Origin: Thermincola ferriacetica
Lineage (GTDB): Bacteria; Bacillota; Thermincolia; Thermincolales; UBA2595
Assembly (NCBI GenBank): GCA_016841325.1
Contig: JAENZJ010000015.1
Span: 13,655 to 77,654 of the forward strand
Length of the DNA stretch: 64,000 nt
Direction: 5' to 3'
Both the position numbers and the translations under genes were made by a program. Under the pieces are notes generated by a model. The model saw only the letters and a program-made list of their open reading frames with translations. It made no database searches and was not told the DNA's origin. This document shows, piece by piece, positions 1 through 64,000 of the stretch. The first letter of the stretch is position 1, and each line of letters begins with the position of its first letter.

Positions 1-263
1 GTATACCCCAGGCCAAAGGCTGTGGTCACAGCTGCCAGCCAGCCAACTATCTCAGTAGTTCCGGCGTATGGAGCCGATATTTCCCGGGCCACGGCATTGC
101 CTACAACAGTAAGTACCATTAGCATCAGGCTGCAGCCGGCTATACAGGCCAGCCCTGTATTCAGGTACCTGCTGAGGCTGTCAAGCCGGGACACGGCCTC
201 ACTGCTCCTTGCGCTGTTCCTTTCACTGATAATTTCCTCTTCCAAAACCCCCACTGTATTCAC
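1..263 (-). CDS. dctQ: TRAP transporter small permease (DctQ family), 5' part, runs off window start
   Basis: Manual translation from GTG at 263: MNTVGVLEEEIISERNSARSSEAVSRLDSLSRYLNTGLACIAGCSLMLMVLTVVGNAVAREISAPYAGTTEIVGWLAAVTTAFGLGY. Hydrophobic helices with a P..G..E..L motif; lies directly downstream of dctP. Confidence 0.8.
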   Translation of the reverse strand, partial: MNTVGVLEEEIISERNSARSSEAVSRLDSLSRYLNTGLACIAGCSLMLMVLTVVGNAVAREISAPYAGTTEIVGWLAAVTTAFGLGY

Positions 264-282
264 CCCCAAAATTCCTTATGCC

Positions 283-1344
283 TTACTCCTCTGCCTCCGC
301 TGTTGAATTACTGTACTTATCGATCAGCTCATAAATCCTCTTTTGATATTCCCTGGCCGGATATCCCTTGCCTTCAATTTCCGTGACATAGTCATCCTGA
401 ATCGGTTTGAGTAACTGGTCCCATCTTGCTTTTTCCTCAGGTGTCAGGGTTGTCATCTGGAGCCCGTATTCCTGTTTGCTCCATTCAAGGGCATCCTGGA
501 CATGATTATCCATGTACTCTCCGGTCCATACCGCCATTTCACCGCTGAGTTCATCAATTACCTTTTGTACATCAGGAGGCAGGGATTCCCACACATCCTT
601 GTTCATTACTGCAACAAAAGTGGTGATTGTCAATGGATATTCAGTGGTATACCTGGCATTTTCAGCAAGCTTCAGGTCTTTGAGGACTTCCCTGGAACTG
701 ACCAGTCCTTTGACAATTCCTGTCTGCAGTGCTTCGGGTACTTCAGACATGGACATCCCCACAGGAGCGGCCCCCAGTTCTTCCAAAACAGGGGTCAGTG
801 CGCCTGAAATCCTCAACTGGCGTCCCTTCAGGTCTTCCAGTCTGGCCACCGGTTCGGTGACCATCAGGTGGGCCGGTTCGGTGGCAAATGCGGTGATAAT
901 CTTATAATCCTTAAAGGCTTCGGGTGGGTACTCCTTCACCAGGTCAAAGACCACCTGGCTGGCAACCCTGGAATTGGGGAACCCTGAAGGCAAATCTGCA
1001 ACTGCCATCAGCGGAAACCGTCCCGGTTCATATGTAGTGCAGGACAGGCCAATCTCGGCAACCCCGTCCCTGACACCGTCATACATGTTTTTGTCTGTCA
1101 GCAGTGTGCCCCCATGGAATAAATCCACCTTGACCTTACCATTGGTCCTTTTTTCAAGTTCTTCCTTCCATTTTTCCATCTGCTTCGCAGGGAAGGTGGT
1201 CGCCGGAGCAAAAAATGCATATCTCAGGGTAATTTGCTGCCCGTCACCGGCAGCCCCCTTTTCTCCTGAACCACAGCCGGAAAAAATGATACCGGCAGCA
1301 AGGAAAGTTACCAAAATTACAGTTAACACAATTCTCTTTTTCAA
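283..1344 (-). CDS. dctP: TRAP transporter substrate-binding lipoprotein (DctP family)
   Basis: Lipoprotein signal (IIFSGC); motifs GVRDGVAEIG, LEDLKGRQLRISG (carboxylate-binding Arg region), EALQTGIVKG; RBS AAGGAGG upstream of TTG. Confidence 0.92.
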   Translation of the reverse strand: MKKRIVLTVILVTFLAAGIIFSGCGSGEKGAAGDGQQITLRYAFFAPATTFPAKQMEKWKEELEKRTNGKVKVDLFHGGTLLTDKNMYDGVRDGVAEIGLSCTTYEPGRFPLMAVADLPSGFPNSRVASQVVFDLVKEYPPEAFKDYKIITAFATEPAHLMVTEPVARLEDLKGRQLRISGALTPVLEELGAAPVGMSMSEVPEALQTGIVKGLVSSREVLKDLKLAENARYTTEYPLTITTFVAVMNKDVWESLPPDVQKVIDELSGEMAVWTGEYMDNHVQDALEWSKQEYGLQMTTLTPEEKARWDQLLKPIQDDYVTEIEGKGYPAREYQKRIYELIDKYSNSTAEAEE

Positions 1345-1415
1345 CTTTCTACCTCCTTAGTGCTTTGGTTAAAATTAAATTTTACCCGTGTTTTCCGGGA
1401 AAATGTTTTCCGGGA

Positions 1416-1447
1416 AAAACAAAAACCAGCACTCAAATGAGTGCTGG
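1416..1447 (-). terminator. Intrinsic terminator in the dctP 5' leader (attenuator terminator)
   Basis: mRNA CCAGCACUCA-UU-UGAGUGCUGG (perfect 10-bp stem, 1426-1447) followed by UUUUUGUUUUU. Confidence 0.8.
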
Positions 1448-1467
1448 CATAATCCTTTTAAATACAG

Positions 1468-1523
1468 CTAACTCATCTCAGCTATTCCTGACTCATCTCA
1501 ACACTTATATCTCAACTCAACTG
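1468..1523 (-). promoter_or_regulatory. Putative MtrB (trp RNA-binding attenuation protein) binding site, 11 NAG repeats
   Basis: mRNA CAG-uu-GAG-uu-GAG-auau-AAG-uguu-GAG-au-GAG-u-CAG-gaa-UAG-cu-GAG-au-GAG-u-UAG (6 GAG, 2 UAG, 2 CAG, 1 AAG). Confidence 0.7.
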
Positions 1524-1554
1524 ACCCGGGTTTCCTGTCTCCCGGTTAATTAAA

Positions 1555-1584
1555 AGTTTACCATGGTACAAAAGCCCCTGTCAA
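1555..1584 (-). promoter_or_regulatory. SigmaA-type promoter of the TRAP transporter operon
   Basis: TTGACA (1584-1579), 18 nt spacer, TAAACT (1560-1555), with TG extension. Confidence 0.7.
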
Positions 1585-1591
1585 CAACTAT

Positions 1592-2569
1592 TTAACTGAT
1601 TTTTTTCTTCTCAGCAATGGCATTGCTCCACTTCCCGCACTTGTCATTCCAGCGGGCCAGGATGTTTTTGCGGTCCCTGATCTCTATTACTTCACACAGG
1701 TTAGGACAGTCTTTACATTCAAAACTGGCAGCCTCAAACATTTCTTCAGCCACTTCAAATCCTCTAAATGACGTGGTTCCGGTTTTCCTGACCGCATCTC
1801 TGGCCAGGATGGCTGCACCGACAGCTCCCATGACATCATAGTGTTCCGGGATGATAACCTCAACTCCCAGCGCTTTTTCAAATGCCTGTTTAATCCCGAT
1901 ATTGGCCGCCACACCACCCTGGAAAATAACCGGCTCCAGAATCTCCTTACCTTTGCCCACATTGTTGAGATAATTCCGCACCAGGGCATCACAAAGACCT
2001 GCCAGGATATCAGGCAGATTATGCCCCATCTGTTGTTTGTGGATCATATCAGATTCAGCAAAAACAGAACACCTTCCGGCAATCCGTACCGGGTTGCCGG
2101 CCTTTAAAGCAATATCTCCAAATTCCTCTATCGGGATATTGAGCCTTGCGGCCTGCTGGTCCAAAAATGAACCGGTCCCTGCCGCACAAACGGTATTCAT
2201 GGCAAAATCAGCCACTACACCGTTCCTCAGGATGATTATCTTGGAATCCTGGCCGCCGATTTCCAGTACCGTCTGGACCCCCGGGACCAGGCTGGAGGCT
2301 GCAATAGCGTGGGATGTAATCTCATTTTTCACCGAGTCGGCCCCGACAATAATACCAGCCAGGTGCCTGCCGCTGCCGGTTGTCCCTACCCCTTCGATTT
2401 TCATGCCCTCAGGAATCCTCTCCCTGATATACTCCAGTCCCTTCTGGACAGCATTTATCGGCTGTCCCTGGGTCCGGATATACAAAGAATCACATACCCT
2501 TTCATCCTCATCAAGAAGCACAATATTGGTACTGACAGAACCAACATCTATACCTAAATATCCGCACAT
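1592..2569 (-). CDS. 2-hydroxyacyl-CoA dehydratase activase (BadF/BadG/BcrA/BcrD ATPase, [4Fe-4S])
   Basis: GIDVGSVST, GTTGSGR, EIGGQDSK, MNTVCAAGTGSFL, GRCSVFAES, FQGGVAAN; C-terminal CxxCxxxC motif. Confidence 0.9.
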   Translation of the reverse strand: MCGYLGIDVGSVSTNIVLLDEDERVCDSLYIRTQGQPINAVQKGLEYIRERIPEGMKIEGVGTTGSGRHLAGIIVGADSVKNEITSHAIAASSLVPGVQTVLEIGGQDSKIIILRNGVVADFAMNTVCAAGTGSFLDQQAARLNIPIEEFGDIALKAGNPVRIAGRCSVFAESDMIHKQQMGHNLPDILAGLCDALVRNYLNNVGKGKEILEPVIFQGGVAANIGIKQAFEKALGVEVIIPEHYDVMGAVGAAILARDAVRKTGTTSFRGFEVAEEMFEAASFECKDCPNLCEVIEIRDRKNILARWNDKCGKWSNAIAEKKKIS

Positions 2570-3699
2570 ACCTGTTCTCCTTTCTTTTCAGAAGATTGTA
2601 ACACTGTGTTTTTTACTGTGTTTTTTTCCTTTTTCCTTGCCAGGAGGTCAACAAATGCTTCCAGCCTGGTCAGCACCCCGGCATCACCGGAATGTTCATC
2701 AACAATCAGGCAGAAGGTCGGAATACCCAGGTCCCGGCTCACTGTCGGAATAATGCTCTCAGCAACAATCTCCGGCATACAGGTGAATGGCTGTACCTGG
2801 ATAACCCCGTCATAGTTCCGGTTGGCAAAAAGGACTGTACTCCCAATAGTCTCCTGGCCATGTCCGCCAACAAAGTGGTTTACATAAGGAGGTGCATGTT
2901 TCCGGGCTTCTTTGCTGCCCTTGATCTTCAGCAGGCCCATGAACAGATGGTCATTGATCCATTCACTAAGGTAAATGGAACGCTCCACTTCCACCCCGAG
3001 CCGTCCCAGCTGTTTCTCCACCTCCAGGTTAACAAAAGGCTCCAGCATCACATAGATTTCTCCCACTATGCCGATTCTGACAACCTCGCGCCCATTATCC
3101 ACCGGAATGGCGTCAAGTTCCTGCCGGGCTTTGGAGATGGCATCTTTCAGTTCATTCCTGTCGTGGGCATCATCAATCCACTTCAGGGCCTTTTTATAAA
3201 CCACATCTGCCCTTCCCGGTTCATACTCCCTCGGCCTGATCCGGTGCAGGACATCCTCCACCTCATCCACTGCCCTGGCCTTGTGCCATCCAAACCGGAT
3301 GGCCCTGACAACATCTATCCAGGAGCTGCTTCCGGTTACCTCCCTTATTTTAATCAGGAGTTCCGAAATATGTTTCTGGGGCGGCTCCAGGACCACCATC
3401 TTCATTTTCAGACCCATGTCTTCCAGGATTTCTCTCTGCACCTGAGCATAGTACCCAAACCTGCAGGGACCGACCCCTCCGGCCATCAGGATGGTGTCAG
3501 CTCCCATTTCATATGCTTCAATGAAATTGCCCATATTAATTTTCAGGGGCAGGCAGGCAAATTCGGGTGAATGCTGGGTCCCCAGTGTCAGTGTTTTTTT
3601 GCTGGGCATCGGTGGGACAACGACTTCAACCCCCAGGGATGTCAAAACAGCTTTCAGGCAAATATACATATTACCCATATGGGGAAAGGTTACTTTCAT
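2554..3699 (-). CDS. CoA-substrate enzyme activase-related protein (DUF2229/HAD-fold subunit)
   Basis: SPEFACLPLK, GPCRFGYY, QPFTCMPE, DEHSGDAGVLTRLEAFVD; overlaps both neighbours. Confidence 0.75.
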   Translation of the reverse strand: MKVTFPHMGNMYICLKAVLTSLGVEVVVPPMPSKKTLTLGTQHSPEFACLPLKINMGNFIEAYEMGADTILMAGGVGPCRFGYYAQVQREILEDMGLKMKMVVLEPPQKHISELLIKIREVTGSSSWIDVVRAIRFGWHKARAVDEVEDVLHRIRPREYEPGRADVVYKKALKWIDDAHDRNELKDAISKARQELDAIPVDNGREVVRIGIVGEIYVMLEPFVNLEVEKQLGRLGVEVERSIYLSEWINDHLFMGLLKIKGSKEARKHAPPYVNHFVGGHGQETIGSTVLFANRNYDGVIQVQPFTCMPEIVAESIIPTVSRDLGIPTFCLIVDEHSGDAGVLTRLEAFVDLLARKKEKNTVKNTVLQSSEKKGEQVCADI

Positions 3700-4682
3700 T
3701 GGGCAGCCCTCCTCAACCTGATCATATCCACATATGCCTCCAGTCTGGTGATTATTCCCGCTTCACCTGTATGTTCATCAATGGTCAGGTTCAGGAACGG
3801 AATATTCCTCCTGCGGCGCAGGTGCCTTTCAATAATTTCTCCTGTAAAGGAATCCGGCCCGCAGCCAAAGGAAGCGACATGAATAATACCGTCAATGCTG
3901 TCTGATCTCATGTAATGAAATGCTGAACCGATCATTCGTTTGCCAAGGGTCCAAAACATCTTCTTGGGCAGTTCTGCAGACTTTTCTTCTATTATTGTTC
4001 CGGTAAGGTTATCGGGAGTAACAACCCTTACTCCCATATCCCTGAGTTTTTGAATCAGGTTCATGCTTATATATGAGTCATAGATATTATACCCGTGTCC
4101 GACCAGTGCGATTGTCATATCACCCTGCCGGGCCGGGGAATGGTTTTGGTTGAGCAGTCCCCGGCCCATCTGCTCGATAGCTTCATGTGGCAGGTACCCC
4201 AGGTGGTTCAGCCGGTGAAATCTCTCCTGTTCCTCAATTCCCCTGTTATATGCCTTCCTGATGGTCCTGGGGTTGGATGTGAATACCCGGCCCACTTCAG
4301 CAAATGCCTTAAAAAGATTTTTTTCACTGCGCGACACATTGACAGTTACATCCAGAATCGGCGGCAGGTCCGGAACATTATACCTGATCATATCGGGGAG
4401 GCCCAGGAACTTGGGACATATATATTCCTTCCGTTCCACACTTACCATCCGGGGGATAAATAGGTAATCAACCCTGTCCTTTAAGTCAAGTACGTGTCCG
4501 AAAAACAGTTTTACCGGCAGGCAGGCATCATCCACCGACTGCCTGACACCTTTGTCGAGTATGGCCTTGGTTGTATTTGATGATAAGATAACATCAGCTC
4601 CCAGAGCCCTGAAAAAACCGTTCCACATGGGGAAGTAATAATAAAACAGCAGCGCCCTGGGAATTCCAACTTTGACAGTCAT
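3696..4682 (-). CDS. CoA-substrate enzyme activase-related protein (DUF2229/HAD-fold subunit)
   Basis: VGIPRALLFY, ACLPVK, YICPKFLGLPD, SFGCGPD, DEHTGEAGIITRLEAY. Start placed at ATG 4682 behind an AAGGAGG RBS. Confidence 0.75.
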   Translation of the reverse strand: MTVKVGIPRALLFYYYFPMWNGFFRALGADVILSSNTTKAILDKGVRQSVDDACLPVKLFFGHVLDLKDRVDYLFIPRMVSVERKEYICPKFLGLPDMIRYNVPDLPPILDVTVNVSRSEKNLFKAFAEVGRVFTSNPRTIRKAYNRGIEEQERFHRLNHLGYLPHEAIEQMGRGLLNQNHSPARQGDMTIALVGHGYNIYDSYISMNLIQKLRDMGVRVVTPDNLTGTIIEEKSAELPKKMFWTLGKRMIGSAFHYMRSDSIDGIIHVASFGCGPDSFTGEIIERHLRRRRNIPFLNLTIDEHTGEAGIITRLEAYVDMIRLRRAAQ

Positions 4683-4809
4683 CCTTGCTTCAAACCTCCT
4701 TACTGCAATTGTTCCATCCGATGACATTTTAAGGACATGATTATAATGTCATAATTTAGTAAAAAACCCCAGCTCCTATTATTGACTGAGGTTTCTTTCT
4801 TTATACATC

Positions 4810-6342
4810 TTACTCACTGGCGTGGCTGCGTTTCCGTTTCTTTTTCAGCGGCTTGCGGGCGGCATTGAAGCTGGGCTGCCGGCTGGGGTCACGGGGTTTC
4901 AGGATACTGGGCCTGATATTATGCATGGGTACCGGGGATCTCAGGAAAACCGAAACCAATGCTTTACCGTTAAATGGTATCAGCGGCCACAGGTAAGGTA
5001 TCCCAAAGGGCCGGGTGAGCGCCAGCAGGAGGATAATCCCTGCTATACCGGCCAGCAGCCCGGGAAGCCCCAGCAGACCCACCATTATCAACAGGCCAAA
5101 CCTGAACAGCCTGTTGGCCAGGCCAAGTTCGTAACTGGGTGTGGCAAAGGTTCCTACAGCAGCTATAGCCATATATAATATGGTTTCCGGATTAAACAGT
5201 CCCACATTTATAGCCACATCCCCCAGCATAAAGGCAGCAATCAAACCCAGCGCGGTCGCCAGCGGCGAAGGGGTGTGGATAGCTGACATCCTCAGCATAT
5301 CAAGTCCCACTTCAGCTATCAGGAACTGCCAGATCAGCGGTATCTTGGCTATCTTCGAGGGACCGATAAACTTCAGTGACTCAGGCAGCAGCTGGGGATT
5401 ATTGGCAAACAGGTACCATAAAGGCAGCAGCAGTACCGAGCTTATCACTGCAATAAATCTCACCCACCTCAGGTATGCACCTACAGTCGCATTCTGCCTG
5501 TATTCCTCAGCATGCTGCAGGTGGTGGAAATATGTCGCCGGGGTAATAATCACACTTGGCGATGTATCCACAATTACGAGGACATGCCCCTCCAACAGGT
5601 GGACAGCGGCAACATCGGGCCTTTCGGTGTACCTCACCTGTGGCAGTGGATTCCAGTTTCCGGTTGTGATATATTCCTCAACTGACTTTTCGGCCATTGG
5701 CAGGCCGTCAATTTTTATGTCCTTAATCCTCGTTTTAATGGTCTCCACCAGTTCAGGATTGGCCACATCTTCGATATAGGCCACACAGATATCCGTCTTG
5801 GAACGTGCCCCTGCTGTCAGCAACTCAGTCCTCAGCCTGGGATCCCGTAACCTTCTCCTGAGGAGTGCGGTATTAAACAGAATTGTTTCAGTAAATCCGT
5901 CCCTTGACCCCCGGACAACCCGTTCAATGTCAGGTTCCTCCGGCCCCCTGGCAGGGTACTTCCTGGCCTCTATCAGAATTATTTCCGGCATCCCGTCAAC
6001 TATTAGGGCGATGAACCCGGCCAGTACCTTGGAAATCACGTCCTCCAGCTTATCAGTGGGCAGTGCCTTTACATAGGTGACATACCTTGAAACCAGCTTC
6101 TGCAGGGTATCAGGTACAATCTCATCTCTTTCCAGGCAGGCAAAATTCTGCATAATCTCAGCAATGGGAAGGTCATTAATCAGGCCGTCAACAAATATAA
6201 TGGCAGCCTTTTTACCGCCTATCCTGAACTCTCTCAGGGCAATATCATAACTCTTGCCGATACCCAGTCCTTTTTTGAGTATTTCGAGGTTTTCCTCATA
6301 TTTTTTGCTGACATCATGTATAGGAGCCATTGTTTCGGTCAT
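4810..6342 (-). CDS. spoVAF: Stage V sporulation protein AF / GerA-family spore germination protein
   Basis: VVRGSRDGFTE, PQVRYTERPD, VDTSP motifs plus C-terminal TM block; follows spoVAEa. Confidence 0.85.
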   Translation of the reverse strand: MTETMAPIHDVSKKYEENLEILKKGLGIGKSYDIALREFRIGGKKAAIIFVDGLINDLPIAEIMQNFACLERDEIVPDTLQKLVSRYVTYVKALPTDKLEDVISKVLAGFIALIVDGMPEIILIEARKYPARGPEEPDIERVVRGSRDGFTETILFNTALLRRRLRDPRLRTELLTAGARSKTDICVAYIEDVANPELVETIKTRIKDIKIDGLPMAEKSVEEYITTGNWNPLPQVRYTERPDVAAVHLLEGHVLVIVDTSPSVIITPATYFHHLQHAEEYRQNATVGAYLRWVRFIAVISSVLLLPLWYLFANNPQLLPESLKFIGPSKIAKIPLIWQFLIAEVGLDMLRMSAIHTPSPLATALGLIAAFMLGDVAINVGLFNPETILYMAIAAVGTFATPSYELGLANRLFRFGLLIMVGLLGLPGLLAGIAGIILLLALTRPFGIPYLWPLIPFNGKALVSVFLRSPVPMHNIRPSILKPRDPSRQPSFNAARKPLKKKRKRSHASE

Positions 6343-6908
6343 TTTTCCCTCTCACTCCTGTTAAGTATTTCTAACAGCGCCTTGGTTGTAATGGGGGCAC
6401 CCTTGTGATAATCATCGGCAAAATCCATTTTTCCGGTATCTCCGGTACCGATAATCACCGGCACATCCAGCTGGTTAAGGACATCGACAGTATCACCCTC
6501 CAGATATTTATGCCCGAATTCCTCAGGCAGGCCCAGCTTATTGACAGGACCATCCACAACATTACCGTCATAAGCAACCGATTCATCTACCTTAACCCCT
6601 TCGGTGGATGCTGTATTGGAAGCAACGGCAACAGCGCCGATAACGTTGATATCCGGATGTTCTGCCACATACTTCAATATCCTTTCACCACAGCCGGGGC
6701 CGCTTTTACCCTTGTCATCAACCATGATTACTACCGGGTCTGTCGGGGTCTGTTTAATCAGTTTAACAACCTCCGGCCCTGAGATAGGGGTCGGGTTGCC
6801 CGTAGTCAGTGAGATAAACCGGGCCCCGATATTTCTGGCCGCCACCTGAACTGTCCTCCCGGCCACCAGGTCTCCGTCTGTGACCACGATAACTCTTTTC
6901 CTATTCAA
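6339..6908 (-). CDS. spoVAEa: Stage V sporulation protein AE (SpoVAEa type)
   Basis: VIVVTDGD, GNPT, DPVVIMVDD, GAVAVASNT, GDTVDVL, KGAPIT match recalled B. subtilis SpoVAEa motifs. Confidence 0.88.
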   Translation of the reverse strand: MNRKRVIVVTDGDLVAGRTVQVAARNIGARFISLTTGNPTPISGPEVVKLIKQTPTDPVVIMVDDKGKSGPGCGERILKYVAEHPDINVIGAVAVASNTASTEGVKVDESVAYDGNVVDGPVNKLGLPEEFGHKYLEGDTVDVLNQLDVPVIIGTGDTGKMDFADDYHKGAPITTKALLEILNRSEREK

Positions 6909-6927
6909 AAAAATATCACCCCAAAGA

Positions 6928-6956
6928 TATTATCTGTCTCCGGCTGAAAATTATGC
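6928..6956 (-). promoter_or_regulatory. Possible sigmaG/sigmaF-type forespore promoter for spoVAEa-spoVAF
   Basis: GCATA (6956-6952), 17 nt spacer, GATAATA (6934-6928). Confidence 0.45.
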
Positions 6957-7113
6957 CCGTGAGGTGAAAAGAGACATTTTGATTATGATAAATATCACAC
7001 TTTGAAAAAAGCTCTTTAACATATTTTGCAGGTTGCCGGATGTTATCATTGGTAATAGAATTTAAATTGTGATTAAAAGAACTAATATTGAATCAGGAGG
7101 TGCACCTGTCACA

Positions 7114-8121
7114 ATGAATTTTTTATCAAAACGAAACATAGGATTAAGAAATTATGTCCAGGGATTTTTCGTCTTGCTTTCGCTGTATATAGGCTGGCAG
7201 TTTATTGGCTTTTACCGGTTCCTGGAATCATCAGGTCTTTCCGGAAACCCTGTCCGTCCACCGGGGGTTGAGGCCTTTATCCCCCTGAGCGCCCTGGTCG
7301 GGCTGCGTTCCTGGCTGGGAACCGGAGTATATGATTACGTCCATCCTGCGGGGGTTACCTTGCTGATTGCTGCCATACTCATTTCATTTCTGTTCCGCAA
7401 GTCTTTCTGCAGCTGGATCTGCCCGTTCGGATTTCTGGAAGAAATACTGGGCCGCATCGGGGTCAAACTGTTTGGCAAAAAAATAAGGATGCCCCGCTGG
7501 GTGGACATCCCCCTTAGAAGTCTCAAATATATTCTGCTGGCATTTTTTGTGGGCAGCCTGTTCCTGATGATGTCGCCCGAAGCAGCCACGTCTTTTATGG
7601 AGTCACCTTACAATAAGGTTTCTGACCTTAAAATGCTGGAATTTTTCCTTAATATCTCCATGACAGGTGTCCTTGTTTTCGCATTCCTGATCGTGATGTC
7701 AGTTATAATCGAAAACTTCTGGTGCCGTTATCTCTGTCCTTATGGCGCCCTGATGGGCATCCTGGGCTGGCTGAGCCCATCACGGATTTCCCGTAATGAA
7801 AACCTCTGTACCGGATGTGGTGCATGTGACCGGGCGTGTCCCGGAAAACTGGCTGTCAGCAGGGCCAAAAGTGTTATCAGCCCGGAGTGCAACAGCTGCC
7901 TGAGCTGTGTAGAAAAATGCCCCTCTGAAGGTGCCCTGGGATACCGCATCCCCGGAATCCCCCGTTCCCATAAACCGTTTTGGAACAAATACGGCCTTCA
8001 TGTAGCCATGCTGGGAGTATATTTTCTGATTATAGCTGCCGCCAGGGTAACCGGAAACTGGGTAACAACAGTAACTAATGAAGAATTCCAAATGCTGTAC
8101 AGTATGATGGATATGTTTTAG
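7114..8121 (+). CDS. Membrane 4Fe-4S polyferredoxin-like protein (NapH/YccM-like)
   Basis: TM helices; FCSWICPFG, FWCRYLCPYG, CTGCGACDRACP, CNSCLSCVEKCP. Start at ATG 7114 after AGGAGG; ORF is open from 7069. Confidence 0.85.
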   Translation: MNFLSKRNIGLRNYVQGFFVLLSLYIGWQFIGFYRFLESSGLSGNPVRPPGVEAFIPLSALVGLRSWLGTGVYDYVHPAGVTLLIAAILISFLFRKSFCSWICPFGFLEEILGRIGVKLFGKKIRMPRWVDIPLRSLKYILLAFFVGSLFLMMSPEAATSFMESPYNKVSDLKMLEFFLNISMTGVLVFAFLIVMSVIIENFWCRYLCPYGALMGILGWLSPSRISRNENLCTGCGACDRACPGKLAVSRAKSVISPECNSCLSCVEKCPSEGALGYRIPGIPRSHKPFWNKYGLHVAMLGVYFLIIAAARVTGNWVTTVTNEEFQMLYSMMDMF

Positions 8122-8498
8122 TTTACAGTAATCCTTTTGACCTTGTGATTTATTCTTCGCCACAGTAATATCCCTGCAAACACCAGGCCAAAAAGGATAA
8201 TATGCTTAAATATTAAAACCGGGACTATCCCCTTTTGTGCAGCCGGAAGCAATTCATAGCTGTTAAAGGCCAGGGCCCGGGGAATGCCGCCGGCCAGTAT
8301 CCAGACCAGCGAAAATAGGGCCAGGCGGGAAAAATACCGGTAGATCCTTAAAAAGAACTCTTTTTGTTCAGGTGGGCTGCCGGCATCAACCTGGCGTCCG
8401 ATATATGTCATCAGCAGGGTCAGTGAGATAACCATTGCAGTGGCCACATCATGCAGGTAATTGTTGAGGATGATCAGGTAACCAAGCACCATTTGCAA
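8118..8498 (-). CDS. Hypothetical membrane protein (about 3 TM)
   Basis: Hydrophobic 126-aa ORF with NNYLHD motif; its stop overlaps the stop of the convergent 4Fe-4S gene. Confidence 0.7.
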   Translation of the reverse strand: MQMVLGYLIILNNYLHDVATAMVISLTLLMTYIGRQVDAGSPPEQKEFFLRIYRYFSRLALFSLVWILAGGIPRALAFNSYELLPAAQKGIVPVLIFKHIILFGLVFAGILLWRRINHKVKRITVN

Positions 8499-8555
8499 CT
8501 CCTTTCACTGTTGTAATATATTTCTATATTACACAGCCGGAGTCGAATTCCTTCT

Positions 8556-8915
8556 CTACTCCCCCCTGGGAGTAAAAACTGCCGCCACCAGGTACCCGAA
8601 AATAATGGCTGCTGCAATACCTGTTGCTGCAGCCTCAACTCCCCCGGCAAATGCCCCCAGGAGGCCGTTTTCCCGGACACCCCTGACAGCGCCCTGGGCC
8701 AGGAGGTGTCCAAACCCCGGAAGGGGTACTGTAGCTCCGGCGCCGGCAAAATCCACCAGCGGCTGGTACAGGCCAAGCGCGCTGAGGGCGACTCCTCCGG
8801 TGACAAAGCCCACCAGGATGTGTGCCGGAGTGACCCGGTAACTGGTCAGGTCCATCAGCAGCTGGCCAATTACACAAATCCCACCGCCTACAATAAATGC
8901 CTTGAGATAATCCAT
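8556..8915 (-). CDS. spoVAEb: Stage V sporulation protein AE (SpoVAC/SpoVAEb family)
   Basis: AFIVGGGICVIGQLL, AGAGATVPLPGFG; follows spoVAD. Confidence 0.92.
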   Translation of the reverse strand: MDYLKAFIVGGGICVIGQLLMDLTSYRVTPAHILVGFVTGGVALSALGLYQPLVDFAGAGATVPLPGFGHLLAQGAVRGVRENGLLGAFAGGVEAAATGIAAAIIFGYLVAAVFTPRGE

Positions 8916-8933
8916 TTTTTTCAGCCCTCCAGG

Positions 8934-9971
8934 TTAATCTGCTTCGATAACTACCGCATGTCCGATTCCGGGAATTGATTCACCCTGAAGGTTGCTGACA
9001 GGGCTCAACAGCGCTCCTGTCCCTATCCCCAGGACCCTTTTGAATTTTCCGGCCATTATTTCCTTTACCAGGTATCCGTTGAGGACCACAGCCGAACAGC
9101 CGCATCCGCTGCCGCCTGCATGGGTATCCTGGGCCGGATCATATATCAGGATGCCGCAGTCTGTATAATTCTCCGAAATATCATAACCCGCCTGTTTGAC
9201 CAGCTGTTCCGCCAGCGCTCGGCCCACCGCTGCCAGGTCCCCGGTAATTATCAGGTCATAATCTGACGGCTTCCGCCCGGTATCCCTGAAATGCCGGATG
9301 ATTGTATCTGCAGCAGCAGGTGCCATGGCGCTTCCCATGTCATTGGGATCCTTGATACCCAGGTCAATTACCTTTCCAATAGTCACATGGGTTATCACCG
9401 GCCCGGTGCCCTGGTGACCGATAACTGCCGCCCCGGCCCCGGTCACAGTCCATTGTGAGGTCAGGGGCCTCTGGACACCCATTTCCGTTGGGTACCTGTA
9501 CTGGCGCTCAGCCGTATCATAGTGGCTGGATGCTGCTGCCAGCACATGGTCGGCAAACCCCCCCTCCACCAGCATGGCAGCCAGGGCAATTCCTTCAAAC
9601 ATGGTGGAACACGCCCCATACAGACCGATAAAAGGAATTCCCAGGTCCCGTGCCGTGAAATTTGCCGAAATCAACTGGTTTAACAGGTCACCGGCCATCA
9701 TAAAGTCTATGTCTGCAGCCGTCAGGCCGGCCTTTTTTATTGCCAGCTGGCAGGCCCCGGCGAGCATTTTTCGTTCTGCCTTTTCCCAGGTCTCCTCACC
9801 ATATAAGGTGTCGGAAAGGACGACGTCAAAAGTCCTCCCCAGCGGTCCCTGGCCTTCCTTGGGACCGGCAACAGATGCATTACCCCTGAAGACAGGCGGG
9901 TTGTGGAATGTTATTGTCTGTTGGCCGGTTTTTTTATGTGGTGCCACCTGATTTCCTGCCCCTTTACTCAA
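8934..9971 (-). CDS. spoVAD: Stage V sporulation protein AD
   Basis: GPKEGQGPL, AGDLLNQ, GLYGACST, ERQYRYPTE, AGGSGCGC, ESIPGIGHAV. Confidence 0.95.
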   Translation of the reverse strand: MSKGAGNQVAPHKKTGQQTITFHNPPVFRGNASVAGPKEGQGPLGRTFDVVLSDTLYGEETWEKAERKMLAGACQLAIKKAGLTAADIDFMMAGDLLNQLISANFTARDLGIPFIGLYGACSTMFEGIALAAMLVEGGFADHVLAAASSHYDTAERQYRYPTEMGVQRPLTSQWTVTGAGAAVIGHQGTGPVITHVTIGKVIDLGIKDPNDMGSAMAPAAADTIIRHFRDTGRKPSDYDLIITGDLAAVGRALAEQLVKQAGYDISENYTDCGILIYDPAQDTHAGGSGCGCSAVVLNGYLVKEIMAGKFKRVLGIGTGALLSPVSNLQGESIPGIGHAVVIEAD

Positions 9972-10416
9972 ACAGATAGGTCATCAATCCTACTATCCAG
10001 GCACTGACAAAACCATAGGCCAGGACCGGCCCGGCAATTGTGAACATCCTCTGTCCCACTCCGAATACCATCCCTTCCCGACGGTATTCCAGAGCCGGGG
10101 CCACAATAGAATTGGCAAACCCGGTAATCGGTACAATCGTCCCTGCACCGGCATACTTGGCAATGGAATCATATACTCCCAGCCCGGTCAGTATTGCAGC
10201 CACAAAAATCAGGGTAGCAGCCGCTGCCGCACTGGCGTCGTCCTTTGCCAATCCTACAGAAATGTAGAAATTCCATAACGCCTGTCCCAGGGTACAGATA
10301 GCCCCGCCAAAGAAAAACGCTCCGGTTACGTTCCTGACCAGGGGTGGTTTTGGCTTTATCCTGGCCACCATCTGGCTGTATATTTTTTTCTGCATTTCAT
10401 GCTCAGAAGCCTTCAT
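9964..10416 (-). CDS. spoVAC: Stage V sporulation protein AC
   Basis: AFFFGGAIC, AGAGTIVPITGFANS, ALEYRREG, FTIAGPV. Confidence 0.95.
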   Translation of the reverse strand: MKASEHEMQKKIYSQMVARIKPKPPLVRNVTGAFFFGGAICTLGQALWNFYISVGLAKDDASAAAAATLIFVAAILTGLGVYDSIAKYAGAGTIVPITGFANSIVAPALEYRREGMVFGVGQRMFTIAGPVLAYGFVSAWIVGLMTYLFE

Positions 10417-10454
10417 TTCCCTTCACTCCCCCGTGAATTATTACCACACAATTA

Positions 10455-10483
10455 TAATCTGCCATCCCGCTTTATTTTTATAC
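10455..10483 (-). promoter_or_regulatory. Possible sigmaG/sigmaF promoter of spoVA operon
   Basis: GTATA (10483-10479), 17 nt spacer, CAGATTA (10461-10455); spoVA is sigmaG-dependent in B. subtilis. Confidence 0.5.
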
Positions 10484-10741
10484 CTGATAAACCATTAAGA
10501 GGCAGGCATATAGGTAATATTGTATGCCTCTTTCCATTCGTTTTTCAGGTCGTCCGTCCAGGACAGTCGAACGGGCTCTTTGCGCTTTAGCGCTTAGAGC
10601 CCGTTTTACCCTTTGGGTAGACCCGCAAAGCGGGAGCTGATGCCGGCGGAGATATTGCCCGCCGGAGGAATACATCTACCACTTTCCATTTTACATTTTA
10701 ATATTTTTTAAAAATATGGACCTTTGAAATCCTGGAAAGAG

Positions 10742-10936
10742 CTACTCTGTATAGGCTATTTTCACATTAGCCTTAAAATCCACCAGGTCACCGTCAACAA
10801 CATCTGCCGTTAGATTATAAACCTCTACACCGGTGATGTTGTCAAATCTCCTGGAGGCATCCTTGACGGCATTCTGGACGGCACTTTTCCAACTGCTCTC
10901 GGATTCTCCTATTACTTCAACCACTTTTACGTACAT
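10742..10936 (-). CDS. Dodecin family protein
   Basis: 64 aa; KVVEVIGES..SW..AVQNAV..AS and KANVKIAY match the dodecin pattern; strong AGGAGG RBS. Confidence 0.85.
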   Translation of the reverse strand: MYVKVVEVIGESESSWKSAVQNAVKDASRRFDNITGVEVYNLTADVVDGDLVDFKANVKIAYTE

Positions 10937-11003
10937 GTGCTAACCATCCTCCTTAAAATTTTATTGCATAACCTATCAAAATTTTTTCCCTAAACAACAA
11001 AAT

Positions 11004-11801
11004 CTATGCATCACCAGACTCCTGTTCATTTAACATAGCCCTGATGTTTTTCAGGGCCTGTCTCTCAATTCTGGAAACCTGGACCTGGGAAATGTTCATC
11101 ATATCTGCTACCTGTGACTGGGTCTTGTCCTCGAAAAAGCGCAGCAGCAGAACGGATTTTTCCCTTTCAGGAAGCCTCTGGATGACATCCTTTAAGGCGA
11201 TTTTATCAAACCACCCGCTGCTTTCTTCCGTCTCACCCGCTATGGCATCCATGACATAGATCGGGTCACCGTCATCCTGATATACAGTCTCAAATATGGA
11301 GGTGGGTGTCTGGGCAGCTTCCAGGGCAGTTAGTATTTCTTCCCCTTCAAGCCCGGTATATTCCGACACCTCCTGTATCGATGGTTCCCTGCCAAGGGTT
11401 GCGGTAAGTTCTTCCCTCGCCTTGTGTACTTTATGCACGGTCTCCTTTAATGAGCGGCTGACCTTTACCGGATTGTCGTCCCTGAGAAACCTCCTGATTT
11501 CACCGATAATCAAAGGCACCGCATATGTGGAAAACTTGACATTATAACTTAAATCAAACTTATCAATAGCCTTTATCAGGCCTATGGTCCCAATCTGAAA
11601 CAGGTCCTCCAGTTCATGTCCCCTGTTGGCAAAACGCTGGACCAGACTGAAAACCAGTTTCAGGTTACAGTTCACCAAAATTTCCCTGGCCTCTTCATCC
11701 CCGTCCTTGACCCTTCTTAACAGGCCTTTAATTTCTTCATCCGAAAGAAGCGGGAACCGGGGAAGATTCATTTCCGATAACCGGGTATTCAAATTTCCCA
11801 C
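11004..11801 (-). CDS. sigF: RNA polymerase sporulation sigma factor SigF
   Basis: DLFQIGTIGLIKAIDKFD, FSTYAVP, RRFLRDD, SQVQVSR; third gene of the spoIIA operon. Confidence 0.96.
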   Translation of the reverse strand: MGNLNTRLSEMNLPRFPLLSDEEIKGLLRRVKDGDEEAREILVNCNLKLVFSLVQRFANRGHELEDLFQIGTIGLIKAIDKFDLSYNVKFSTYAVPLIIGEIRRFLRDDNPVKVSRSLKETVHKVHKAREELTATLGREPSIQEVSEYTGLEGEEILTALEAAQTPTSIFETVYQDDGDPIYVMDAIAGETEESSGWFDKIALKDVIQRLPEREKSVLLLRFFEDKTQSQVADMMNISQVQVSRIERQALKNIRAMLNEQESGDA

Positions 11802-11806
11802 CCCGC

Positions 11807-12271
11807 TTAGTTCTCTTCAGATATTAATTCAGATGATGCTGCCACTCTCCTGGGCGGCTTCTTAGTCATAATGACCCTGGTTCCCTTGTCAACAGCAGAC
11901 TCCACTTTAAGGGTTTCCATAAATGATTGCATAAAGGTGAAACCAAGTCCCATTCTTTCGGGGTCAGTGGAAAAAGCAGTTTCCATTGCCTTGGGTACAT
12001 CGGGAATACCTTTGCCCTCATCTTCAATTACTAATTCCAACACCGCGTCTTCATAAATGGTACACAGCAGAGTGACAATCCTGTTGGGGTCATTATCATA
12101 TCCATGGATAATGCTGTTTGATACGGCTTCAGATACAACAATCTTTATTTCCTCCAGGTCTTCAAGGGTAAATTCCATCTGTGCCGCAAAGGCTCCGGCG
12201 GCTGACCTTGCCAGAGGCACGTTCTCCGGCACAGACATAAAAGATAATTTAACTTGGTTCCTGATCTTCAT
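11807..12271 (-). CDS. spoIIAB: Anti-sigma F factor
   Basis: VSEAVSNSIIHGY, DEGKGI, ERMGLGFTFM, GTRVIM (GHKL fold). Confidence 0.96.
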   Translation of the reverse strand: MKIRNQVKLSFMSVPENVPLARSAAGAFAAQMEFTLEDLEEIKIVVSEAVSNSIIHGYDNDPNRIVTLLCTIYEDAVLELVIEDEGKGIPDVPKAMETAFSTDPERMGLGFTFMQSFMETLKVESAVDKGTRVIMTKKPPRRVAASSELISEEN

Positions 12272-12283
12272 TTTTCAGACCCC

Positions 12284-12619
12284 CTACATTGCCTCCAGGG
12301 CATCATTTTCTGTTTCAAATTCACTTGTAATGCGCAGAATCCCTGACAGTTCCAGAATCCTCCTGACCTGTGGCGGAGCTCCCACCAGGACCACCTTACC
12401 TCCGCCCATGGTGATATTCTTATACCTCCCCAGGATGGCACCCAGGCCAGAACTGTCTATAAAGTTGACTCCCTTCAGGTTCAGGACCAGATTTTTGGTA
12501 CAGTTTCTTTCCATCAGTGTATCAATTTTCCTCCTGAACTCATCTGCGACCAGCATATCCAGTTCTCCGGCCACCCTTATAATCAGTGTTTTCCGGTCAA
12601 CCGCAGATTCAATCTTCAT
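12284..12619 (-). CDS. spoIIAA: Anti-anti-sigma F factor
   Basis: GELD, FIDSSGLGAILGRYK (STAS domain). Start placed at ATG 12619. Confidence 0.96.
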   Translation of the reverse strand: MKIESAVDRKTLIIRVAGELDMLVADEFRRKIDTLMERNCTKNLVLNLKGVNFIDSSGLGAILGRYKNITMGGGKVVLVGAPPQVRRILELSGILRITSEFETENDALEAM

Positions 12620-12652
12620 ATATGCTCCCACCCTCCTGTTACATGCTAACGG

Positions 12653-12680
12653 ATTCTACAGGCTGGATACTTTTTCCTTC
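12653..12680 (-). promoter_or_regulatory. SigmaH promoter of spoIIA operon
   Basis: GAAGGAAAA, 12 nt spacer, GTAGAAT matches RnAGGAwWW-N11/12-RnnGAAT; an imperfect 0A box (TGTCGAC) lies near 12710-12716. Confidence 0.7.
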
Positions 12681-12741
12681 TAATCTGCTGCAAAACAATT
12701 GTAACCTTATGTCGACAAATAGCAGAATCTTTACTGCAGAT

Positions 12742-12781
12742 AAACAAGGTATCCCCCTGGCGAGAGGGGGATACCTTGTTT
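12742..12781 (-). terminator. Intrinsic terminator after dacF
   Basis: AACAAGGTATCCCCCT ... AGGGGGATACCTTGTT long perfect inverted repeat. Confidence 0.8.
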
Positions 12782-12813
12782 ATTCGTATATTGTGATTAA
12801 ACTGTTACTGCTG

Positions 12814-13962
12814 TTACTGGCTGTATGAATAGACGTTATTCAGGAGTTTAAACATTTGCCTGAACACAGTGCCCCGGGGTATTTCCCTGGCTGCGGCAAG
12901 GTCAACCTTGAGCACTTCCTTACCGTCTTCATATACGACAACCTTACCCAGTACCTGACCCCTGGCAACCGGAGCTATAACTGTCGGGTCAACAAAAACT
13001 TTATGGGTTACCGCCTCTTTTTGTCCCTTCAGAACTACGGCACTTACCTGATTTTTTGTGGCCACTTCCACCCAGTCTACTGTACCTTTGCCGACCCTGA
13101 CTTTACCCATAACCCGTCCCTGAGGTGCAATGGGGACTGCTTCATACTGGGCAAAACCGTAGTTATAAAGTTTCATGGACTCCCTGAAGTGGCTCCTGGG
13201 CTCAGGTGTAGCCATGACCACAGCAATCAGCCTGAGATTGTCCCTTTCGGCAACAGATGCCAGGCAGTACTTGGCCTCAGAAGTCCAGCCTGTTTTGCCC
13301 CCGAGGGTCCCCCGGTACCACCAGAGAAGTTTATTAGTATTATCTAGTATAAACTCTCCACCCCTGAGTTCATATCTCTTGATTGAAGTTAATTCAAGAA
13401 ACAGGGGGTGTTTTATGGCTTCCCTCATCATAACGGACAAGTCCCTGGCTGAAGTGTAGTGGCCTTCAGCCGGGAGACCGTAAGCATTGACAAAGTTGGT
13501 ATGTTTGCACCCCAACTCCGCCGCCTTTTGGTTCATCATTTTAACAAATGCCTCATGGGAACCGGCAATATGTTCGGCAACGGCAACACAACAGTCATTG
13601 GCAGACCCTACCGCAATTGCAATCAGCATTGTCTTCAGGGACATTTCCTCACCAGGCTCCAGATATATCTGTGAACCACCCATCTGGGATGCATTTTCGC
13701 TGGTCTGGACAATGTCAGCGAGCTTGGCCCTGCCATTTTCAATAGCGTCAAATGCTGTCAGGAGGGTCATCACCTTAGTCACACTTGCCGGCGGCAGTTC
13801 CTTGTCAGGTTCTTTTTCAAACAGAACTTTTCCGGTTGCAGCATCAACAAGTATAGCTGACTCGGCTGTGGTCTCCAGTTCCGGCTGAGCACTGGCCTGT
13901 GCAGCCTGGAATATCAGCATCAGAAATACGGTAACCAGACAAAACATTTTTTTCAGTTTCAT
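12814..13962 (-). CDS. dacF: D-alanyl-D-alanine carboxypeptidase DacF
   Basis: PPASVTKVMT (SxxK), GSAN (SxN), GKTG; signal peptide; upstream of spoIIA. Confidence 0.92.
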   Translation of the reverse strand: MKLKKMFCLVTVFLMLIFQAAQASAQPELETTAESAILVDAATGKVLFEKEPDKELPPASVTKVMTLLTAFDAIENGRAKLADIVQTSENASQMGGSQIYLEPGEEMSLKTMLIAIAVGSANDCCVAVAEHIAGSHEAFVKMMNQKAAELGCKHTNFVNAYGLPAEGHYTSARDLSVMMREAIKHPLFLELTSIKRYELRGGEFILDNTNKLLWWYRGTLGGKTGWTSEAKYCLASVAERDNLRLIAVVMATPEPRSHFRESMKLYNYGFAQYEAVPIAPQGRVMGKVRVGKGTVDWVEVATKNQVSAVVLKGQKEAVTHKVFVDPTVIAPVARGQVLGKVVVYEDGKEVLKVDLAAAREIPRGTVFRQMFKLLNNVYSYSQ

Positions 13963-14086
13963 TTTTCTGCCCCCTCTTGAAATTCTCTGCTAGATTTTCT
14001 GATTTAAATATTTCTGAGATTTTAATTTAAGTATTTCAATTTCTTGAAGGGGTTATTCGCGAAAACGGTTTTTCATCCTTTCCGTT

Positions 14087-15412
14087 TTAGTACATTTTTA
14101 CTCCCTCCGGGGTTACCTGACCCCATATAAGTTTCCCCGGTTCAGGTGGTTCCTGGCTTATCTCAATTGCCCTAAGGACCAACTCTTTCACCTGATCTGC
14201 TTTTTCAGCATTATTTGCACAGATGACAGCCAGAGGCTCACCTCCGTTAACTTTGTCACCCCGTTTTTTCATCAGCTCAATCCCTACAGAATGGTCAATC
14301 TGTGAGTCTTTGGTTTCCCTGCCTGCCCCCAGTGTCATGGCAGCAATTCCGATCTGTTCTGCCCGGATACCTGAGATATACCCATCCCTATGGGAATAAA
14401 CAGTAATTTTTTCTCCTGCCTGGGGAAGCAGGGACAGGTTGTCAATAAATGAGGGGTCTCCGCCCTGGTTTTCCACCAGTTCCCTGAACTTTTCCAGGCC
14501 CCGGCCGTTATCAATAAATGCTTCCAACTGTTCCCTGGCTTCCTCTGCTGAGGCTGCCTTACCTGCCAGGTATACCATATGGCTTCCCAGAACCAGGCAG
14601 AGTTCCCTTAGGTCCGGGGGCCCGTCTCCCCTGAGGCACTCAACAGCCTCCCGCACCTCCAGGGCATTTCCAACCGTATTCCCCAGCGGCTGCTCCATAT
14701 CGGTAATCAGGGCGACAGTCTGCCTGCCCACGCGGGTACCTATTTCCACCATTGCCTTTGCCAGGTCTGCAGCACTTTCCAGGGTTTTCATAAAGGCACC
14801 GTCTCCTGTTTTGACATCCAGGACTATGGCATCTGCCCCGGCGGCTATTTTTTTGCTCATCACACTGCTGGCAATCAGAGGGATACTGTCAACTGTTGCC
14901 GTGACATCCCTCAGAGCATACAGCTTCTTGTCCGCCGGCGCCAGGTTCCCGGTCTGGCCTCCGATGCTGATTCCGATTCGGTTGACATTTTCAATGAACA
15001 CATCCCTGTCAAGGGAAGTGTTAAAACCCGGAATGGATTCCAGTTTGTCTATCGTACCCCCGGTATGCCCAAGGCCTCTCCCTGACATCTTGGCAACCGG
15101 GACACCGGCTGCAGCCACCAGCGGGCCAAGTACAAGGGTAGTCTTGTCACCCACACCGCCCGTACTGTGCTTATCCACCTTTATACCGGCTATTCCCGAA
15201 AGGTCCACCTGTTCACCTGATGACACTATAGCCATGGTCAGGTCAGAGGTCTCCCTTGCCGTCATGCCCTGGAAAAAAACGGCCATTACAAAGGCCGCAA
15301 TCTGGTAGTCGGGAACACTCCCTGACATATACCCCCTGATCAGATGGTTTATTTCTTCAGTGGACAGCTCCATGCCGTTTCTTTTTTTTAAGATAGTGTC
15401 ATAAACCCTCAC
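14087..15412 (-). CDS. pdp: Pyrimidine-nucleoside phosphorylase
   Basis: [45 protein letters not shown]. Confidence 0.96.
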
Positions 15413-16233
15413 AGGGGGCTCACCTCTTCCAGGATTCCCTTAACCAGGGTAATGAACTGGTCCCTCACCCTGTTGGCTGTCTCCATAACTTCTGCATGGT
15501 TAAGTTTTTGCTGCAGGACACCTGCCGCCATATTGGTAACACATGATATACCCGTGACCCTGATTCCTGCATGATTTGCCACTATTACCTCCGGAACTGT
15601 TGACATGCCGACGGCATCAGCGCCTATAGTCCGCAGGTACCTGATCTCAGCAGGTGTCTCATAAGAAGGCCCTGTCATTGCCGCATATACACCCTTGCGG
15701 CAGGCCAGCCCTTTCTTTTGGGCCACCTCCTCGGCGATAGCTATTAATTCCCTGTCATAAGCCTCAGACATGTCCGGAAACCTGGGTCCGATGTCATCAT
15801 AATTCTTCCCGATTAACGGATTTGTCCCCATCAGGTTGATATGGTCTGTTATCAGCATCAGGTCACCCGGCTGGAATTCCCGGTTGATCCCGCCTGATGC
15901 ATTGGTAACCAGGAGGACCTTTACCCCCAGCCTTTGCATCACCCTGACCGGAAAGACCACCTGTTCCATGGAATACCCTTCGTAAAAATGAAACCGCCCC
16001 TGCATCAGGACCAGATTTTTGCCGGAAAGCTCACCGAAAATGAGCTGTCCTTCATGGCCCTCAACTGTAGAGACAGGAAAATGAGGCAGCTCTGAATAAG
16101 GCAGTTTTTGCTGGTTTTTTACCTCGGCAGCCAGGACGCCAAGTCCGCTCCCCAGAACAACCCCAACCTGGGGGCGTACCGAAATTTTCCGCCTGATAAA
16201 ATCGACTGTTTCCTGAATCCTCACTGAACACAT
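15409..16233 (-). CDS. punA: Purine-nucleoside phosphorylase
   Basis: [41 protein letters not shown]. Confidence 0.95.
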
Positions 16234-16247
16234 ATATTTACCCCTCC

Positions 16248-17423
16248 TTACAACACTTCGGTTAAAAAGCTTGTCCCGTTCCCGGTCTGTAGTCCGAAAT
16301 TGTCGGCAATACTAGCCGCAATATCGGCAAAACTCTGCCTTATACCCAGGTTTATCCCCTTCCTGACTGCAGGACCGTATACCAGCAGAGGAACATATTC
16401 CCTGGAATGGTCGGTACTTTCTGTAGTCGGGTCACAACCATGGTCAGCCGTGATTATCAGGAGGTTCTCTTCACTGATAAGTTCCATAATCTCCGGCAGT
16501 CGGCTGTCCAGTTCTTCCAGAGCCCGGGCATACCCCTCAGGATCGTTTCTGTGCCCATATGATGAGTCAAAATCCACCAGATTGGTAAAAATAAGTCCTT
16601 CCCGGGCCTGTTTCAGAAAGGCAACGGTCCTGTCAACACCGTCCATATTATCAGTTGTATGTACGGCTTCGGTAATGCCTCTGCCGGCAAAAATATCCTT
16701 AATCTTTCCAACTGCCTGTACAGATTTACCGCTTTCTTTAAGCATATCCAGAATGGTTGTCCCAATAGGTTCCAGAGAAAAGTCATGCCTGTTGGATGTC
16801 CTTTTAAACTCCCCCGGCCGCCCGACAAAAGGCCGCGCAATAACCCTTCCCACAGCATATTCCCCGGTTAGGACGGCTCTGGCAGTCCGGCACATTTCAT
16901 AAAGCTCGTCCAGAGGGATGACCTCCTCATGTGCCGCAATCTGGAATACACTATCAGCCGAGGTATATACTATCGGCTTCCCTGTATTTATGTGTTGTTC
17001 TCCCAGACGGGCAATTATCTCTGTCCCTGAGGCAACCTCATTACCCAGGACTTTTCGGCCTGTCCGGGCCTCAAACTCACTGATAACAGATTCCGGAAAC
17101 CCCTGCGGGAATACGGGAAATGGCTTTTCTAGGACCAGACCGGCTATTTCCCAGTGTCCTGTTGTGGTATCCTTGCCGGCAGAAACCTCAGCCATCCTTC
17201 CAAAGGCAGCAAGGGGCGCTTCTACCGGAGGCACCCCGGTAATATCCGCAATGTTACCCAGGCCCATTTTCTGCAGGTTCGGCAGTTTAAGACCTCCGAC
17301 CGCCCTCGCTGTATTGGCCAGGGTATTGCTCCCCATGTCCCCGTATTTGGCGGCATCAGGCAGCTCACCGATACCCAGGCTGTCAATCACTATGACTGTT
17401 ATGTTTCTTATGCTATTCATCAT
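16248..17423 (-). CDS. deoB: Phosphopentomutase
   Basis: [52 protein letters not shown]. Confidence 0.96.
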
Positions 17424-17446
17424 TAACCTCTCCTGTATTTACTTAT

Positions 17447-18334
17447 TTATGCTCTGGGATGGCTCTTGGCATATACCTCCCTTAACCGTCCCTTGGTCAG
17501 GTGTGTATAAATCTGTGTTGTGGTAATATCGGCATGGCCCAGCATTTCCTGTACCGAACGCAGGTCGGCTCCGTTTTCCAGCAGGTGGGTGGCAAAGGAA
17601 TGCCTCAGGGTATGTGGGGTAATATCCTTGGCAATTCCGGCCCTGGTGGCATATTTTTTGATAATCTTCCAAAAACCCTGTCTGGTAAGCCTTCGTCCGT
17701 GCTGGTTGACAAACAGGGCTTTTTCAGACCTGTTTTTTATTAGTTTTGGTCTTCCTTTTTGCAAATATTCGTGAACACATTTACGGGCCAGGCTGCCCAC
17801 AGGAACTATCCGCTCCTTGGAGCCCTTGCCAAAACACCTTATGTATCCCATATCCAGGTTGATATGATTTATGTCAAGGGAAATAAGTTCACTCACCCGT
17901 ATCCCTGTGGCGTACAACAATTCCAGCATAGCCTTGTCACGAAGTCCTGCAGGTTCATTCCCCCTGGGCTGGCTCAGCAGGTTTTCAACTTCATTAACTG
18001 TGAGGATGCGCGGCAGTTTCTTTTCCAGTTTGGGTGACTCCAGATTTGCCGTAGGGTCCTTCTCAATGTACTTTTCCCTGAGCAGAAAATGGTAGAATGA
18101 TTTCAGGGCCGCCAGGTGCCTGGATACTGTTGCTGTGGCCCGTCCCCTCTTTTGCAGGAAAAGCAGGTAAGACATGATTACATTCCTGGTGGCCTTCTGC
18201 ACATTTTCGACCTTTTCATTCTCCAGAAATACCATAAACTGCTTTAAGTCCCGGTTATATGAATCAAGGGTGTTATCTGCCAGACCCCGCTCCACGGCAA
18301 GGTAATTGATAAATTCTTTAACCAGGCTTTTCAT
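17447..18334 (-). CDS. xerD: Site-specific tyrosine recombinase XerD (RipX)
   Basis: LYATGIRVSEL, GKGSKERIVP, TPHTLRHSFATHLLENGADLRSVQEMLGHA, TTQIYT; canonical position upstream of deoB-punA. Confidence 0.96.
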   Translation of the reverse strand: MKSLVKEFINYLAVERGLADNTLDSYNRDLKQFMVFLENEKVENVQKATRNVIMSYLLFLQKRGRATATVSRHLAALKSFYHFLLREKYIEKDPTANLESPKLEKKLPRILTVNEVENLLSQPRGNEPAGLRDKAMLELLYATGIRVSELISLDINHINLDMGYIRCFGKGSKERIVPVGSLARKCVHEYLQKGRPKLIKNRSEKALFVNQHGRRLTRQGFWKIIKKYATRAGIAKDITPHTLRHSFATHLLENGADLRSVQEMLGHADITTTQIYTHLTKGRLREVYAKSHPRA

Positions 18335-18439
18335 ATCCTTTACCTCTCTTTACACGTTTTCCGATTACTCCCCTATCTGCAAAAATAAGAGTAGCCCAGA
18401 CTACTCTTATTTCCACAATAAACCACTGAATTCCTTTTT

Positions 18440-18721
18440 TCATTGGTCTTTGTGGTAAAAATCTCTAACTTTAACAACAAACTGGTCTAGGACACTCGGG
18501 CTATTTTCTTGGGACTCCCTGGCCTGATTTTCAACCCGCATCGGGTTCCCGCTTGGCTTATCTTCCCTGAGCCACCCTTCCCTGATCAGCTCATTGTCGT
18601 GGTACATGTTATATAAGTGTCCTATTACCAGTGCCAGGACAAACAGTGTTACCAAAATCCGGAAGCCCACGGTAAGCCTTTTTTTGGTCCGGGGCCTTAA
18701 AACAACCAGCACCTGTACCAC
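18440..18721 (-). CDS. Small single-TM hypothetical protein (occupies the yqzK/DUF4227 position)
   Basis: 93 aa with one hydrophobic helix; syntenic position upstream of xerD; followed by hairpin AATAAGAGTAG...CTACTCTTATT. Confidence 0.6.
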   Translation of the reverse strand: MVQVLVVLRPRTKKRLTVGFRILVTLFVLALVIGHLYNMYHDNELIREGWLREDKPSGNPMRVENQARESQENSPSVLDQFVVKVRDFYHKDQ

Positions 18722-18806
18722 CTCTTTTTATCTGTTTAATTGGGGAGCAGCCTGCTATCATAATTTTATGACAAGAAGCAGGAAAATAGAACATTTTATG
18801 CCACTG

Positions 18807-21530
18807 TCAGTGCAGCACATTTGTCCCCTTAACCTTCTCCGCCCCCTGTGGAATTTTCCCTCCAACCGGGGCCTCCGGACGTTCACCGCCGAACGGCACC
18901 TGGACCTGCTGTTCCCTGAGGGGGGCAGCTGCTTCCTGACCATCATAGGCCTGGAGGTAAATTTCCTGAAGTTCTTTTATCAGCGGCATTCTTGGATTTG
19001 AGATTGTTGACTGGTCCTCAAAAGCCTTTTCAGCCAGAAGGGGCACTTTTTCTGTAAATTCCTTCTGGTCCACCCCGCATTCAGCAATACTCATGGGCAT
19101 TTGCAGTTCTGCCATCAGGCTGCGTACCGCACCTGTCAGGCTATTTACCCCCTGATCCGGGGTGCCTGCCGGCAACCCCAGGTAGGCAGCTATCTGCCGG
19201 TATTTCTCTGGTGCAATAAAGTGTTCATACTTGGGCCATGATGTAAACTTGCTCGGTTTCTGTGAATTATACCTGATCACATGCGGCAGCAGGATAGCAT
19301 TGGCCCGGCCGTGAGGAATATTAAACTCCCCGCCCAGTTTATGGGCCAGGCTATGGTTGATTCCCAGGAAGGCATTGGTAAAAGCCATTCCAGCGATGCA
19401 TGAGGCATTATGCATTTTCTCCCTGGCCTCCATGTCCTTACCGTTACGGTATACTTTCGGCAGGTAACCAAATACCAGTTCAATTGCCTTCAAAGCCAGG
19501 GCATCAGTATAATCTGAGGCCATTACCGAAACATATGCCTCAATGGCATGTGTCAGTACATCCATACCGGTATCGGCAGTTACCTGTGCCGGGACACTCA
19601 TGACAAAATCCACATCAATAATGGCAACATCCGGTGTCAGTTCGTAGTCCGCCAGGGGGTACTTGATATCTTCCCCCTTGTCCGTAATAACCGCAAAGGC
19701 TGTCACCTCAGAACCTGTTCCGCTGGTGGTGGGAATAGCAACAAATCTGGCCATCCTGCCCATTTTGGGGTACTTATAGGTGCGTTTCCTGATATCCAGG
19801 AACTTCAGCTTAAGAAACTCAAACTCCACCTCCGGGTGTTCATAAAACAGCCACATTGCCTTTGCCGCATCGATAGCAGAACCCCCGCCCAGGGCAATAA
19901 TGGTATCAGGCTGAAACTGTTTCATAAACCGGTAGCCCTTCCTTACAGTATCCAGGGAAGGGTCAGGCTCGACATCATAAAAAACATCTGTATAAACATG
20001 TTCATTTCTTTTTTGCAGGTGATACATGACCTTATCAAGGTAACCCAGTTCAACCATGGCCGGATCACATACAACAACTGCCCTCCTGACATTGGGCATC
20101 TTGGCCAGGTACTGGATACTTCCCGATTCAAAATAAATTCTCTCAGGGACGCGAAACCACTGCATCTTGACCCGTCTTCTGGCCACCCTTTTGACATTGA
20201 TGAGGTTGGCGGCACTGACATTTGAGGTTGTCGAATTATGTCCCATTGAACCACAGCCCAGGGTCAGAGAGGGCATATTAGTATTATACATTTCTCCGAT
20301 GGCCCCATGGGTGGCAGGCGCGTTTACTATAATGCGCCCAACCCGGACATGCTCGGAAAAATTCCTGATTATATCCTCATTCCTGCTGTGGATAACGGCA
20401 GAATGACCCATTCCGCCGAATTCAACCATTTCTTCTGCCCTGCTGATTCCCTCCCGGTAGTCATCTACATAATAACAGGCCAGTACCGGGCTTAGTTTTT
20501 CCCTGGAAAGAGGGTATTCAGGACCGACACCCTCCAGCTGGGCCACCAGTATCTTGGTGTCGGGCGGGACCCGAAAACCGGCCATTTCCGCGATTATCAC
20601 CGCCGGGCGGCCGACTATGTCAGGATTCAGGGAACACTTGTCTTCACAGGTAGCCATTTTTTCCAATGCCCTGATTTCATCATTGTTCAGAAAATAACAC
20701 CCGTACTCCTGCATCAGGGTGACCACATCAGTGGCAATTTCCCGGTCAATTATCACTGCCTGTTCGGAGGCGCAGATCATACCATTGTCGAAGGTCTTAC
20801 TCATTATCAGGTCAGTTACTGCCCTGTTAATATCTGCACTCTTTTCAATATAACAGGGGACATTACCGGGCCCTACCCCCAGGGCAGGTTTTCCCATACT
20901 GTATGCCGCCCTGACCATTGACGACCCCCCGGTAGCCAGGATTGTGGCCACACCGGGATGGGCCATCAGGTATGTGGTTGCTTCCAGTGACGGCTTTTCT
21001 ATCCAGGAGATACAGTTCTTAGGCGCCCCGGCAGCCACAGCGGCCTTATACATTGTTTCAGCAGCGGCTGCACTGCACTTCTGGGCCCCGGGGTGAAAGG
21101 CAAATATGATCGGGTTGCGTGTCTTTATTGAAATAAGAATCTTAAACATTGTTGTTGAAGTGGGATTAGTTACCGGAGTAATCCCGGCGATTACTCCGAC
21201 CGGTTCAGCCACCTCAAGGTAGTCTTCCTCTTCATTTTCATGGATAATCCCCACAGTACGGTGGTATTTGATACTGTGATAGACTGATTCGGTGGCAAAC
21301 ATGTTTTTGGTTATTTTGTCCTCATATATACCCCGCCCGGTTTCCTCTACAGCCATCTTAGCCAGTTCCATGTGCCTGTCCAGGCCTTCCAGGGCCATTG
21401 CCCGGACAATTTCGTCCACCTGTCCCTGGTCCAGCCTGAGGAATTCCCCGGCAGCGCCGGATGCCTTCTGCACCAGTGAATCAATGTGTTGTTTAACCTC
21501 TTCAGGCAAGTCATTTTGATAATTATTCAT
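18807..21530 (-). CDS. adhE: Bifunctional acetaldehyde-CoA/alcohol dehydrogenase
   Basis: TPVTNPTST, GVGPGNVP, SKTFDNGMICASEQ, LTLGCGS, GGGSAID, TTSGTGSEVT, HSLAHKLG. Confidence 0.96.
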   Translation of the reverse strand: MNNYQNDLPEEVKQHIDSLVQKASGAAGEFLRLDQGQVDEIVRAMALEGLDRHMELAKMAVEETGRGIYEDKITKNMFATESVYHSIKYHRTVGIIHENEEEDYLEVAEPVGVIAGITPVTNPTSTTMFKILISIKTRNPIIFAFHPGAQKCSAAAAETMYKAAVAAGAPKNCISWIEKPSLEATTYLMAHPGVATILATGGSSMVRAAYSMGKPALGVGPGNVPCYIEKSADINRAVTDLIMSKTFDNGMICASEQAVIIDREIATDVVTLMQEYGCYFLNNDEIRALEKMATCEDKCSLNPDIVGRPAVIIAEMAGFRVPPDTKILVAQLEGVGPEYPLSREKLSPVLACYYVDDYREGISRAEEMVEFGGMGHSAVIHSRNEDIIRNFSEHVRVGRIIVNAPATHGAIGEMYNTNMPSLTLGCGSMGHNSTTSNVSAANLINVKRVARRRVKMQWFRVPERIYFESGSIQYLAKMPNVRRAVVVCDPAMVELGYLDKVMYHLQKRNEHVYTDVFYDVEPDPSLDTVRKGYRFMKQFQPDTIIALGGGSAIDAAKAMWLFYEHPEVEFEFLKLKFLDIRKRTYKYPKMGRMARFVAIPTTSGTGSEVTAFAVITDKGEDIKYPLADYELTPDVAIIDVDFVMSVPAQVTADTGMDVLTHAIEAYVSVMASDYTDALALKAIELVFGYLPKVYRNGKDMEAREKMHNASCIAGMAFTNAFLGINHSLAHKLGGEFNIPHGRANAILLPHVIRYNSQKPSKFTSWPKYEHFIAPEKYRQIAAYLGLPAGTPDQGVNSLTGAVRSLMAELQMPMSIAECGVDQKEFTEKVPLLAEKAFEDQSTISNPRMPLIKELQEIYLQAYDGQEAAAPLREQQVQVPFGGERPEAPVGGKIPQGAEKVKGTNVLH

Positions 21531-21727
21531 AATAAATAAACCTCCGGTTGCAAAATGTTATAGAACATTCTCTAACCAAAGGTTTTCCTGCTCAACTTCT
21601 TAATATTCAACGGTCAGGTATACTTTCGTTCATATTTGCATACTAATTACCTTAATGGACAGGACACAGACAATGTCCGGTCTTCATTAATAAAATTTAT
21701 CCAATATTATTCAGGAGGTAATATTCA

Positions 21728-22252
21728 ATGATGCACCCATACAGATGCCAGGTTTGTGGAGAAACTTACCTGGGAGACACCCCTCCCGACAGGTGCCCAT
21801 TCTGCGGCGCAGCCGGTTCAGAGTTAAAAAAAGCCTCATTGTGGTATGAACGCGGCACGGTTAAAATGAGTGAACAGAGTCACCAAAACTGTCAAAAGGC
21901 CCTGGACCTGGAACTCAATAATGCAGCCTTCTACAGCTGCGCTGCCGGTAAAGCATCAAACCGCATTTCCAGGGTTATTTTTAAGCGTTTGGGTAAACAG
22001 GAAGTCGAACATGCTGAACTATTATGTAATGCCATGGGAATTCAGCTGCCTTCCCTCCCTGCAGGCAGCTGTAAAGATTCTGATGGTGACAATTTTGTGG
22101 AAGCACACCAGCATGAAGATATGGCCATCGAATTTTATCTGAAGGCAGCCACTGATGCCGAACACGGCGGTGAACCAGAGGTTGCCTATATATTCCGTAA
22201 CCTGGCGGAAATAGAAACAGAGCATCTGATGCTGACAAACCTGTATAAGTAA
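21728..22252 (+). CDS. Rubredoxin-like plus ferritin-like (rubrerythrin-family) protein
   Basis: N-terminal CQVCG...CPFCG; ExxH motifs EVEHA and ETEHL; AGGAGG RBS. Confidence 0.85.
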   Translation: MMHPYRCQVCGETYLGDTPPDRCPFCGAAGSELKKASLWYERGTVKMSEQSHQNCQKALDLELNNAAFYSCAAGKASNRISRVIFKRLGKQEVEHAELLCNAMGIQLPSLPAGSCKDSDGDNFVEAHQHEDMAIEFYLKAATDAEHGGEPEVAYIFRNLAEIETEHLMLTNLYK

Positions 22253-22277
22253 AAGACCGTTACCCCGGTCTTTTTTT
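22252..22277. terminator. Bidirectional terminator between the ferritin-like gene and spoIIM
   Basis: AAAAGACCG-TTACCC-CGGTCTTTT between convergent genes. Confidence 0.7.
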
Positions 22278-22285
22278 AACCCTGT

Positions 22286-22921
22286 CTACCTGATATAAGT
22301 GGCAACAGATTTTATGAAAACAGGGGTGACATATGTTTCCAGCAGCCCTGCTGCACCGGTGATTACACACAGGACCAGCATTAATGCCGTATAGGCCCCC
22401 AGGTAGCTCCTGATTCCGGTTGTTGTCCGGGGCTGAAAACGTCTCCTGAGCAGAAGCGCCGAAAAAGACAATGCAGCTACCCCACCGACTATAACGGCCG
22501 GAATGACCAGAAGATTATGTGGCAGAACTGATATCAGAGCAAAGACAAATCCTTTCAATGCCTTTTCCCGGACCAGAAAACCAATAGTAAATCCGATGAC
22601 AAAACCTTTGGCGAAGACGGCAACAAGTACCAGTGGGATTCCGATAACTGTTAGGCCCAGGATGTACATAGCAATAATAATATACAGGCTGTTGAAAATG
22701 TTTTGCCTGAAAAACAACTGTTCACTGACTGAAGAGGTGGTCACATGTTCCAGGAAGCTGTTAAAATAGGCCGACAGGTGGTCAGCCTGATCTGTGCTGA
22801 TCTGACCGACAACAGCAGCCCCAAAAAATATCCCGGCAAAAAGAAAAACGGTAATGAAAAGAAACAAATACCATTTTCCGGTTATATAGTCGACTAATAC
22901 TTGTCTGACCCAGAAACGCAT
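22286..22921 (-). CDS. spoIIM: Stage II sporulation protein M
   Basis: GLTVIGIPL, KGFVIGFTIG, SVLPHNLL, ETYVTP; possible sigmaE-like promoter at 22951-22978. Confidence 0.93.
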   Translation of the reverse strand: MRFWVRQVLVDYITGKWYLFLFITVFLFAGIFFGAAVVGQISTDQADHLSAYFNSFLEHVTTSSVSEQLFFRQNIFNSLYIIIAMYILGLTVIGIPLVLVAVFAKGFVIGFTIGFLVREKALKGFVFALISVLPHNLLVIPAVIVGGVAALSFSALLLRRRFQPRTTTGIRSYLGAYTALMLVLCVITGAAGLLETYVTPVFIKSVATYIR

Positions 22922-22983
22922 CGGGCAGCCCCCTTTGTCCTTTATAACAAAATTTATGTCCCGGATGCGTTTTTATGCCTATG

Positions 22984-23667
22984 TTATTTTTTTCTCAGGG
23001 CAGTAAATCCTTCCTCAATAATCAGTCTCATGATATATTCGGCTGCCAGGATATCTTCCAGGGAATTGGCGCTGGCAGCGACAACAGAAATACCTGTCCC
23101 TGTCTGTGCGGCAGCCGCAACAGCTCTTTTGGCAGCCGCCCGGGCAGGTTCAGTCCCCCTTTTATGCATTGTCCTGGCAACGGTCCCAGTAATAACCTCA
23201 GGGGCTCCCGCGGTAATGGCAGCATCATAGGCTACCCCGCCGGTGTCGGTAACCGCGATAACTACCCTGCCCGAGAAGTCGCCCAGTTTCGCTGTTTCCG
23301 CACCGATATTGGGATAAACAGCATCTATTCTTGCTCCGGCTGCCACAACACCCTGAATCGTCCTGCCTGCCCGGGCGCGACGTTCCTCATCAGTCCCCAC
23401 CCTTGGTTCACTGATAATGACTACTCCGGTATCGTTATCTTTGGCAACCTTTCCTGCCATCTCACCGATAGTCTCCGGTGACAGCCTTACAGGGGCCCTT
23501 GAGGAATCCGGGCTGGCCCCGAAAACCCTGAGTGCGCCTGCATCCAGCGCTGCCTCCAGAGTCGTTGACATATCAATAACATCAACAACCACAACCACGT
23601 TTTTGGCTTCCGCTGCCTGAACCGCCCCGGAAGCATTGACTGTCAGAAAAACTCCACTATTAGACAC
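22984..23667 (-). CDS. Conserved hypothetical protein (ComB/phosphosulfolactate phosphatase-like fold)
   Basis: VVVVDVIDMSTT resembles the ComB VVIDV motif; good-length ORF in operon context. Confidence 0.6.
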   Translation of the reverse strand: MSNSGVFLTVNASGAVQAAEAKNVVVVVDVIDMSTTLEAALDAGALRVFGASPDSSRAPVRLSPETIGEMAGKVAKDNDTGVVIISEPRVGTDEERRARAGRTIQGVVAAGARIDAVYPNIGAETAKLGDFSGRVVIAVTDTGGVAYDAAITAGAPEVITGTVARTMHKRGTEPARAAAKRAVAAAAQTGTGISVVAASANSLEDILAAEYIMRLIIEEGFTALRKK

Positions 23668-23744
23668 CTGGTATCACCACTTCCGTTTAACGACTGCATT
23701 TTTTAAACCACTGTATTTTTATTAACCTCTACGTTTTTTTAACC

Positions 23745-24968
23745 TCACTTTGCTTTTTTTACCCTCCCGTAATGTCCTCCGCCGCCTGCCGATACCGTAA
23801 GTTTGCCCTGTCGGGCGAGAATTATTATCTCAGCCGTCTTGGGGCCGGCAATTTTCATCAGGTCTGCTTCAGTGGACCGGTGCAGTATGTCCATCTCAGT
23901 ACCTGCCTGCAGCAGCTTATTCAGGGTCTTTTTACCGATTCCCGGAAGATTCTCCAGGGGAATCTGGTGATAATACGGCGGCCTGTGCTCCGGAGGCTCA
24001 GGAACGGTATTATCCCTTATTTCATAAATCCGGTCCAGCACCCCTTTGACCACCCGGCGTCCGTCCACGGCTGCCCCGCAAACCGTACAATACATTACCG
24101 GAGGCTCATCTGCGGCTGTCAGGCCACAATCTTCACAGTATGTCCTGTGGTATTTCCCCAGTTTGGGATCAAACCCGTAATTGGCTGTAACAAAGCGGCC
24201 GCTTTCCCTCCTTAGCGCCATTCCCAGCTCGCAGAAGTCAGGCTGCTGCATCCTGATAATATTATATTCCCGGCCTATTTTGGGCAGGGAATGGGCATCC
24301 GAATTGCTGACAAAACTCTTTCCGGCCAGTTCCGAAATCATGTCAGCATAGTTGGAATCAGAACTAAGGCCCAGTTCCACGGCAGGTATTTTGGCCCAGG
24401 TTTCCGGTGCCATGATTTCCAGGGCGCTCTTCACACAGCTGCCATACATCCCTTTATGCGGGGTAAAGGCATGTGCAGGTACTGCTATGCCTCCTATTTC
24501 ATCAACTGTATCTACCACTTCCTGAATAGACATATGGCACTTTTGTGAGCTTAATCCTATATTCCTGGTGCGGCCCGGTTTTGCCAGCTCTCCGGTAAAA
24601 CGCTGCACTGCGTCCAGGCTTGGAAAATAACAGAGGCAGTGGGCGCTCCTGTACTTGACCGTATCCCTGTCCCGGATACATTCAGTTGTCTCCACCTCAC
24701 TCCCCGGAATCAGGGTCACCCTGTCCCGATAGCGCAGCCCGCCGTTTCTCATTTCCACCAGATCACCGGAGTCAAGAAGTGTCATTAGATCTTCCCTGAC
24801 ATCCGGTGAAGAAGTATCGACTATGCCTACTATATCTATACCTTTGCGGGTCATACATTCATCAAGAATATTGGCTACGGTCAGGTTCATTGATGCCGTA
24901 ATTTTAACGGGAGCACCGCTTCCGGCCCTCCCTATATGGACATGCAGGTCCGCAAAATAATTCTCCAT
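23745..24968 (-). CDS. PHP-domain endonuclease Q family protein (YqxK / TIGR00375-like)
   Basis: ADLHVH, PAHAFTP, ELGLSSD, SNSDAHS, LGKYHRT, CxxC...CxxC, KGVLDR, HhH motif LPGIGKK, GGGGHYG. Confidence 0.88.
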   Translation of the reverse strand: MENYFADLHVHIGRAGSGAPVKITASMNLTVANILDECMTRKGIDIVGIVDTSSPDVREDLMTLLDSGDLVEMRNGGLRYRDRVTLIPGSEVETTECIRDRDTVKYRSAHCLCYFPSLDAVQRFTGELAKPGRTRNIGLSSQKCHMSIQEVVDTVDEIGGIAVPAHAFTPHKGMYGSCVKSALEIMAPETWAKIPAVELGLSSDSNYADMISELAGKSFVSNSDAHSLPKIGREYNIIRMQQPDFCELGMALRRESGRFVTANYGFDPKLGKYHRTYCEDCGLTAADEPPVMYCTVCGAAVDGRRVVKGVLDRIYEIRDNTVPEPPEHRPPYYHQIPLENLPGIGKKTLNKLLQAGTEMDILHRSTEADLMKIAGPKTAEIIILARQGKLTVSAGGGGHYGRVKKAK

Positions 24969-25144
24969 ATTTCCTCCTAATTTGTTCCCGGAAATGACCG
25001 AAGATGTTATCTGGTCATTTCCGAAACCATAATACTAGTAAATCTGTTGCTAATAATTTGTCTGTAAGGTGAATAAACTAAATATACCTTTGGTGAAAAC
25101 ACGCTTGGCAGAATTTAGTTTGCCAGATAAAGGAGGCATATTAT

Positions 25145-25276
25145 ATGTTAACGGAATTTGTCTACAGTGACCGCATATTTATATTCGCTACGGTCGCCGA
25201 ACTCAGGGATCGCCTGCAGGAACACGCAGCAAATTACACCACTGTCAAAGCCATGCTGGATGACCTGGCCCCTTAA
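25145..25276 (+). CDS. Small 43-aa protein, MciZ (Z-ring inhibitor)-like
   Basis: AAGGAGG RBS then MLTEFVYSDRIFIFATVAELRDRLQEHAANYTTVKAMLDDLAP; not in the ORF track; near yqxK as mciZ is in B. subtilis. Confidence 0.6.
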   Translation: MLTEFVYSDRIFIFATVAELRDRLQEHAANYTTVKAMLDDLAP

Positions 25277-26364
25277 AAAACCACATACCTGGTAGCCAGG
25301 ACTCCCGCCGCCCCTGCAGCGAGGAAAAACTCCCTGTCCTGACTCATAGTCCTGCCCATGGTTGTCACCACAATATCCTTTTCAATCAGGAATCGCAGCG
25401 CCGGGCTTCCGTCTTCAGTAATAACCTCATGGTCAAAGGAAATACCTGCTTTTAATATCTGCTTGTTCACATAGTCTTCTTTAATCGGGTCCATGACCGG
25501 TATCGGGACAACACTGGGGGTTATCGCAATCTTACTCAGCACGGTAATCGTATGATGGCTCAGCCCGGTATGCCGTTCCCTGGGGTCAACAAAACTTATC
25601 CTGGGAACAGCAATGGCCCTGCCTTCCAGGATATTGACGGCATTGATTATTTCCCCCTGCTCAATACCGGTAAAACCATATTGGGTACCTGTGCCCACAA
25701 TTCCCGGGCCCATGGTGACAATAATTACATCTGCCCGGGCAGCCTGCTTTGCCGCAATCAGGCCGGTATAAATGTTTACTGCTTCGAAGTCGCCGCCAAA
25801 GGCATGTCCGACAGTTACCGTGGCATCAATCAGTCCTTTGTCCTTCAGTTCAGCCACTGTCCTGCTCATTGGCAGCGGCAGGGCAGCCCCGTCAGTCATT
25901 ACATAGGCCACCCGGAGCCTGCCCCGGCTTGCGGCTTTAATCCCGGCAGCCGCCGGTGCCAGCATGCTGTGAAGTGTCCCCACGATCACAGGGGTTTTTT
26001 TCAGGGAGGTAAAGTCTTCGACCTTTGCCCTTGATGGATTAAGCTCTTCCTCCACACTGAAACACTTAACCTGCATCGGGGTATACCGCAGCTTCATAAT
26101 ATGCCCGATTTCTTCCGGATCTTTTTGTTTTACACTGAAATTTGCCATCACAAAATGATGGCCGCCGCTGCCCAGCTTTTTGTGCACAGCAGTCGTATTC
26201 AGTGAAATGGTGTCCCCAATCTGAACCGGTCCCGTCATAAAATCATAGTTTATCGCCTTTGCGTTTTCTTCCTGTTCTTCCCCTTCAATGGTAACTCTTA
26301 TTTCGGTAACTCCCCGCTTGCGTTCGACAATTTCGGTTACCTTCCCCTGGCGGATTCTGATCAA
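25273..26364 (-). CDS. DUF3866 family protein
   Basis: LNTTAV..LGSGG, GHIMKLRYTP.Q, GTLHSML, MTDGAALP, GHAFGGD, GPGIVGTG, PRISF.D.RERH. Start placed at TTG 26364. Confidence 0.8.
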   Translation of the reverse strand: MIRIRQGKVTEIVERKRGVTEIRVTIEGEEQEENAKAINYDFMTGPVQIGDTISLNTTAVHKKLGSGGHHFVMANFSVKQKDPEEIGHIMKLRYTPMQVKCFSVEEELNPSRAKVEDFTSLKKTPVIVGTLHSMLAPAAAGIKAASRGRLRVAYVMTDGAALPLPMSRTVAELKDKGLIDATVTVGHAFGGDFEAVNIYTGLIAAKQAARADVIIVTMGPGIVGTGTQYGFTGIEQGEIINAVNILEGRAIAVPRISFVDPRERHTGLSHHTITVLSKIAITPSVVPIPVMDPIKEDYVNKQILKAGISFDHEVITEDGSPALRFLIEKDIVVTTMGRTMSQDREFFLAAGAAGVLATRYVVF

Positions 26365-26368
26365 TTTA

Positions 26369-27520
26369 TCACCCGCTTTCAGAATTTCTTTTTTTAGCTG
26401 CACTTTTAATAATCTCCAGCAGGTATTGTGCGTTCAGTACCAGATTGTCAATTGTAATATATTCTTCAGTTGAATGCACCTTAGACATCCCTATCCCCAG
26501 GTTAACTGTGGGAATCCCGTACCCGTTAAGAATATTGGCATCACTGCCGCCCCCTGTGCCTGCCAGCACCGGTTTCCGGCCTATGGCTAATGCCGCCTCC
26601 ATAGCGATAACAACAGCGGTGTCTGTTTCATCAAGTTTGAGCCTGGGGTACAGAAAATCCTTTTCCACTTTAACCTGAGCGCCAAATTCCCGCGCTGTTT
26701 TCTTTAGTATTTCGACTATCCGGTCAGTCTGTTTTTCCAGTTTTTCCGTATCTATGCTCCTGGTCTCACCTTCGATGTTGACCAGGTCAGGAATAATGTT
26801 GGTGGCCTTACCTCCGGAAATAACACCAATATTTGCGGTAGTTTCCTCATCAATCCTTCCCAGCTGCATCTGTGAGATAGCTTTGGATGCTATATAAATG
26901 GCATTAATACCGTCTTCCGGGCTAATCCCGGCATGGGCTGCCTTGCCTATGATACTTGACTTAATCCGGTACTGAGCAGGTGCCCTGGTAATTATCGTTC
27001 CGGCTGCTCCGTCACAGTCAAGGACATAGGCAAACCGGGACTTCAGTCTCTTGTAGTCCAGGTTTTTGGCCCCTCTCAGGCCACCTTCCTCAGCAACAGT
27101 AAAGACAACTTCAATATCACCGTGAGGCAGATCCTGCTCTTTTAATACCTGGATTGCTTCCAGGATAGCTGCTATACCTGCTTTATCATCAGAGCCAAGT
27201 ACAGTGGTCCCGTCTGAATAAACTGCCCCGTCTTTAACGATGGGGTTTACACCCCGTCCCGGCTCAACGGTATCCATATGGGCGCACAACAGAATGGCCG
27301 GTGCCCCCGGCACTGTATGCTTCAGGGTTGCTATCAGGTTCCCGGCGGGATTTCCCCACTCAGTACCGATAACATCTCCTGCCCCGTCTTCATACACTTC
27401 AAGCCCCAAAGCGGACAATTTTCCCTTAAGATAATCAGCTATCTCCCTTTCGTGCATAGTAGGTGAGTCTATTTTCACCAGCCTGATAAATTCATCCAAA
27501 ATCCTGTCTTTGTTTACCAT
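26369..27520 (-). CDS. M20/M25/M40 peptidase T-like metallopeptidase (YqjE-like)
   Basis: AHMDTV, LGSDDKAG, TVAEEGGL, GKAAHAG, GGGSDAN, HSTEE. Start at ATG 27520. Confidence 0.92.
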   Translation of the reverse strand: MVNKDRILDEFIRLVKIDSPTMHEREIADYLKGKLSALGLEVYEDGAGDVIGTEWGNPAGNLIATLKHTVPGAPAILLCAHMDTVEPGRGVNPIVKDGAVYSDGTTVLGSDDKAGIAAILEAIQVLKEQDLPHGDIEVVFTVAEEGGLRGAKNLDYKRLKSRFAYVLDCDGAAGTIITRAPAQYRIKSSIIGKAAHAGISPEDGINAIYIASKAISQMQLGRIDEETTANIGVISGGKATNIIPDLVNIEGETRSIDTEKLEKQTDRIVEILKKTAREFGAQVKVEKDFLYPRLKLDETDTAVVIAMEAALAIGRKPVLAGTGGGSDANILNGYGIPTVNLGIGMSKVHSTEEYITIDNLVLNAQYLLEIIKSAAKKRNSESG

Positions 27521-27655
27521 AATATCCCCCAAACATGTAATTTTTACCACTATATCTTTTCCCACTGACCCATTTTTATGTACTGCTACAAAATTCGCCG
27601 GCAGCCCTGCGTTTCCCTGCATTCCTCCAGGGCTTTACACTGCCGGAGCTAACTT

Positions 27656-27868
27656 CTAAAGCCAGGGCATCTTATCGGTATGGTCCCCCCTAAGCACTGG
27701 GGTAATTATCGACTGCAGCGGTTCAGGGACCTCCTTCAGCTTCATATCGTCAATTTTCAATATTCTGACAGTATCAACTTTTACTTTTACTGCCAGTTCC
27801 CTGGCTGTCAGGCCCTGGTTCTTGCGAAGTTCCTTTACGGTTTTCTTTTTAAATGAATTGAAAAACAC
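27656..27868 (-). CDS. Small XRE-like helix-turn-helix protein
   Basis: KTVKELRKNQGLTARELA; likely GTG start at 27868. Confidence 0.7.
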   Translation of the reverse strand: MFFNSFKKKTVKELRKNQGLTARELAVKVKVDTVRILKIDDMKLKEVPEPLQSIITPVLRGDHTDKMPWL

Positions 27869-28007
27869 TTCAGCCTGCCCCCTCTTATATTCCAGTATAC
27901 AACATTTTCTTATTTTCAAAAACACCGTACAAAAACATATTAATCATTCATAAAAAAACTGCCTGCCAAAATATGCAGACAGTTTTGCTCATTATAATCT
28001 TAATTTG

Positions 28008-28559
28008 TTAAACTTTTGCCAGTCTGGCAAACTCTGCCCCCAGTTCCAGGGCCTGCCTGTTTAACGGAATCAGGTTATGCCGCCTCTCTGGCAGCACTTT
28101 TTTCAGAGACTCGACTATGGAATCAATTGTCACCACTTTAGTGCTTTCGATATATGCCCCAAGAATAATTATATTAGCTACTCTGGTGTTATTTAACTTT
28201 TCATTGGCCAGCTCATTTGACGGTATCTCCAGTACCCGCAAGTCATTGCGGGAAATGTCGGCTGAGACCAGGGAACTGTTTATCAGTAAAAGCCCCCCGG
28301 GTTTTAAGGTCGGCAGGAACCTTGTCAGGGAAGGCTGGTTCATTATAATAACAGAGGTTGGTTCTGTGACTACCGGAGAGCTGATTTCCCGGTCGGAAAT
28401 AGTAACTGCACAATTAGCGGTACCACCGCGCATTTCCGGTCCGTATGATGGTATCCAGGCAACATTTTTGTTTTCTATCATGCCCGCATAAGTGATCAGC
28501 TGGCCCATCGACATGACACCCTGACCTCCAAAACCGGCGATTATGAGTTCTTCAAGCAT
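28008..28559 (-). CDS. 2-oxoacid:ferredoxin oxidoreductase gamma subunit
   Basis: IIAGFGGQG, PSYGPEMRGG; TAATG coupling to the beta subunit. Confidence 0.93.
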   Translation of the reverse strand: MLEELIIAGFGGQGVMSMGQLITYAGMIENKNVAWIPSYGPEMRGGTANCAVTISDREISSPVVTEPTSVIIMNQPSLTRFLPTLKPGGLLLINSSLVSADISRNDLRVLEIPSNELANEKLNNTRVANIIILGAYIESTKVVTIDSIVESLKKVLPERRHNLIPLNRQALELGAEFARLAKV

Positions 28560-29314
28560 TACCGGCTCACCTCCCCGGGTGTTTTGAATTCCCCAATGGG
28601 GAAATACGGAAGTATATTCTCCTCCAGCCACTTAATGGATTCAACAGGTGACAGACCCCAGTTGGTCGGACAGGTCGAGAGAATCTCGACAATGGCAAAA
28701 CCTTCTCCCTTTATTTGTACCTCAAAGGCCTTTTTTATCACTTTTTTAGCCTTAATAACATTGGCCGGGTTATGCACCGAAACCCTTGCCGAGTATGCCG
28801 TTCCGTCCAGCACAGCCAGCATTTCGGTAAGTTTTACCGGGTAACCGGCCATATTACTGTCCCTGCCTCCAGGAGTAGTTGTTGTCTTTTGTCCCACTAT
28901 TGTGGTCGGGGCCATCTGTCCGCCTGTCATTCCATAGATGCTGTTATTTACAAAGAGACAGCTGATCTTCTCACCCCTGGCAGCAGCATGCACTATTTCA
29001 GTGGTCCCGATTGCGGCAATATCACCGTCACCCTGCAGGGAAAAGACAACCTTATCGGGGTGTACTCTTTTGACCCCGGTAGCTACGGCCGGCGCCCTTC
29101 CGTGTGATGCCTGGTGAAAATCAACATCCCAGTAGTCATAGCAGAAAACAGCACACCCAACAGGGCCCACGGCAATTGTATTTTCCCTGATATCCAGTTC
29201 ATCAATTACTTCGGCTACCAGCCGCTGGATAATGCCATGTGTACACCCCGGGCAAAAATGCATTATTTTGTCAGTCATTGAAGCGGGTTTGGTAAACACC
29301 TTAGCAGCAGACAC
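28559..29314 (-). CDS. 2-oxoacid:ferredoxin oxidoreductase beta (TPP-binding) subunit
   Basis: FCPGCTHG, HGRAPAVATG, QGDGD, NNSIYGMTGGQ, STCPTNW. Confidence 0.93.
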   Translation of the reverse strand: MSAAKVFTKPASMTDKIMHFCPGCTHGIIQRLVAEVIDELDIRENTIAVGPVGCAVFCYDYWDVDFHQASHGRAPAVATGVKRVHPDKVVFSLQGDGDIAAIGTTEIVHAAARGEKISCLFVNNSIYGMTGGQMAPTTIVGQKTTTTPGGRDSNMAGYPVKLTEMLAVLDGTAYSARVSVHNPANVIKAKKVIKKAFEVQIKGEGFAIVEILSTCPTNWGLSPVESIKWLEENILPYFPIGEFKTPGEVSR

Positions 29315-30375
29315 TACCGGACACCCCCTTCAACTATTTTCTTCACTTCAGCATAAATCTCCGCTTTGGTCGGTACTATGCCGCCCGTCCTGCCGAGGAA
29401 ATGGACCGGTTTCCTGCCATTGACGGAAAGACGCACATCTTCCACCATCTGGCCGTTACTCATTTCTACTGTAAGGAAGGCATCGGCGTGTTCTGCCGCC
29501 TTGTAATACGGTTCATCCGGAAAAGGCCACAGGGTAACCGGTCTGATAAGTCCGGCCCTGATACCTTCATCCCTGGCCTGGTCGACAACAGCCTTACATA
29601 TCCTGGCAGTGGTCCCATATGCGGCCAGCACTATTTCAGTATCATCGGCAAAATATGATTCGTGTCTCTTTTCCACAGCTGCAATACGGTCATATTTTTC
29701 CTTGAGTTTGCGGCAGTGTTCTTCAAGTTCCTCAGGAACAATATACAGTGATGTTATCAGGTTTCTGGCCCTGCCCTTAGCACCTGTGGCCGCCCAGGGT
29801 TTTTCCGGACCTTTCCTGATCTCCTTTACCTTAAATTCTACCGGTTCCATCATCTGGCCCAGAATACCGTCACCCAATATCATAACCGGGTTGCGGTAGC
29901 GGTCTGCCAGTTCAAAGGCTTCAATGGTCAGGTCAACAAGTTCCTGGACTGATGCCGGGCCAAAGACAATCAGCCGGTAATCTCCATGGCCGCCTCCCTT
30001 GGTGGCCTGGAAATAGTCAGACTGGGCAGGGCCGATGTTTCCCAGGCCGGGTCCGCCCCTGACCATATTCACTATTACACATGGCAGTTCAGCTCCTGAA
30101 ATATAGGAAATGCCCTCCTGTTTCAGGCTTATCCCCGGCCCCGAAGATGAGGTCATAACCCTGGCACCCGAGCCGGCAGCGCCAAATACCATATTTATGG
30201 CTGATATTTCACTTTCGGCCTGCAAAAAAGTACCGCCAACCTCAGGCAGTCTTTTGGCCAGGTATTCGGGAATCTCATTCTGTGGGGTAATCGGATATCC
30301 GAAAAAGTATCTGCACCCGCCCAGGACAGCCGCTTCAGCAACTGCTTCATTTCCTTTCATGAGTACTTTGCTCAA
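29314..30375 (-). CDS. vorB: 2-oxoisovalerate (branched-chain 2-oxoacid):ferredoxin oxidoreductase alpha subunit
   Basis: FGYPITPQ, QAESE, TSSSGPG, RGGPGLG, TKGGGHG. Start at TTG 30375. Confidence 0.9.
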   Translation of the reverse strand: MSKVLMKGNEAVAEAAVLGGCRYFFGYPITPQNEIPEYLAKRLPEVGGTFLQAESEISAINMVFGAAGSGARVMTSSSGPGISLKQEGISYISGAELPCVIVNMVRGGPGLGNIGPAQSDYFQATKGGGHGDYRLIVFGPASVQELVDLTIEAFELADRYRNPVMILGDGILGQMMEPVEFKVKEIRKGPEKPWAATGAKGRARNLITSLYIVPEELEEHCRKLKEKYDRIAAVEKRHESYFADDTEIVLAAYGTTARICKAVVDQARDEGIRAGLIRPVTLWPFPDEPYYKAAEHADAFLTVEMSNGQMVEDVRLSVNGRKPVHFLGRTGGIVPTKAEIYAEVKKIVEGGVR

Positions 30376-30376
30376 T

Positions 30377-30595
30377 CTAACTCTCCTCCTTTTCCACTTC
30401 AATGGCGACATCTGGACACATCAACGCACACAAGGCACATCCTTTGCATTTTTCCATGTCACTTACCACTGCCGGGTGAAACCCGGAATTGTTCAGCTTT
30501 TTGGATAATTCTATCAACCCCTGTGGACATGCGGTAACACACAGCCCACAGCCCTTGCACCGGTCTTCGCAGATAATTGCCCTTCCCTTTGCCAT
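30377..30595 (-). CDS. 2[4Fe-4S] ferredoxin-type delta subunit
   Basis: CKGCGLCVTACP and CKGCALCALMCP; start at ATG 30595 after GGGAGG. Confidence 0.92.
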   Translation of the reverse strand: MAKGRAIICEDRCKGCGLCVTACPQGLIELSKKLNNSGFHPAVVSDMEKCKGCALCALMCPDVAIEVEKEES

Positions 30596-30816
30596 ATGCA
30601 ATCCTCCCTTCGGATGTCTTCTCATACTATTAAAAACAAAAACAAACCCCGGATATGTTAACAGAGGGGTTTGTTTAATTAATCTGTTTACACCACAACT
30701 TAATCTTCTCTGGTCCTTATTTCTGTTCACGAAGCTCCCCCCAGGCTGCGGAACACAAAATAAGGACAGACATTTTTTGACCACTTTTATTATTATAAAT
30801 CATAAAGACCCGTTTG

Positions 30817-31887
30817 TTAATAAGTTTTCGCTGATTCATCACCTGAAAGTACCCTGATGCCGCCACAGGCAAGGGCGTGCATTTCATCTTCACCGGGATA
30901 TACCCTGACCGGGGCAATAAACCCGACCCGTTCCTCTATCCACTTGACAAGCAGGCGGCTGTGAGCAATACCTCCTGTTATTAGTATGGCATCAACATTA
31001 CCCCTGAGTACTGCCGCACAGGCTCCGATTTCTTTACAGACCTGATACGCCATGGCCTCATATACCAGCCTGGCAATTTCATCCCCGTTTTCTATCCGTT
31101 TCTCCACTTCTGCAGCATCATTAGTACCCAGGTAAGCAGCCAATCCCGCATTACCAACCAGTTTTTTCCTGATATTCTCTTTGGAAAGACCGCTGTCGAA
31201 ACAGATATCCACCAGTTTCCCGGCAGGCACACCGCCGCTGCGTTCGGGGGAAAAGGGTCCGTCACCCGGAATGGCATTATTAACATCAATGACACAACCC
31301 CTCAGGTGAGCGCCAACCGATATCCCTCCACCAAGATGGGCCACAATAAAATTTACTTCTGTATAGTCTTCAGCCATTTCTTCAGCCGCCCTTCTGGCCA
31401 CAGCTTTCTGGTTCAGGGCATGAAAAAGGCTTTCCCGGGGATTTTCCGGCATGCCGGAGATCCTGGCTATTGGTTCCATTTCATCAACACAGACCGGGTC
31501 CACGATAAATGCCGGAACAGAAAGTTCTTCCGCAATTGCATTGGCTATCAGTCCCCCCAGGTTGGAAGCATGTGAGCCACGCCGTTCTTCCCTAAGGTCG
31601 CGCAGCATTTTTTTATTGACCAGGTAAGTTCCCCCAGGTACCGGCTTCAGGAGCCCGCCCCTGCCCACAACTGCATCAGTTTTACCGGCATCTGTCCCTG
31701 ATTTTCTGAAACTGTCCTTTACAATTTCCAGCCTGTATTCAAACTGGTCGATTATTTTGGCATATCGTTCCAGATCCTTTGTGCTGTGCCTGACAGTTTC
31801 CGAATAAACAGGTTTAATGTCCTTAAATACAGCAATTTTTGTGGATGTGGAACCAGGATTTATAATCAGCTGCAAATAATCTTTCAC
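30817..31887 (-). CDS. buk: Butyrate (branched-chain acyl) kinase
   Basis: INPGSTSTK, GRGG, HASNLG, HALNQKAV, HLGGGISVG, LITGG, YPGEDEM. Confidence 0.95.
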   Translation of the reverse strand: MKDYLQLIINPGSTSTKIAVFKDIKPVYSETVRHSTKDLERYAKIIDQFEYRLEIVKDSFRKSGTDAGKTDAVVGRGGLLKPVPGGTYLVNKKMLRDLREERRGSHASNLGGLIANAIAEELSVPAFIVDPVCVDEMEPIARISGMPENPRESLFHALNQKAVARRAAEEMAEDYTEVNFIVAHLGGGISVGAHLRGCVIDVNNAIPGDGPFSPERSGGVPAGKLVDICFDSGLSKENIRKKLVGNAGLAAYLGTNDAAEVEKRIENGDEIARLVYEAMAYQVCKEIGACAAVLRGNVDAILITGGIAHSRLLVKWIEERVGFIAPVRVYPGEDEMHALACGGIRVLSGDESAKTY

Positions 31888-32034
31888 TACAGATACACAA
31901 CCCTTCTGATTAGTATTATTGGTCTCACTGATAGATTAGTCTCCTGATAAAAAAACCGTTTTATACAATTTGCCAAAAAATTAAGTTGTGTTCACACACA
32001 ACTTAATTTCAACAAAATCTTTTCCATTCCTCTG

Positions 32035-32988
32035 TCAAACCGCTTTCAGTCCGTCATTGGCTTTTGGTTTGTTGCTTTTGCCGGATTCACCTTTACTGGT
32101 CATCAATACGCCCAAAGCCACAGAAACCAGTTTGGCTTCATGGGAGTCAGCTCTTGAGGTCAGGATAACCGGAGCCTGTGCCCCCATTACCAGTCCCGTT
32201 ATCTTTGCCCCTCCCAGGAAAACCAGGGCTTTATATAAAACGTTGGCCGCATCTATATTGGCCAGCACAAGAATATCGGCCTGACCAGCCACCGGACTGG
32301 TCACTCCTTTGGCACGGGCAGATTCCCTGGACAGGGCTAAGTCCAGGGCTAAGGGTCCGTCAATGATACAATCCCCGATCTGCCCCCTCTCTGCCATTTT
32401 AGAGAGGAGAGCAGCATCGACAGTGCTCGGCATGTCCGGGTTGACCAGTTCCACACCGGCAATGACAGCAACCTTTGGTTGCTCTATCTTCAGGGCTTTG
32501 GCCACATGGACGGCATGCTTTACCATATCCACCTTCTGTTCAAAAGTTGGCATGATATTCATCCCGGCATCAGTCATCAGCATTAACCTGTCATAACCCG
32601 GTGACTCAAACACTGCCACATGTGTAAGTACACTTCCGGTACGCAGCCCTATATTCTTATCCAGGACCGCTTTCAGGATCACAGGTGACTGCACAGCGCC
32701 TTTCATCAGCATATCGGCTTTTCCGGCATGAACCATAAGTACAGCTCTTTTCACTGCTTCTTCATTATCAGGTTCGTGGACCAGCTCAAATTTATTTATG
32801 TCAACTTTTCTTTCAAGGGCAATCCTGGCCATCTCCACAGTATCCCCTACCAGAACGGCATCAGCTATACCGCTGTTCTGGCACTCCCTGGCAGCCTCCA
32901 AAACTTCTCCGTCCTGAGCCACTGCAATGGCAACCTTTTTTGGGGGGCACTTTTTAGCTGCTTCAAGTATTTCCGCAAAGGTTCGCAT
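32035..32988 (-). CDS. ptb: Phosphate butyryltransferase
   Basis: LMKG, MTDAGMN, DGPLALDLA, LTSRADS. Confidence 0.93.
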   Translation of the reverse strand: MRTFAEILEAAKKCPPKKVAIAVAQDGEVLEAARECQNSGIADAVLVGDTVEMARIALERKVDINKFELVHEPDNEEAVKRAVLMVHAGKADMLMKGAVQSPVILKAVLDKNIGLRTGSVLTHVAVFESPGYDRLMLMTDAGMNIMPTFEQKVDMVKHAVHVAKALKIEQPKVAVIAGVELVNPDMPSTVDAALLSKMAERGQIGDCIIDGPLALDLALSRESARAKGVTSPVAGQADILVLANIDAANVLYKALVFLGGAKITGLVMGAQAPVILTSRADSHEAKLVSVALGVLMTSKGESGKSNKPKANDGLKAV

Positions 32989-33063
32989 GATCTTGCACCT
33001 CTCTTTTACTGCAGTATTAAATCAAATATCCCACACACAACTGCTTTTTCAGTTATATCTAAA

Positions 33064-33080
33064 TGCAATAATCATGCCAA
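33064..33080 (-). promoter_or_regulatory. Sigma54 (-24/-12) promoter of ptb-buk-vor operon
   Basis: TTGGCATGATTATTGCA fits TGGCA-N6-TTGC. Confidence 0.85.
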
Positions 33081-33162
33081 CTTTTCTTTTTGCTTGAAAC
33101 CCTTATGATACGCTTATAAAACAGTATTTTACCCCAATTATTGTACTACATCTGTAGTATGT

Positions 33163-33211
33163 GTGCAATTATTCACATGCATCTCGGCTCCCTTGCATGC
33201 ATTTTTTTGCA
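33163..33211. promoter_or_regulatory. Probable upstream activator sites for the BkdR-like EBP
   Basis: TGCAATTATTCACA and TGCATTTTTTTGCA, about 85-130 bp upstream of the sigma54 promoter. Confidence 0.5.
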
Positions 33212-33313
33212 ACTTTTTTACTATATATTTAAGAACTTTGGGTTAATTGTATTTGTAGTCATCGTGAAGGAATATGTCTGTCCCTCCCCGCCTGATTCAA
33301 AAATTGTAATCAA

Positions 33314-35071
33314 TCAACCGATCCCATGTTTCTCCAATTTATAGTAAAGACTTCTGATGGCAATGCCAAGCTCCCTGGCAGCCATCGTTTTATTGCCTCC
33401 GGTTTTCTGCAGCGCCCTTTCCAGGACCCTTTTTTCAGCAGCATTCAGGATTTCCCCAAGTGTTCCTTCAAGTTCAGGGAAACCCAGCTCCTTTTCAATG
33501 CCGTGGTCCTCAGTCTTCCAGTGCGGGCGCTCACCTTTTCCCAGAACAGGCACGTGATGGGGCATTATTGTATCTTCATTGTAATTCATATTTATTATGG
33601 TCCTGCCAACCACATTTTCCAGCTCCCTGACATTGCCCGGCCAGTCGTAGGCAGTAAGCATATCAATGACGCGGGGGTCTATTTTGGCAACCTTGCGTCC
33701 ATATTCCTGCCCCAGTTTTTTTCTGAAATGAGCTGTTAAAAGGGGAATGTCTTCCTTACGGCCCCGGAGTGGAGGTACAAAAACAGGGACAACATTAAGC
33801 CTGTAGTATAAGTCCTCCCTGAACGTACCTTCACTTATTCTCTGCTCCAGGTTTGCATTTGTAGCTGTGATCAGCCTTACATCTATCTGGACCGGTTTGC
33901 TGCCTCCGACCCTGACTATTTCCCGTTCCTGCAGAACTCTAAGCAGCTTTGCCTGGACTGCCAGATTGATTTCTCCGATCTCGTCAAGAAAAATGGTTCC
34001 TCCGCCGGCTTCTTCAAAGTAACCTTTTCTGCCGCCTTTAACTGCGCCGGTAAAGGCGCCCTCCTCATATCCGAAGAGTTCACTTTCAAGCAGAGATTCT
34101 GCAATGGCAGCACAATTGACCCTGACAAAGGGCCCCCGTGACCTGGCGCTGGCATTATGAATGGCATGGGCAAACAATTCTTTACCGGTACCGCTTTCTC
34201 CCCTTAGGAGAACTGTTACAGGTGTATCGGCGGCATGCCTGGCCTGAGATATTGCAGATTTAACCAGCTCACTCTCACCGATAATGTCATCAAAGGTATA
34301 TTTGGCAGTCATCCGCCTGATCAGGCTTTTGGCATGTTCAAGCTCTTCGGTGAGCTTCCTGATCTCGGAGATGTCGTGGATAATCCCTACACTGCCCTTT
34401 AATTTCCCGTCGATAATAACCGGGGCAACATTTACCACAACGGCTTTTTTGTTTTTGCCTACCTTCATTGAAACCCCGCGGACAGGTTTCCTGGTCTCCA
34501 GTACCTTCATATGCATGCTTTCACCTTCAGCGATATCGACAGTACTGGGCTGGTTAATGACATCCTCCTCATTAAGGCCGGTTATTCTGGTATATGCCGG
34601 ATTTATAAGGATTTGACGCCCCTGTTCATTGACAACCGAAATAGCGTCATCAGTAGAATAGAGTATGGCTTCCAAAAGGCTCCTGACTTCTTTCAACTCA
34701 TCAATCTGCCTGACAAGATCTTTCATTTCGGTAATATCCCGGAAAACTGCAACTGCACCGGTTACTTTTCCCGAATGCTCCTTTATGGGGACCCGGTTGG
34801 TAATAATAGTGGCTTCCCCTATTTTTTGCTGCCTGTTAAGTTCCGGCTCACCGGTCTTGAGGACATGTGGAAGCCTGGTGTTTGGGATAACCTCTTTAAC
34901 AGGCCTGCCTTTAACAGCCTTTGCAGCCAGGCCTGTAATCCGTTCAGCTGCCGGATTAAAAACCGTGATCCGTGCCGCATTGTCCACAGCAATAACAGCA
35001 TCATTAGTTGTTTTCAGGATCACATCCAGTGCTGCTTCACTGTTATTTAGTTCCATCATCCTTCCCCCCAA
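33314..35071 (-). CDS. bkdR: Sigma54-dependent activator with 2 PAS domains (BkdR-like)
   Basis: [38 protein letters not shown]-terminal HTH; directly upstream of ptb. Confidence 0.85.
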
Positions 35072-35195
35072 TGAAGGCCATTGGCCAAACAGCCGGTTTA
35101 CACCCGGCCTGATAACACTACTATTAATTGTATTCTTTTTAAACTTGCAATTTCCTGCATAGTATCACCTGGTTCCATGTCTATTTTTGCATATT

Positions 35196-36050
35196 TTAGC
35201 GCCGTCCCATCATATCTATGTAAGTCAGGACTTTGTTTTTCTCAATGATCTTAGTTAGTGAATACTTTTCAGTGAGCAAATGGAAGCCCAGTAATAACAC
35301 AAGCAGTCCGGAGCGGAACGGGATACTCAGCAGTGCCACTGCCGTGAGTCCGAGGGCTATACCCAGCACATTGGAACCGGTATCACCCATCATAGCCCTG
35401 GCTTTCAGGTCAGCGGGCAGGTACGCCAGCAGGCTTCCCGCAACCACAGTCAGGTAAAGTAAATATTCTTCGGCAGGTTCCGGATTAAAGAGGTATCCTG
35501 TGGCAGTTACAAGTATCGCTGCCAACAAAAAACCCTTGGCAGCCCTGCCCGGCCTGAGGTCCAGAAGGTTTACCGCATTAGTTGATAAGGCAATAACAGC
35601 AGAATTCAGCAAAAGCAGCACCCACTTGTCAAAGCCTGCCCCGGATACTGTCTGCAGTCCGGCCAGGATAGCAATCAATCCACCGGCCAATGCCTTTAGA
35701 GCTCCGGTGGTTAATTCTTTTTCCAACAGCAGTTTTTTAAAGTGCCCCTTCAGCCCTGTAGCATGCCTGGTTCCAAAAATATCATCAATAAGTCCGAACA
35801 GACACATCCCGCCTGTGGCAAAAAGGAATACATAAACACCCTGGCTGACCCAGCCCATGGCGGCAGCCCCCGTCAGGGTTATTACAGCTGCAAAAAAGAA
35901 AACCATTCCGGCTCCAAGGGGAATCTCTTCTTTGCGGTAATTTGGTCTTACAAAACCTGCTTCTGTCAGCATCGCCATAACCTGTGGAAGTATTTGCCTG
36001 GTTATGGCAAAAGAAACAGCCATCAGGACTGCAATATAAATCATAGTCAT
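35196..36050 (-). CDS. Glycosyltransferase family 4 (MraY/WecA-like) membrane protein
   Basis: GLIDD, NAVNLLDLRPGRA, MMGDTGSNVLG. Start at ATG 36050. Confidence 0.85.
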   Translation of the reverse strand: MTMIYIAVLMAVSFAITRQILPQVMAMLTEAGFVRPNYRKEEIPLGAGMVFFFAAVITLTGAAAMGWVSQGVYVFLFATGGMCLFGLIDDIFGTRHATGLKGHFKKLLLEKELTTGALKALAGGLIAILAGLQTVSGAGFDKWVLLLLNSAVIALSTNAVNLLDLRPGRAAKGFLLAAILVTATGYLFNPEPAEEYLLYLTVVAGSLLAYLPADLKARAMMGDTGSNVLGIALGLTAVALLSIPFRSGLLVLLLGFHLLTEKYSLTKIIEKNKVLTYIDMMGRR

Positions 36051-36057
36051 AAATCTG

Positions 36058-36744
36058 TCACCTCTTAACCGCGCACCGGGCCAACACCCTGAACACATGC
36101 ACAAACTGCTTGCCGCGGTGTAAAAAACCGCGCAGGTCCCTGCCAGTTTCAGCATGGGTCATATTTACCTCAACCTCCATGATTGAAAAACCTTTTCTGG
36201 AGGCCTGAATTGTCATTCCGACCTCAACCCCAAAACCGGATTCAAATCCACCCAGAGCAGCAATCACTTCCTTCTTCATTACCCGCTGCCCCGATAATGG
36301 AGCCATTACCTCCAAGCCTGTATAAAACCTGATTCCCCCGCGTGCCAGCCCTTTGACCAGTCCAAAACCGCCCTTTTTTCGCGCCCGGGGAAACCTAGCA
36401 ACCGTCATGTCTGCCCTGCCTTCCAAAACAGGTACAATCAGTTTTCTCACCTCAACAGCGGTAGCTCCAAGGTCTGCGTCAACCAAAGCGATTATGTCAC
36501 TATTTACATGTTCCATTCCCTTATTTAGAGCCCCGCCCTTACCAACATTTTTAGGCATTGAAATAACCACAGCCCCCGCCTCAACCGCAAGTTGGGCGGT
36601 ATTATCGGCGGAGGCATCATCAACTACAATTATTTCATTTACTTCCGGAATACTGCTTACTGCTGAAACCGTTTCGAAGATATACTTTTCTTCATTGTAG
36701 GCCGGAATCAGAACCGAAACTTTGCTTTGGGCCACTTGTTTCAC
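36058..36744 (-). CDS. Glycosyltransferase family 2
   Basis: VLIPAYNEE, VVDDASAD, GKGGAL, VDAD, PLSGQR. Confidence 0.92.
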   Translation of the reverse strand: MKQVAQSKVSVLIPAYNEEKYIFETVSAVSSIPEVNEIIVVDDASADNTAQLAVEAGAVVISMPKNVGKGGALNKGMEHVNSDIIALVDADLGATAVEVRKLIVPVLEGRADMTVARFPRARKKGGFGLVKGLARGGIRFYTGLEVMAPLSGQRVMKKEVIAALGGFESGFGVEVGMTIQASRKGFSIMEVEVNMTHAETGRDLRGFLHRGKQFVHVFRVLARCAVKR

Positions 36745-36746
36745 TC

Positions 36747-37631
36747 CTATTGCAATTCGGGCATAAGCTGCCTTGCAGTGGTCTTAATACCATAGTTACC
36801 GGGTTTGCCATAGACTGACATCACCAGCGACAATTGTCCCGGAATCATGTCAATATTATCAATGGTTGTGACTTTCAGCCTTTGATATTCCTTCATATAA
36901 GAGTATGCCACATCACTGGTTTCTACTCCGTAAACAGGAACATTCCGTTCCAGGAAATAGTTCATCATTGGTAAATCAAAGTTGGCACAACGGTCTCCAA
37001 ATTCCTCCTGGCTGCCTCCGACAAAAACCACTCCATCTATGGGAACTCCATATTCCCCGGAATTTTGTATTAATCCCAACTGTTCAAAATATTGCAGGTT
37101 TTCCAGGTTCTGAGCACTTATAACCCCTTCAGCTATTTCCCTGGCCAATTCCCTGGAAACAGCCGCCTCAGTATCATCTTTAAGCATCAATTTTGTTTTG
37201 ATGCTTGTCCTGATATCTTTCTGACTGAGATCAAAACCTTCAAGAACAGAAGTAACAGAAACAACATTAGCTCCTGCCATGCGAAGTGTTTCAATCCAAT
37301 CTTCATGAAAACCATAACTATTTGTTTCTATTACGGCTATCTGCTTATCAGTAAGTTTCCCGGTAAAAAGTACCGGGAGAATCTGTTTTTCAAACTGCTT
37401 ACTTATATTTAATGCTGATTTATAAGCCTCAATTTCTTCCTGAGCTACCTTGTGGTCCTGTCTCATCTGTTCAAAGTCCCGGTTCAGGTTATTAACAATT
37501 TGTTTTTGCTGCTGTATTATAGCTTCATTGACATTATCACCCAAAAAAGATGATCCCACCAGAATGCCAATACCCAGGGCCAAAAATACTGCAACAAGTG
37601 AGGCAACATGGTACTTGAAGTCAATAATCAT
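36747..37631 (-). CDS. steB: SteB/MctB ('copper transporter', DUF3186) family protein
   Basis: MIIDFKYHVASLVAVFLALGIGILVG, coiled coil, TTIDNID; follows steA. Confidence 0.82.
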   Translation of the reverse strand: MIIDFKYHVASLVAVFLALGIGILVGSSFLGDNVNEAIIQQQKQIVNNLNRDFEQMRQDHKVAQEEIEAYKSALNISKQFEKQILPVLFTGKLTDKQIAVIETNSYGFHEDWIETLRMAGANVVSVTSVLEGFDLSQKDIRTSIKTKLMLKDDTEAAVSRELAREIAEGVISAQNLENLQYFEQLGLIQNSGEYGVPIDGVVFVGGSQEEFGDRCANFDLPMMNYFLERNVPVYGVETSDVAYSYMKEYQRLKVTTIDNIDMIPGQLSLVMSVYGKPGNYGIKTTARQLMPELQ

Positions 37632-37666
37632 TTAAATGCCTCCCTATCGGACTAAAAAGTGTTCTG

Positions 37667-38791
37667 TCAGACTCCAAAGACTATTTTAAGCTTCAGCCAC
37701 ACCACCCTGAGGAACTGTCTGGTAACCGGAAACTGATAAGCCACAATAGCAAATGTAACCGATGCTGCTGCTACCAGTTCCGCCAGGTATCTGAATTTGA
37801 CCTTGCTCTTGTAGAGCCTGTTTACCCCTTTGGCATCCACCAATATGGACCCAACCTTCAGGCGGACCAGAAAAGTGCTGGCCATACCCTTCCTGCCCTT
37901 TTCCAGAAAGTCGATCATATTTGAATGGGTCCCCAATGCTACGATTAAATCAGTCCCCTTGTGGTAAGCCAGTAACATAGCTATATCTTCACTGGTACCC
38001 GGAGCAGGGAAGGTGACAGCATCCAGGCCCAGTTCGGTAATCCTGGCCAAACCGGGCGCTCTCCCATCAGAATATGCGTGTACGATTATTTCGGCACCAC
38101 ACCTGAGGGTTTCATCACTAATACTGTCCATGTCCCCGATAATGATATCCGGTTTGTAGCCAAACTCACGCAGGGCATCAGCCCCTCCGTCAACACCTAT
38201 GAGTACCGGCCTTACTTCATGAATATATGACCTGAGAGCGGCAAGGTCATCTTTGTAATTCTGGCCCCTGACAACAATTAAAGTATGCCTGCCTTTAAAT
38301 AATGTTTTTGTTTCCGGGACTTTTATGTCGCCAAGCAAAAACTCCTGTTCCTGTTTTGCGTATTCAATAGTATTCTGGACAAATTTTTCCAAAACCATAC
38401 CAATATTTTTCTTGGTATATTCCATTTCTTTTTCAACTTTGTCAACAGTCAGTACCTCACCAAAGGTTTGCCAGACACCTGGAAGTGATAACCTGTTATC
38501 GGAAATCTCAACAGTATCTCCTTCCTGAACCTTATCCATTACTTCCAGGCCCACGTTATCCAACAGGTAAATGCCTGCCTTCACCAGCGCCAGCGGACCC
38601 AGATTGGGATACTTCTCACTTATAGAGGTGGAGGCATTAACAACTGCTTTTACCTTGGCATCAATCAGCGCCTGGGCACTGACTTCATCAAGGTCCTGAT
38701 GGTTAATAATCGCAATTTCACCTGGTTGCAGCCTTTTGACAAGGTGTTTTGTCTTCCGGTCAATCCGTGCGGTTCCTCGGATAACACCCAT
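37667..38791 (-). CDS. steA: Putative cytokinetic ring protein SteA (thiamine pyrophosphokinase-like domain)
   Basis: DRKTKHLVKRL, HQDLD, YPNLGP, VVRG, LIGVDGGADAL, IIGDMDS, GTSEDIAMLLA, ASTFLVRL. Confidence 0.88.
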   Translation of the reverse strand: MGVIRGTARIDRKTKHLVKRLQPGEIAIINHQDLDEVSAQALIDAKVKAVVNASTSISEKYPNLGPLALVKAGIYLLDNVGLEVMDKVQEGDTVEISDNRLSLPGVWQTFGEVLTVDKVEKEMEYTKKNIGMVLEKFVQNTIEYAKQEQEFLLGDIKVPETKTLFKGRHTLIVVRGQNYKDDLAALRSYIHEVRPVLIGVDGGADALREFGYKPDIIIGDMDSISDETLRCGAEIIVHAYSDGRAPGLARITELGLDAVTFPAPGTSEDIAMLLAYHKGTDLIVALGTHSNMIDFLEKGRKGMASTFLVRLKVGSILVDAKGVNRLYKSKVKFRYLAELVAAASVTFAIVAYQFPVTRQFLRVVWLKLKIVFGV

Positions 38792-38904
38792 GGTATTTCA
38801 CCTTTTTCTGAGAAAAAATATAACTCCACACCAACATTAGGATATTTCTAATTTACAATTGTACAATATTTAATTTATATAAGCAAGCAAACAATCCACA
38901 ATAA

Positions 38905-38930
38905 GAAAACCTGACAAAGGTCAGGTTTTC
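38905..38930 (-). terminator. Terminator after spo0A
   Basis: GAAAACCTGAC-AAAG-GTCAGGTTTTC. Confidence 0.75.
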
Positions 38931-38933
38931 CTA

Positions 38934-39704
38934 TCAGCTGACTTTTGTGCTTATGCGAAGCTTGTCAGCAACCATTGCAATAAATTCCGAATTTGTGGGC
39001 TTACCCCGTTCGAGGTTTATAGTATAGCCAAAGAACTTGTTCATCATCTCGGTGTTGCCCCGATCCCAGGCAAGCTCTATGGCATGTCTGATGGCCCGTT
39101 CAACCCTGCTGGGGGTTGTGGAATACTTCTGGGCTATCAGCGGATACAGTTCCTTGGTCACTCCACCTAGAAGGTTCACCTCATCGACAACCATTTTGAT
39201 GGCATCCCGCAGGTACTGGTAACCTTTAATATGTGCCGGAACCCCCATTTCATGAATAATATTGGTAACAGCTACGTCAAGATTACGGGTTTTTACCGGC
39301 GGTGTGTACTGGGGAATACTTTCTCCTTCAACCAGCTGCCTGATCCTTGTAGCCAGTACCGCGAAATCAAATGGCTTCAGGATGTAATAATCTGCTCCCA
39401 GTTCTATTGCCCTTTGGGTGACACTCTGCTGACCGAATGCCGTTAGCATAATTACCTTCGGCCTGGGCTGAGTTCCGGAGGTTACCAGTTTTTCAAGAAC
39501 ACCGATACCATCCAGGTGGGGCATGATAATATCAAGTACAACCACGTCCGGTTTCTCACGTTCGATAATTTCCATAGCTTCCACGCCGTTATTGGCAATT
39601 CCCACAAGTACAAAATCGTCCTCCTGGGAAATGAATTCTTTTAATAATTCGCAGAATTCTCTGTTATCGTCCGCTATTAGGATCTTAATACTCCTTATAC
39701 TCAT
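38934..39704 (-). CDS. spo0A: Sporulation master regulator Spo0A
   Basis: Receiver domain [46 protein letters not shown]. Confidence 0.98.
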
Positions 39705-39751
39705 GAAAGTCCCTCCTGAAAAATTTTTCTAAATGATTCGTTATCAAAGAT

Positions 39752-39778
39752 TTTCGACGGATACCAGAGAAATCCTGC
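39752..39778 (-). promoter_or_regulatory. SigmaH promoter of spo0A (perfect 0A box TGTCGAA upstream at 39851-39857)
   Basis: GCAGGATTT, 11 nt spacer, GTCGAAA. Confidence 0.65.
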
Positions 39779-39882
39779 CCAAACATTAACAAATTTGGGA
39801 ATTATTTTAAAACAAATCAAGACAAAAAGCCCCTTATAACGCGTAGTAGTTGTCGAAATCGCATGTCATTTTATGTTAACAA

Positions 39883-41373
39883 TTAAGTATTTATTTGGGT
39901 TCTTTTATGGGGATATTTCATTTTTTGTGAAGTATTTTGTCGGTCATTATCTAATTTCGGAACTATTTTAAAAATTACAGACTTGTTGTTGTTATGTAAT
40001 AATCTCATACTTGCAAAAGAAATCAGGGGGTTTTTGTTTCCCCCTGGTCCTGATTGTCGACCGATTTTGGTCCCTGTTTCTTTTAGCATCCACTCTATCA
40101 GGCAACCATAACCCCGGGCAGGGTCGTTAATGAAAACATGTGTAACCGCTCCGATTATTTTCCCATCCTGAATCAGTGGACTACCGCTCATTCCCTGAAT
40201 AATACCACCAGTTCTCTTTAGGAGCCTCCTGTCTGTAACTTCAACAATTAACCCCTTGCTGTCAGGAACACTTTGAGGTAATACCCGCTTTATTTCCACT
40301 TTAAATTTCTCTATTTTTTCACCATCCAGTACTGTAAGCATTTCAGCAGGGCCTGTTTTCACCTGATTCGCTAAGGCAATTGGCAGGGCCTTTTGATAAA
40401 GCGGGTTTTTTAGTTCTTCCTTCAGAGACCCATAAATACCATACTTGGTATTTTTTTCAATCGTCCCTGAGAAATCGTCTTCATTTATAAACATTCCGAT
40501 TTTTTCTCCGGGAACCCCGCTCTTTCCAGCCTGGATACCCTGAATAGATGCTTTCACTAACCTTCCGTTGCTGACATCAATTGGCTGGTTGGTATCAGCG
40601 TCTGTAATCACGTGTCCCAATGCACCATATTTTCCTGTAACAGGGTCGTAAAATGACAGGGTACCTACTCCTGCGGCGCTGTCCCTGATGTACAGGCCGA
40701 TTCGGTACCTGTCTGTCTCCCGGCATAGTACAGGTTTTAGATTTGCTGAGAATTTTTTATTACCGCGCTTCACCAATAATTTCAGAGTTTTGTTTTGTTT
40801 CCCCGCACGGTCAATTATTTTGGCTACCTGTTCATCACTGGTCACTGCCTGACCGTTAATTTTTATGATAACATCCCCTACTTCAACTCCTGCCTCCCTG
40901 GCAGGGTTATATTTCTTTCCGGTTTTGTCTTCCACTATGGACTGGCCAACAACTATTACACCTTCGGAATGAAGCAGCACTCCAACAGAATGTCCTCCCG
41001 GAACCAGTTTCGTCTGCGGCACTACTTCCACCTTAACGTTTTTGACGGGGAAAATGCCAAATAGCCTGATCTGAATATTGGCTTTCCCCGGTGCGGTTGC
41101 CACCGGCCATCCGTCAATAAAGCTGAATACTTTGCCACTTATATCTGTACCGTTCAACAGGAGTACCCTTTGTTCATTTGGTTCTACATAAAGACTGAAC
41201 TGCCTGAGTAGATTTTGCGGAAACTCCAGGTTAAACCTAATATGATCTCCTACGGTTACCCGCTGTTGAGTAGGGAGTGAAAAAAAACTTCTTGCGTGTG
41301 GGTTAAAGGTGGCTGCAATTATCAGTGCTGCAATAAGCAATCCAAGTATTTTACGATAACCATCATAAGACAA
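39883..41373 (-). CDS. spoIVB: SpoIVB serine peptidase (PDZ)
   Basis: PGGHSVGV, PDZ domain, IRDSAAGVGTL, GALGHVI, GGIIQGMSGSPLIQ, AVTHVF. Confidence 0.95.
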   Translation of the reverse strand: MSYDGYRKILGLLIAALIIAATFNPHARSFFSLPTQQRVTVGDHIRFNLEFPQNLLRQFSLYVEPNEQRVLLLNGTDISGKVFSFIDGWPVATAPGKANIQIRLFGIFPVKNVKVEVVPQTKLVPGGHSVGVLLHSEGVIVVGQSIVEDKTGKKYNPAREAGVEVGDVIIKINGQAVTSDEQVAKIIDRAGKQNKTLKLLVKRGNKKFSANLKPVLCRETDRYRIGLYIRDSAAGVGTLSFYDPVTGKYGALGHVITDADTNQPIDVSNGRLVKASIQGIQAGKSGVPGEKIGMFINEDDFSGTIEKNTKYGIYGSLKEELKNPLYQKALPIALANQVKTGPAEMLTVLDGEKIEKFKVEIKRVLPQSVPDSKGLIVEVTDRRLLKRTGGIIQGMSGSPLIQDGKIIGAVTHVFINDPARGYGCLIEWMLKETGTKIGRQSGPGGNKNPLISFASMRLLHNNNKSVIFKIVPKLDNDRQNTSQKMKYPHKRTQINT

Positions 41374-41671
41374 CTATATCACCATCACTCTCCTGATTAT
41401 TTTTTCACCTCCGTATTCTGCCGGCAGAAATTTTCTATACAGCGCTGTAATACATCATGATGTTGTTATGGGTTCTGATTTTAAATTAACCTGTTTAACA
41501 GTCTTTTATAACATGAAATATAACGGAAAATTTCCATTAAGTCAGTATGCTCATAAAATATTGCAACAATTCGTTTTTTTAACGAATTTTAATCTATTTT
41601 GCCACAATAGCAAAAAAAATAAACTGCATATTTGCAGTTATAATAGACATATTAAAAATAGTAGTAAATTT

Positions 41672-43378
41672 TTAAAACAAAGTATTTTGTTTCAGTATTT
41701 CTTCGGCATGCGTCCTGGACACGGTGGTGATTTTTCCGCCCGACAGCATTCTGGCAAGTTCCTCAATCCGACCGTTATAGTCAAGTTCATTGACACGTGT
41801 AAAAGTGCGTTTTTTGTCAGTGGTTTTCCTGATCATAAAATGGTGGTCTGCAATTCCGGCAATCTGGGGTGAATGAGTTACACAGATAACCTGTTTGTCC
41901 CGTCCCACGGCTGACAGCTTGGAAGCTACCGCATGCAGGGCATTGCCTCCAATGCCGGCATCAATTTCATCAAAAATCAGGGTCGAAACCGGACCCGTTT
42001 TGGCCAGGATGGAACGGAATGCCAGCATGATCCGGGAAACCTCCCCGCCTGAAACTATTTTGGCCAGCGGTTTCAGGGGTTCACCCTTGTTGGGGGAAAT
42101 AAGGAATTCAACCATGTCCTGACCATTAAATGAAGGCTCCCTGGGATCAATTTTGACATCAAAGCTCACATATGGCATACTAAGGTCTTTGAGTTCTGTA
42201 GTTATACATTTCTTTAAGTCTGCAGCTGCTTTTTTTCTGGCAGAAGTCAGCCTGTCTGCGTAACTTTTATATTTCCCAGCGGTTTTCTCTATCTGCACCT
42301 TTAGATTCCTTATCTCTTCATCATAATTATCAATTACTGCCAGAGAAGAAGCCACCTGCTTTCTGTAGTCCAGGATTTCATCAATAGAATCTCCGTACTT
42401 CTTTTTGAGGTTTTTTATGCGATTCAGTCTGTTTTCAATTTCTTCCAGTCGTGCCGGATCCGGTTCAAGTTTGGCTGAATAGGACCTGACATCCCTTGCT
42501 GCCTCTTCCACCTGATAAACTGCCGATTCCAACATTTCACAGACACTATTAAGGGAACTGTCCACCATACACAGGTCTTTTAATGATTTTAAGGCCTCAT
42601 AAAGAAGCTCTGTCACCGGCCTAACTGAGCCGCCTTCATAAAGCAGGGAATATGCCTGAGATGACAGTGACATAAGCCGTTCCGCACTTGCCAGGATATT
42701 TCGCTCCTCCTCCAGCCTCTTGTCCTCATCAACAGCCAGGCTGCAGTTGTCTATTTCTTCAATTTGATATCTGTACATATCTGCCATACGCGCCTGTTCC
42801 TTTTCGTTGTCCTCCATCTGGGTAAGCTTTTTCCGCAGGGCCAGGAGTTGTTCATAGCAGGCAGCCAGTTTTTCCTTAGTATCACTAAAATCAGCCAGAG
42901 ACAAGTTGCCTTCCCCGTATTCGTCCAGAATTTCAATGTGTTTCTGCTGGTCCAGCAATGACTGTTGCTGATGCTGCCCGTAAATATCGACAAGATTTCC
43001 GGCTATTTCCCGGTATAGTGAAAGATTAACTGTCCGGCCGTTAATTCTGCAGAGATTCTTTCCCGTTTTCACCAATTCACGTGTCAGGATAAGATCCTCG
43101 CTTTCTTCCGGTAATAAACCATACTCCTCCAGTATTCTCATGATTCCCTGGTTATCTTCAATGTCAAACACGGCTTCCACGATGGCTTTATTTTCCCCGC
43201 TCCTGACAAATTCGCTCAGGGCCTGGCTTCCGGTAACAGTACCCATGGCATCGATAATTATTGATTTACCTGCTCCCGTTTCCCCGGTGAGGACATTAAA
43301 ACCGCGGTAAAAATCCAATTCAAGTTGGTCTATAAGGGCAAAATTCTGAATAAAAAGCTTTCCCAGCAATTGGTTCAC
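41672..43378 (-). CDS. recN: DNA repair protein RecN
   Basis: LTGETGAGKSII, SGGEVSR, LIFDEIDAG, VTHSPQ. Confidence 0.96.
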   Translation of the reverse strand: MNQLLGKLFIQNFALIDQLELDFYRGFNVLTGETGAGKSIIIDAMGTVTGSQALSEFVRSGENKAIVEAVFDIEDNQGIMRILEEYGLLPEESEDLILTRELVKTGKNLCRINGRTVNLSLYREIAGNLVDIYGQHQQQSLLDQQKHIEILDEYGEGNLSLADFSDTKEKLAACYEQLLALRKKLTQMEDNEKEQARMADMYRYQIEEIDNCSLAVDEDKRLEEERNILASAERLMSLSSQAYSLLYEGGSVRPVTELLYEALKSLKDLCMVDSSLNSVCEMLESAVYQVEEAARDVRSYSAKLEPDPARLEEIENRLNRIKNLKKKYGDSIDEILDYRKQVASSLAVIDNYDEEIRNLKVQIEKTAGKYKSYADRLTSARKKAAADLKKCITTELKDLSMPYVSFDVKIDPREPSFNGQDMVEFLISPNKGEPLKPLAKIVSGGEVSRIMLAFRSILAKTGPVSTLIFDEIDAGIGGNALHAVASKLSAVGRDKQVICVTHSPQIAGIADHHFMIRKTTDKKRTFTRVNELDYNGRIEELARMLSGGKITTVSRTHAEEILKQNTLF

Positions 43379-43391
43379 CTCACATTATGTA

Positions 43392-43850
43392 CTATTTCAG
43401 ATAGGAAGTAAACCTGTCCAAAATATGACTTACTGCTGACTTCGGTTTTACCACAACCATTAACGTATCATCACCGGCAACGGTCCCAATGACCTCATCC
43501 CAGCCTTCATTATCAACAGCCAGGGCTACAGTCTGTGCCGCACCGGGTGTAGTTTTAACCACAATTATATTTTCACTGAAATCAATGCGGGTTACCGAAT
43601 CCCTGAAAACCCGCTGAATGCTGCGTGGAGTTCCGCCAAGCATCCCTTCACCCGGCAATGCGTACCGGTAACGGTTATCACCCGATGCTGCCTTTACCAG
43701 CCTTAGTTCCTTAATATCCCGGGAAACAGTGGCCTGAGTCACTTGGTATCCCTGTCGTTTAAGTTCGGCTGCAAGTTCCTCCTGGGTTTCGATAACATTC
43801 TTTTGGATAATCTCAAGTATTTTTCGGTGTCGCTGTGTTTTCATGTCCAT
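43392..43850 (-). CDS. argR: Arginine repressor
   Basis: TQEEL, VTQATVSRDIKEL, GTVAGDDT. Confidence 0.96.
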   Translation of the reverse strand: MDMKTQRHRKILEIIQKNVIETQEELAAELKRQGYQVTQATVSRDIKELRLVKAASGDNRYRYALPGEGMLGGTPRSIQRVFRDSVTRIDFSENIIVVKTTPGAAQTVALAVDNEGWDEVIGTVAGDDTLMVVVKPKSAVSHILDRFTSYLK

Positions 43851-43879
43851 TCCTCCCGTGAACCCTGTAAAGCCTCCCG

Positions 43880-44428
43880 TTAACCCCTTAAAGCCTTTTC
43901 GACAACTATCAGGAACGGGGCATTATTCCGGTTTATATAATCAATCTTACCGACACAAAAATCCTTTTTATCCAACCGGGACAGGCAGGCCTCCAGCCTG
44001 AATTGTTCTTCCGGTCCGCCCGGATGCCCCGTATAAACAACGATACAGATAAGCCCCCCGGGTTTCAGGAGTTTAAGTGCGCCGGTAACTGCCCTGACTG
44101 TGGTCTCCGGAGTTGTGACAATACTATGGTTGCCTCCCGGAAGATAGCCCAGGTTAAAGACCACAGCGTCCACAGGCTCGGGAACAAATTTAACCATATC
44201 TTCGTGTCCCTGTAAAAAAAGTGTCACTGAGTCAGAAAAACCTTTTTCAGCCACGGCCTCAGCAGTTCTACTGATTGCCTCGGGCTGGATATCAAAACCA
44301 TAAACACGGCCATCCCTGCCTACCAGGCCGGCCAGGAAAAGGGTATCATTTCCATTGCCTAACGTGGCATCAACAGCTACCTTTCCCGGTTTTAGCACTG
44401 CTCTTAAGTAATCATGAGCTATATTCAC
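43880..44428 (-). CDS. Class I SAM-dependent methyltransferase (YtqB-like)
   Basis: VDATLGNGNDT, GFDIQ, FNLGYLPGG, YTGHPGG. Confidence 0.88.
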   Translation of the reverse strand: MNIAHDYLRAVLKPGKVAVDATLGNGNDTLFLAGLVGRDGRVYGFDIQPEAISRTAEAVAEKGFSDSVTLFLQGHEDMVKFVPEPVDAVVFNLGYLPGGNHSIVTTPETTVRAVTGALKLLKPGGLICIVVYTGHPGGPEEQFRLEACLSRLDKKDFCVGKIDYINRNNAPFLIVVEKALRG

Positions 44429-44444
44429 TGTATTTTTAAACAGG

Positions 44445-45311
44445 TTAAATGTCAGTGTTACCGCCCTCTTTCAGCTTGGTCCGTAAAATTTCGTAAAAAC
44501 CCCGCTGGTTTAATTTCATAAATTTTGCATTAAAAGGCGCCCTCTGAATTATTACATCATCGTATGGTTCCAGCCGAAACCCGCTCTGTCCGTCCATTGT
44601 TAGCATAACGTCTGCCTGGGTAGCCTGGAGTTCAACCCTGACAATACTGTTATTGTCAATTACCATTGGCCTGGAATACAGGGTATGGGGGCAAATTGGA
44701 GTCACTATCATAACCTCAAGGTCAGGGGCCACCAGCGGTCCTCCCGCAGACAGGGAATATGCGGTTGAACCGGTCGGTGTGGATACAATAAGCCCATCGG
44801 CAGGAAAAACATCAACAAATTCATTGTTAACAAAAGTCTTCAGCCGGATTATCCTGGCAAACGCCCCTTTTGTTATTACGGCATCATTGAGTCCGAAAAA
44901 CTCACATATCTCCTTACCCTGCCGTATTACAACAGCCTTAATCATCATCCTTTCCTCGATGCGGTAATTACCTGAAATCAGTTTCTCCAGAGCAGGATCA
45001 AGGTCAGGAAGTTCTATTTCAGTAAGAAAACCCAGTTGGCCAAGGTTGACACCAAAAAGCGGTATTCCCCGGACGGAAATATTCCTGGCCGTGTTCAGCA
45101 GGGTACCGTCCCCGCCCAGGACTATAATACAATCCGCCTTTGTGGCAAGGTCATCTTCAGGGCAAACCGAATAACCGTTACCGGTTTCGAATGCTCCGGC
45201 TCCGGAAACAAAAACCTTTTTACCGTGCTGCTTCAGCCATTTGATGATATTTTGGGTAATTGTTCCTGCTTCAGGTTTTTCAAAGTTTAAAATAATTCCG
45301 ATACTGTCCAT
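44445..45311 (-). CDS. nadK: NAD kinase
   Basis: LGGDGTLL, LGFL, NDAV, DGLIVSTPTGSTAYSLSAGGP. Confidence 0.96.
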   Translation of the reverse strand: MDSIGIILNFEKPEAGTITQNIIKWLKQHGKKVFVSGAGAFETGNGYSVCPEDDLATKADCIIVLGGDGTLLNTARNISVRGIPLFGVNLGQLGFLTEIELPDLDPALEKLISGNYRIEERMMIKAVVIRQGKEICEFFGLNDAVITKGAFARIIRLKTFVNNEFVDVFPADGLIVSTPTGSTAYSLSAGGPLVAPDLEVMIVTPICPHTLYSRPMVIDNNSIVRVELQATQADVMLTMDGQSGFRLEPYDDVIIQRAPFNAKFMKLNQRGFYEILRTKLKEGGNTDI

Positions 45312-45492
45312 TGACCTCCCCCTCAGTTTTCCCCTTCGGAATTAATTATTCTACATAATGAATTGAACTCCTGTCATAAAAATTTTATTGTTAGTCCAAG
45401 GATTATAGAATTTTCTGTCGAATATAATTATTCATACTGCGGTATGATAACTGGCGAATGGGCCGAATAATACACAGACAAGGAGATGTCCT

Positions 45493-46008
45493 ATGAAAAA
45501 ACTGTTTATTTTACTGCTAAGTGTTTTGATTATTGTCGTTGCAGGTTGCTCAAAATCAGAAACCAAAAGTCCTCCTCCTGAACCCAATACACAGGAAAAG
45601 GCTGATACAGCACACCTTACTGCCGAAGACAAGGAGTTTAAAATGTCAGTCAGTAAAGAAATTCGTTCTCTGTCTGCCATGAATATTTATAACAAAGAAG
45701 GTCATGAACTGGTAAGTGTCCTAGTCGCCCTTGAAAATGTCTCTAAAGATAATGTACCCATTTCACCGGAATTTGTCACCCTGAAAACTGCAGATGGAAC
45801 TGAGTACAAGTATTCAGCGGAACTTACCCGGCAAATAACCAATAAATCGGCCTTTAAAGAGGTAGTGCTCCCACCGGATTACCGTGGAGGCGGACTGCTT
45901 CTGTTTGAACTGAAAAAAGATTCGCCGCCTGATACGCTAACCTATAAAGATGACTCAAATCATGAGATGACAGTACAGTTTCCATCTCAAGTAAAAACAA
46001 GTATTTAA
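45493..46008 (+). CDS. Lipoprotein (DUF4352-like Ig fold)
   Basis: Lipobox VVAGC; V.V.LEN.S, F.LKT.DG.EY, G.LLFE pattern. Confidence 0.7.
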   Translation: MKKLFILLLSVLIIVVAGCSKSETKSPPPEPNTQEKADTAHLTAEDKEFKMSVSKEIRSLSAMNIYNKEGHELVSVLVALENVSKDNVPISPEFVTLKTADGTEYKYSAELTRQITNKSAFKEVVLPPDYRGGGLLLFELKKDSPPDTLTYKDDSNHEMTVQFPSQVKTSI

Positions 46009-46019
46009 AAAAACGGGTT

Positions 46020-46060
46020 TAAAAAAACGGGACTGCCTAGTAAAGCAGTCCCGTTTTTTA
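46020..46060. terminator. Bidirectional terminator between the lipoprotein and cytochrome genes
   Basis: AAAAAAACGGGACTGC-CTAGTAAA-GCAGTCCCGTTTTTT. Confidence 0.8.
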
Positions 46061-46996
46061 GTTCAAAAGATTTTCCAGTTCACGGTACTTTTGCTGGGTA
46101 TAGTCAAGAATTTTGGTAGAGTAATCAAAGTTGTGAATCCCCTTACTTCCGTCTGCAACAACAAACGAGAGATTAGTGTAGACCACATTATAAACCTCCT
46201 GGGCCGGACCCACCTGAAGACCCTGAGTTCTGCGGTAATCCAACTTTTTCTTTGCTTCAGCCAGTTTTTTCTCCAGGTCTTCACTATCCCGCTCAATCTG
46301 CTGCTGCATTTTGGCCACCTCTTTAGCAAATTCCTCTTCTGACTGGTCGGCATGACACATTACACAGATGCTTTCGGTATGTTCTTCCAGGGCTTCCTCC
46401 GGTGTTTTGCCCTTAAAGGTATGGGCTTCATTAGGCATATGGCACTCGATACATGTGAGTCCTGACTTGTATTTTGAATCCGGCGTTACCGGTACGCCAA
46501 TGGCTCCATAACCCAGGAACATCTCCTTCTGGGGATGGTGGACCTCTTCACCTGCCACAATCTCTTTTGTGGCATTATGACAGGCAGTACATGTTTCCAG
46601 GGGGTCATACCTGAGTTTAAATTCACTCTGGGTTAAAACATGACAAACAGCGCAGGTTATAGAAAGCTTAACACTGGCAACATCAGGTTTCTGGCCGGGA
46701 GGAGCCAGGAAATACTCTGCTGAGTGGCACTGATAACACTCGGGTGCCTCATGGTCACTCTCCAGAAGGTCGGGAAGTGATTCGGTATGGCTGCTGGTGG
46801 CATACTGTTCTTTAATAGGTATATAGATATCTACCATACTCTTTTGTTTATTGTTTTGGAACTCCCTGACCTGTGCTTCGGTCACCTTAGCCCTTTCCGG
46901 AGCTTTATCATCAGGGTTTGTCTCCCTCTGCATACAACCGCCCAAGACGATTGTGATTACTGCAATAAACATTAATAATACTTTCCTGGCGTTCAC
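46058..46996 (-). CDS. Pentaheme cytochrome c lipoprotein (NrfA/c552-like C-terminal region)
   Basis: Lipobox VLGGC; five CxxCH (CYQCH, CAVCH, CTACH, CIECH, CVMCH); HHPQKEM; N...V.ADGSKGIHN. Likely GTG start at 46996; ORF open from 47017. Confidence 0.88.
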   Translation of the reverse strand: MNARKVLLMFIAVITIVLGGCMQRETNPDDKAPERAKVTEAQVREFQNNKQKSMVDIYIPIKEQYATSSHTESLPDLLESDHEAPECYQCHSAEYFLAPPGQKPDVASVKLSITCAVCHVLTQSEFKLRYDPLETCTACHNATKEIVAGEEVHHPQKEMFLGYGAIGVPVTPDSKYKSGLTCIECHMPNEAHTFKGKTPEEALEEHTESICVMCHADQSEEEFAKEVAKMQQQIERDSEDLEKKLAEAKKKLDYRRTQGLQVGPAQEVYNVVYTNLSFVVADGSKGIHNFDYSTKILDYTQQKYRELENLLN

Positions 46997-47013
46997 ACTG
47001 TTCCCCCCGTTCT

Positions 47014-48759
47014 TCAAGAATCAAAGGTTTCTTCACTGTTAACCTTAAATCTGGAAACCGCTTCCTGCAGTTGATGCACCATGCCGGCCAGGCTGTTAGC
47101 GGCATCAAAGAGTTCAATAACCGCCTTGGACTGGGCAATAACCAGTTCAGACATTTCCTGAGATGTCTTCACTGTTTTCTTTGATATCCTGCTGTTTTCA
47201 GTAACTTCCTGAACAATGTACTGGCTGCTGACAGTTATCTGCTGGGTATTGTTGACCACTTCCCTGGTCTGTTCAGATGCGGTATGGACCGCCTCAATTA
47301 TCTCTGTAAGTATTTCTCCGGCATCATTGATGACAACTGTACCGGCTGCAACTACCTCCCGGCCTTCATCCATTGATAAAACAGCATCCTGGGAGCGTTT
47401 CTGTATCTGGGCTATTATCTGGCGGATCTTGTCCACTAACTGTGCAGAGCCTGAGGCCAGCTTGCGCACTTCCTCAGCAACAACCGCAAAGCCTTTACCC
47501 TGTTCACCGGCCCTGGCAGCCTCTATAGCAGCATTTAAAGCCAGCAAGTTTGTCTGCTTGGCGAATCCAGAGATCATATCAATGATATCGGAAATTTGAT
47601 TGACATCACTTACAAGTGTTTTCACATCCATGGACAGGTGGTCAACCTTCTGCTCAATAAGGTTCATCTGTTCAATAGCCGCCCTTACCGACCCTCCGCC
47701 TTTCTGTGCCATTTCAGCCGCTGACGTTGTGGTCCGGTTGATCATCTGGATACTCAGGTTAATGTTATTTATGGCTTCCATAGCTGTTTCTGCAGATGCC
47801 TGGAGTTCTGCAATACCATTAGCCTGTTGTTTGGCTCCTTCTGACACATCATTGATAGACCGGTCAATTTTACTGTAAGCTGCCGCACTCTGCTGAGTAT
47901 GTGATGCAAAGGCCTCACTTGCAGCAGCAATCTCCCTGCTCCAGTCTACAATTCGTTCGATTATTGCCCTGAGGTTGTCTACCATAATATTAAAAGATTT
48001 TGCCAGTTCACTGAATTCTCCGATGGAATTGTCCCTTATTTTCTGAGTCAGGTCTCCTTCCGCAATGTTTCTGGAGACACGGACCAGATTCGTCAGGGGT
48101 GTGGTAATATTCTTTGAAGTAATGAAGGTCAGGGTAAAACATCCGATAATGGCAACTACTGCAATTGAATACATAATGCTGCGCGAAGTCAGCAGGATGG
48201 CCCGGCTCTTCTCCTGAGCCTCGGTGGCCTGTTTCTGAGTCCCTTCAACAAGTTGATTGGCTGTATCGATCATCTTGTCGCCTGCCAGCCGGTAATTGCC
48301 CCAGAGGGTATCAACCAGATTGTCACGCCCGGCCTCCTCATATTTGAAAATATGGTTAGCCACCAGATTAAAGTTATCGTGTTCTCTTTTTACTCTGTAA
48401 AGGCTTTCCAGGGTCTGTTCATCCTGCCCCGCATCACCTATAAGCTCTTCAAACTCAGTTATTTTGGCTTTAAACTGCCTGTCCAGTTCCCGGTATTTCT
48501 GCTTAATGTTCTTGTTGCCGACAGTAAAATCCCTTGTCAGCATCTGCTGTTCCTGTACAATAGATTTGATGCTTCCGGCAATATTAACCTGAGGTAAAAA
48601 CTTATATGTACTGTCATCTATGGCCTGCTGAATCCGGGCCATATTAGTATCAGCCACGATCATCACCAGTGTGAGCATAATAACTACACCCAGGTATCCC
48701 ATCAGAATCTTTAGTGTGACATCACTAATCTTGAACTTCGAATAATGCACCCGGCCCAC
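47014..48759 (-). CDS. Methyl-accepting chemotaxis protein (2 TM, four-helix sensor, HAMP)
   Basis: QTNLLALNAAIEAARAGEQGKGFAVVAEEVRKLA; HAMP region ITTPLTNL...GDLT...EFSELAKSFN. Confidence 0.95.
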   Translation of the reverse strand: MGRVHYSKFKISDVTLKILMGYLGVVIMLTLVMIVADTNMARIQQAIDDSTYKFLPQVNIAGSIKSIVQEQQMLTRDFTVGNKNIKQKYRELDRQFKAKITEFEELIGDAGQDEQTLESLYRVKREHDNFNLVANHIFKYEEAGRDNLVDTLWGNYRLAGDKMIDTANQLVEGTQKQATEAQEKSRAILLTSRSIMYSIAVVAIIGCFTLTFITSKNITTPLTNLVRVSRNIAEGDLTQKIRDNSIGEFSELAKSFNIMVDNLRAIIERIVDWSREIAAASEAFASHTQQSAAAYSKIDRSINDVSEGAKQQANGIAELQASAETAMEAINNINLSIQMINRTTTSAAEMAQKGGGSVRAAIEQMNLIEQKVDHLSMDVKTLVSDVNQISDIIDMISGFAKQTNLLALNAAIEAARAGEQGKGFAVVAEEVRKLASGSAQLVDKIRQIIAQIQKRSQDAVLSMDEGREVVAAGTVVINDAGEILTEIIEAVHTASEQTREVVNNTQQITVSSQYIVQEVTENSRISKKTVKTSQEMSELVIAQSKAVIELFDAANSLAGMVHQLQEAVSRFKVNSEETFDS

Positions 48760-48938
48760 CCCCTGTGTCTATACCGGCCAAAAGTTTATTTAACAAAAAA
48801 ACCTTTCCCCTGTATTCTGTTCTGGAAAGGTCGGACTATTGAGGAACATTAAATATTATTCGCCAATATTTTTCAATTTCCTGTTATGTTTTGAAACAAT
48901 TCATAGAAATATGTAATAAAAGAGGCAATTTATAAGAT

Positions 48939-49754
48939 TTACAGACCGGTATAAGCTTCGTCTATCACCCGGGCTGCCAAATCACTCAATTCTGCTGTAC
49001 CCCTTGGGACCTGTACATCATCCTTTAGCAGGTATGCCAGGTATTCAATATTCCCCTCAGGCCCCTTTACAGGCGAATAAGTCAGGCCTTCAATACTGAA
49101 ACCAATGGCTGTTGCCTTTTCCATCACTTTCACTATCACTCCCTGGTGCACCACAGGGTCTCTGACAACCCCTTTCCTGCCAACCTTATCGCGCCCTGCC
49201 TCAAACTGGGGCTTTATCAGGACTACTGCCTCACCGCCGGCAGGCAGCATTTCAGCTATTTTGGGAAGTACCAGCTCAAGTGAAATAAAGGCTACATCTG
49301 TTGTAACAATGTCCGGGGTTTCATCCAGAAGAGCTGTGTCGAAGTACCTGATATTATTGCGTTCAAAATTAACAACTCTGGGGTCCTGCCTGAGTTTCCA
49401 GTCCAACTGCCCATAGCCGACATCAATGGCATACACTTTGACTGCACCGTGTTTCAGGGCACAGTCTGTGAAACCACCGGTTGAGGCCCCGATATCAACT
49501 ACAGTTTTTCCTTTGAAGTTGACCCCAAAACAATTAATGGCCTTTTCCAGTTTCAGCCCTCCCCTGCTCACATAGGGATTGGCCGGGCCGGCAACTTCAA
49601 TAACAGCGCTGACAGGAATTTCTGTCCCTGCTTTATCTACCCGTTTCCCGTCAACAGTTATTAATCCTGCCATAATTGATGATTTGGCCTTTTCCCTTGA
49701 AGGGAAAAGGCCTCTTTCTGTCAGTAAAATATCCAGTCTCTTTTTGCCGGACAT
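48939..49754 (-). CDS. tlyA: TlyA family RNA methyltransferase
   Basis: S4 domain; YVSRGGLKLE, DIGASTGGFTD, DVGYGQL, LIKPQFE, GNIEYL. Confidence 0.96.
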   Translation of the reverse strand: MSGKKRLDILLTERGLFPSREKAKSSIMAGLITVDGKRVDKAGTEIPVSAVIEVAGPANPYVSRGGLKLEKAINCFGVNFKGKTVVDIGASTGGFTDCALKHGAVKVYAIDVGYGQLDWKLRQDPRVVNFERNNIRYFDTALLDETPDIVTTDVAFISLELVLPKIAEMLPAGGEAVVLIKPQFEAGRDKVGRKGVVRDPVVHQGVIVKVMEKATAIGFSIEGLTYSPVKGPEGNIEYLAYLLKDDVQVPRGTAELSDLAARVIDEAYTGL

Positions 49755-49776
49755 GGTAACACCTCGGTTTTATGTT

Positions 49777-51708
49777 CTATAATTGTGGCATGAGTTTTAT
49801 TTTAGCCTTCCTGCGCAGGTTTTTCCTGCCCCCTGGCAGCATAATTTGTGCCTCTTCTATGATATTGGATGCCGTTAAACCGCACTGTTCCCGTAAAATG
49901 TCCTGAGCTCCGTGGCTGATGAATCTGTCAGGGACTCCGATCCTTTTAACCGGAACCATAATACCGTTTGTCTCCAGCAATTCCAGGACAGCGCTGCCAA
50001 ATCCCCCCTGTAACACGTTTTCCTCAACGGTCAGGAGCCTGCCGGTATTGCTGATGCTTTTAAGCAGACATTCCTCATCAAGGGGCTTCACAAATCGGGC
50101 ATTGATAACTTCTGCACTTATTCCCAGTTCAGCCAGTAAATCTGCAGCCTGCATCGCCTCATGGACCATGGGGCCTACTGCCGCAATGGTGATGTCATTT
50201 CCTTTACGTACCAGTTCAGCCCTGCCAAAGGGAATTGTCCCAATATCCGTTAAATCATCAATCTTAACGCCAAACCCGTTACCCCGGGGATACCTTACCA
50301 CAACAGGTCCCTGATACTGTTCTATGGAAGCCAGCAGCATCTGTCGTAGTTCTGCCTCATCTTTGGGAGCCATAACCGTCAGCCCGGGTATATGTCTCAG
50401 GTAGGAAATGTCAAATACACCCTGGTGGGTTTCCCCGTCTTCTCCCACAAGGCCGGCCCGGTCTATGGCAAAGACCACATGCAAACCCTGCAGGGCAACA
50501 TCATGCAGGACCTGGTCATAAGCCCTCTGCAGGAAAGTTGAGTATATAGCCACGACAGGTATGTAACCCGATACGGCAAGACCGGCAGCAAGAGTTACGG
50601 CATGCTGCTCTGCGATACCGACATCATAAAATCGCTCCGAAAAGCGTTCCCTAAATTCTGTCAGGCCCGTACCCGTCGGCATAGCTGCGGTAATCGCAAG
50701 TACTTTTTCGTTGGCAGCCGCAATCTGGCAAAGGGTTTCACCAAATACTTCGGTATAGGTTATCTTTTGTTTTTTTTCAGTATTACCCGTTTTCACATCA
50801 AATGGGCCTATTCCGTGAAATTTATCGGGATTTTCCTCGGCAGGTTTATACCCCTTACCTTTTCGGGTAATAACGTGTACCAGGACAGGTCCGTGGCTCT
50901 TACGGGCACGTTCCAGTACTGTCCTGATAAGGGAAATATCGTGTCCGTTGATAGGTCCCAGGTACGTAAAGCCAAGTTCTTCAAACAGCATCCCCGGAAC
51001 AACCAGGTATTTGAAGCTGTCTTTGATTCTCTCAATAGCCTTCACAACAGTGGGGCCTATTGAGGGAATCTTTTTGAGGAGGAGTTCCATTTCTTCTTTA
51101 TGTTTATAATATTTTGGATCTGTCCTCATCCGGCTAAGGTATCCTGCCAGAGCACCTACGTTTTCGGAAATTGACATCTCGTTATCATTAAGGATTACTA
51201 TTAGGTTACTTCCAACATGTCCGGCATGGTTCATAGCCTCAAAAGCCATCCCGCCGGTCATGGCCCCATCTCCGATTACAGCAATTACATGATTTTTTTC
51301 ACCTTTAAGGTCTCTGGCAATAGCCATTCCCAGGGCAGCTGAGATAGAGGTACTGCTGTGCCCTGTGTCAAATGGGTCACAATGTGATTCCGCCCTTTTG
51401 GGGAAACCGCTGATCCCGCTATACTGCCTCAAAGTGGCAAACCCTTCACGCCTGCCTGTAAGTATTTTGTGGATGTAAGACTGGTGGCCGACATCCCAGA
51501 TAATTTTATCATTGGGACAATCAAAAATACTGTGCAGGGCAATAGTTAATTCAACGACCCCAAGGTTAGGCGCGATATGCCCCCCGGTCTCAGCAACTGT
51601 TTCAATGAGCAGCCCCCTGATCTCTTCTGCCAGCTTGTACAACTGTTCTAAAGAAAAATTCTTCAGGTCAGCAGGGGATTTTATCTTATTCAGTATAGGG
51701 GTATCCAT
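49777..51708 (-). CDS. dxs: 1-deoxy-D-xylulose-5-phosphate synthase
   Basis: [54 protein letters not shown]. Confidence 0.97.
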
Positions 51709-51713
51709 CAGTT

Positions 51714-52301
51714 TCACCTTCTTCTGTCTTTACGCCGGTTTAATGCAAACAGGTTCCTTCCTGTCAATGTTTCAAACCAGGCAAGGATACGTCCGACTGT
51801 ACCCACAATATGCTGTGATTCCTGTATCGCTTTGTTTTTGGCAAGAGCTTTGCCTCCAACTGTAAGTGAAGCCACTATTCCGGTCATCACCATTGTCAGG
51901 ATGGATTCATCCCAGGACGGCCTCCGGTTAGCCAACTGAAATACGATAGCCACACCAAAAACACCACTGACCGTACCACAGATATCCCCCACAACATCAT
52001 TACAAATTGTGGCAACCTTAGCTGCATTACGTATCAGCAGGATGGACTGCCCCGCGCCTTTCAGTTTCTTGGATGCCTTGGCATGAAACCATTTTTCATC
52101 GGCAACCGCTACTGCAAGACCAATCATATCAAATATTATTCCAATAAAGATGATAATTAACAGGGATAGAAAAGAGAGTATAATTATCTGGAGCTTTGGT
52201 AACACTATTTCAGAAAAAAAGCTAAAAAAAACAGCCACTAAAAACGCCGAGGTTCCTGTAAGTACTGCAAATTTGACGGAACCAGGCTTATTATTACCCA
52301 A
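51714..52301 (-). CDS. oapA: OLE-associated protein A (DUF21/CNNM-like membrane protein)
   Basis: 195 aa with 3-4 [34 protein letters not shown]; between the long ncRNA and dxs, the canonical oapA position. Confidence 0.85.
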
Positions 52302-52352
52302 ATAGTTTCACCTCATACCAATATTGGCATCATGCGAATTTTTATGTAAATG

Positions 52353-52956
52353 GTAGGTGGCAGCATGACAAGTAAATGTTGTGGCTTAAGGTCCAGCTGG
52401 TTTTCCCATTCATCTCCGTCGCGTTACCGCTCCGGCGGTTTCCCTTTATGATGAATCCGTAGCGTCGCCGCTTACGGGGCTAGATTACCACTTAGACCAC
52501 ACTTTAATCCCTGTCATGCCTTAGTAAACCTAAACAGCCTAGGAGTTTTCCTCAACAGGACTGGGAACACTTCTAGCCTCTTTTGCAGTGATGGTTTCAT
52601 ACAGCGGTCCTGTCGAAAGCGGGCCCGCATTCAACAGCTCCGATAACCCATAATCCACCAGCACCACTCAAGGCAGGCTACACTGCTTTAGACACCTTAC
52701 CGCAGTAAAGCATCATATACACAGGTTTCTCCCGGGAAGTTTCCGTTATTTACAGACCGGTATGCTTCCCGGGCCTCCACGGAGGCTGGGTCAACGCCTA
52801 CATGCCTTTGTAGATCGCCCTTCCCCCTTACTCCCAGAACCGACCCCCAACTGGGCGTCAGCAGCCGGAACCAGGAACTTCATCGATATGCCCTTTGACG
52901 GATTTTTAGGCCCGCCTTCAAAGTGGCAGTCCTGACTAGGATACTGCGCCACCTAC
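52353..52956 (-). ncRNA. ole: OLE RNA (ornate, large, extremophilic)
   Basis: About 604 nt with no credible ORF, closed by a 9-bp terminal stem (5' GUAGGUGGC 52956-52948 / 3' GCCACCUAC 52361-52353); many internal stems; canonical ispA-ole-oapA-dxs-tlyA-nadK-argR-recN synteny. Confidence 0.9.
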
Positions 52957-52978
52957 ATTGTGTTTTCATTAAAATAGA

Positions 52979-53007
52979 ATTATATCATGAAAAAAGTCAT
53001 TATTCAA
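52979..53007 (-). promoter_or_regulatory. SigmaA promoter directly upstream of OLE RNA
   Basis: TTGAAT (53007-53002), 17 nt spacer, TATAAT (52984-52979). Confidence 0.75.
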
Positions 53008-53013
53008 TACTTT

Positions 53014-53457
53014 TTATATTATTAAGGCAACACTTAGACCCAAAGCCGCTCCTGCAATAACCTCAACAGGAGTATGACCGAGTATTTCTCTTAACTTAAC
53101 CGGAGTGATAGCGCTCCCGCTGTATAAATCGTGCAGCAGTTCATTGAGGATCTGCGCCTGGACACCAACAGCCTGCCGTACACCGGCAGCATCATACATC
53201 ACCACCAGAGCCATAACAGCTGCCAGAGCAAAAACACCGGAGTCAAAACCATTCTGTTTGCCCACACCAACCGAGACTGAAGTAACAAAAGCCGCATGAC
53301 TGCTGGGCATACCACCGCTTTTTACCAGGCGGGTCAGATTAATTTCGCCGTCAGTGATAATTCCCAGGACAAATTTTATCACCTGGGCCAGCAGCCATGA
53401 AAGCATTGCCGCTAAAAATGCCGCATTGTTTGCTATTTCGTGTATAGCTGCACCCAC
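53014..53457 (-). CDS. Divergent PAP2 family protein (YuiD-like)
   Basis: AQVIK, SGGMPSSH, VVMYDAAGVR, GHTPVEV. Confidence 0.9.
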   Translation of the reverse strand: MGAAIHEIANNAAFLAAMLSWLLAQVIKFVLGIITDGEINLTRLVKSGGMPSSHAAFVTSVSVGVGKQNGFDSGVFALAAVMALVVMYDAAGVRQAVGVQAQILNELLHDLYSGSAITPVKLREILGHTPVEVIAGAALGLSVALII

Positions 53458-53479
53458 TGGTTCCCTCCGTTATCTGCAG

Positions 53480-54379
53480 TCAGTTTTCCCTTTCCAGGAG
53501 GTAGTCTGCAATGTACCTCAGCAAATCTGCTTCAGAGCCAAAAATATCCAACGCCTCCCGGGCCCTGCCCACTGCATTGCCGGCCAGCCGTTTGGACTCC
53601 TCAAGCCCATATACTGATGGGTAAGTCGCTTTCATGAGCCTTTCATCACTTCCGACTGATTTTCCCAGCTTACCTGAATCCCCTTCAACATCCAGGACAT
53701 CGTCGGTAATCTGAAACGCCAGTCCCAGGTTTTCGGCATACCGGGTCAGGGCACCCAACTGATCAGCGCTGCCCCCACCCAGAAGGGCTCCGGCACGGAC
53801 ACAGGCCCTAAACAGGGCTCCGGTTTTATGTGAATGAATGTAATCCAAAACCTGTTTATTGATTACCTGATTTTCGGAGTTAATATCGACTACCTGTCCA
53901 CCTATCATCCCAAAAGGCCCTGCCGCCAGGGATAATTCCTTAATTACCTGGATAACCGTTTCCGGAGAGATGTTCCCCGAATCTGCACACTCCGTGATTA
54001 AGCAAAAGGCATGGGTCAGCAACCCGTCACCGGCCAATATGGCCATGGCTTCGCCAAAAACCCTGTGATTGGTAGGCAGCCCCCGCCTGAAATCATCGTT
54101 ATCCATGGCAGGCAGGTCATCATGAATCAGTGAATAAGTATGGACCATTTCAAAGGCGGAAGCGGCCGGCAGCAGCATGGCGGGATCTCCCCCCACAGCT
54201 TCTGCCGATGCCAGCAGCAGAACCGGCCTGATCCTCTTCCCTCCGGCAAATATACTGTATCTCATTGCCTGGTTAAGTGTTTCCGGTACTGCTGTGCTTT
54301 TAGACAGGTAATGGTCCAGGGACTGGTCAATTAACCTGACTTTATCATTTATTTCCCTCCTGAGGGTATCTTTATTCAT
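53480..54379 (-). CDS. ispA: Farnesyl-diphosphate synthase (geranyltranstransferase)
   Basis: GGKRIRP, HTYSLIHDDLPAMDNDDFRRG, GQVVD, FQITDDVLD. Confidence 0.96.
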   Translation of the reverse strand: MNKDTLRREINDKVRLIDQSLDHYLSKSTAVPETLNQAMRYSIFAGGKRIRPVLLLASAEAVGGDPAMLLPAASAFEMVHTYSLIHDDLPAMDNDDFRRGLPTNHRVFGEAMAILAGDGLLTHAFCLITECADSGNISPETVIQVIKELSLAAGPFGMIGGQVVDINSENQVINKQVLDYIHSHKTGALFRACVRAGALLGGGSADQLGALTRYAENLGLAFQITDDVLDVEGDSGKLGKSVGSDERLMKATYPSVYGLEESKRLAGNAVGRAREALDIFGSEADLLRYIADYLLEREN

Positions 54380-54629
54380 CCTTTTCCTCCATAATACCTG
54401 CTGGCTTCAGGACCATGTCCCCGTTCTCCCGGCAGAGCAGCATTTCAATTCTCTTTTCTGCCTGTTCCAGTTTTTTACTGCATATCCTTGACAGGGAAAT
54501 TCCTTTTTCAAACCTGGCCAATGCCTCTTCCAGGTCCAGGTTGCCTTCCTCCATAAGCCTGACTATGTTTTCAAGCTCATTCAGGGCTTCTTCAAAGGTA
54601 GGTTCAGTATTTGACTTATCTATGGCCAT
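54372..54629 (-). CDS. xseB: Exodeoxyribonuclease VII small subunit
   Basis: TFEEALNELENIV, LEEAL..FEKG, L..AE. Confidence 0.95.
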   Translation of the reverse strand: MAIDKSNTEPTFEEALNELENIVRLMEEGNLDLEEALARFEKGISLSRICSKKLEQAEKRIEMLLCRENGDMVLKPAGIMEEKDE

Positions 54630-55830
54630 AAGCACCCTCCTTAATGTTATTTACAATACAGTCGGCCGAACCATCGGCCACAATTACCTCAAGGGTATCT
54701 CCCGCCCTCATTTCTTTGATACTCTTAATAACTTTTCCCTTATTGTCCCGGCAAATACTGTATCCCCTTTTCATAGTAGCCAGCGGACTCATGTCATCAA
54801 GCCGGGAAACCTGAAGGGCCAGACATGACTTCTTTTCAGTTAGTTTCAGTTTAGCCGCCTGAGCCATTCTCCTGGTCAGGTGGTCCAGGTCCTGCATCAG
54901 CCGGTACAGCCTGTCCTGGGGCCTCTTCATAGCCGGACTTCCGGTCAGGGAATTCACCCTCTCGCTGTATTTGTGGATAATGCCCTTCATGCCAAGAACC
55001 ATCCTCTGCTCCAGGGTGTCTATATTTTTTTGAATATCCCTGAAATCAGGAACTACAATCTCTGCAGCTGCAGAGGGGGTAGGTGCCCTCATATCGGCAA
55101 CAAAATCAGCAATAGTAAAATCTGTCTCATGTCCCACCGCAGATACCACCGGTATATTGCTGGCAAATATACTCCGGGCTACCACTTCGGTATTGAAGGC
55201 CCACAGCTCCTCTATAGACCCGCCTCCCCGGCCTACTATAAGGACATCAAGGTTTTTCATCTCGTTTGCCAGGCGAATACCCTCACATATCTGCCCAGGG
55301 GCCTCATCTCCCTGCACCGCAACCGGAATGATAATAATATGGGCCTGGGGATATCTGCGGTGAATAACAGTCACAATATCCCTCACAGCAGCTCCGGTCT
55401 GTGAAGTGATCACACCTATCCGCTGTGGGAATCTGGGCAGGGGGCGTTTCCGGCCAGGTTCAAACAACCCTTCCTTTTCCAGTTTCTCTTTTAACTGCAG
55501 GTAAGCTACATGCAGTGTCCCGACACCCTGCTGGTGCATTTCTTCAACATAGAGCTGATAAATACCGTCTCTCTCATATACCGAAACATAACCCTTAGCT
55601 ATTACTGCCATACCTTCTTTGGGTTCAAAAAACAGGCTGTTATTCCTGCTCCTGAACATTACCGCCCTGATGGCTCCGGTCTTGTCCTTCAGGGTAAAAT
55701 ACATATGCCCTGATGAGTGGTGTTTAAAATTTGAAATTTCCCCCCTGACCCAGAGATTGCCAAGTAACAAGTCTGAATCAAGTTTTTCCTTAATATAACC
55801 GTTCAGATTGCTTACGGAAATGATTTTCAC
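54616..55830 (-). CDS. xseA: Exodeoxyribonuclease VII large subunit
   Basis: GEISN, SGHMYFTLKD, GRGGGSIEELWAFN, SAVGHETD, RAPTPSAAAE. Confidence 0.97.
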   Translation of the reverse strand: MKIISVSNLNGYIKEKLDSDLLLGNLWVRGEISNFKHHSSGHMYFTLKDKTGAIRAVMFRSRNNSLFFEPKEGMAVIAKGYVSVYERDGIYQLYVEEMHQQGVGTLHVAYLQLKEKLEKEGLFEPGRKRPLPRFPQRIGVITSQTGAAVRDIVTVIHRRYPQAHIIIIPVAVQGDEAPGQICEGIRLANEMKNLDVLIVGRGGGSIEELWAFNTEVVARSIFASNIPVVSAVGHETDFTIADFVADMRAPTPSAAAEIVVPDFRDIQKNIDTLEQRMVLGMKGIIHKYSERVNSLTGSPAMKRPQDRLYRLMQDLDHLTRRMAQAAKLKLTEKKSCLALQVSRLDDMSPLATMKRGYSICRDNKGKVIKSIKEMRAGDTLEVIVADGSADCIVNNIKEGAYGHR

Positions 55831-55974
55831 GGTAATTCAGCGCCTTTCTGTATGATACCACTAATTATACCATAACAAAACCAGGGGATTCCAGTACCTC
55901 AAAATCTCCCTGCACAAGAATCGTTAAAGGGCAAAACAAAGGTGTGGTTTCCCACACCAGTGATAATTTGCTGT

Positions 55975-56730
55975 TTACAGCATCTTGCGGTATTCTTTTT
56001 GTATGGTTTCCCTGAGCAGTTCTGCAACCTGTGCTGCTCCGGTCATTTGGCTATACGGAATAGTCAGCTTCACATATCGTTCATCGAGGTCAAGGTCGTC
56101 CAGAAATCCCCCCAGGATCCCCCTGTTTTTCTTGTCAATCTGCATCATCACAACAAGCTCGTGTTCACCTGCAGACGGATAAAGCTCAATTTCATCCAGC
56201 TCTCTGGCCATAAAGGAAGTGGGCTTATATTCAAACTCCTGATAACGGCCGTTGTAATCTCCTGACCGGTGCTTCTCTCTAAATCCAAGGGCATCAACAG
56301 CATCAAAGAGCATCTTCAGGTATTTATTGGGAAGAATCCTGATATCATCATGGTCTGTAGGATCAATGGCCTTTTCGATATCCAGCCCGGTTTGCAAATA
56401 ATACCTTGTCCTTCCTTTCGATACCGGCAGGTTGTTTGAAATTTTGAAAATTACGGGAATCTCTTCTTCCTGACCCGGCTTCAGCAGCATTTTGTCTGCT
56501 GCCGTAACCGTAGCAATATTCTTCCTGACATGCTTTGTTTCGTCACCACTACCGTAAGCTGAGGTTAGGACCAGGTTGATATATATCTTATCAATCTCCT
56601 GCTCCACATTACCACCTCTGAGTTTGACCACACCTTCAAGAACACCTCCCAGTTCGACCTGCGGCCTCGCTACCTCAAGGTCCACCGCAGCCGAACCAAT
56701 GCCAATACTTGCAAGGATTTTTTTAAACAC
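55975..56730 (-). CDS. spo0M: Sporulation-control protein Spo0M family
   Basis: MFKKILASIGIGSAAVD, GGNVEQEI, TGLDIEKAIDPTDHD, QEFEY.P, LDEIEL. Confidence 0.88.
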   Translation of the reverse strand: MFKKILASIGIGSAAVDLEVARPQVELGGVLEGVVKLRGGNVEQEIDKIYINLVLTSAYGSGDETKHVRKNIATVTAADKMLLKPGQEEEIPVIFKISNNLPVSKGRTRYYLQTGLDIEKAIDPTDHDDIRILPNKYLKMLFDAVDALGFREKHRSGDYNGRYQEFEYKPTSFMARELDEIELYPSAGEHELVVMMQIDKKNRGILGGFLDDLDLDERYVKLTIPYSQMTGAAQVAELLRETIQKEYRKML

Positions 56731-56817
56731 TTCGGCACCTCCGTATCATCTTTAATTTGGTTATCCTTTTACGGCTGATTACACCTATATTCTATTATAT
56801 CTTTTATATAGGATAAT

Positions 56818-59800
56818 TTAAATACTCACCTGAAAAGCTGTCATCTTTTGCAGCAGTTTTTCTGTCTCAGCAGCAGGTGCAGGCTTACTAAAGAGGTACC
56901 CCTGCATTTCGTAACATTCCTGCTGTTCAAAAAAGGCCAACTGCTCTTCATTTTCAACCCCTTCAATAATCACATTGAGCTTAAGGTTCTGGGCCATAAC
57001 TATGATTGTGGCTACAATAGCGGCATCCTCAAGATCTGTAAGCACATCATGCACAAACGACCGGTCAATCTTAAGAGTGGTCAGGGGAAATTTTCGCAGG
57101 TAACCAAGTGATGAATAGCCTGTCCCGAAATCATCCATAGCAATTCTGATTCCCATATCCCTTAGTCTTTTCATCATAATCAGGCTGAATTCCACATCCT
57201 GCATTGCAGTACTTTCTGTTATTTCAAGTTCCAGCCACCTGGGTTCCAGACCGGTTTCCCGAAGTATAGATACTATCATATCCACCAGGTTTTTCTGTCT
57301 GAACTGGTATGCCGACAGGTTTACTGCCATCCTGACCGGTGGATAGCCGGCATCCTGCCAGGCCTTATTCTGGGCGCAGGCAGTTTTCAGGACCCATTCA
57401 CCTATCGGTATGACCAGTCCCGTATCTTCGGCGACATTGATGAATTCTATGGGCAGGATAACTCCCTTTTCCGGGTGGTTCCACCTTATAAGAGCCTCAA
57501 ACCCGACAATCAGGCCCTTTGCGATATTGACCTGCGGCTGGTAGTATATCTGGAGTTCACCGTTTTCCATAGCCTTTCGCAAAGCCACCTCAATTTCCAT
57601 GCGCCTGATATTCTTAATATTCATGGAAGGTGTGTAAAACTGGTAGTTATCCCCCTGTTCCTTGGCCCGGTACATTGCCGTATCCGCATTCTTGGTGAGG
57701 GTTTCGGCATCTTCCCCGTCATTTGGGTAAAGTACTATTCCTACACTTACTGTAATCTGAAACTCATAACCATTAATATGCCACGGTTTTTTCAGTTCAC
57801 CTATAATTTTTTGGGCAACCTTGGCCGCATCTTCCTCCCTGTTTATATCTGGCAGCAAAATGGTAAACTCATCACCACCGATACGGGCAACAGTATCATT
57901 TGACCTGACACAGGCCTGCAACTGCCTGCCTACCTTTTTCAAGAGCTGGTCTCCCATTGCATGCCCCATCATATCATTGACCATTTTAAACCGATCCAGG
58001 TCAATAAACATCATGGCGAGCATTTGTTTGTTTCTCTTAGCATTTGCCAAAGCAACAGTCAGACGGTCGAAAAACAGTATCCTGTTGGGGAGGTCTGTAA
58101 GGGGATCGTGATATGCCAGGTGGTTGATGGTCTCTTCTGCCTTTTTCCGGTCCGTCACGTCCCGAATAATCCCAAGGAGCACTTTTTCATTACCCAGTTC
58201 CGTTGCCTGCAGGCTCACCTCAACAGGCATGGTTCTGCCATTCCTGAGTTGGTGTATTGTTTCATAAAGCAGGCCTTTTCTCTCAACCTGGTCAATCTGT
58301 ACCGCAAACAGCGATTTTGTCTGCGGCGCCCGCAGGTCCGAAACATTCATTGCCAGCAGCTGCTCTCTGGAGTAACCATAGGTATTAACCGCTGCAGTGT
58401 TGGCTTCCAGTATTTTGCCATCGGGGCGGAAAAATAGAATAATATCACTGGCATGTTCAAACAACAGCTGATATCTATTCAATACCTCTTCCGCCCGGAT
58501 CCGTTCTGTAATATCTTCACCAAAACAGCTTAGGCCGATAATCTCCTCATTCACGTCCCTTAATAGGGTTGAATTCCATGAAACTGTCCTTAACTCTCCT
58601 GACTTGGTCTGGATTACAGCAACCTTGTGCAGGGCATCGGGGCCGGCATTCCCGGCAAACAAACTCAAAAACCCTTCCCGCAACTTGTTCCTGGTAGTTT
58701 CCGGAATAAAGGTTTCAAACCAACAGGTCCCAAGAATTTCTTCACGCCGCCACCCGGTAAGTTCAAGCAAAAAATCATTACAAAATGTTATATTTCCCTT
58801 CCTGTCCAGTGTTACTGTCAACAGTCTCACATTTTCAAGAATCTCCCGGAAGCGCCGTTCCGATTTTCTCAACTCCTCTTCAGCCTGCCTTCGCCTCGTA
58901 ATGTCCCGGGCTATCCCTTCAAATCCCACCAGGCAACCTCTTTCGTCATAAAAAGGCACCGTATGGTGTTCAGTCCAGACGATATTCCCGTCTTTTCTGA
59001 AAGTACGCATGATTGCAGTTTTCCCCTGTTCGTCCGTGAGAACCGGGAGTTTTTTTAAAATATCCAGGTCATCAGCATGGGTTATTTTTTGCAGCAGTTC
59101 CGGGTCTGCATAATGTTCTTCCGGAGTGTAACCCGTAATATCTGCAGCAGCCGGATTGACATATTCATAACCGCGGTTGGGTACCAACCGGTAACGATAA
59201 ATTATGTCCTGGGCATTTTCAGCCAGTCTGCGGAATCTTGCTTCACCGGAAGATAATACTGCCCTCATCTTTTCAAGATATACCAGCAGAATACCCATAG
59301 CAACAAAAAACTCCAGAATCGCTGCAATAAGGTATCCCCAGGGCGCAAACCCGGGTATCATGCCGATAAAGGGGTAGTTTAGCTTATGCAATCCCCAGGC
59401 AGCAAATCCCCATCCGGCAAACATCTTGCCCAGGCCCTCAAGGTCCCTGGACCGGAGAATTATTAAACCTGTCCATGTATACACAAACCCCAGCAATAAA
59501 AATGTCGGTAAATTCAGGATATGCCACGGAATATCCATGGTTAATCCGGCAGCTATCCATAACCCGTCACCCATAAAAACGTAAAGGAGCCACCTGGGTT
59601 GCTGTTTCCCCAGAAATGAATAGGTTCCCCACATCAGCAGCAAACCACTTGCCAGGTTGGCAACCTGCTGCCCGGCAATAAACAACGACTCACCTGTTCC
59701 GGAATTCACTAACAGTTCGAAAAAAAAGCGCAATAAGTAAAAGGTCCAGCTGATTGCCCAGATTTTCATGAAACGCTCATGATACCGGACAAAAAGATAC

Positions 59801-59877
59801 CAGTAAACCATTGCCAATATTACTGTACCCAGCAGTGTTGCAATGACCGAGGGAATTATCCAGTCCATATTTCCCAC
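56818..59877 (-). CDS. Membrane-anchored PAS-PAS-PAS-GGDEF-EAL c-di-GMP enzyme
   Basis: About 200-aa multi-TM N-terminus, three PAS/PAC repeats, intact GGDEF, EAL (GFEALIRW) and DDFGTGYSSL. Confidence 0.93.
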   Translation of the reverse strand: MGNMDWIIPSVIATLLGTVILAMVYWYLFVRYHERFMKIWAISWTFYLLRFFFELLVNSGTGESLFIAGQQVANLASGLLLMWGTYSFLGKQQPRWLLYVFMGDGLWIAAGLTMDIPWHILNLPTFLLLGFVYTWTGLIILRSRDLEGLGKMFAGWGFAAWGLHKLNYPFIGMIPGFAPWGYLIAAILEFFVAMGILLVYLEKMRAVLSSGEARFRRLAENAQDIIYRYRLVPNRGYEYVNPAAADITGYTPEEHYADPELLQKITHADDLDILKKLPVLTDEQGKTAIMRTFRKDGNIVWTEHHTVPFYDERGCLVGFEGIARDITRRRQAEEELRKSERRFREILENVRLLTVTLDRKGNITFCNDFLLELTGWRREEILGTCWFETFIPETTRNKLREGFLSLFAGNAGPDALHKVAVIQTKSGELRTVSWNSTLLRDVNEEIIGLSCFGEDITERIRAEEVLNRYQLLFEHASDIILFFRPDGKILEANTAAVNTYGYSREQLLAMNVSDLRAPQTKSLFAVQIDQVERKGLLYETIHQLRNGRTMPVEVSLQATELGNEKVLLGIIRDVTDRKKAEETINHLAYHDPLTDLPNRILFFDRLTVALANAKRNKQMLAMMFIDLDRFKMVNDMMGHAMGDQLLKKVGRQLQACVRSNDTVARIGGDEFTILLPDINREEDAAKVAQKIIGELKKPWHINGYEFQITVSVGIVLYPNDGEDAETLTKNADTAMYRAKEQGDNYQFYTPSMNIKNIRRMEIEVALRKAMENGELQIYYQPQVNIAKGLIVGFEALIRWNHPEKGVILPIEFINVAEDTGLVIPIGEWVLKTACAQNKAWQDAGYPPVRMAVNLSAYQFRQKNLVDMIVSILRETGLEPRWLELEITESTAMQDVEFSLIMMKRLRDMGIRIAMDDFGTGYSSLGYLRKFPLTTLKIDRSFVHDVLTDLEDAAIVATIIVMAQNLKLNVIIEGVENEEQLAFFEQQECYEMQGYLFSKPAPAAETEKLLQKMTAFQVSI

Positions 59878-60097
59878 CCTTACGGGCTCAGCCCTATTTG
59901 TCGATAATTGTCTGAAAAAGGGTAATATATGGTATAATACTACAATAATCAGAATAATTCCTGCAAAGGCTATTTTTATTTTTTACAGATTAAAAAATAG
60001 CTTAACCAAAAAGAGGGGCATCCCACTTATGGGACACCCCCTTTTTTAGCAAAAGCATTCACATTACTATTTTTTCTGTGATTTTGCCGGTAATGTC

Positions 60098-60409
60098 TTA
60101 ACAGCTTCCTGAGCAACTGCTGCAGCCACCCGCATCTTTTTCAGATACAACAAATCCTTTACCCATGTAATTGTCAACCCAGTCTATAACGAGGTTTTTG
60201 TACATGTCATCGTAATCCTTGCTGATTACGACCTTAAAACCATCATATTCAATGACTTCATCATTGTCTTTAGCTGACTTTTCCAAAGCCAGACCGAAAC
60301 TGGGGCCTCCTCAACCCATACCTGCAAACGCAATTCTAACCATTTCAGAATTGTTGGCATCCAGCACTTTTTTCATTTCTTCCTGTGCTGCATCTGTCAT
60401 AGTAATCAC
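60098..60409 (-). CDS. HesB/IscA-like protein with in-frame UGA (probable selenoprotein)
   Basis: MITMTDAAQEEMKKVLDANNSEMVRIAFAGMG-U-GGPSFGLALEKSAKDND...GGCSSCSGSC; UGA at 60313-60311 (codon 33); RBS AAAGGAG. Confidence 0.8.
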
Positions 60410-60500
60410 TACAAATCGCTCCTTTTTATATAGAAATTCACATGTAATACCCTATGTGGGTATTATATAAAATTATCGTTAGAAAGGCAACCCCTGACTA

Positions 60501-61991
60501 TTATTCATCATTCCACTCAAAATATACCCACTCATCATCATCATAGAAATAAAGGATCCTGTAGCTGACCCACCACCCTGATCCATAAGGTGATGCCGTG
60601 ATGCTTTCTTCCGGGAAACTTTCGGGATAGCTCTCAAAGATCCCCCTGAATAAAACCTCACCCAGGACATGTTTGTCGGGGTACACCTGTTCAGTGTAAT
60701 TTACAATATCTGTGAGCCACTCCTTGAAATCGTCTTCAGCCCCCTCTTCAAGTCCCATCAGGAGTTTTAGGTAATTTGCGTCATCCATGGTAAGCTGCAT
60801 CAGTACTGTGGTTGAATCGTCGGATTCAACTGCCCAGGCCCCATCAAAAGCTACGGTGTTGGAACCTACTGCTGCTGCTCCCATGTCCCGGAGCAACATG
60901 TCGGCAAATTCAGTATATGCTACAGCCGGCTCTGAAGTGTCACTTATGGGCATTTCCTGATAATCCCCGTCCCTGATGATGTCTTTTACTTCATCAATTG
61001 GTATCGCCAGGTTAAGGTTCTGCCCTCCGGCATACATGGCAGTAGTAATTCCGATAACCTCTCCCCTCATATTAAATAGGGCCCCCCCGCTGCTTCCAAC
61101 TGATATGGGAGCAGTTGTCTGGATATAATTGAAGCCGTCAACAGACCGGTTTAATGAACTGATAATTCCATCACTCACCGTATTTGTCAAGCCAACAGGG
61201 CTGCCTATGGCCACCACCTGCTCACCCAGTTTAAGGCCGGCCGATTCTCCCAAAACAACCGGTCTTAATACCTTCCGGGAAATTTTCATCAGGGCTACAT
61301 CCCGGTCGGGGTCGTACTCAACAACACCCAGCACTTCCAGACTCCGGCCATCCTCCAGCCATATCATGGCAGAGTATGCCCCATCAATTACATGGTAATT
61401 GGTTATTACCATGTCATCACTTACTGCGAAACCACTGCCGGTGGCCAATTCGTTTCCCGTATAATCAAACGTGGTTATCATGACCACACTTTTACTCTCT
61501 TCGGCTACCTCCTGGACAGTTTTGGCTCCGGTTACTTCTCCGTTACTGCCCGTTCCGGAAGAGGAATTTATGTAGATGGTCCTTGTCAGAGGTTCCCATT
61601 CCACTGCTGCCCCCACAGCCTCAGATACAAACCTCAGGGGAACAAAAGTTCTGTCATTGACAATTTTCGGCGGCACTTCCAGTAATATCTGCCGGCCATC
61701 AACATATGCTGTCCGGCTGCCGATTACCAGGATGATAACCGTATCACCCCTGTTGGCTGTAACCGCCTTTGTGTCCGGGTCCCACAGGATCTCTGCTCCC
61801 AGGTCCTCAAATATGCCTCTCATTGGAACAAGAGTGCGTCCCTCTTCAATAAACGGCTCCTGGTCGTAAACCCTCACCCTGCCGTCAAGAACAATAACAG
61901 GTGCATCCAAGGCATATGCTGCAGACGGAACAAATGCCGTTACAGTTAGTATTGCCATAATAATCAAAGCTGTCAGGTATCTTTTCTTCAC
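60501..61991 (-). CDS. Secreted trypsin-like (S1C/HtrA-like) serine protease with copper-amine-oxidase N-terminal (stalk) domain
   Basis: Signal peptide; GRTLVPMRGIFE and RTFVPLRFVSEAVG; catalytic triad TNYHV, DVAL, GSSGGAL. Confidence 0.88.
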   Translation of the reverse strand: MKKRYLTALIIMAILTVTAFVPSAAYALDAPVIVLDGRVRVYDQEPFIEEGRTLVPMRGIFEDLGAEILWDPDTKAVTANRGDTVIILVIGSRTAYVDGRQILLEVPPKIVNDRTFVPLRFVSEAVGAAVEWEPLTRTIYINSSSGTGSNGEVTGAKTVQEVAEESKSVVMITTFDYTGNELATGSGFAVSDDMVITNYHVIDGAYSAMIWLEDGRSLEVLGVVEYDPDRDVALMKISRKVLRPVVLGESAGLKLGEQVVAIGSPVGLTNTVSDGIISSLNRSVDGFNYIQTTAPISVGSSGGALFNMRGEVIGITTAMYAGGQNLNLAIPIDEVKDIIRDGDYQEMPISDTSEPAVAYTEFADMLLRDMGAAAVGSNTVAFDGAWAVESDDSTTVLMQLTMDDANYLKLLMGLEEGAEDDFKEWLTDIVNYTEQVYPDKHVLGEVLFRGIFESYPESFPEESITASPYGSGWWVSYRILYFYDDDEWVYFEWNDE

Positions 61992-62145
61992 TCTCTTTAA
62001 TCCCCCCGGCCAGACAGACAGTCTGCTGCCTGAATTTTAGTCAGTATTTACTAATTAGCCAATCACCGTAAAATTTCCTGCCAAACTCTGTTGTTTCTCC
62101 ACAATCCCGCATAATTATGTTACAATTACAACAGACTTTTCACCT

Positions 62146-62895
62146 TTGGGAAAGGAAGATAACATGAAAAAAGTAATTGAAGAACTGGTCAATGAAAAGG
62201 TGTCTGCCAGCAAAAAAAGCATATTCCGCCAACCCCTGACAGGTTATGGTGATGCGGCTGACCCTTTGTTTAAACAGCTAAAATCAGTAATCGGCCCGGA
62301 ACACCTGCTTCCATCCGAGATACTTCAGGGAGCAAGGTCCGTAGCTGCATTCTTTATTCCCTTTACAAAGGATCTTATCGTGGGCAACCGGCAGGGAGAG
62401 TATGCCTCCAGAGAATGGGCGGAAGCCTATGACTATACAAATAAACTTATTGACTCTATTTGTCGGGACTTAAGTCAGGCCCTGTCATCCCGGGGAGTTC
62501 GGATGGCCTGGCTGCTCCCTACTTATGATTTTAACCGGGAAAAACTTGTTGCCCAGTGGTCCCACAGGCATGCGGCTTACATCTGCGGTCTGGGCAGTTT
62601 CGGACACAACAATATGCTTATCACTGAAAAGGGCTGTGCCGGACGATTTGGCACTATAATACTCGATACTTACCTTGAATCAAGCTCCAGGCCTGAATTG
62701 CTGCATTCTTGCCACAGGGACACCGGTTGCCGTTATTGTATCGAGATATGCCCGGTTCAGGCCCTTGGGGAAACAGAATTTGACAGGCACAAATGTTACC
62801 ACAGACTGCTGGAAAACGACCGTCTGTATCCCGACCTGGACCTTACCGATGCCTGTGGTAAATGCGTTACCGGCCCCTGTGCTTTTTGCGGTTAA
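62146..62895 (+). CDS. Epoxyqueuosine reductase-like (QueG/reductive dehalogenase-fold) 4Fe-4S protein
   Basis: SHRHAAYICGLG, GHNNMLIT, CxxCxxxCP and CGKC motifs. Confidence 0.7.
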   Translation: MGKEDNMKKVIEELVNEKVSASKKSIFRQPLTGYGDAADPLFKQLKSVIGPEHLLPSEILQGARSVAAFFIPFTKDLIVGNRQGEYASREWAEAYDYTNKLIDSICRDLSQALSSRGVRMAWLLPTYDFNREKLVAQWSHRHAAYICGLGSFGHNNMLITEKGCAGRFGTIILDTYLESSSRPELLHSCHRDTGCRYCIEICPVQALGETEFDRHKCYHRLLENDRLYPDLDLTDACGKCVTGPCAFCG

Positions 62896-62901
62896 TCCTG
62901 A

Positions 62902-63831
62902 CTATTTTTCAACACCCTGCCCTACAGGTCCGGGCAGGCCATCCTGCCCGGCCGGACTGTCCTGTCTGGTATATTTTGTAAAGATATATAACCCAAGAAT
63001 AATTACAGCTCCGGAAACCAGCTGCTGCAGTGTTGGGTTTTCCCTCAGGAAAACCGCGGCCCATAAAATGGCACCCAACGGTTCCCCCAGTACGGCAACA
63101 GCCACCACTGATGCCTGGACATACTTAAGAGTCCAGTTAAAAACCGTATGCCCAAGTACCGTACAGACAAAAGCCAGGCCAAAAAACAGCGCCCATTCCC
63201 GCATCGGGTATGGATAGAACGGCGTGTCAGCCACTGCCGCAGTTAGTCCCAGAATAATACTGCTGCTCCCGTAAGCAAGGAAGGTATAGACCGGAAGGTC
63301 TACCCTTGACCTGATCCTTCTCCCGATTACAAGGTAGCCGGATACCGCAACAGCACCGGCAAGGGCCAGAATGTCCCCTAACAGGGCTTTTCCGCCTATT
63401 TCAAAATCTCCCACTCCGATCATGATACCTCCCAGTAAAGCTATCGCCCCTCCCAGGAGTGCTTTAAATCCGATTTTTTCCCTGAAAAAGATATAAGAAC
63501 CCACTACCACCCATATAGGCTGTGTTGTCACCAGTACCACCGAACTGGCAACACTGGTGTATTCCAGTGAAATAAACCATACAACAAAATGGACAGCAAG
63601 AAATGTACCGCTCAGACACGCCAGCAGACCATCCTTTAAGGTGATTTCCCGCAGTCCGGCAATCTTTTCTTTCCAGGCTATGGGAAGAAGAATCAGAAAA
63701 GTGATAAACAGCCTGTAAAAGGCGATGATAAAGGAATTTGCATCTGAAAGCTTAACAAATAGCGAGGAAAAAGAGACTGCGATAACTCCAAAAAAAACTG
63801 CCACATAAGGATTCACTTTTGCCTGTTCCAA
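62902..63831 (-). CDS. DMT/EamA family transporter
   Basis: About ten hydrophobic helices in two repeats; SLEYTSVASS, GHTVFNW, GEPLGA. Confidence 0.92.
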   Translation of the reverse strand: MEQAKVNPYVAVFFGVIAVSFSSLFVKLSDANSFIIAFYRLFITFLILLPIAWKEKIAGLREITLKDGLLACLSGTFLAVHFVVWFISLEYTSVASSVVLVTTQPIWVVVGSYIFFREKIGFKALLGGAIALLGGIMIGVGDFEIGGKALLGDILALAGAVAVSGYLVIGRRIRSRVDLPVYTFLAYGSSSIILGLTAAVADTPFYPYPMREWALFFGLAFVCTVLGHTVFNWTLKYVQASVVAVAVLGEPLGAILWAAVFLRENPTLQQLVSGAVIILGLYIFTKYTRQDSPAGQDGLPGPVGQGVEK

Positions 63832-64000
63832 TGCTGTACTCTCCTTTAATGTCCTGATTTACCCGTAAAATACTTAAGCAAAAATAATTCGCCCTGGGTA
63901 TTGTAATCTCCTCTTTTTAAAATTCTTAATCCACCATTGGTTTTATAATTAAATTTAATTAAAGGGAGGAGATTTTGGATAATTGTTGAATAAAAACTAA

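What the first reader, a model, noticed from the sequence alone, without database searches (positions are those of the whole stretch)
60098..60409. HesB-like gene with an in-frame UGA at the conserved Cys position (selenoprotein split by the ORF caller)
Seen in sequence: the ORF track reports only the last 62 aa, but an RBS and GTG at 60409 open a frame that continues through a single UGA (60313-60311) in the context AGMG-U-GGPSFGLALE. A short hairpin (CCAG-UUUCGGU-CUGG) at +8 to +22 after the UGA contains GGUCUG, like the apex of the E. coli fdhF SECIS. The C-terminus is Cys-rich (GGCSSCSGSC). Established knowledge: HesB-like selenoproteins carry Sec in this G-(C/U)-GGP motif. Inference: a 103-aa selenoprotein rather than a pseudogene.
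Basis: partly seen in the sequence, partly recalled or inferred. Interest (0 to 1): 0.65.

Follow-up and report, generated by a model that had tools for sequence, protein, structure and literature searches.

The report
HesB-like selenoprotein gene, confirmed
A small gene that looks broken by a stop codon almost certainly encodes a 103-residue selenium-containing protein of the iron-sulfur-carrier (IscA/HesB) fold; this is a known kind of selenoprotein whose function is unknown, and a conserved copper/sulfur-sensor-type operator in its promoter gives a testable clue to that function.

Summary
On the minus strand, 60409-60098 is one frame with a GTG start, an AAGGAG ribosome-binding site and a single in-frame TGA at 60313-60311. 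The product has the IscA/HesB fold.

In 107 homologous gene copies fetched here, the aligned codon is only TGA (26), TGC (48) or TGT (33). Both halves of the gene are under purifying selection. TGA is an ordinary stop elsewhere in the window.

The real element is the adjacent hairpin at 60295-60272. It has an 8-bp stem and a GGA loop 26 nt after the UGA, folds at -8.1 kcal/mol, and meets the published bacterial SECIS model. All 21 distinct TGA genes keep it, with compensatory changes; the ten Cys homologues folded individually lack a stable hairpin there.

So this is a HesB-like (UxGP) selenoprotein, a known family, though it scores below the NCBIfam cut-offs. The nearest named relatives are Thermincola and Phosphitispora, and T. 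potens is listed as a selenocysteine user.

One new lead: a CsoR-type operator (TAATACCC-N5-GGGTATTA) overlaps the -10 box and is conserved in this clade. A more distant clade places the gene in an arsM(Sec)-arsR operon. Both point to a metal(loid)/sulfur stress role.

The parts
60098..60409 (-). HesB/IscA-like selenoprotein gene, 103 codons plus TAA stop. GTG start. Sec33; Cys96, Cys99 and Cys103 in the C-terminal tail.
   Evidence: PF01521 E 6.7e-13; TIGR00049 62.2 bits against a cut-off of 58.8. AlphaFold model pLDDT 83.5 with IscA/SufA as top structural matches, TM 0.73-0.77.
60311..60313 (-). In-frame UGA read as selenocysteine (residue 33, motif G-U-G-G-P).
   Evidence: The aligned codon in 107 homologous gene copies is TGA 26, TGC 48, TGT 33 and nothing else. 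All six database proteins looked up with 'W' here translate only with TGA=W.
60272..60295 (-). Bacterial SECIS hairpin GG-U-CUGGCUUU-GGA-AAAGUCAG-CU. Core helix 60292-60285 with 60281-60274; apical loop GGA 60284-60282; bulged U 60293.
   Evidence: MFE -8.1 kcal/mol. Across 21 TGA genes: 87.5% of cells paired, 4 pairs and 18 cells with changes on both sides, 0/500 shuffles reach this, slid controls 31-57%. Meets the four bSECIS criteria quoted in PMC13188914.
60419..60424 (-). Ribosome-binding site AAGGAG, 9 nt before the GTG start.
   Evidence: AGGAGCGAT is conserved in four of the six aligned loci (window, L002, L010, L001).
60462..60490 (-). Sigma-70-type promoter TTGCCT-17 nt-TATAAT.
   Evidence: 10 of 12 matches. 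The -35 and -10 blocks are conserved in relatives.
60445..60465 (.). Perfect palindrome TAATACCC-N5-GGGTATTA (core TACCC-N5-GGGTA 60448-60462) overlapping the -10 box and the expected transcription start. Candidate CsoR-family operator.
   Evidence: The only TACCC-N5-GGGTA site in 64 kb, expected 0.06. Invariant block in six diverged upstream regions. Upstream of 8 of 21 TGA genes and 0 of 72 Cys genes. Matches the TAC-N9-GTA / ATATACCCCTNAGGGGTATAT type-2 CsoR consensus in PMC3902906.
60004..60041 (-). Intrinsic terminator (12-bp stem, then a T run) 57 nt after the stop codon. The gene is monocistronic.

Best explanation
This is an intact, monocistronic selenoprotein gene. The mRNA runs from a sigma-70-type promoter (60490-60462) to an intrinsic terminator (60041-60004).

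Translation starts at GTG 60409. At UGA 60313-60311 the ribosome does not terminate. The hairpin 60295-60272 has its GGA loop 26 nt downstream of the UGA and would recruit SelB-GTP-Sec-tRNA(Sec), so selenocysteine is inserted.

The 103-residue product has the IscA/HesB (A-type carrier) fold. Sec33 takes the place of the first cluster-ligating cysteine, and a flexible Cys-rich tail (C96, C99, C103) takes the place of the C-G-C motif. Together they would form a Se/S ligand site for an Fe-S cluster, a soft metal, or a persulfide/selenide relay.

Shown here: the frame, the fold, the Cys/Sec pairing, the conserved and covarying hairpin, purifying selection, and the promoter, operator and terminator anatomy.

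Inferred: SelB-dependent insertion, what the site binds, and repression by a CsoR-family sensor through the palindrome over the -10 box. That last point would make the gene inducible by Cu(I) or by reactive sulfur/selenium species.
For: - Frame and motif.
- Family: PF01521 and TIGR00049 above cut-off. The best NCBIfam hits are NF038090 IscA_HesB_Se and TIGR01911 HesB_rel_seleno.
- PDB relatives: Aq_1857 E 2e-14 and IscA, with U33 aligned to the first ligand Cys.
- Fold: TM 0.73-0.77 to IscA/SufA.
- TGA at the same codon in Thermincola ferriacetica and Phosphitispora genomes and in 21 distinct genes overall. All other homologues have TGC or TGT.
- dN/dS is 0.12-0.31 upstream and about 0.06-0.15 downstream of the TGA where dS could be estimated.
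- TGA ends 8 of 28 long ORFs in the window, so the code is standard.
- Hairpin covariation. The ten Paenibacillus Cys homologues fold at only -0.5 to -3.8 kcal/mol there.
- bSECIS criteria from PMC13188914 are all met.
- HesB-like is an established selenoprotein family with the UxGP motif. It was 75Se-labelled in Methanococcus maripaludis and counted in 86 organisms in 2016.
- Thermincola potens JR is listed as a Sec user with 10 selenoproteins.
Against: - None lies in the window: no tRNA, no Rfam tRNA-Sec, and no Sec-machinery family among the 11 large ORFs scanned.
- The organism is only about 78-82% identical in DNA to the nearest named relative, so the genus-level literature evidence is indirect.
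- The protein is below the curated cut-offs of both selenoprotein-oriented NCBIfam models (62.4 against 85; 62.1 against 66.35).
- There is no expression or proteomic data, and no isolate or RNA runs were found.
Confidence: 0.88

Rival explanations
1. A relic. The lineage once used Sec, but this genome has lost the Sec machinery, so the gene is now a dead, recently inactivated pseudogene that terminates at UGA after 32 residues.
For: Sec machinery could not be checked. Published work describes frequent selenoprotein loss, including loss of HesB-like proteins.
Against: Promoter, RBS, start codon, UGA, hairpin, downstream frame and terminator are all intact. The hairpin sequence is identical to that of relatives, including at synonymous sites. 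Pairwise dN/dS is low on both sides of the TGA. Four of the five closest relatives (L001, L002, L009, L010) keep the same arrangement; the fifth (L008) keeps the TGA and hairpin, but its upstream region is cut by the contig end.
Confidence: 0.06
2. The UGA is read through without selenium, for example as Cys or Trp by near-cognate tRNA or by an alternative code. The product would then be an ordinary IscA-like protein.
For: Gene callers translated several homologues with TGA=W.
Against: TGA is a normal stop for 8 of 28 long ORFs in the window. The aligned residue in homologues is always Cys, never Trp or Gly. A dedicated hairpin with the SECIS hallmarks is conserved only in the TGA genes.
Confidence: 0.03
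3. Two separate small proteins: a 32-aa peptide ending at the TGA, and the 62-aa ORF that starts at TTG 60286.
For: This is how ORF callers report it.
Against: There is no RBS before TTG 60286. The two parts together make one IscA fold with high model confidence across the junction. The internal start is not conserved as a start codon, and the Cys homologues are continuous.
Confidence: 0.02

Closest known systems
HesB-like selenoprotein family (Kryukov/Zhang/Gladyshev lists; TIGR01911; motif UxGP; 75Se-labelled in Methanococcus maripaludis)
   Same: IscA/HesB fold. A single Sec in G-U-x-G-P aligned with the first conserved Cys. SECIS immediately downstream in the coding region. About 100 aa. 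Anaerobic host.
   Different: Scores below the curated cut-offs of TIGR01911 (62.1 against 66.35) and NF038090 (62.4 against 85), as did all eight other TGA-type relatives tested. This clade has a longer Cys-rich tail, G-C-S-S-C-S-G-S-C, and a CsoR-type operator in its promoter.
A-type Fe-S carriers IscA/SufA/ErpA (PDB 1x0g, 1r94, 1s98, 2d2a; Aquifex Aq_1857, 1nwb)
   Same: Same fold (TM 0.73-0.77). Ligand positions correspond.
   Different: Sec replaces the first Cys. The tail is C-x2-C-x3-C rather than C-G-C. The gene is not in an isc or suf operon; it stands alone.
Escherichia coli fdhF SECIS (from my own knowledge of the element)
   Same: A hairpin inside the coding region just after the UGA. 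G residues at the start of a small apical loop. A bulged U on the 5' side.
   Different: The loop is GGA (or UGGAU in other clades), not GGUC. The bulged U lies 8 bp below the loop.
Type-2 CsoR operators (Streptomyces lividans csoR/copZA and others; consensus ATATACCCCTNAGGGGTATAT, TAC-N9-GTA; PMC3902906)
   Same: TAC-N9-GTA inverted repeat with C/G tracts and AT-rich flanks, overlapping the promoter.
   Different: The C/G tracts are 3 nt, not 4-5 nt. No csoR, copA or copZ gene lies beside it in any fetched locus. Binding is untested.

Membership tests
IscA/HesB (A-type carrier) superfamily, PF01521 / TIGR00049 | Profile match above the curated cut-off | tested here: met
   PF01521 49.3 bits against 26.3. 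TIGR00049 62.2 against 58.8.
IscA/HesB (A-type carrier) superfamily, PF01521 / TIGR00049 | IscA fold | tested here: met
   AlphaFold pLDDT 83.5. Foldseek top hits are IscA 1x0g/1r94/1s98 and SufA 2d2a, E 1e-6, TM 0.73-0.77.
IscA/HesB (A-type carrier) superfamily, PF01521 / TIGR00049 | Three ligand cysteines (C ... C-G-C) | tested here: inconclusive
   The first position is Sec33. The C-terminus has C96, C99 and C103 (C-x2-C-x3-C). Only C99 aligns with the C-G-C motif. The tail is modelled with pLDDT below 50.
IscA/HesB (A-type carrier) superfamily, PF01521 / TIGR00049 | Binds and transfers an Fe-S cluster | not testable with these tools
   Needs biochemistry.
HesB-like selenoprotein (UxGP) | In-frame UGA aligned with a conserved Cys of homologues (Cys/Sec pair), with TGA-containing orthologues in other organisms | tested here: met
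   TGA 26, TGC 48, TGT 33 of 107 gene copies. 21 distinct TGA genes, including Thermincola ferriacetica and Phosphitispora.
HesB-like selenoprotein (UxGP) | UxGP motif | tested here: met
   G-U-G-G-P. Motif as listed in PMC13188914 Table 1.
HesB-like selenoprotein (UxGP) | Bacterial SECIS: loop of 3-9 nt with G in its first two positions, upper stem of 4-16 bp, 16-37 nt from UGA to loop, MFE at or below -7.5 | tested here: met
   Loop GGA, 8-bp stem, 26 nt spacing, -8.1 kcal/mol. Covariation.
HesB-like selenoprotein (UxGP) | Score above the curated cut-off of TIGR01911 or NF038090 | tested here: not met
   62.1 against 66.35 and 62.4 against 85, with C substituted for U. The same holds for eight other TGA-type relatives. 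I therefore file it as a Sec-containing IscA/HesB protein of the literature's HesB-like kind, but outside these two curated models.
HesB-like selenoprotein (UxGP) | Sec-decoding machinery (selA, selB, selC, selD) in the same genome | not testable with these tools
None is in the window. Thermincola potens JR is listed as a Sec user, which is indirect.
HesB-like selenoprotein (UxGP) | Selenium actually incorporated | not testable with these tools
   Needs 75Se labelling or mass spectrometry.
CsoR-family regulon (candidate) | TAC-N9-GTA pseudopalindrome with C/G tracts in the promoter | tested here: met
   60448-60462, unique in the window, overlapping the -10 box, conserved. Consensus from PMC3902906.
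CsoR-family regulon (candidate) | A CsoR/CstR-family repressor encoded in the genome that binds the site | not testable with these tools
   No CsoR-like motif in the window or in L002, L009 and L010.

The most novel reading that the evidence does not exclude
HesB-like selenoproteins are not housekeeping Fe-S assembly factors. They are metal(loid)/reactive-sulfur stress proteins under dedicated metalloregulators.

In the Thermincola/Phosphitispora clade, a CsoR-family (Cu(I)- or persulfide/selenide-sensing) repressor would bind the conserved TAATACCC-N5-GGGTATTA operator over the -10 box. In another clade the gene sits in an arsM(Sec)-arsR-hesB(Sec) operon. The Sec plus Cys-rich-tail site would then bind or relay Cu(I), As(III), or sulfane sulfur/selenium.
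Probability: 0.4. Interest if true: 0.55.

Novelty: new member of a known kind. Interest (0 to 1): 0.3.

Why it matters
For annotation: this gene and its relatives sit in public databases as 62-64-aa fragments, or as proteins with a false Trp at the Sec position. They also fall below the curated selenoprotein model cut-offs, so pipelines will keep missing them.

For biology: HesB-like is among the most widespread bacterial selenoprotein families, yet its function is unknown. The conserved CsoR-type operator, and the arsM-arsR linkage in a second clade, give a concrete and cheap experiment: induction by copper, polysulfide, selenite or arsenite.

Tried and rejected
- Exact look-up of a neighbouring window protein to name the organism: not on record.
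- Sequencing runs: only metagenomes with at most 0.17 of the words, and no RNA runs. No read-level test was possible.
- A scan of the window for a second TGA-interrupted gene gave 123 mostly spurious candidates and no convincing second selenoprotein.
- No Sec-machinery family (SelA, SelB, SelD) among the 11 large window ORFs scanned against Pfam.
- Rfam has no matching family in this region; only sub-threshold noise.
- A search for a csoR-like gene by motif in the window and nearby loci found nothing.
- Close Cys-type homologues looked up for context turned out to be archaeal or on short contigs, and were uninformative about regulation.
- Earlier notes of this scan held nothing on selenium.

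Full report
**What is there**

On the minus strand, a GTG at 60409-60407 follows an AAGGAG ribosome-binding site (60424-60419). It opens a frame that runs to TAA at 60100-60098 with one in-frame TGA at 60313-60311. The product is 103 residues: VITMTDAAQEEMKKVLDANNSEMVRIAFAGMG-U-GGPSFGLALEKS...GGCSSCSGSC. A mechanical ORF list shows only the last 62 codons. Relatives have ATG or TTG at the same start codon, which fixes the start.

A sigma-70-type promoter (TTGCCT-17-TATAAT, 60490-60462) lies upstream and an intrinsic terminator (60041-60004) lies downstream. The gene is therefore monocistronic.

**Family and fold**

- The protein matches Pfam PF01521 (Fe-S_biosyn, E 6.7e-13).
- It matches TIGR00049 above the cut-off. 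Its best NCBIfam hits are NF038090 IscA_HesB_Se and TIGR01911 HesB_rel_seleno, but both are below their curated cut-offs (62.4 against 85; 62.1 against 66.35).
- By sequence, the nearest solved structures are Aquifex Aq_1857, HI1723 and IscA. Residue 33 aligns with the first ligand cysteine.
- An AlphaFold model (pLDDT 83.5; the tail 94-103 is disordered) superposes on IscA and SufA with TM 0.73-0.77.

**Is the TGA a selenocysteine codon?**

The close database relatives are of two kinds. Some are 62-64-aa C-terminal fragments. Others are full-length proteins with W at this position. All six W proteins looked up translate only with TGA=W.

The nearest named genomes are a Thermincola ferriacetica MAG (87% identity) and Phosphitispora sp. 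TUW77 (72%). Both have TGA at the same codon.

I ran a local tblastn over every locus fetched. The codon aligned to residue 33 in 107 gene copies is TGA 26 times, TGC 48 times, TGT 33 times, and never anything else.

Pairwise dN/dS is 0.12-0.31 for codons 2-32 and about 0.06-0.15 for codons 34-103 where dS could be estimated, so both halves are under purifying selection. TGA ends 8 of 28 long ORFs in the window, so the organism uses the standard code.

**The SECIS element**

Across 12 TGA genes only 60% of cells are paired, no better than shuffles.

The conserved element is the next hairpin, GG-U-CUGGCUUU-GGA-AAAGUCAG-CU (60295-60272). It has an 8-bp upper stem, a GGA loop starting 26 nt after the UGA, and an MFE of -8.1 kcal/mol. 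These values meet all four criteria of the published bacterial SECIS model (loop of 3-9 nt, G in the first two loop positions, 16-37 nt spacing, MFE at or below -7.5), as quoted in PMC13188914.

All 21 distinct TGA genes have a hairpin at this place, with loop GGA or UGGAU. On their alignment:

- 87.5% of cells pair.
- Four pairs and 18 cells show changes on both sides. One example is U-A to C-G, where a synonymous Leu UUG/CUG switch goes with a Lys/Glu change.
- 0 of 500 shuffles reach these values, and slid controls pair at 31-57% (12-sequence version).

Among the closest relatives the hairpin is identical even at synonymous sites, while flanking codons vary. The ten Paenibacillus Cys homologues folded individually give only -0.5 to -3.8 kcal/mol in the same window. 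Over all 72 Cys homologues the mean is weaker than in the TGA genes, -6.3 against -8.5 kcal/mol.

**What could not be shown**

The presence of selA, selB, selC and selD in this genome is therefore untested. The window holds no tRNA, no Rfam tRNA-Sec and no Sec-machinery family among the 11 large ORFs scanned.

The window shares about 78-82% DNA identity and gene order with Thermincola-like contigs. Thermincola potens JR is listed among Sec-utilizing organisms with 10 known selenoproteins (PMC5029168 Table S2). That evidence is indirect. No isolate or RNA sequencing runs were found.

**Comparison with what is known**

HesB-like is an established selenoprotein family with motif UxGP and model TIGR01911 (PMC13188914). 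Eleven members were known in 2006 (PMC1794560). By 2016 there were 90 genes in 86 organisms. It was confirmed by 75Se labelling in Methanococcus maripaludis, and its function remains unclear (PMC11097638).

The gene here is a new member of that known kind. It and the eight other TGA-type relatives tested fall below the cut-offs of the two curated models. This explains why databases hold them as fragments or with a false Trp.

**A lead on function**

A perfect palindrome, TAATACCC-N5-GGGTATTA (60465-60445), begins inside the -10 hexamer.

- It is the only TACCC-N5-GGGTA site in the 64-kb window (expected 0.06).
- It is the only such site in the 20-kb relative L002.
- It forms an invariant block, ATATAATACCC...GGGTAT, in six otherwise diverged upstream regions, including both tandem copies in L021.
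- A TAC-N9-GTA palindrome of this type lies upstream of 8 of 21 TGA genes (one of them, L022, as the variant TACCT-N5-AGGTA) and 0 of 72 Cys genes.
- It fits the type-2 CsoR operator consensus (ATATACCCCTNAGGGGTATAT; TAC-N9-GTA) described in PMC3902906.
- No csoR-like gene lies nearby. A literature search for CsoR together with HesB found no paper linking the two.

In a more distant clade (L031, L034) the TGA-type HesB-like gene follows two other genes in the same direction. The first is an arsenite methyltransferase that itself has an in-frame TGA (NF008823, 332 bits with TGA read as Cys). The second is an ArsR/SmtB regulator. Elsewhere the neighbour is an LMW-PTP/ArsC-type gene or a Redoxin-domain gene.

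None of the inspected TGA-type loci showed isc or suf genes beside the HesB-like gene. This suggests a metal(loid) or reactive sulfur/selenium stress role rather than housekeeping Fe-S assembly. It is an inference, not a result.

**Verdict**

The finding is a correct but fairly ordinary selenoprotein call (confidence 0.88), with a modestly novel regulatory lead.

Noticed in passing
window 60445-60465: Perfect palindrome TAATACCC-N5-GGGTATTA overlapping the -10 box of the selenoprotein gene. It matches the CsoR type-2 operator consensus. It is unique in the window and conserved upstream of the TGA-type genes of this clade, but absent from the Cys-type genes.
   Followed up: partly
L031 1-1579 and L034 22-1680: Operon-like row of arsenite methyltransferase with its own in-frame TGA (YTA-U-I[AS]GA), an ArsR/SmtB regulator, and a TGA-type HesB-like gene. 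That is two selenoprotein genes under one metalloregulator.
   Followed up: partly
L021 905-1195 and 1400-1690: Two tandem TGA-type HesB-like genes, each with its own TACCC-N5-GGGTA palindrome upstream.
   Followed up: partly
proteins P0002-P0006, P0014, P0016, P0017, P0022-P0025, P0031, P0033, P0042, P0097, P0139: Public protein collections hold this family either as 55-64-aa C-terminal fragments or as full-length proteins with a false Trp at the Sec position (contigs called with TGA=W). This is a systematic mis-annotation.
   Followed up: yes
L061 2516-2938; L035 2235-2750: Other TGA-type HesB-like genes lie directly after an LMW-PTP/ArsC-type gene (PF01451) or a Redoxin/AhpC-TSA gene.
   Followed up: partly
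window 52341-52968 (-): Full-length OLE RNA (RF01071, 497 bits) in the usual xseAB-ispA-OLE-oapA-dxs neighbourhood. This marks the host as an anaerobic extremophile Firmicute.
   Followed up: no
window 60501-61991 (-): The 496-aa protein just upstream of the gene joins a copper amine oxidase N-terminal domain to a trypsin-like protease domain. It is present in L001 but absent from the syntenic Thermincola-like contig L002.
   Followed up: no
window 10607-10619: A second TACCC/GGGTA inverted repeat with only a 3-nt spacer (TACCCTTTGGGTA). The spacing differs, so it is probably unrelated to the operator at 60448.
   Followed up: no
window 62146-62895 (+): A 249-aa Cys-rich ORF beside the locus has no Pfam hit at E<=1e-4. 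By eye it resembles an epoxyqueuosine-reductase/4Fe-4S-type protein.
   Followed up: no
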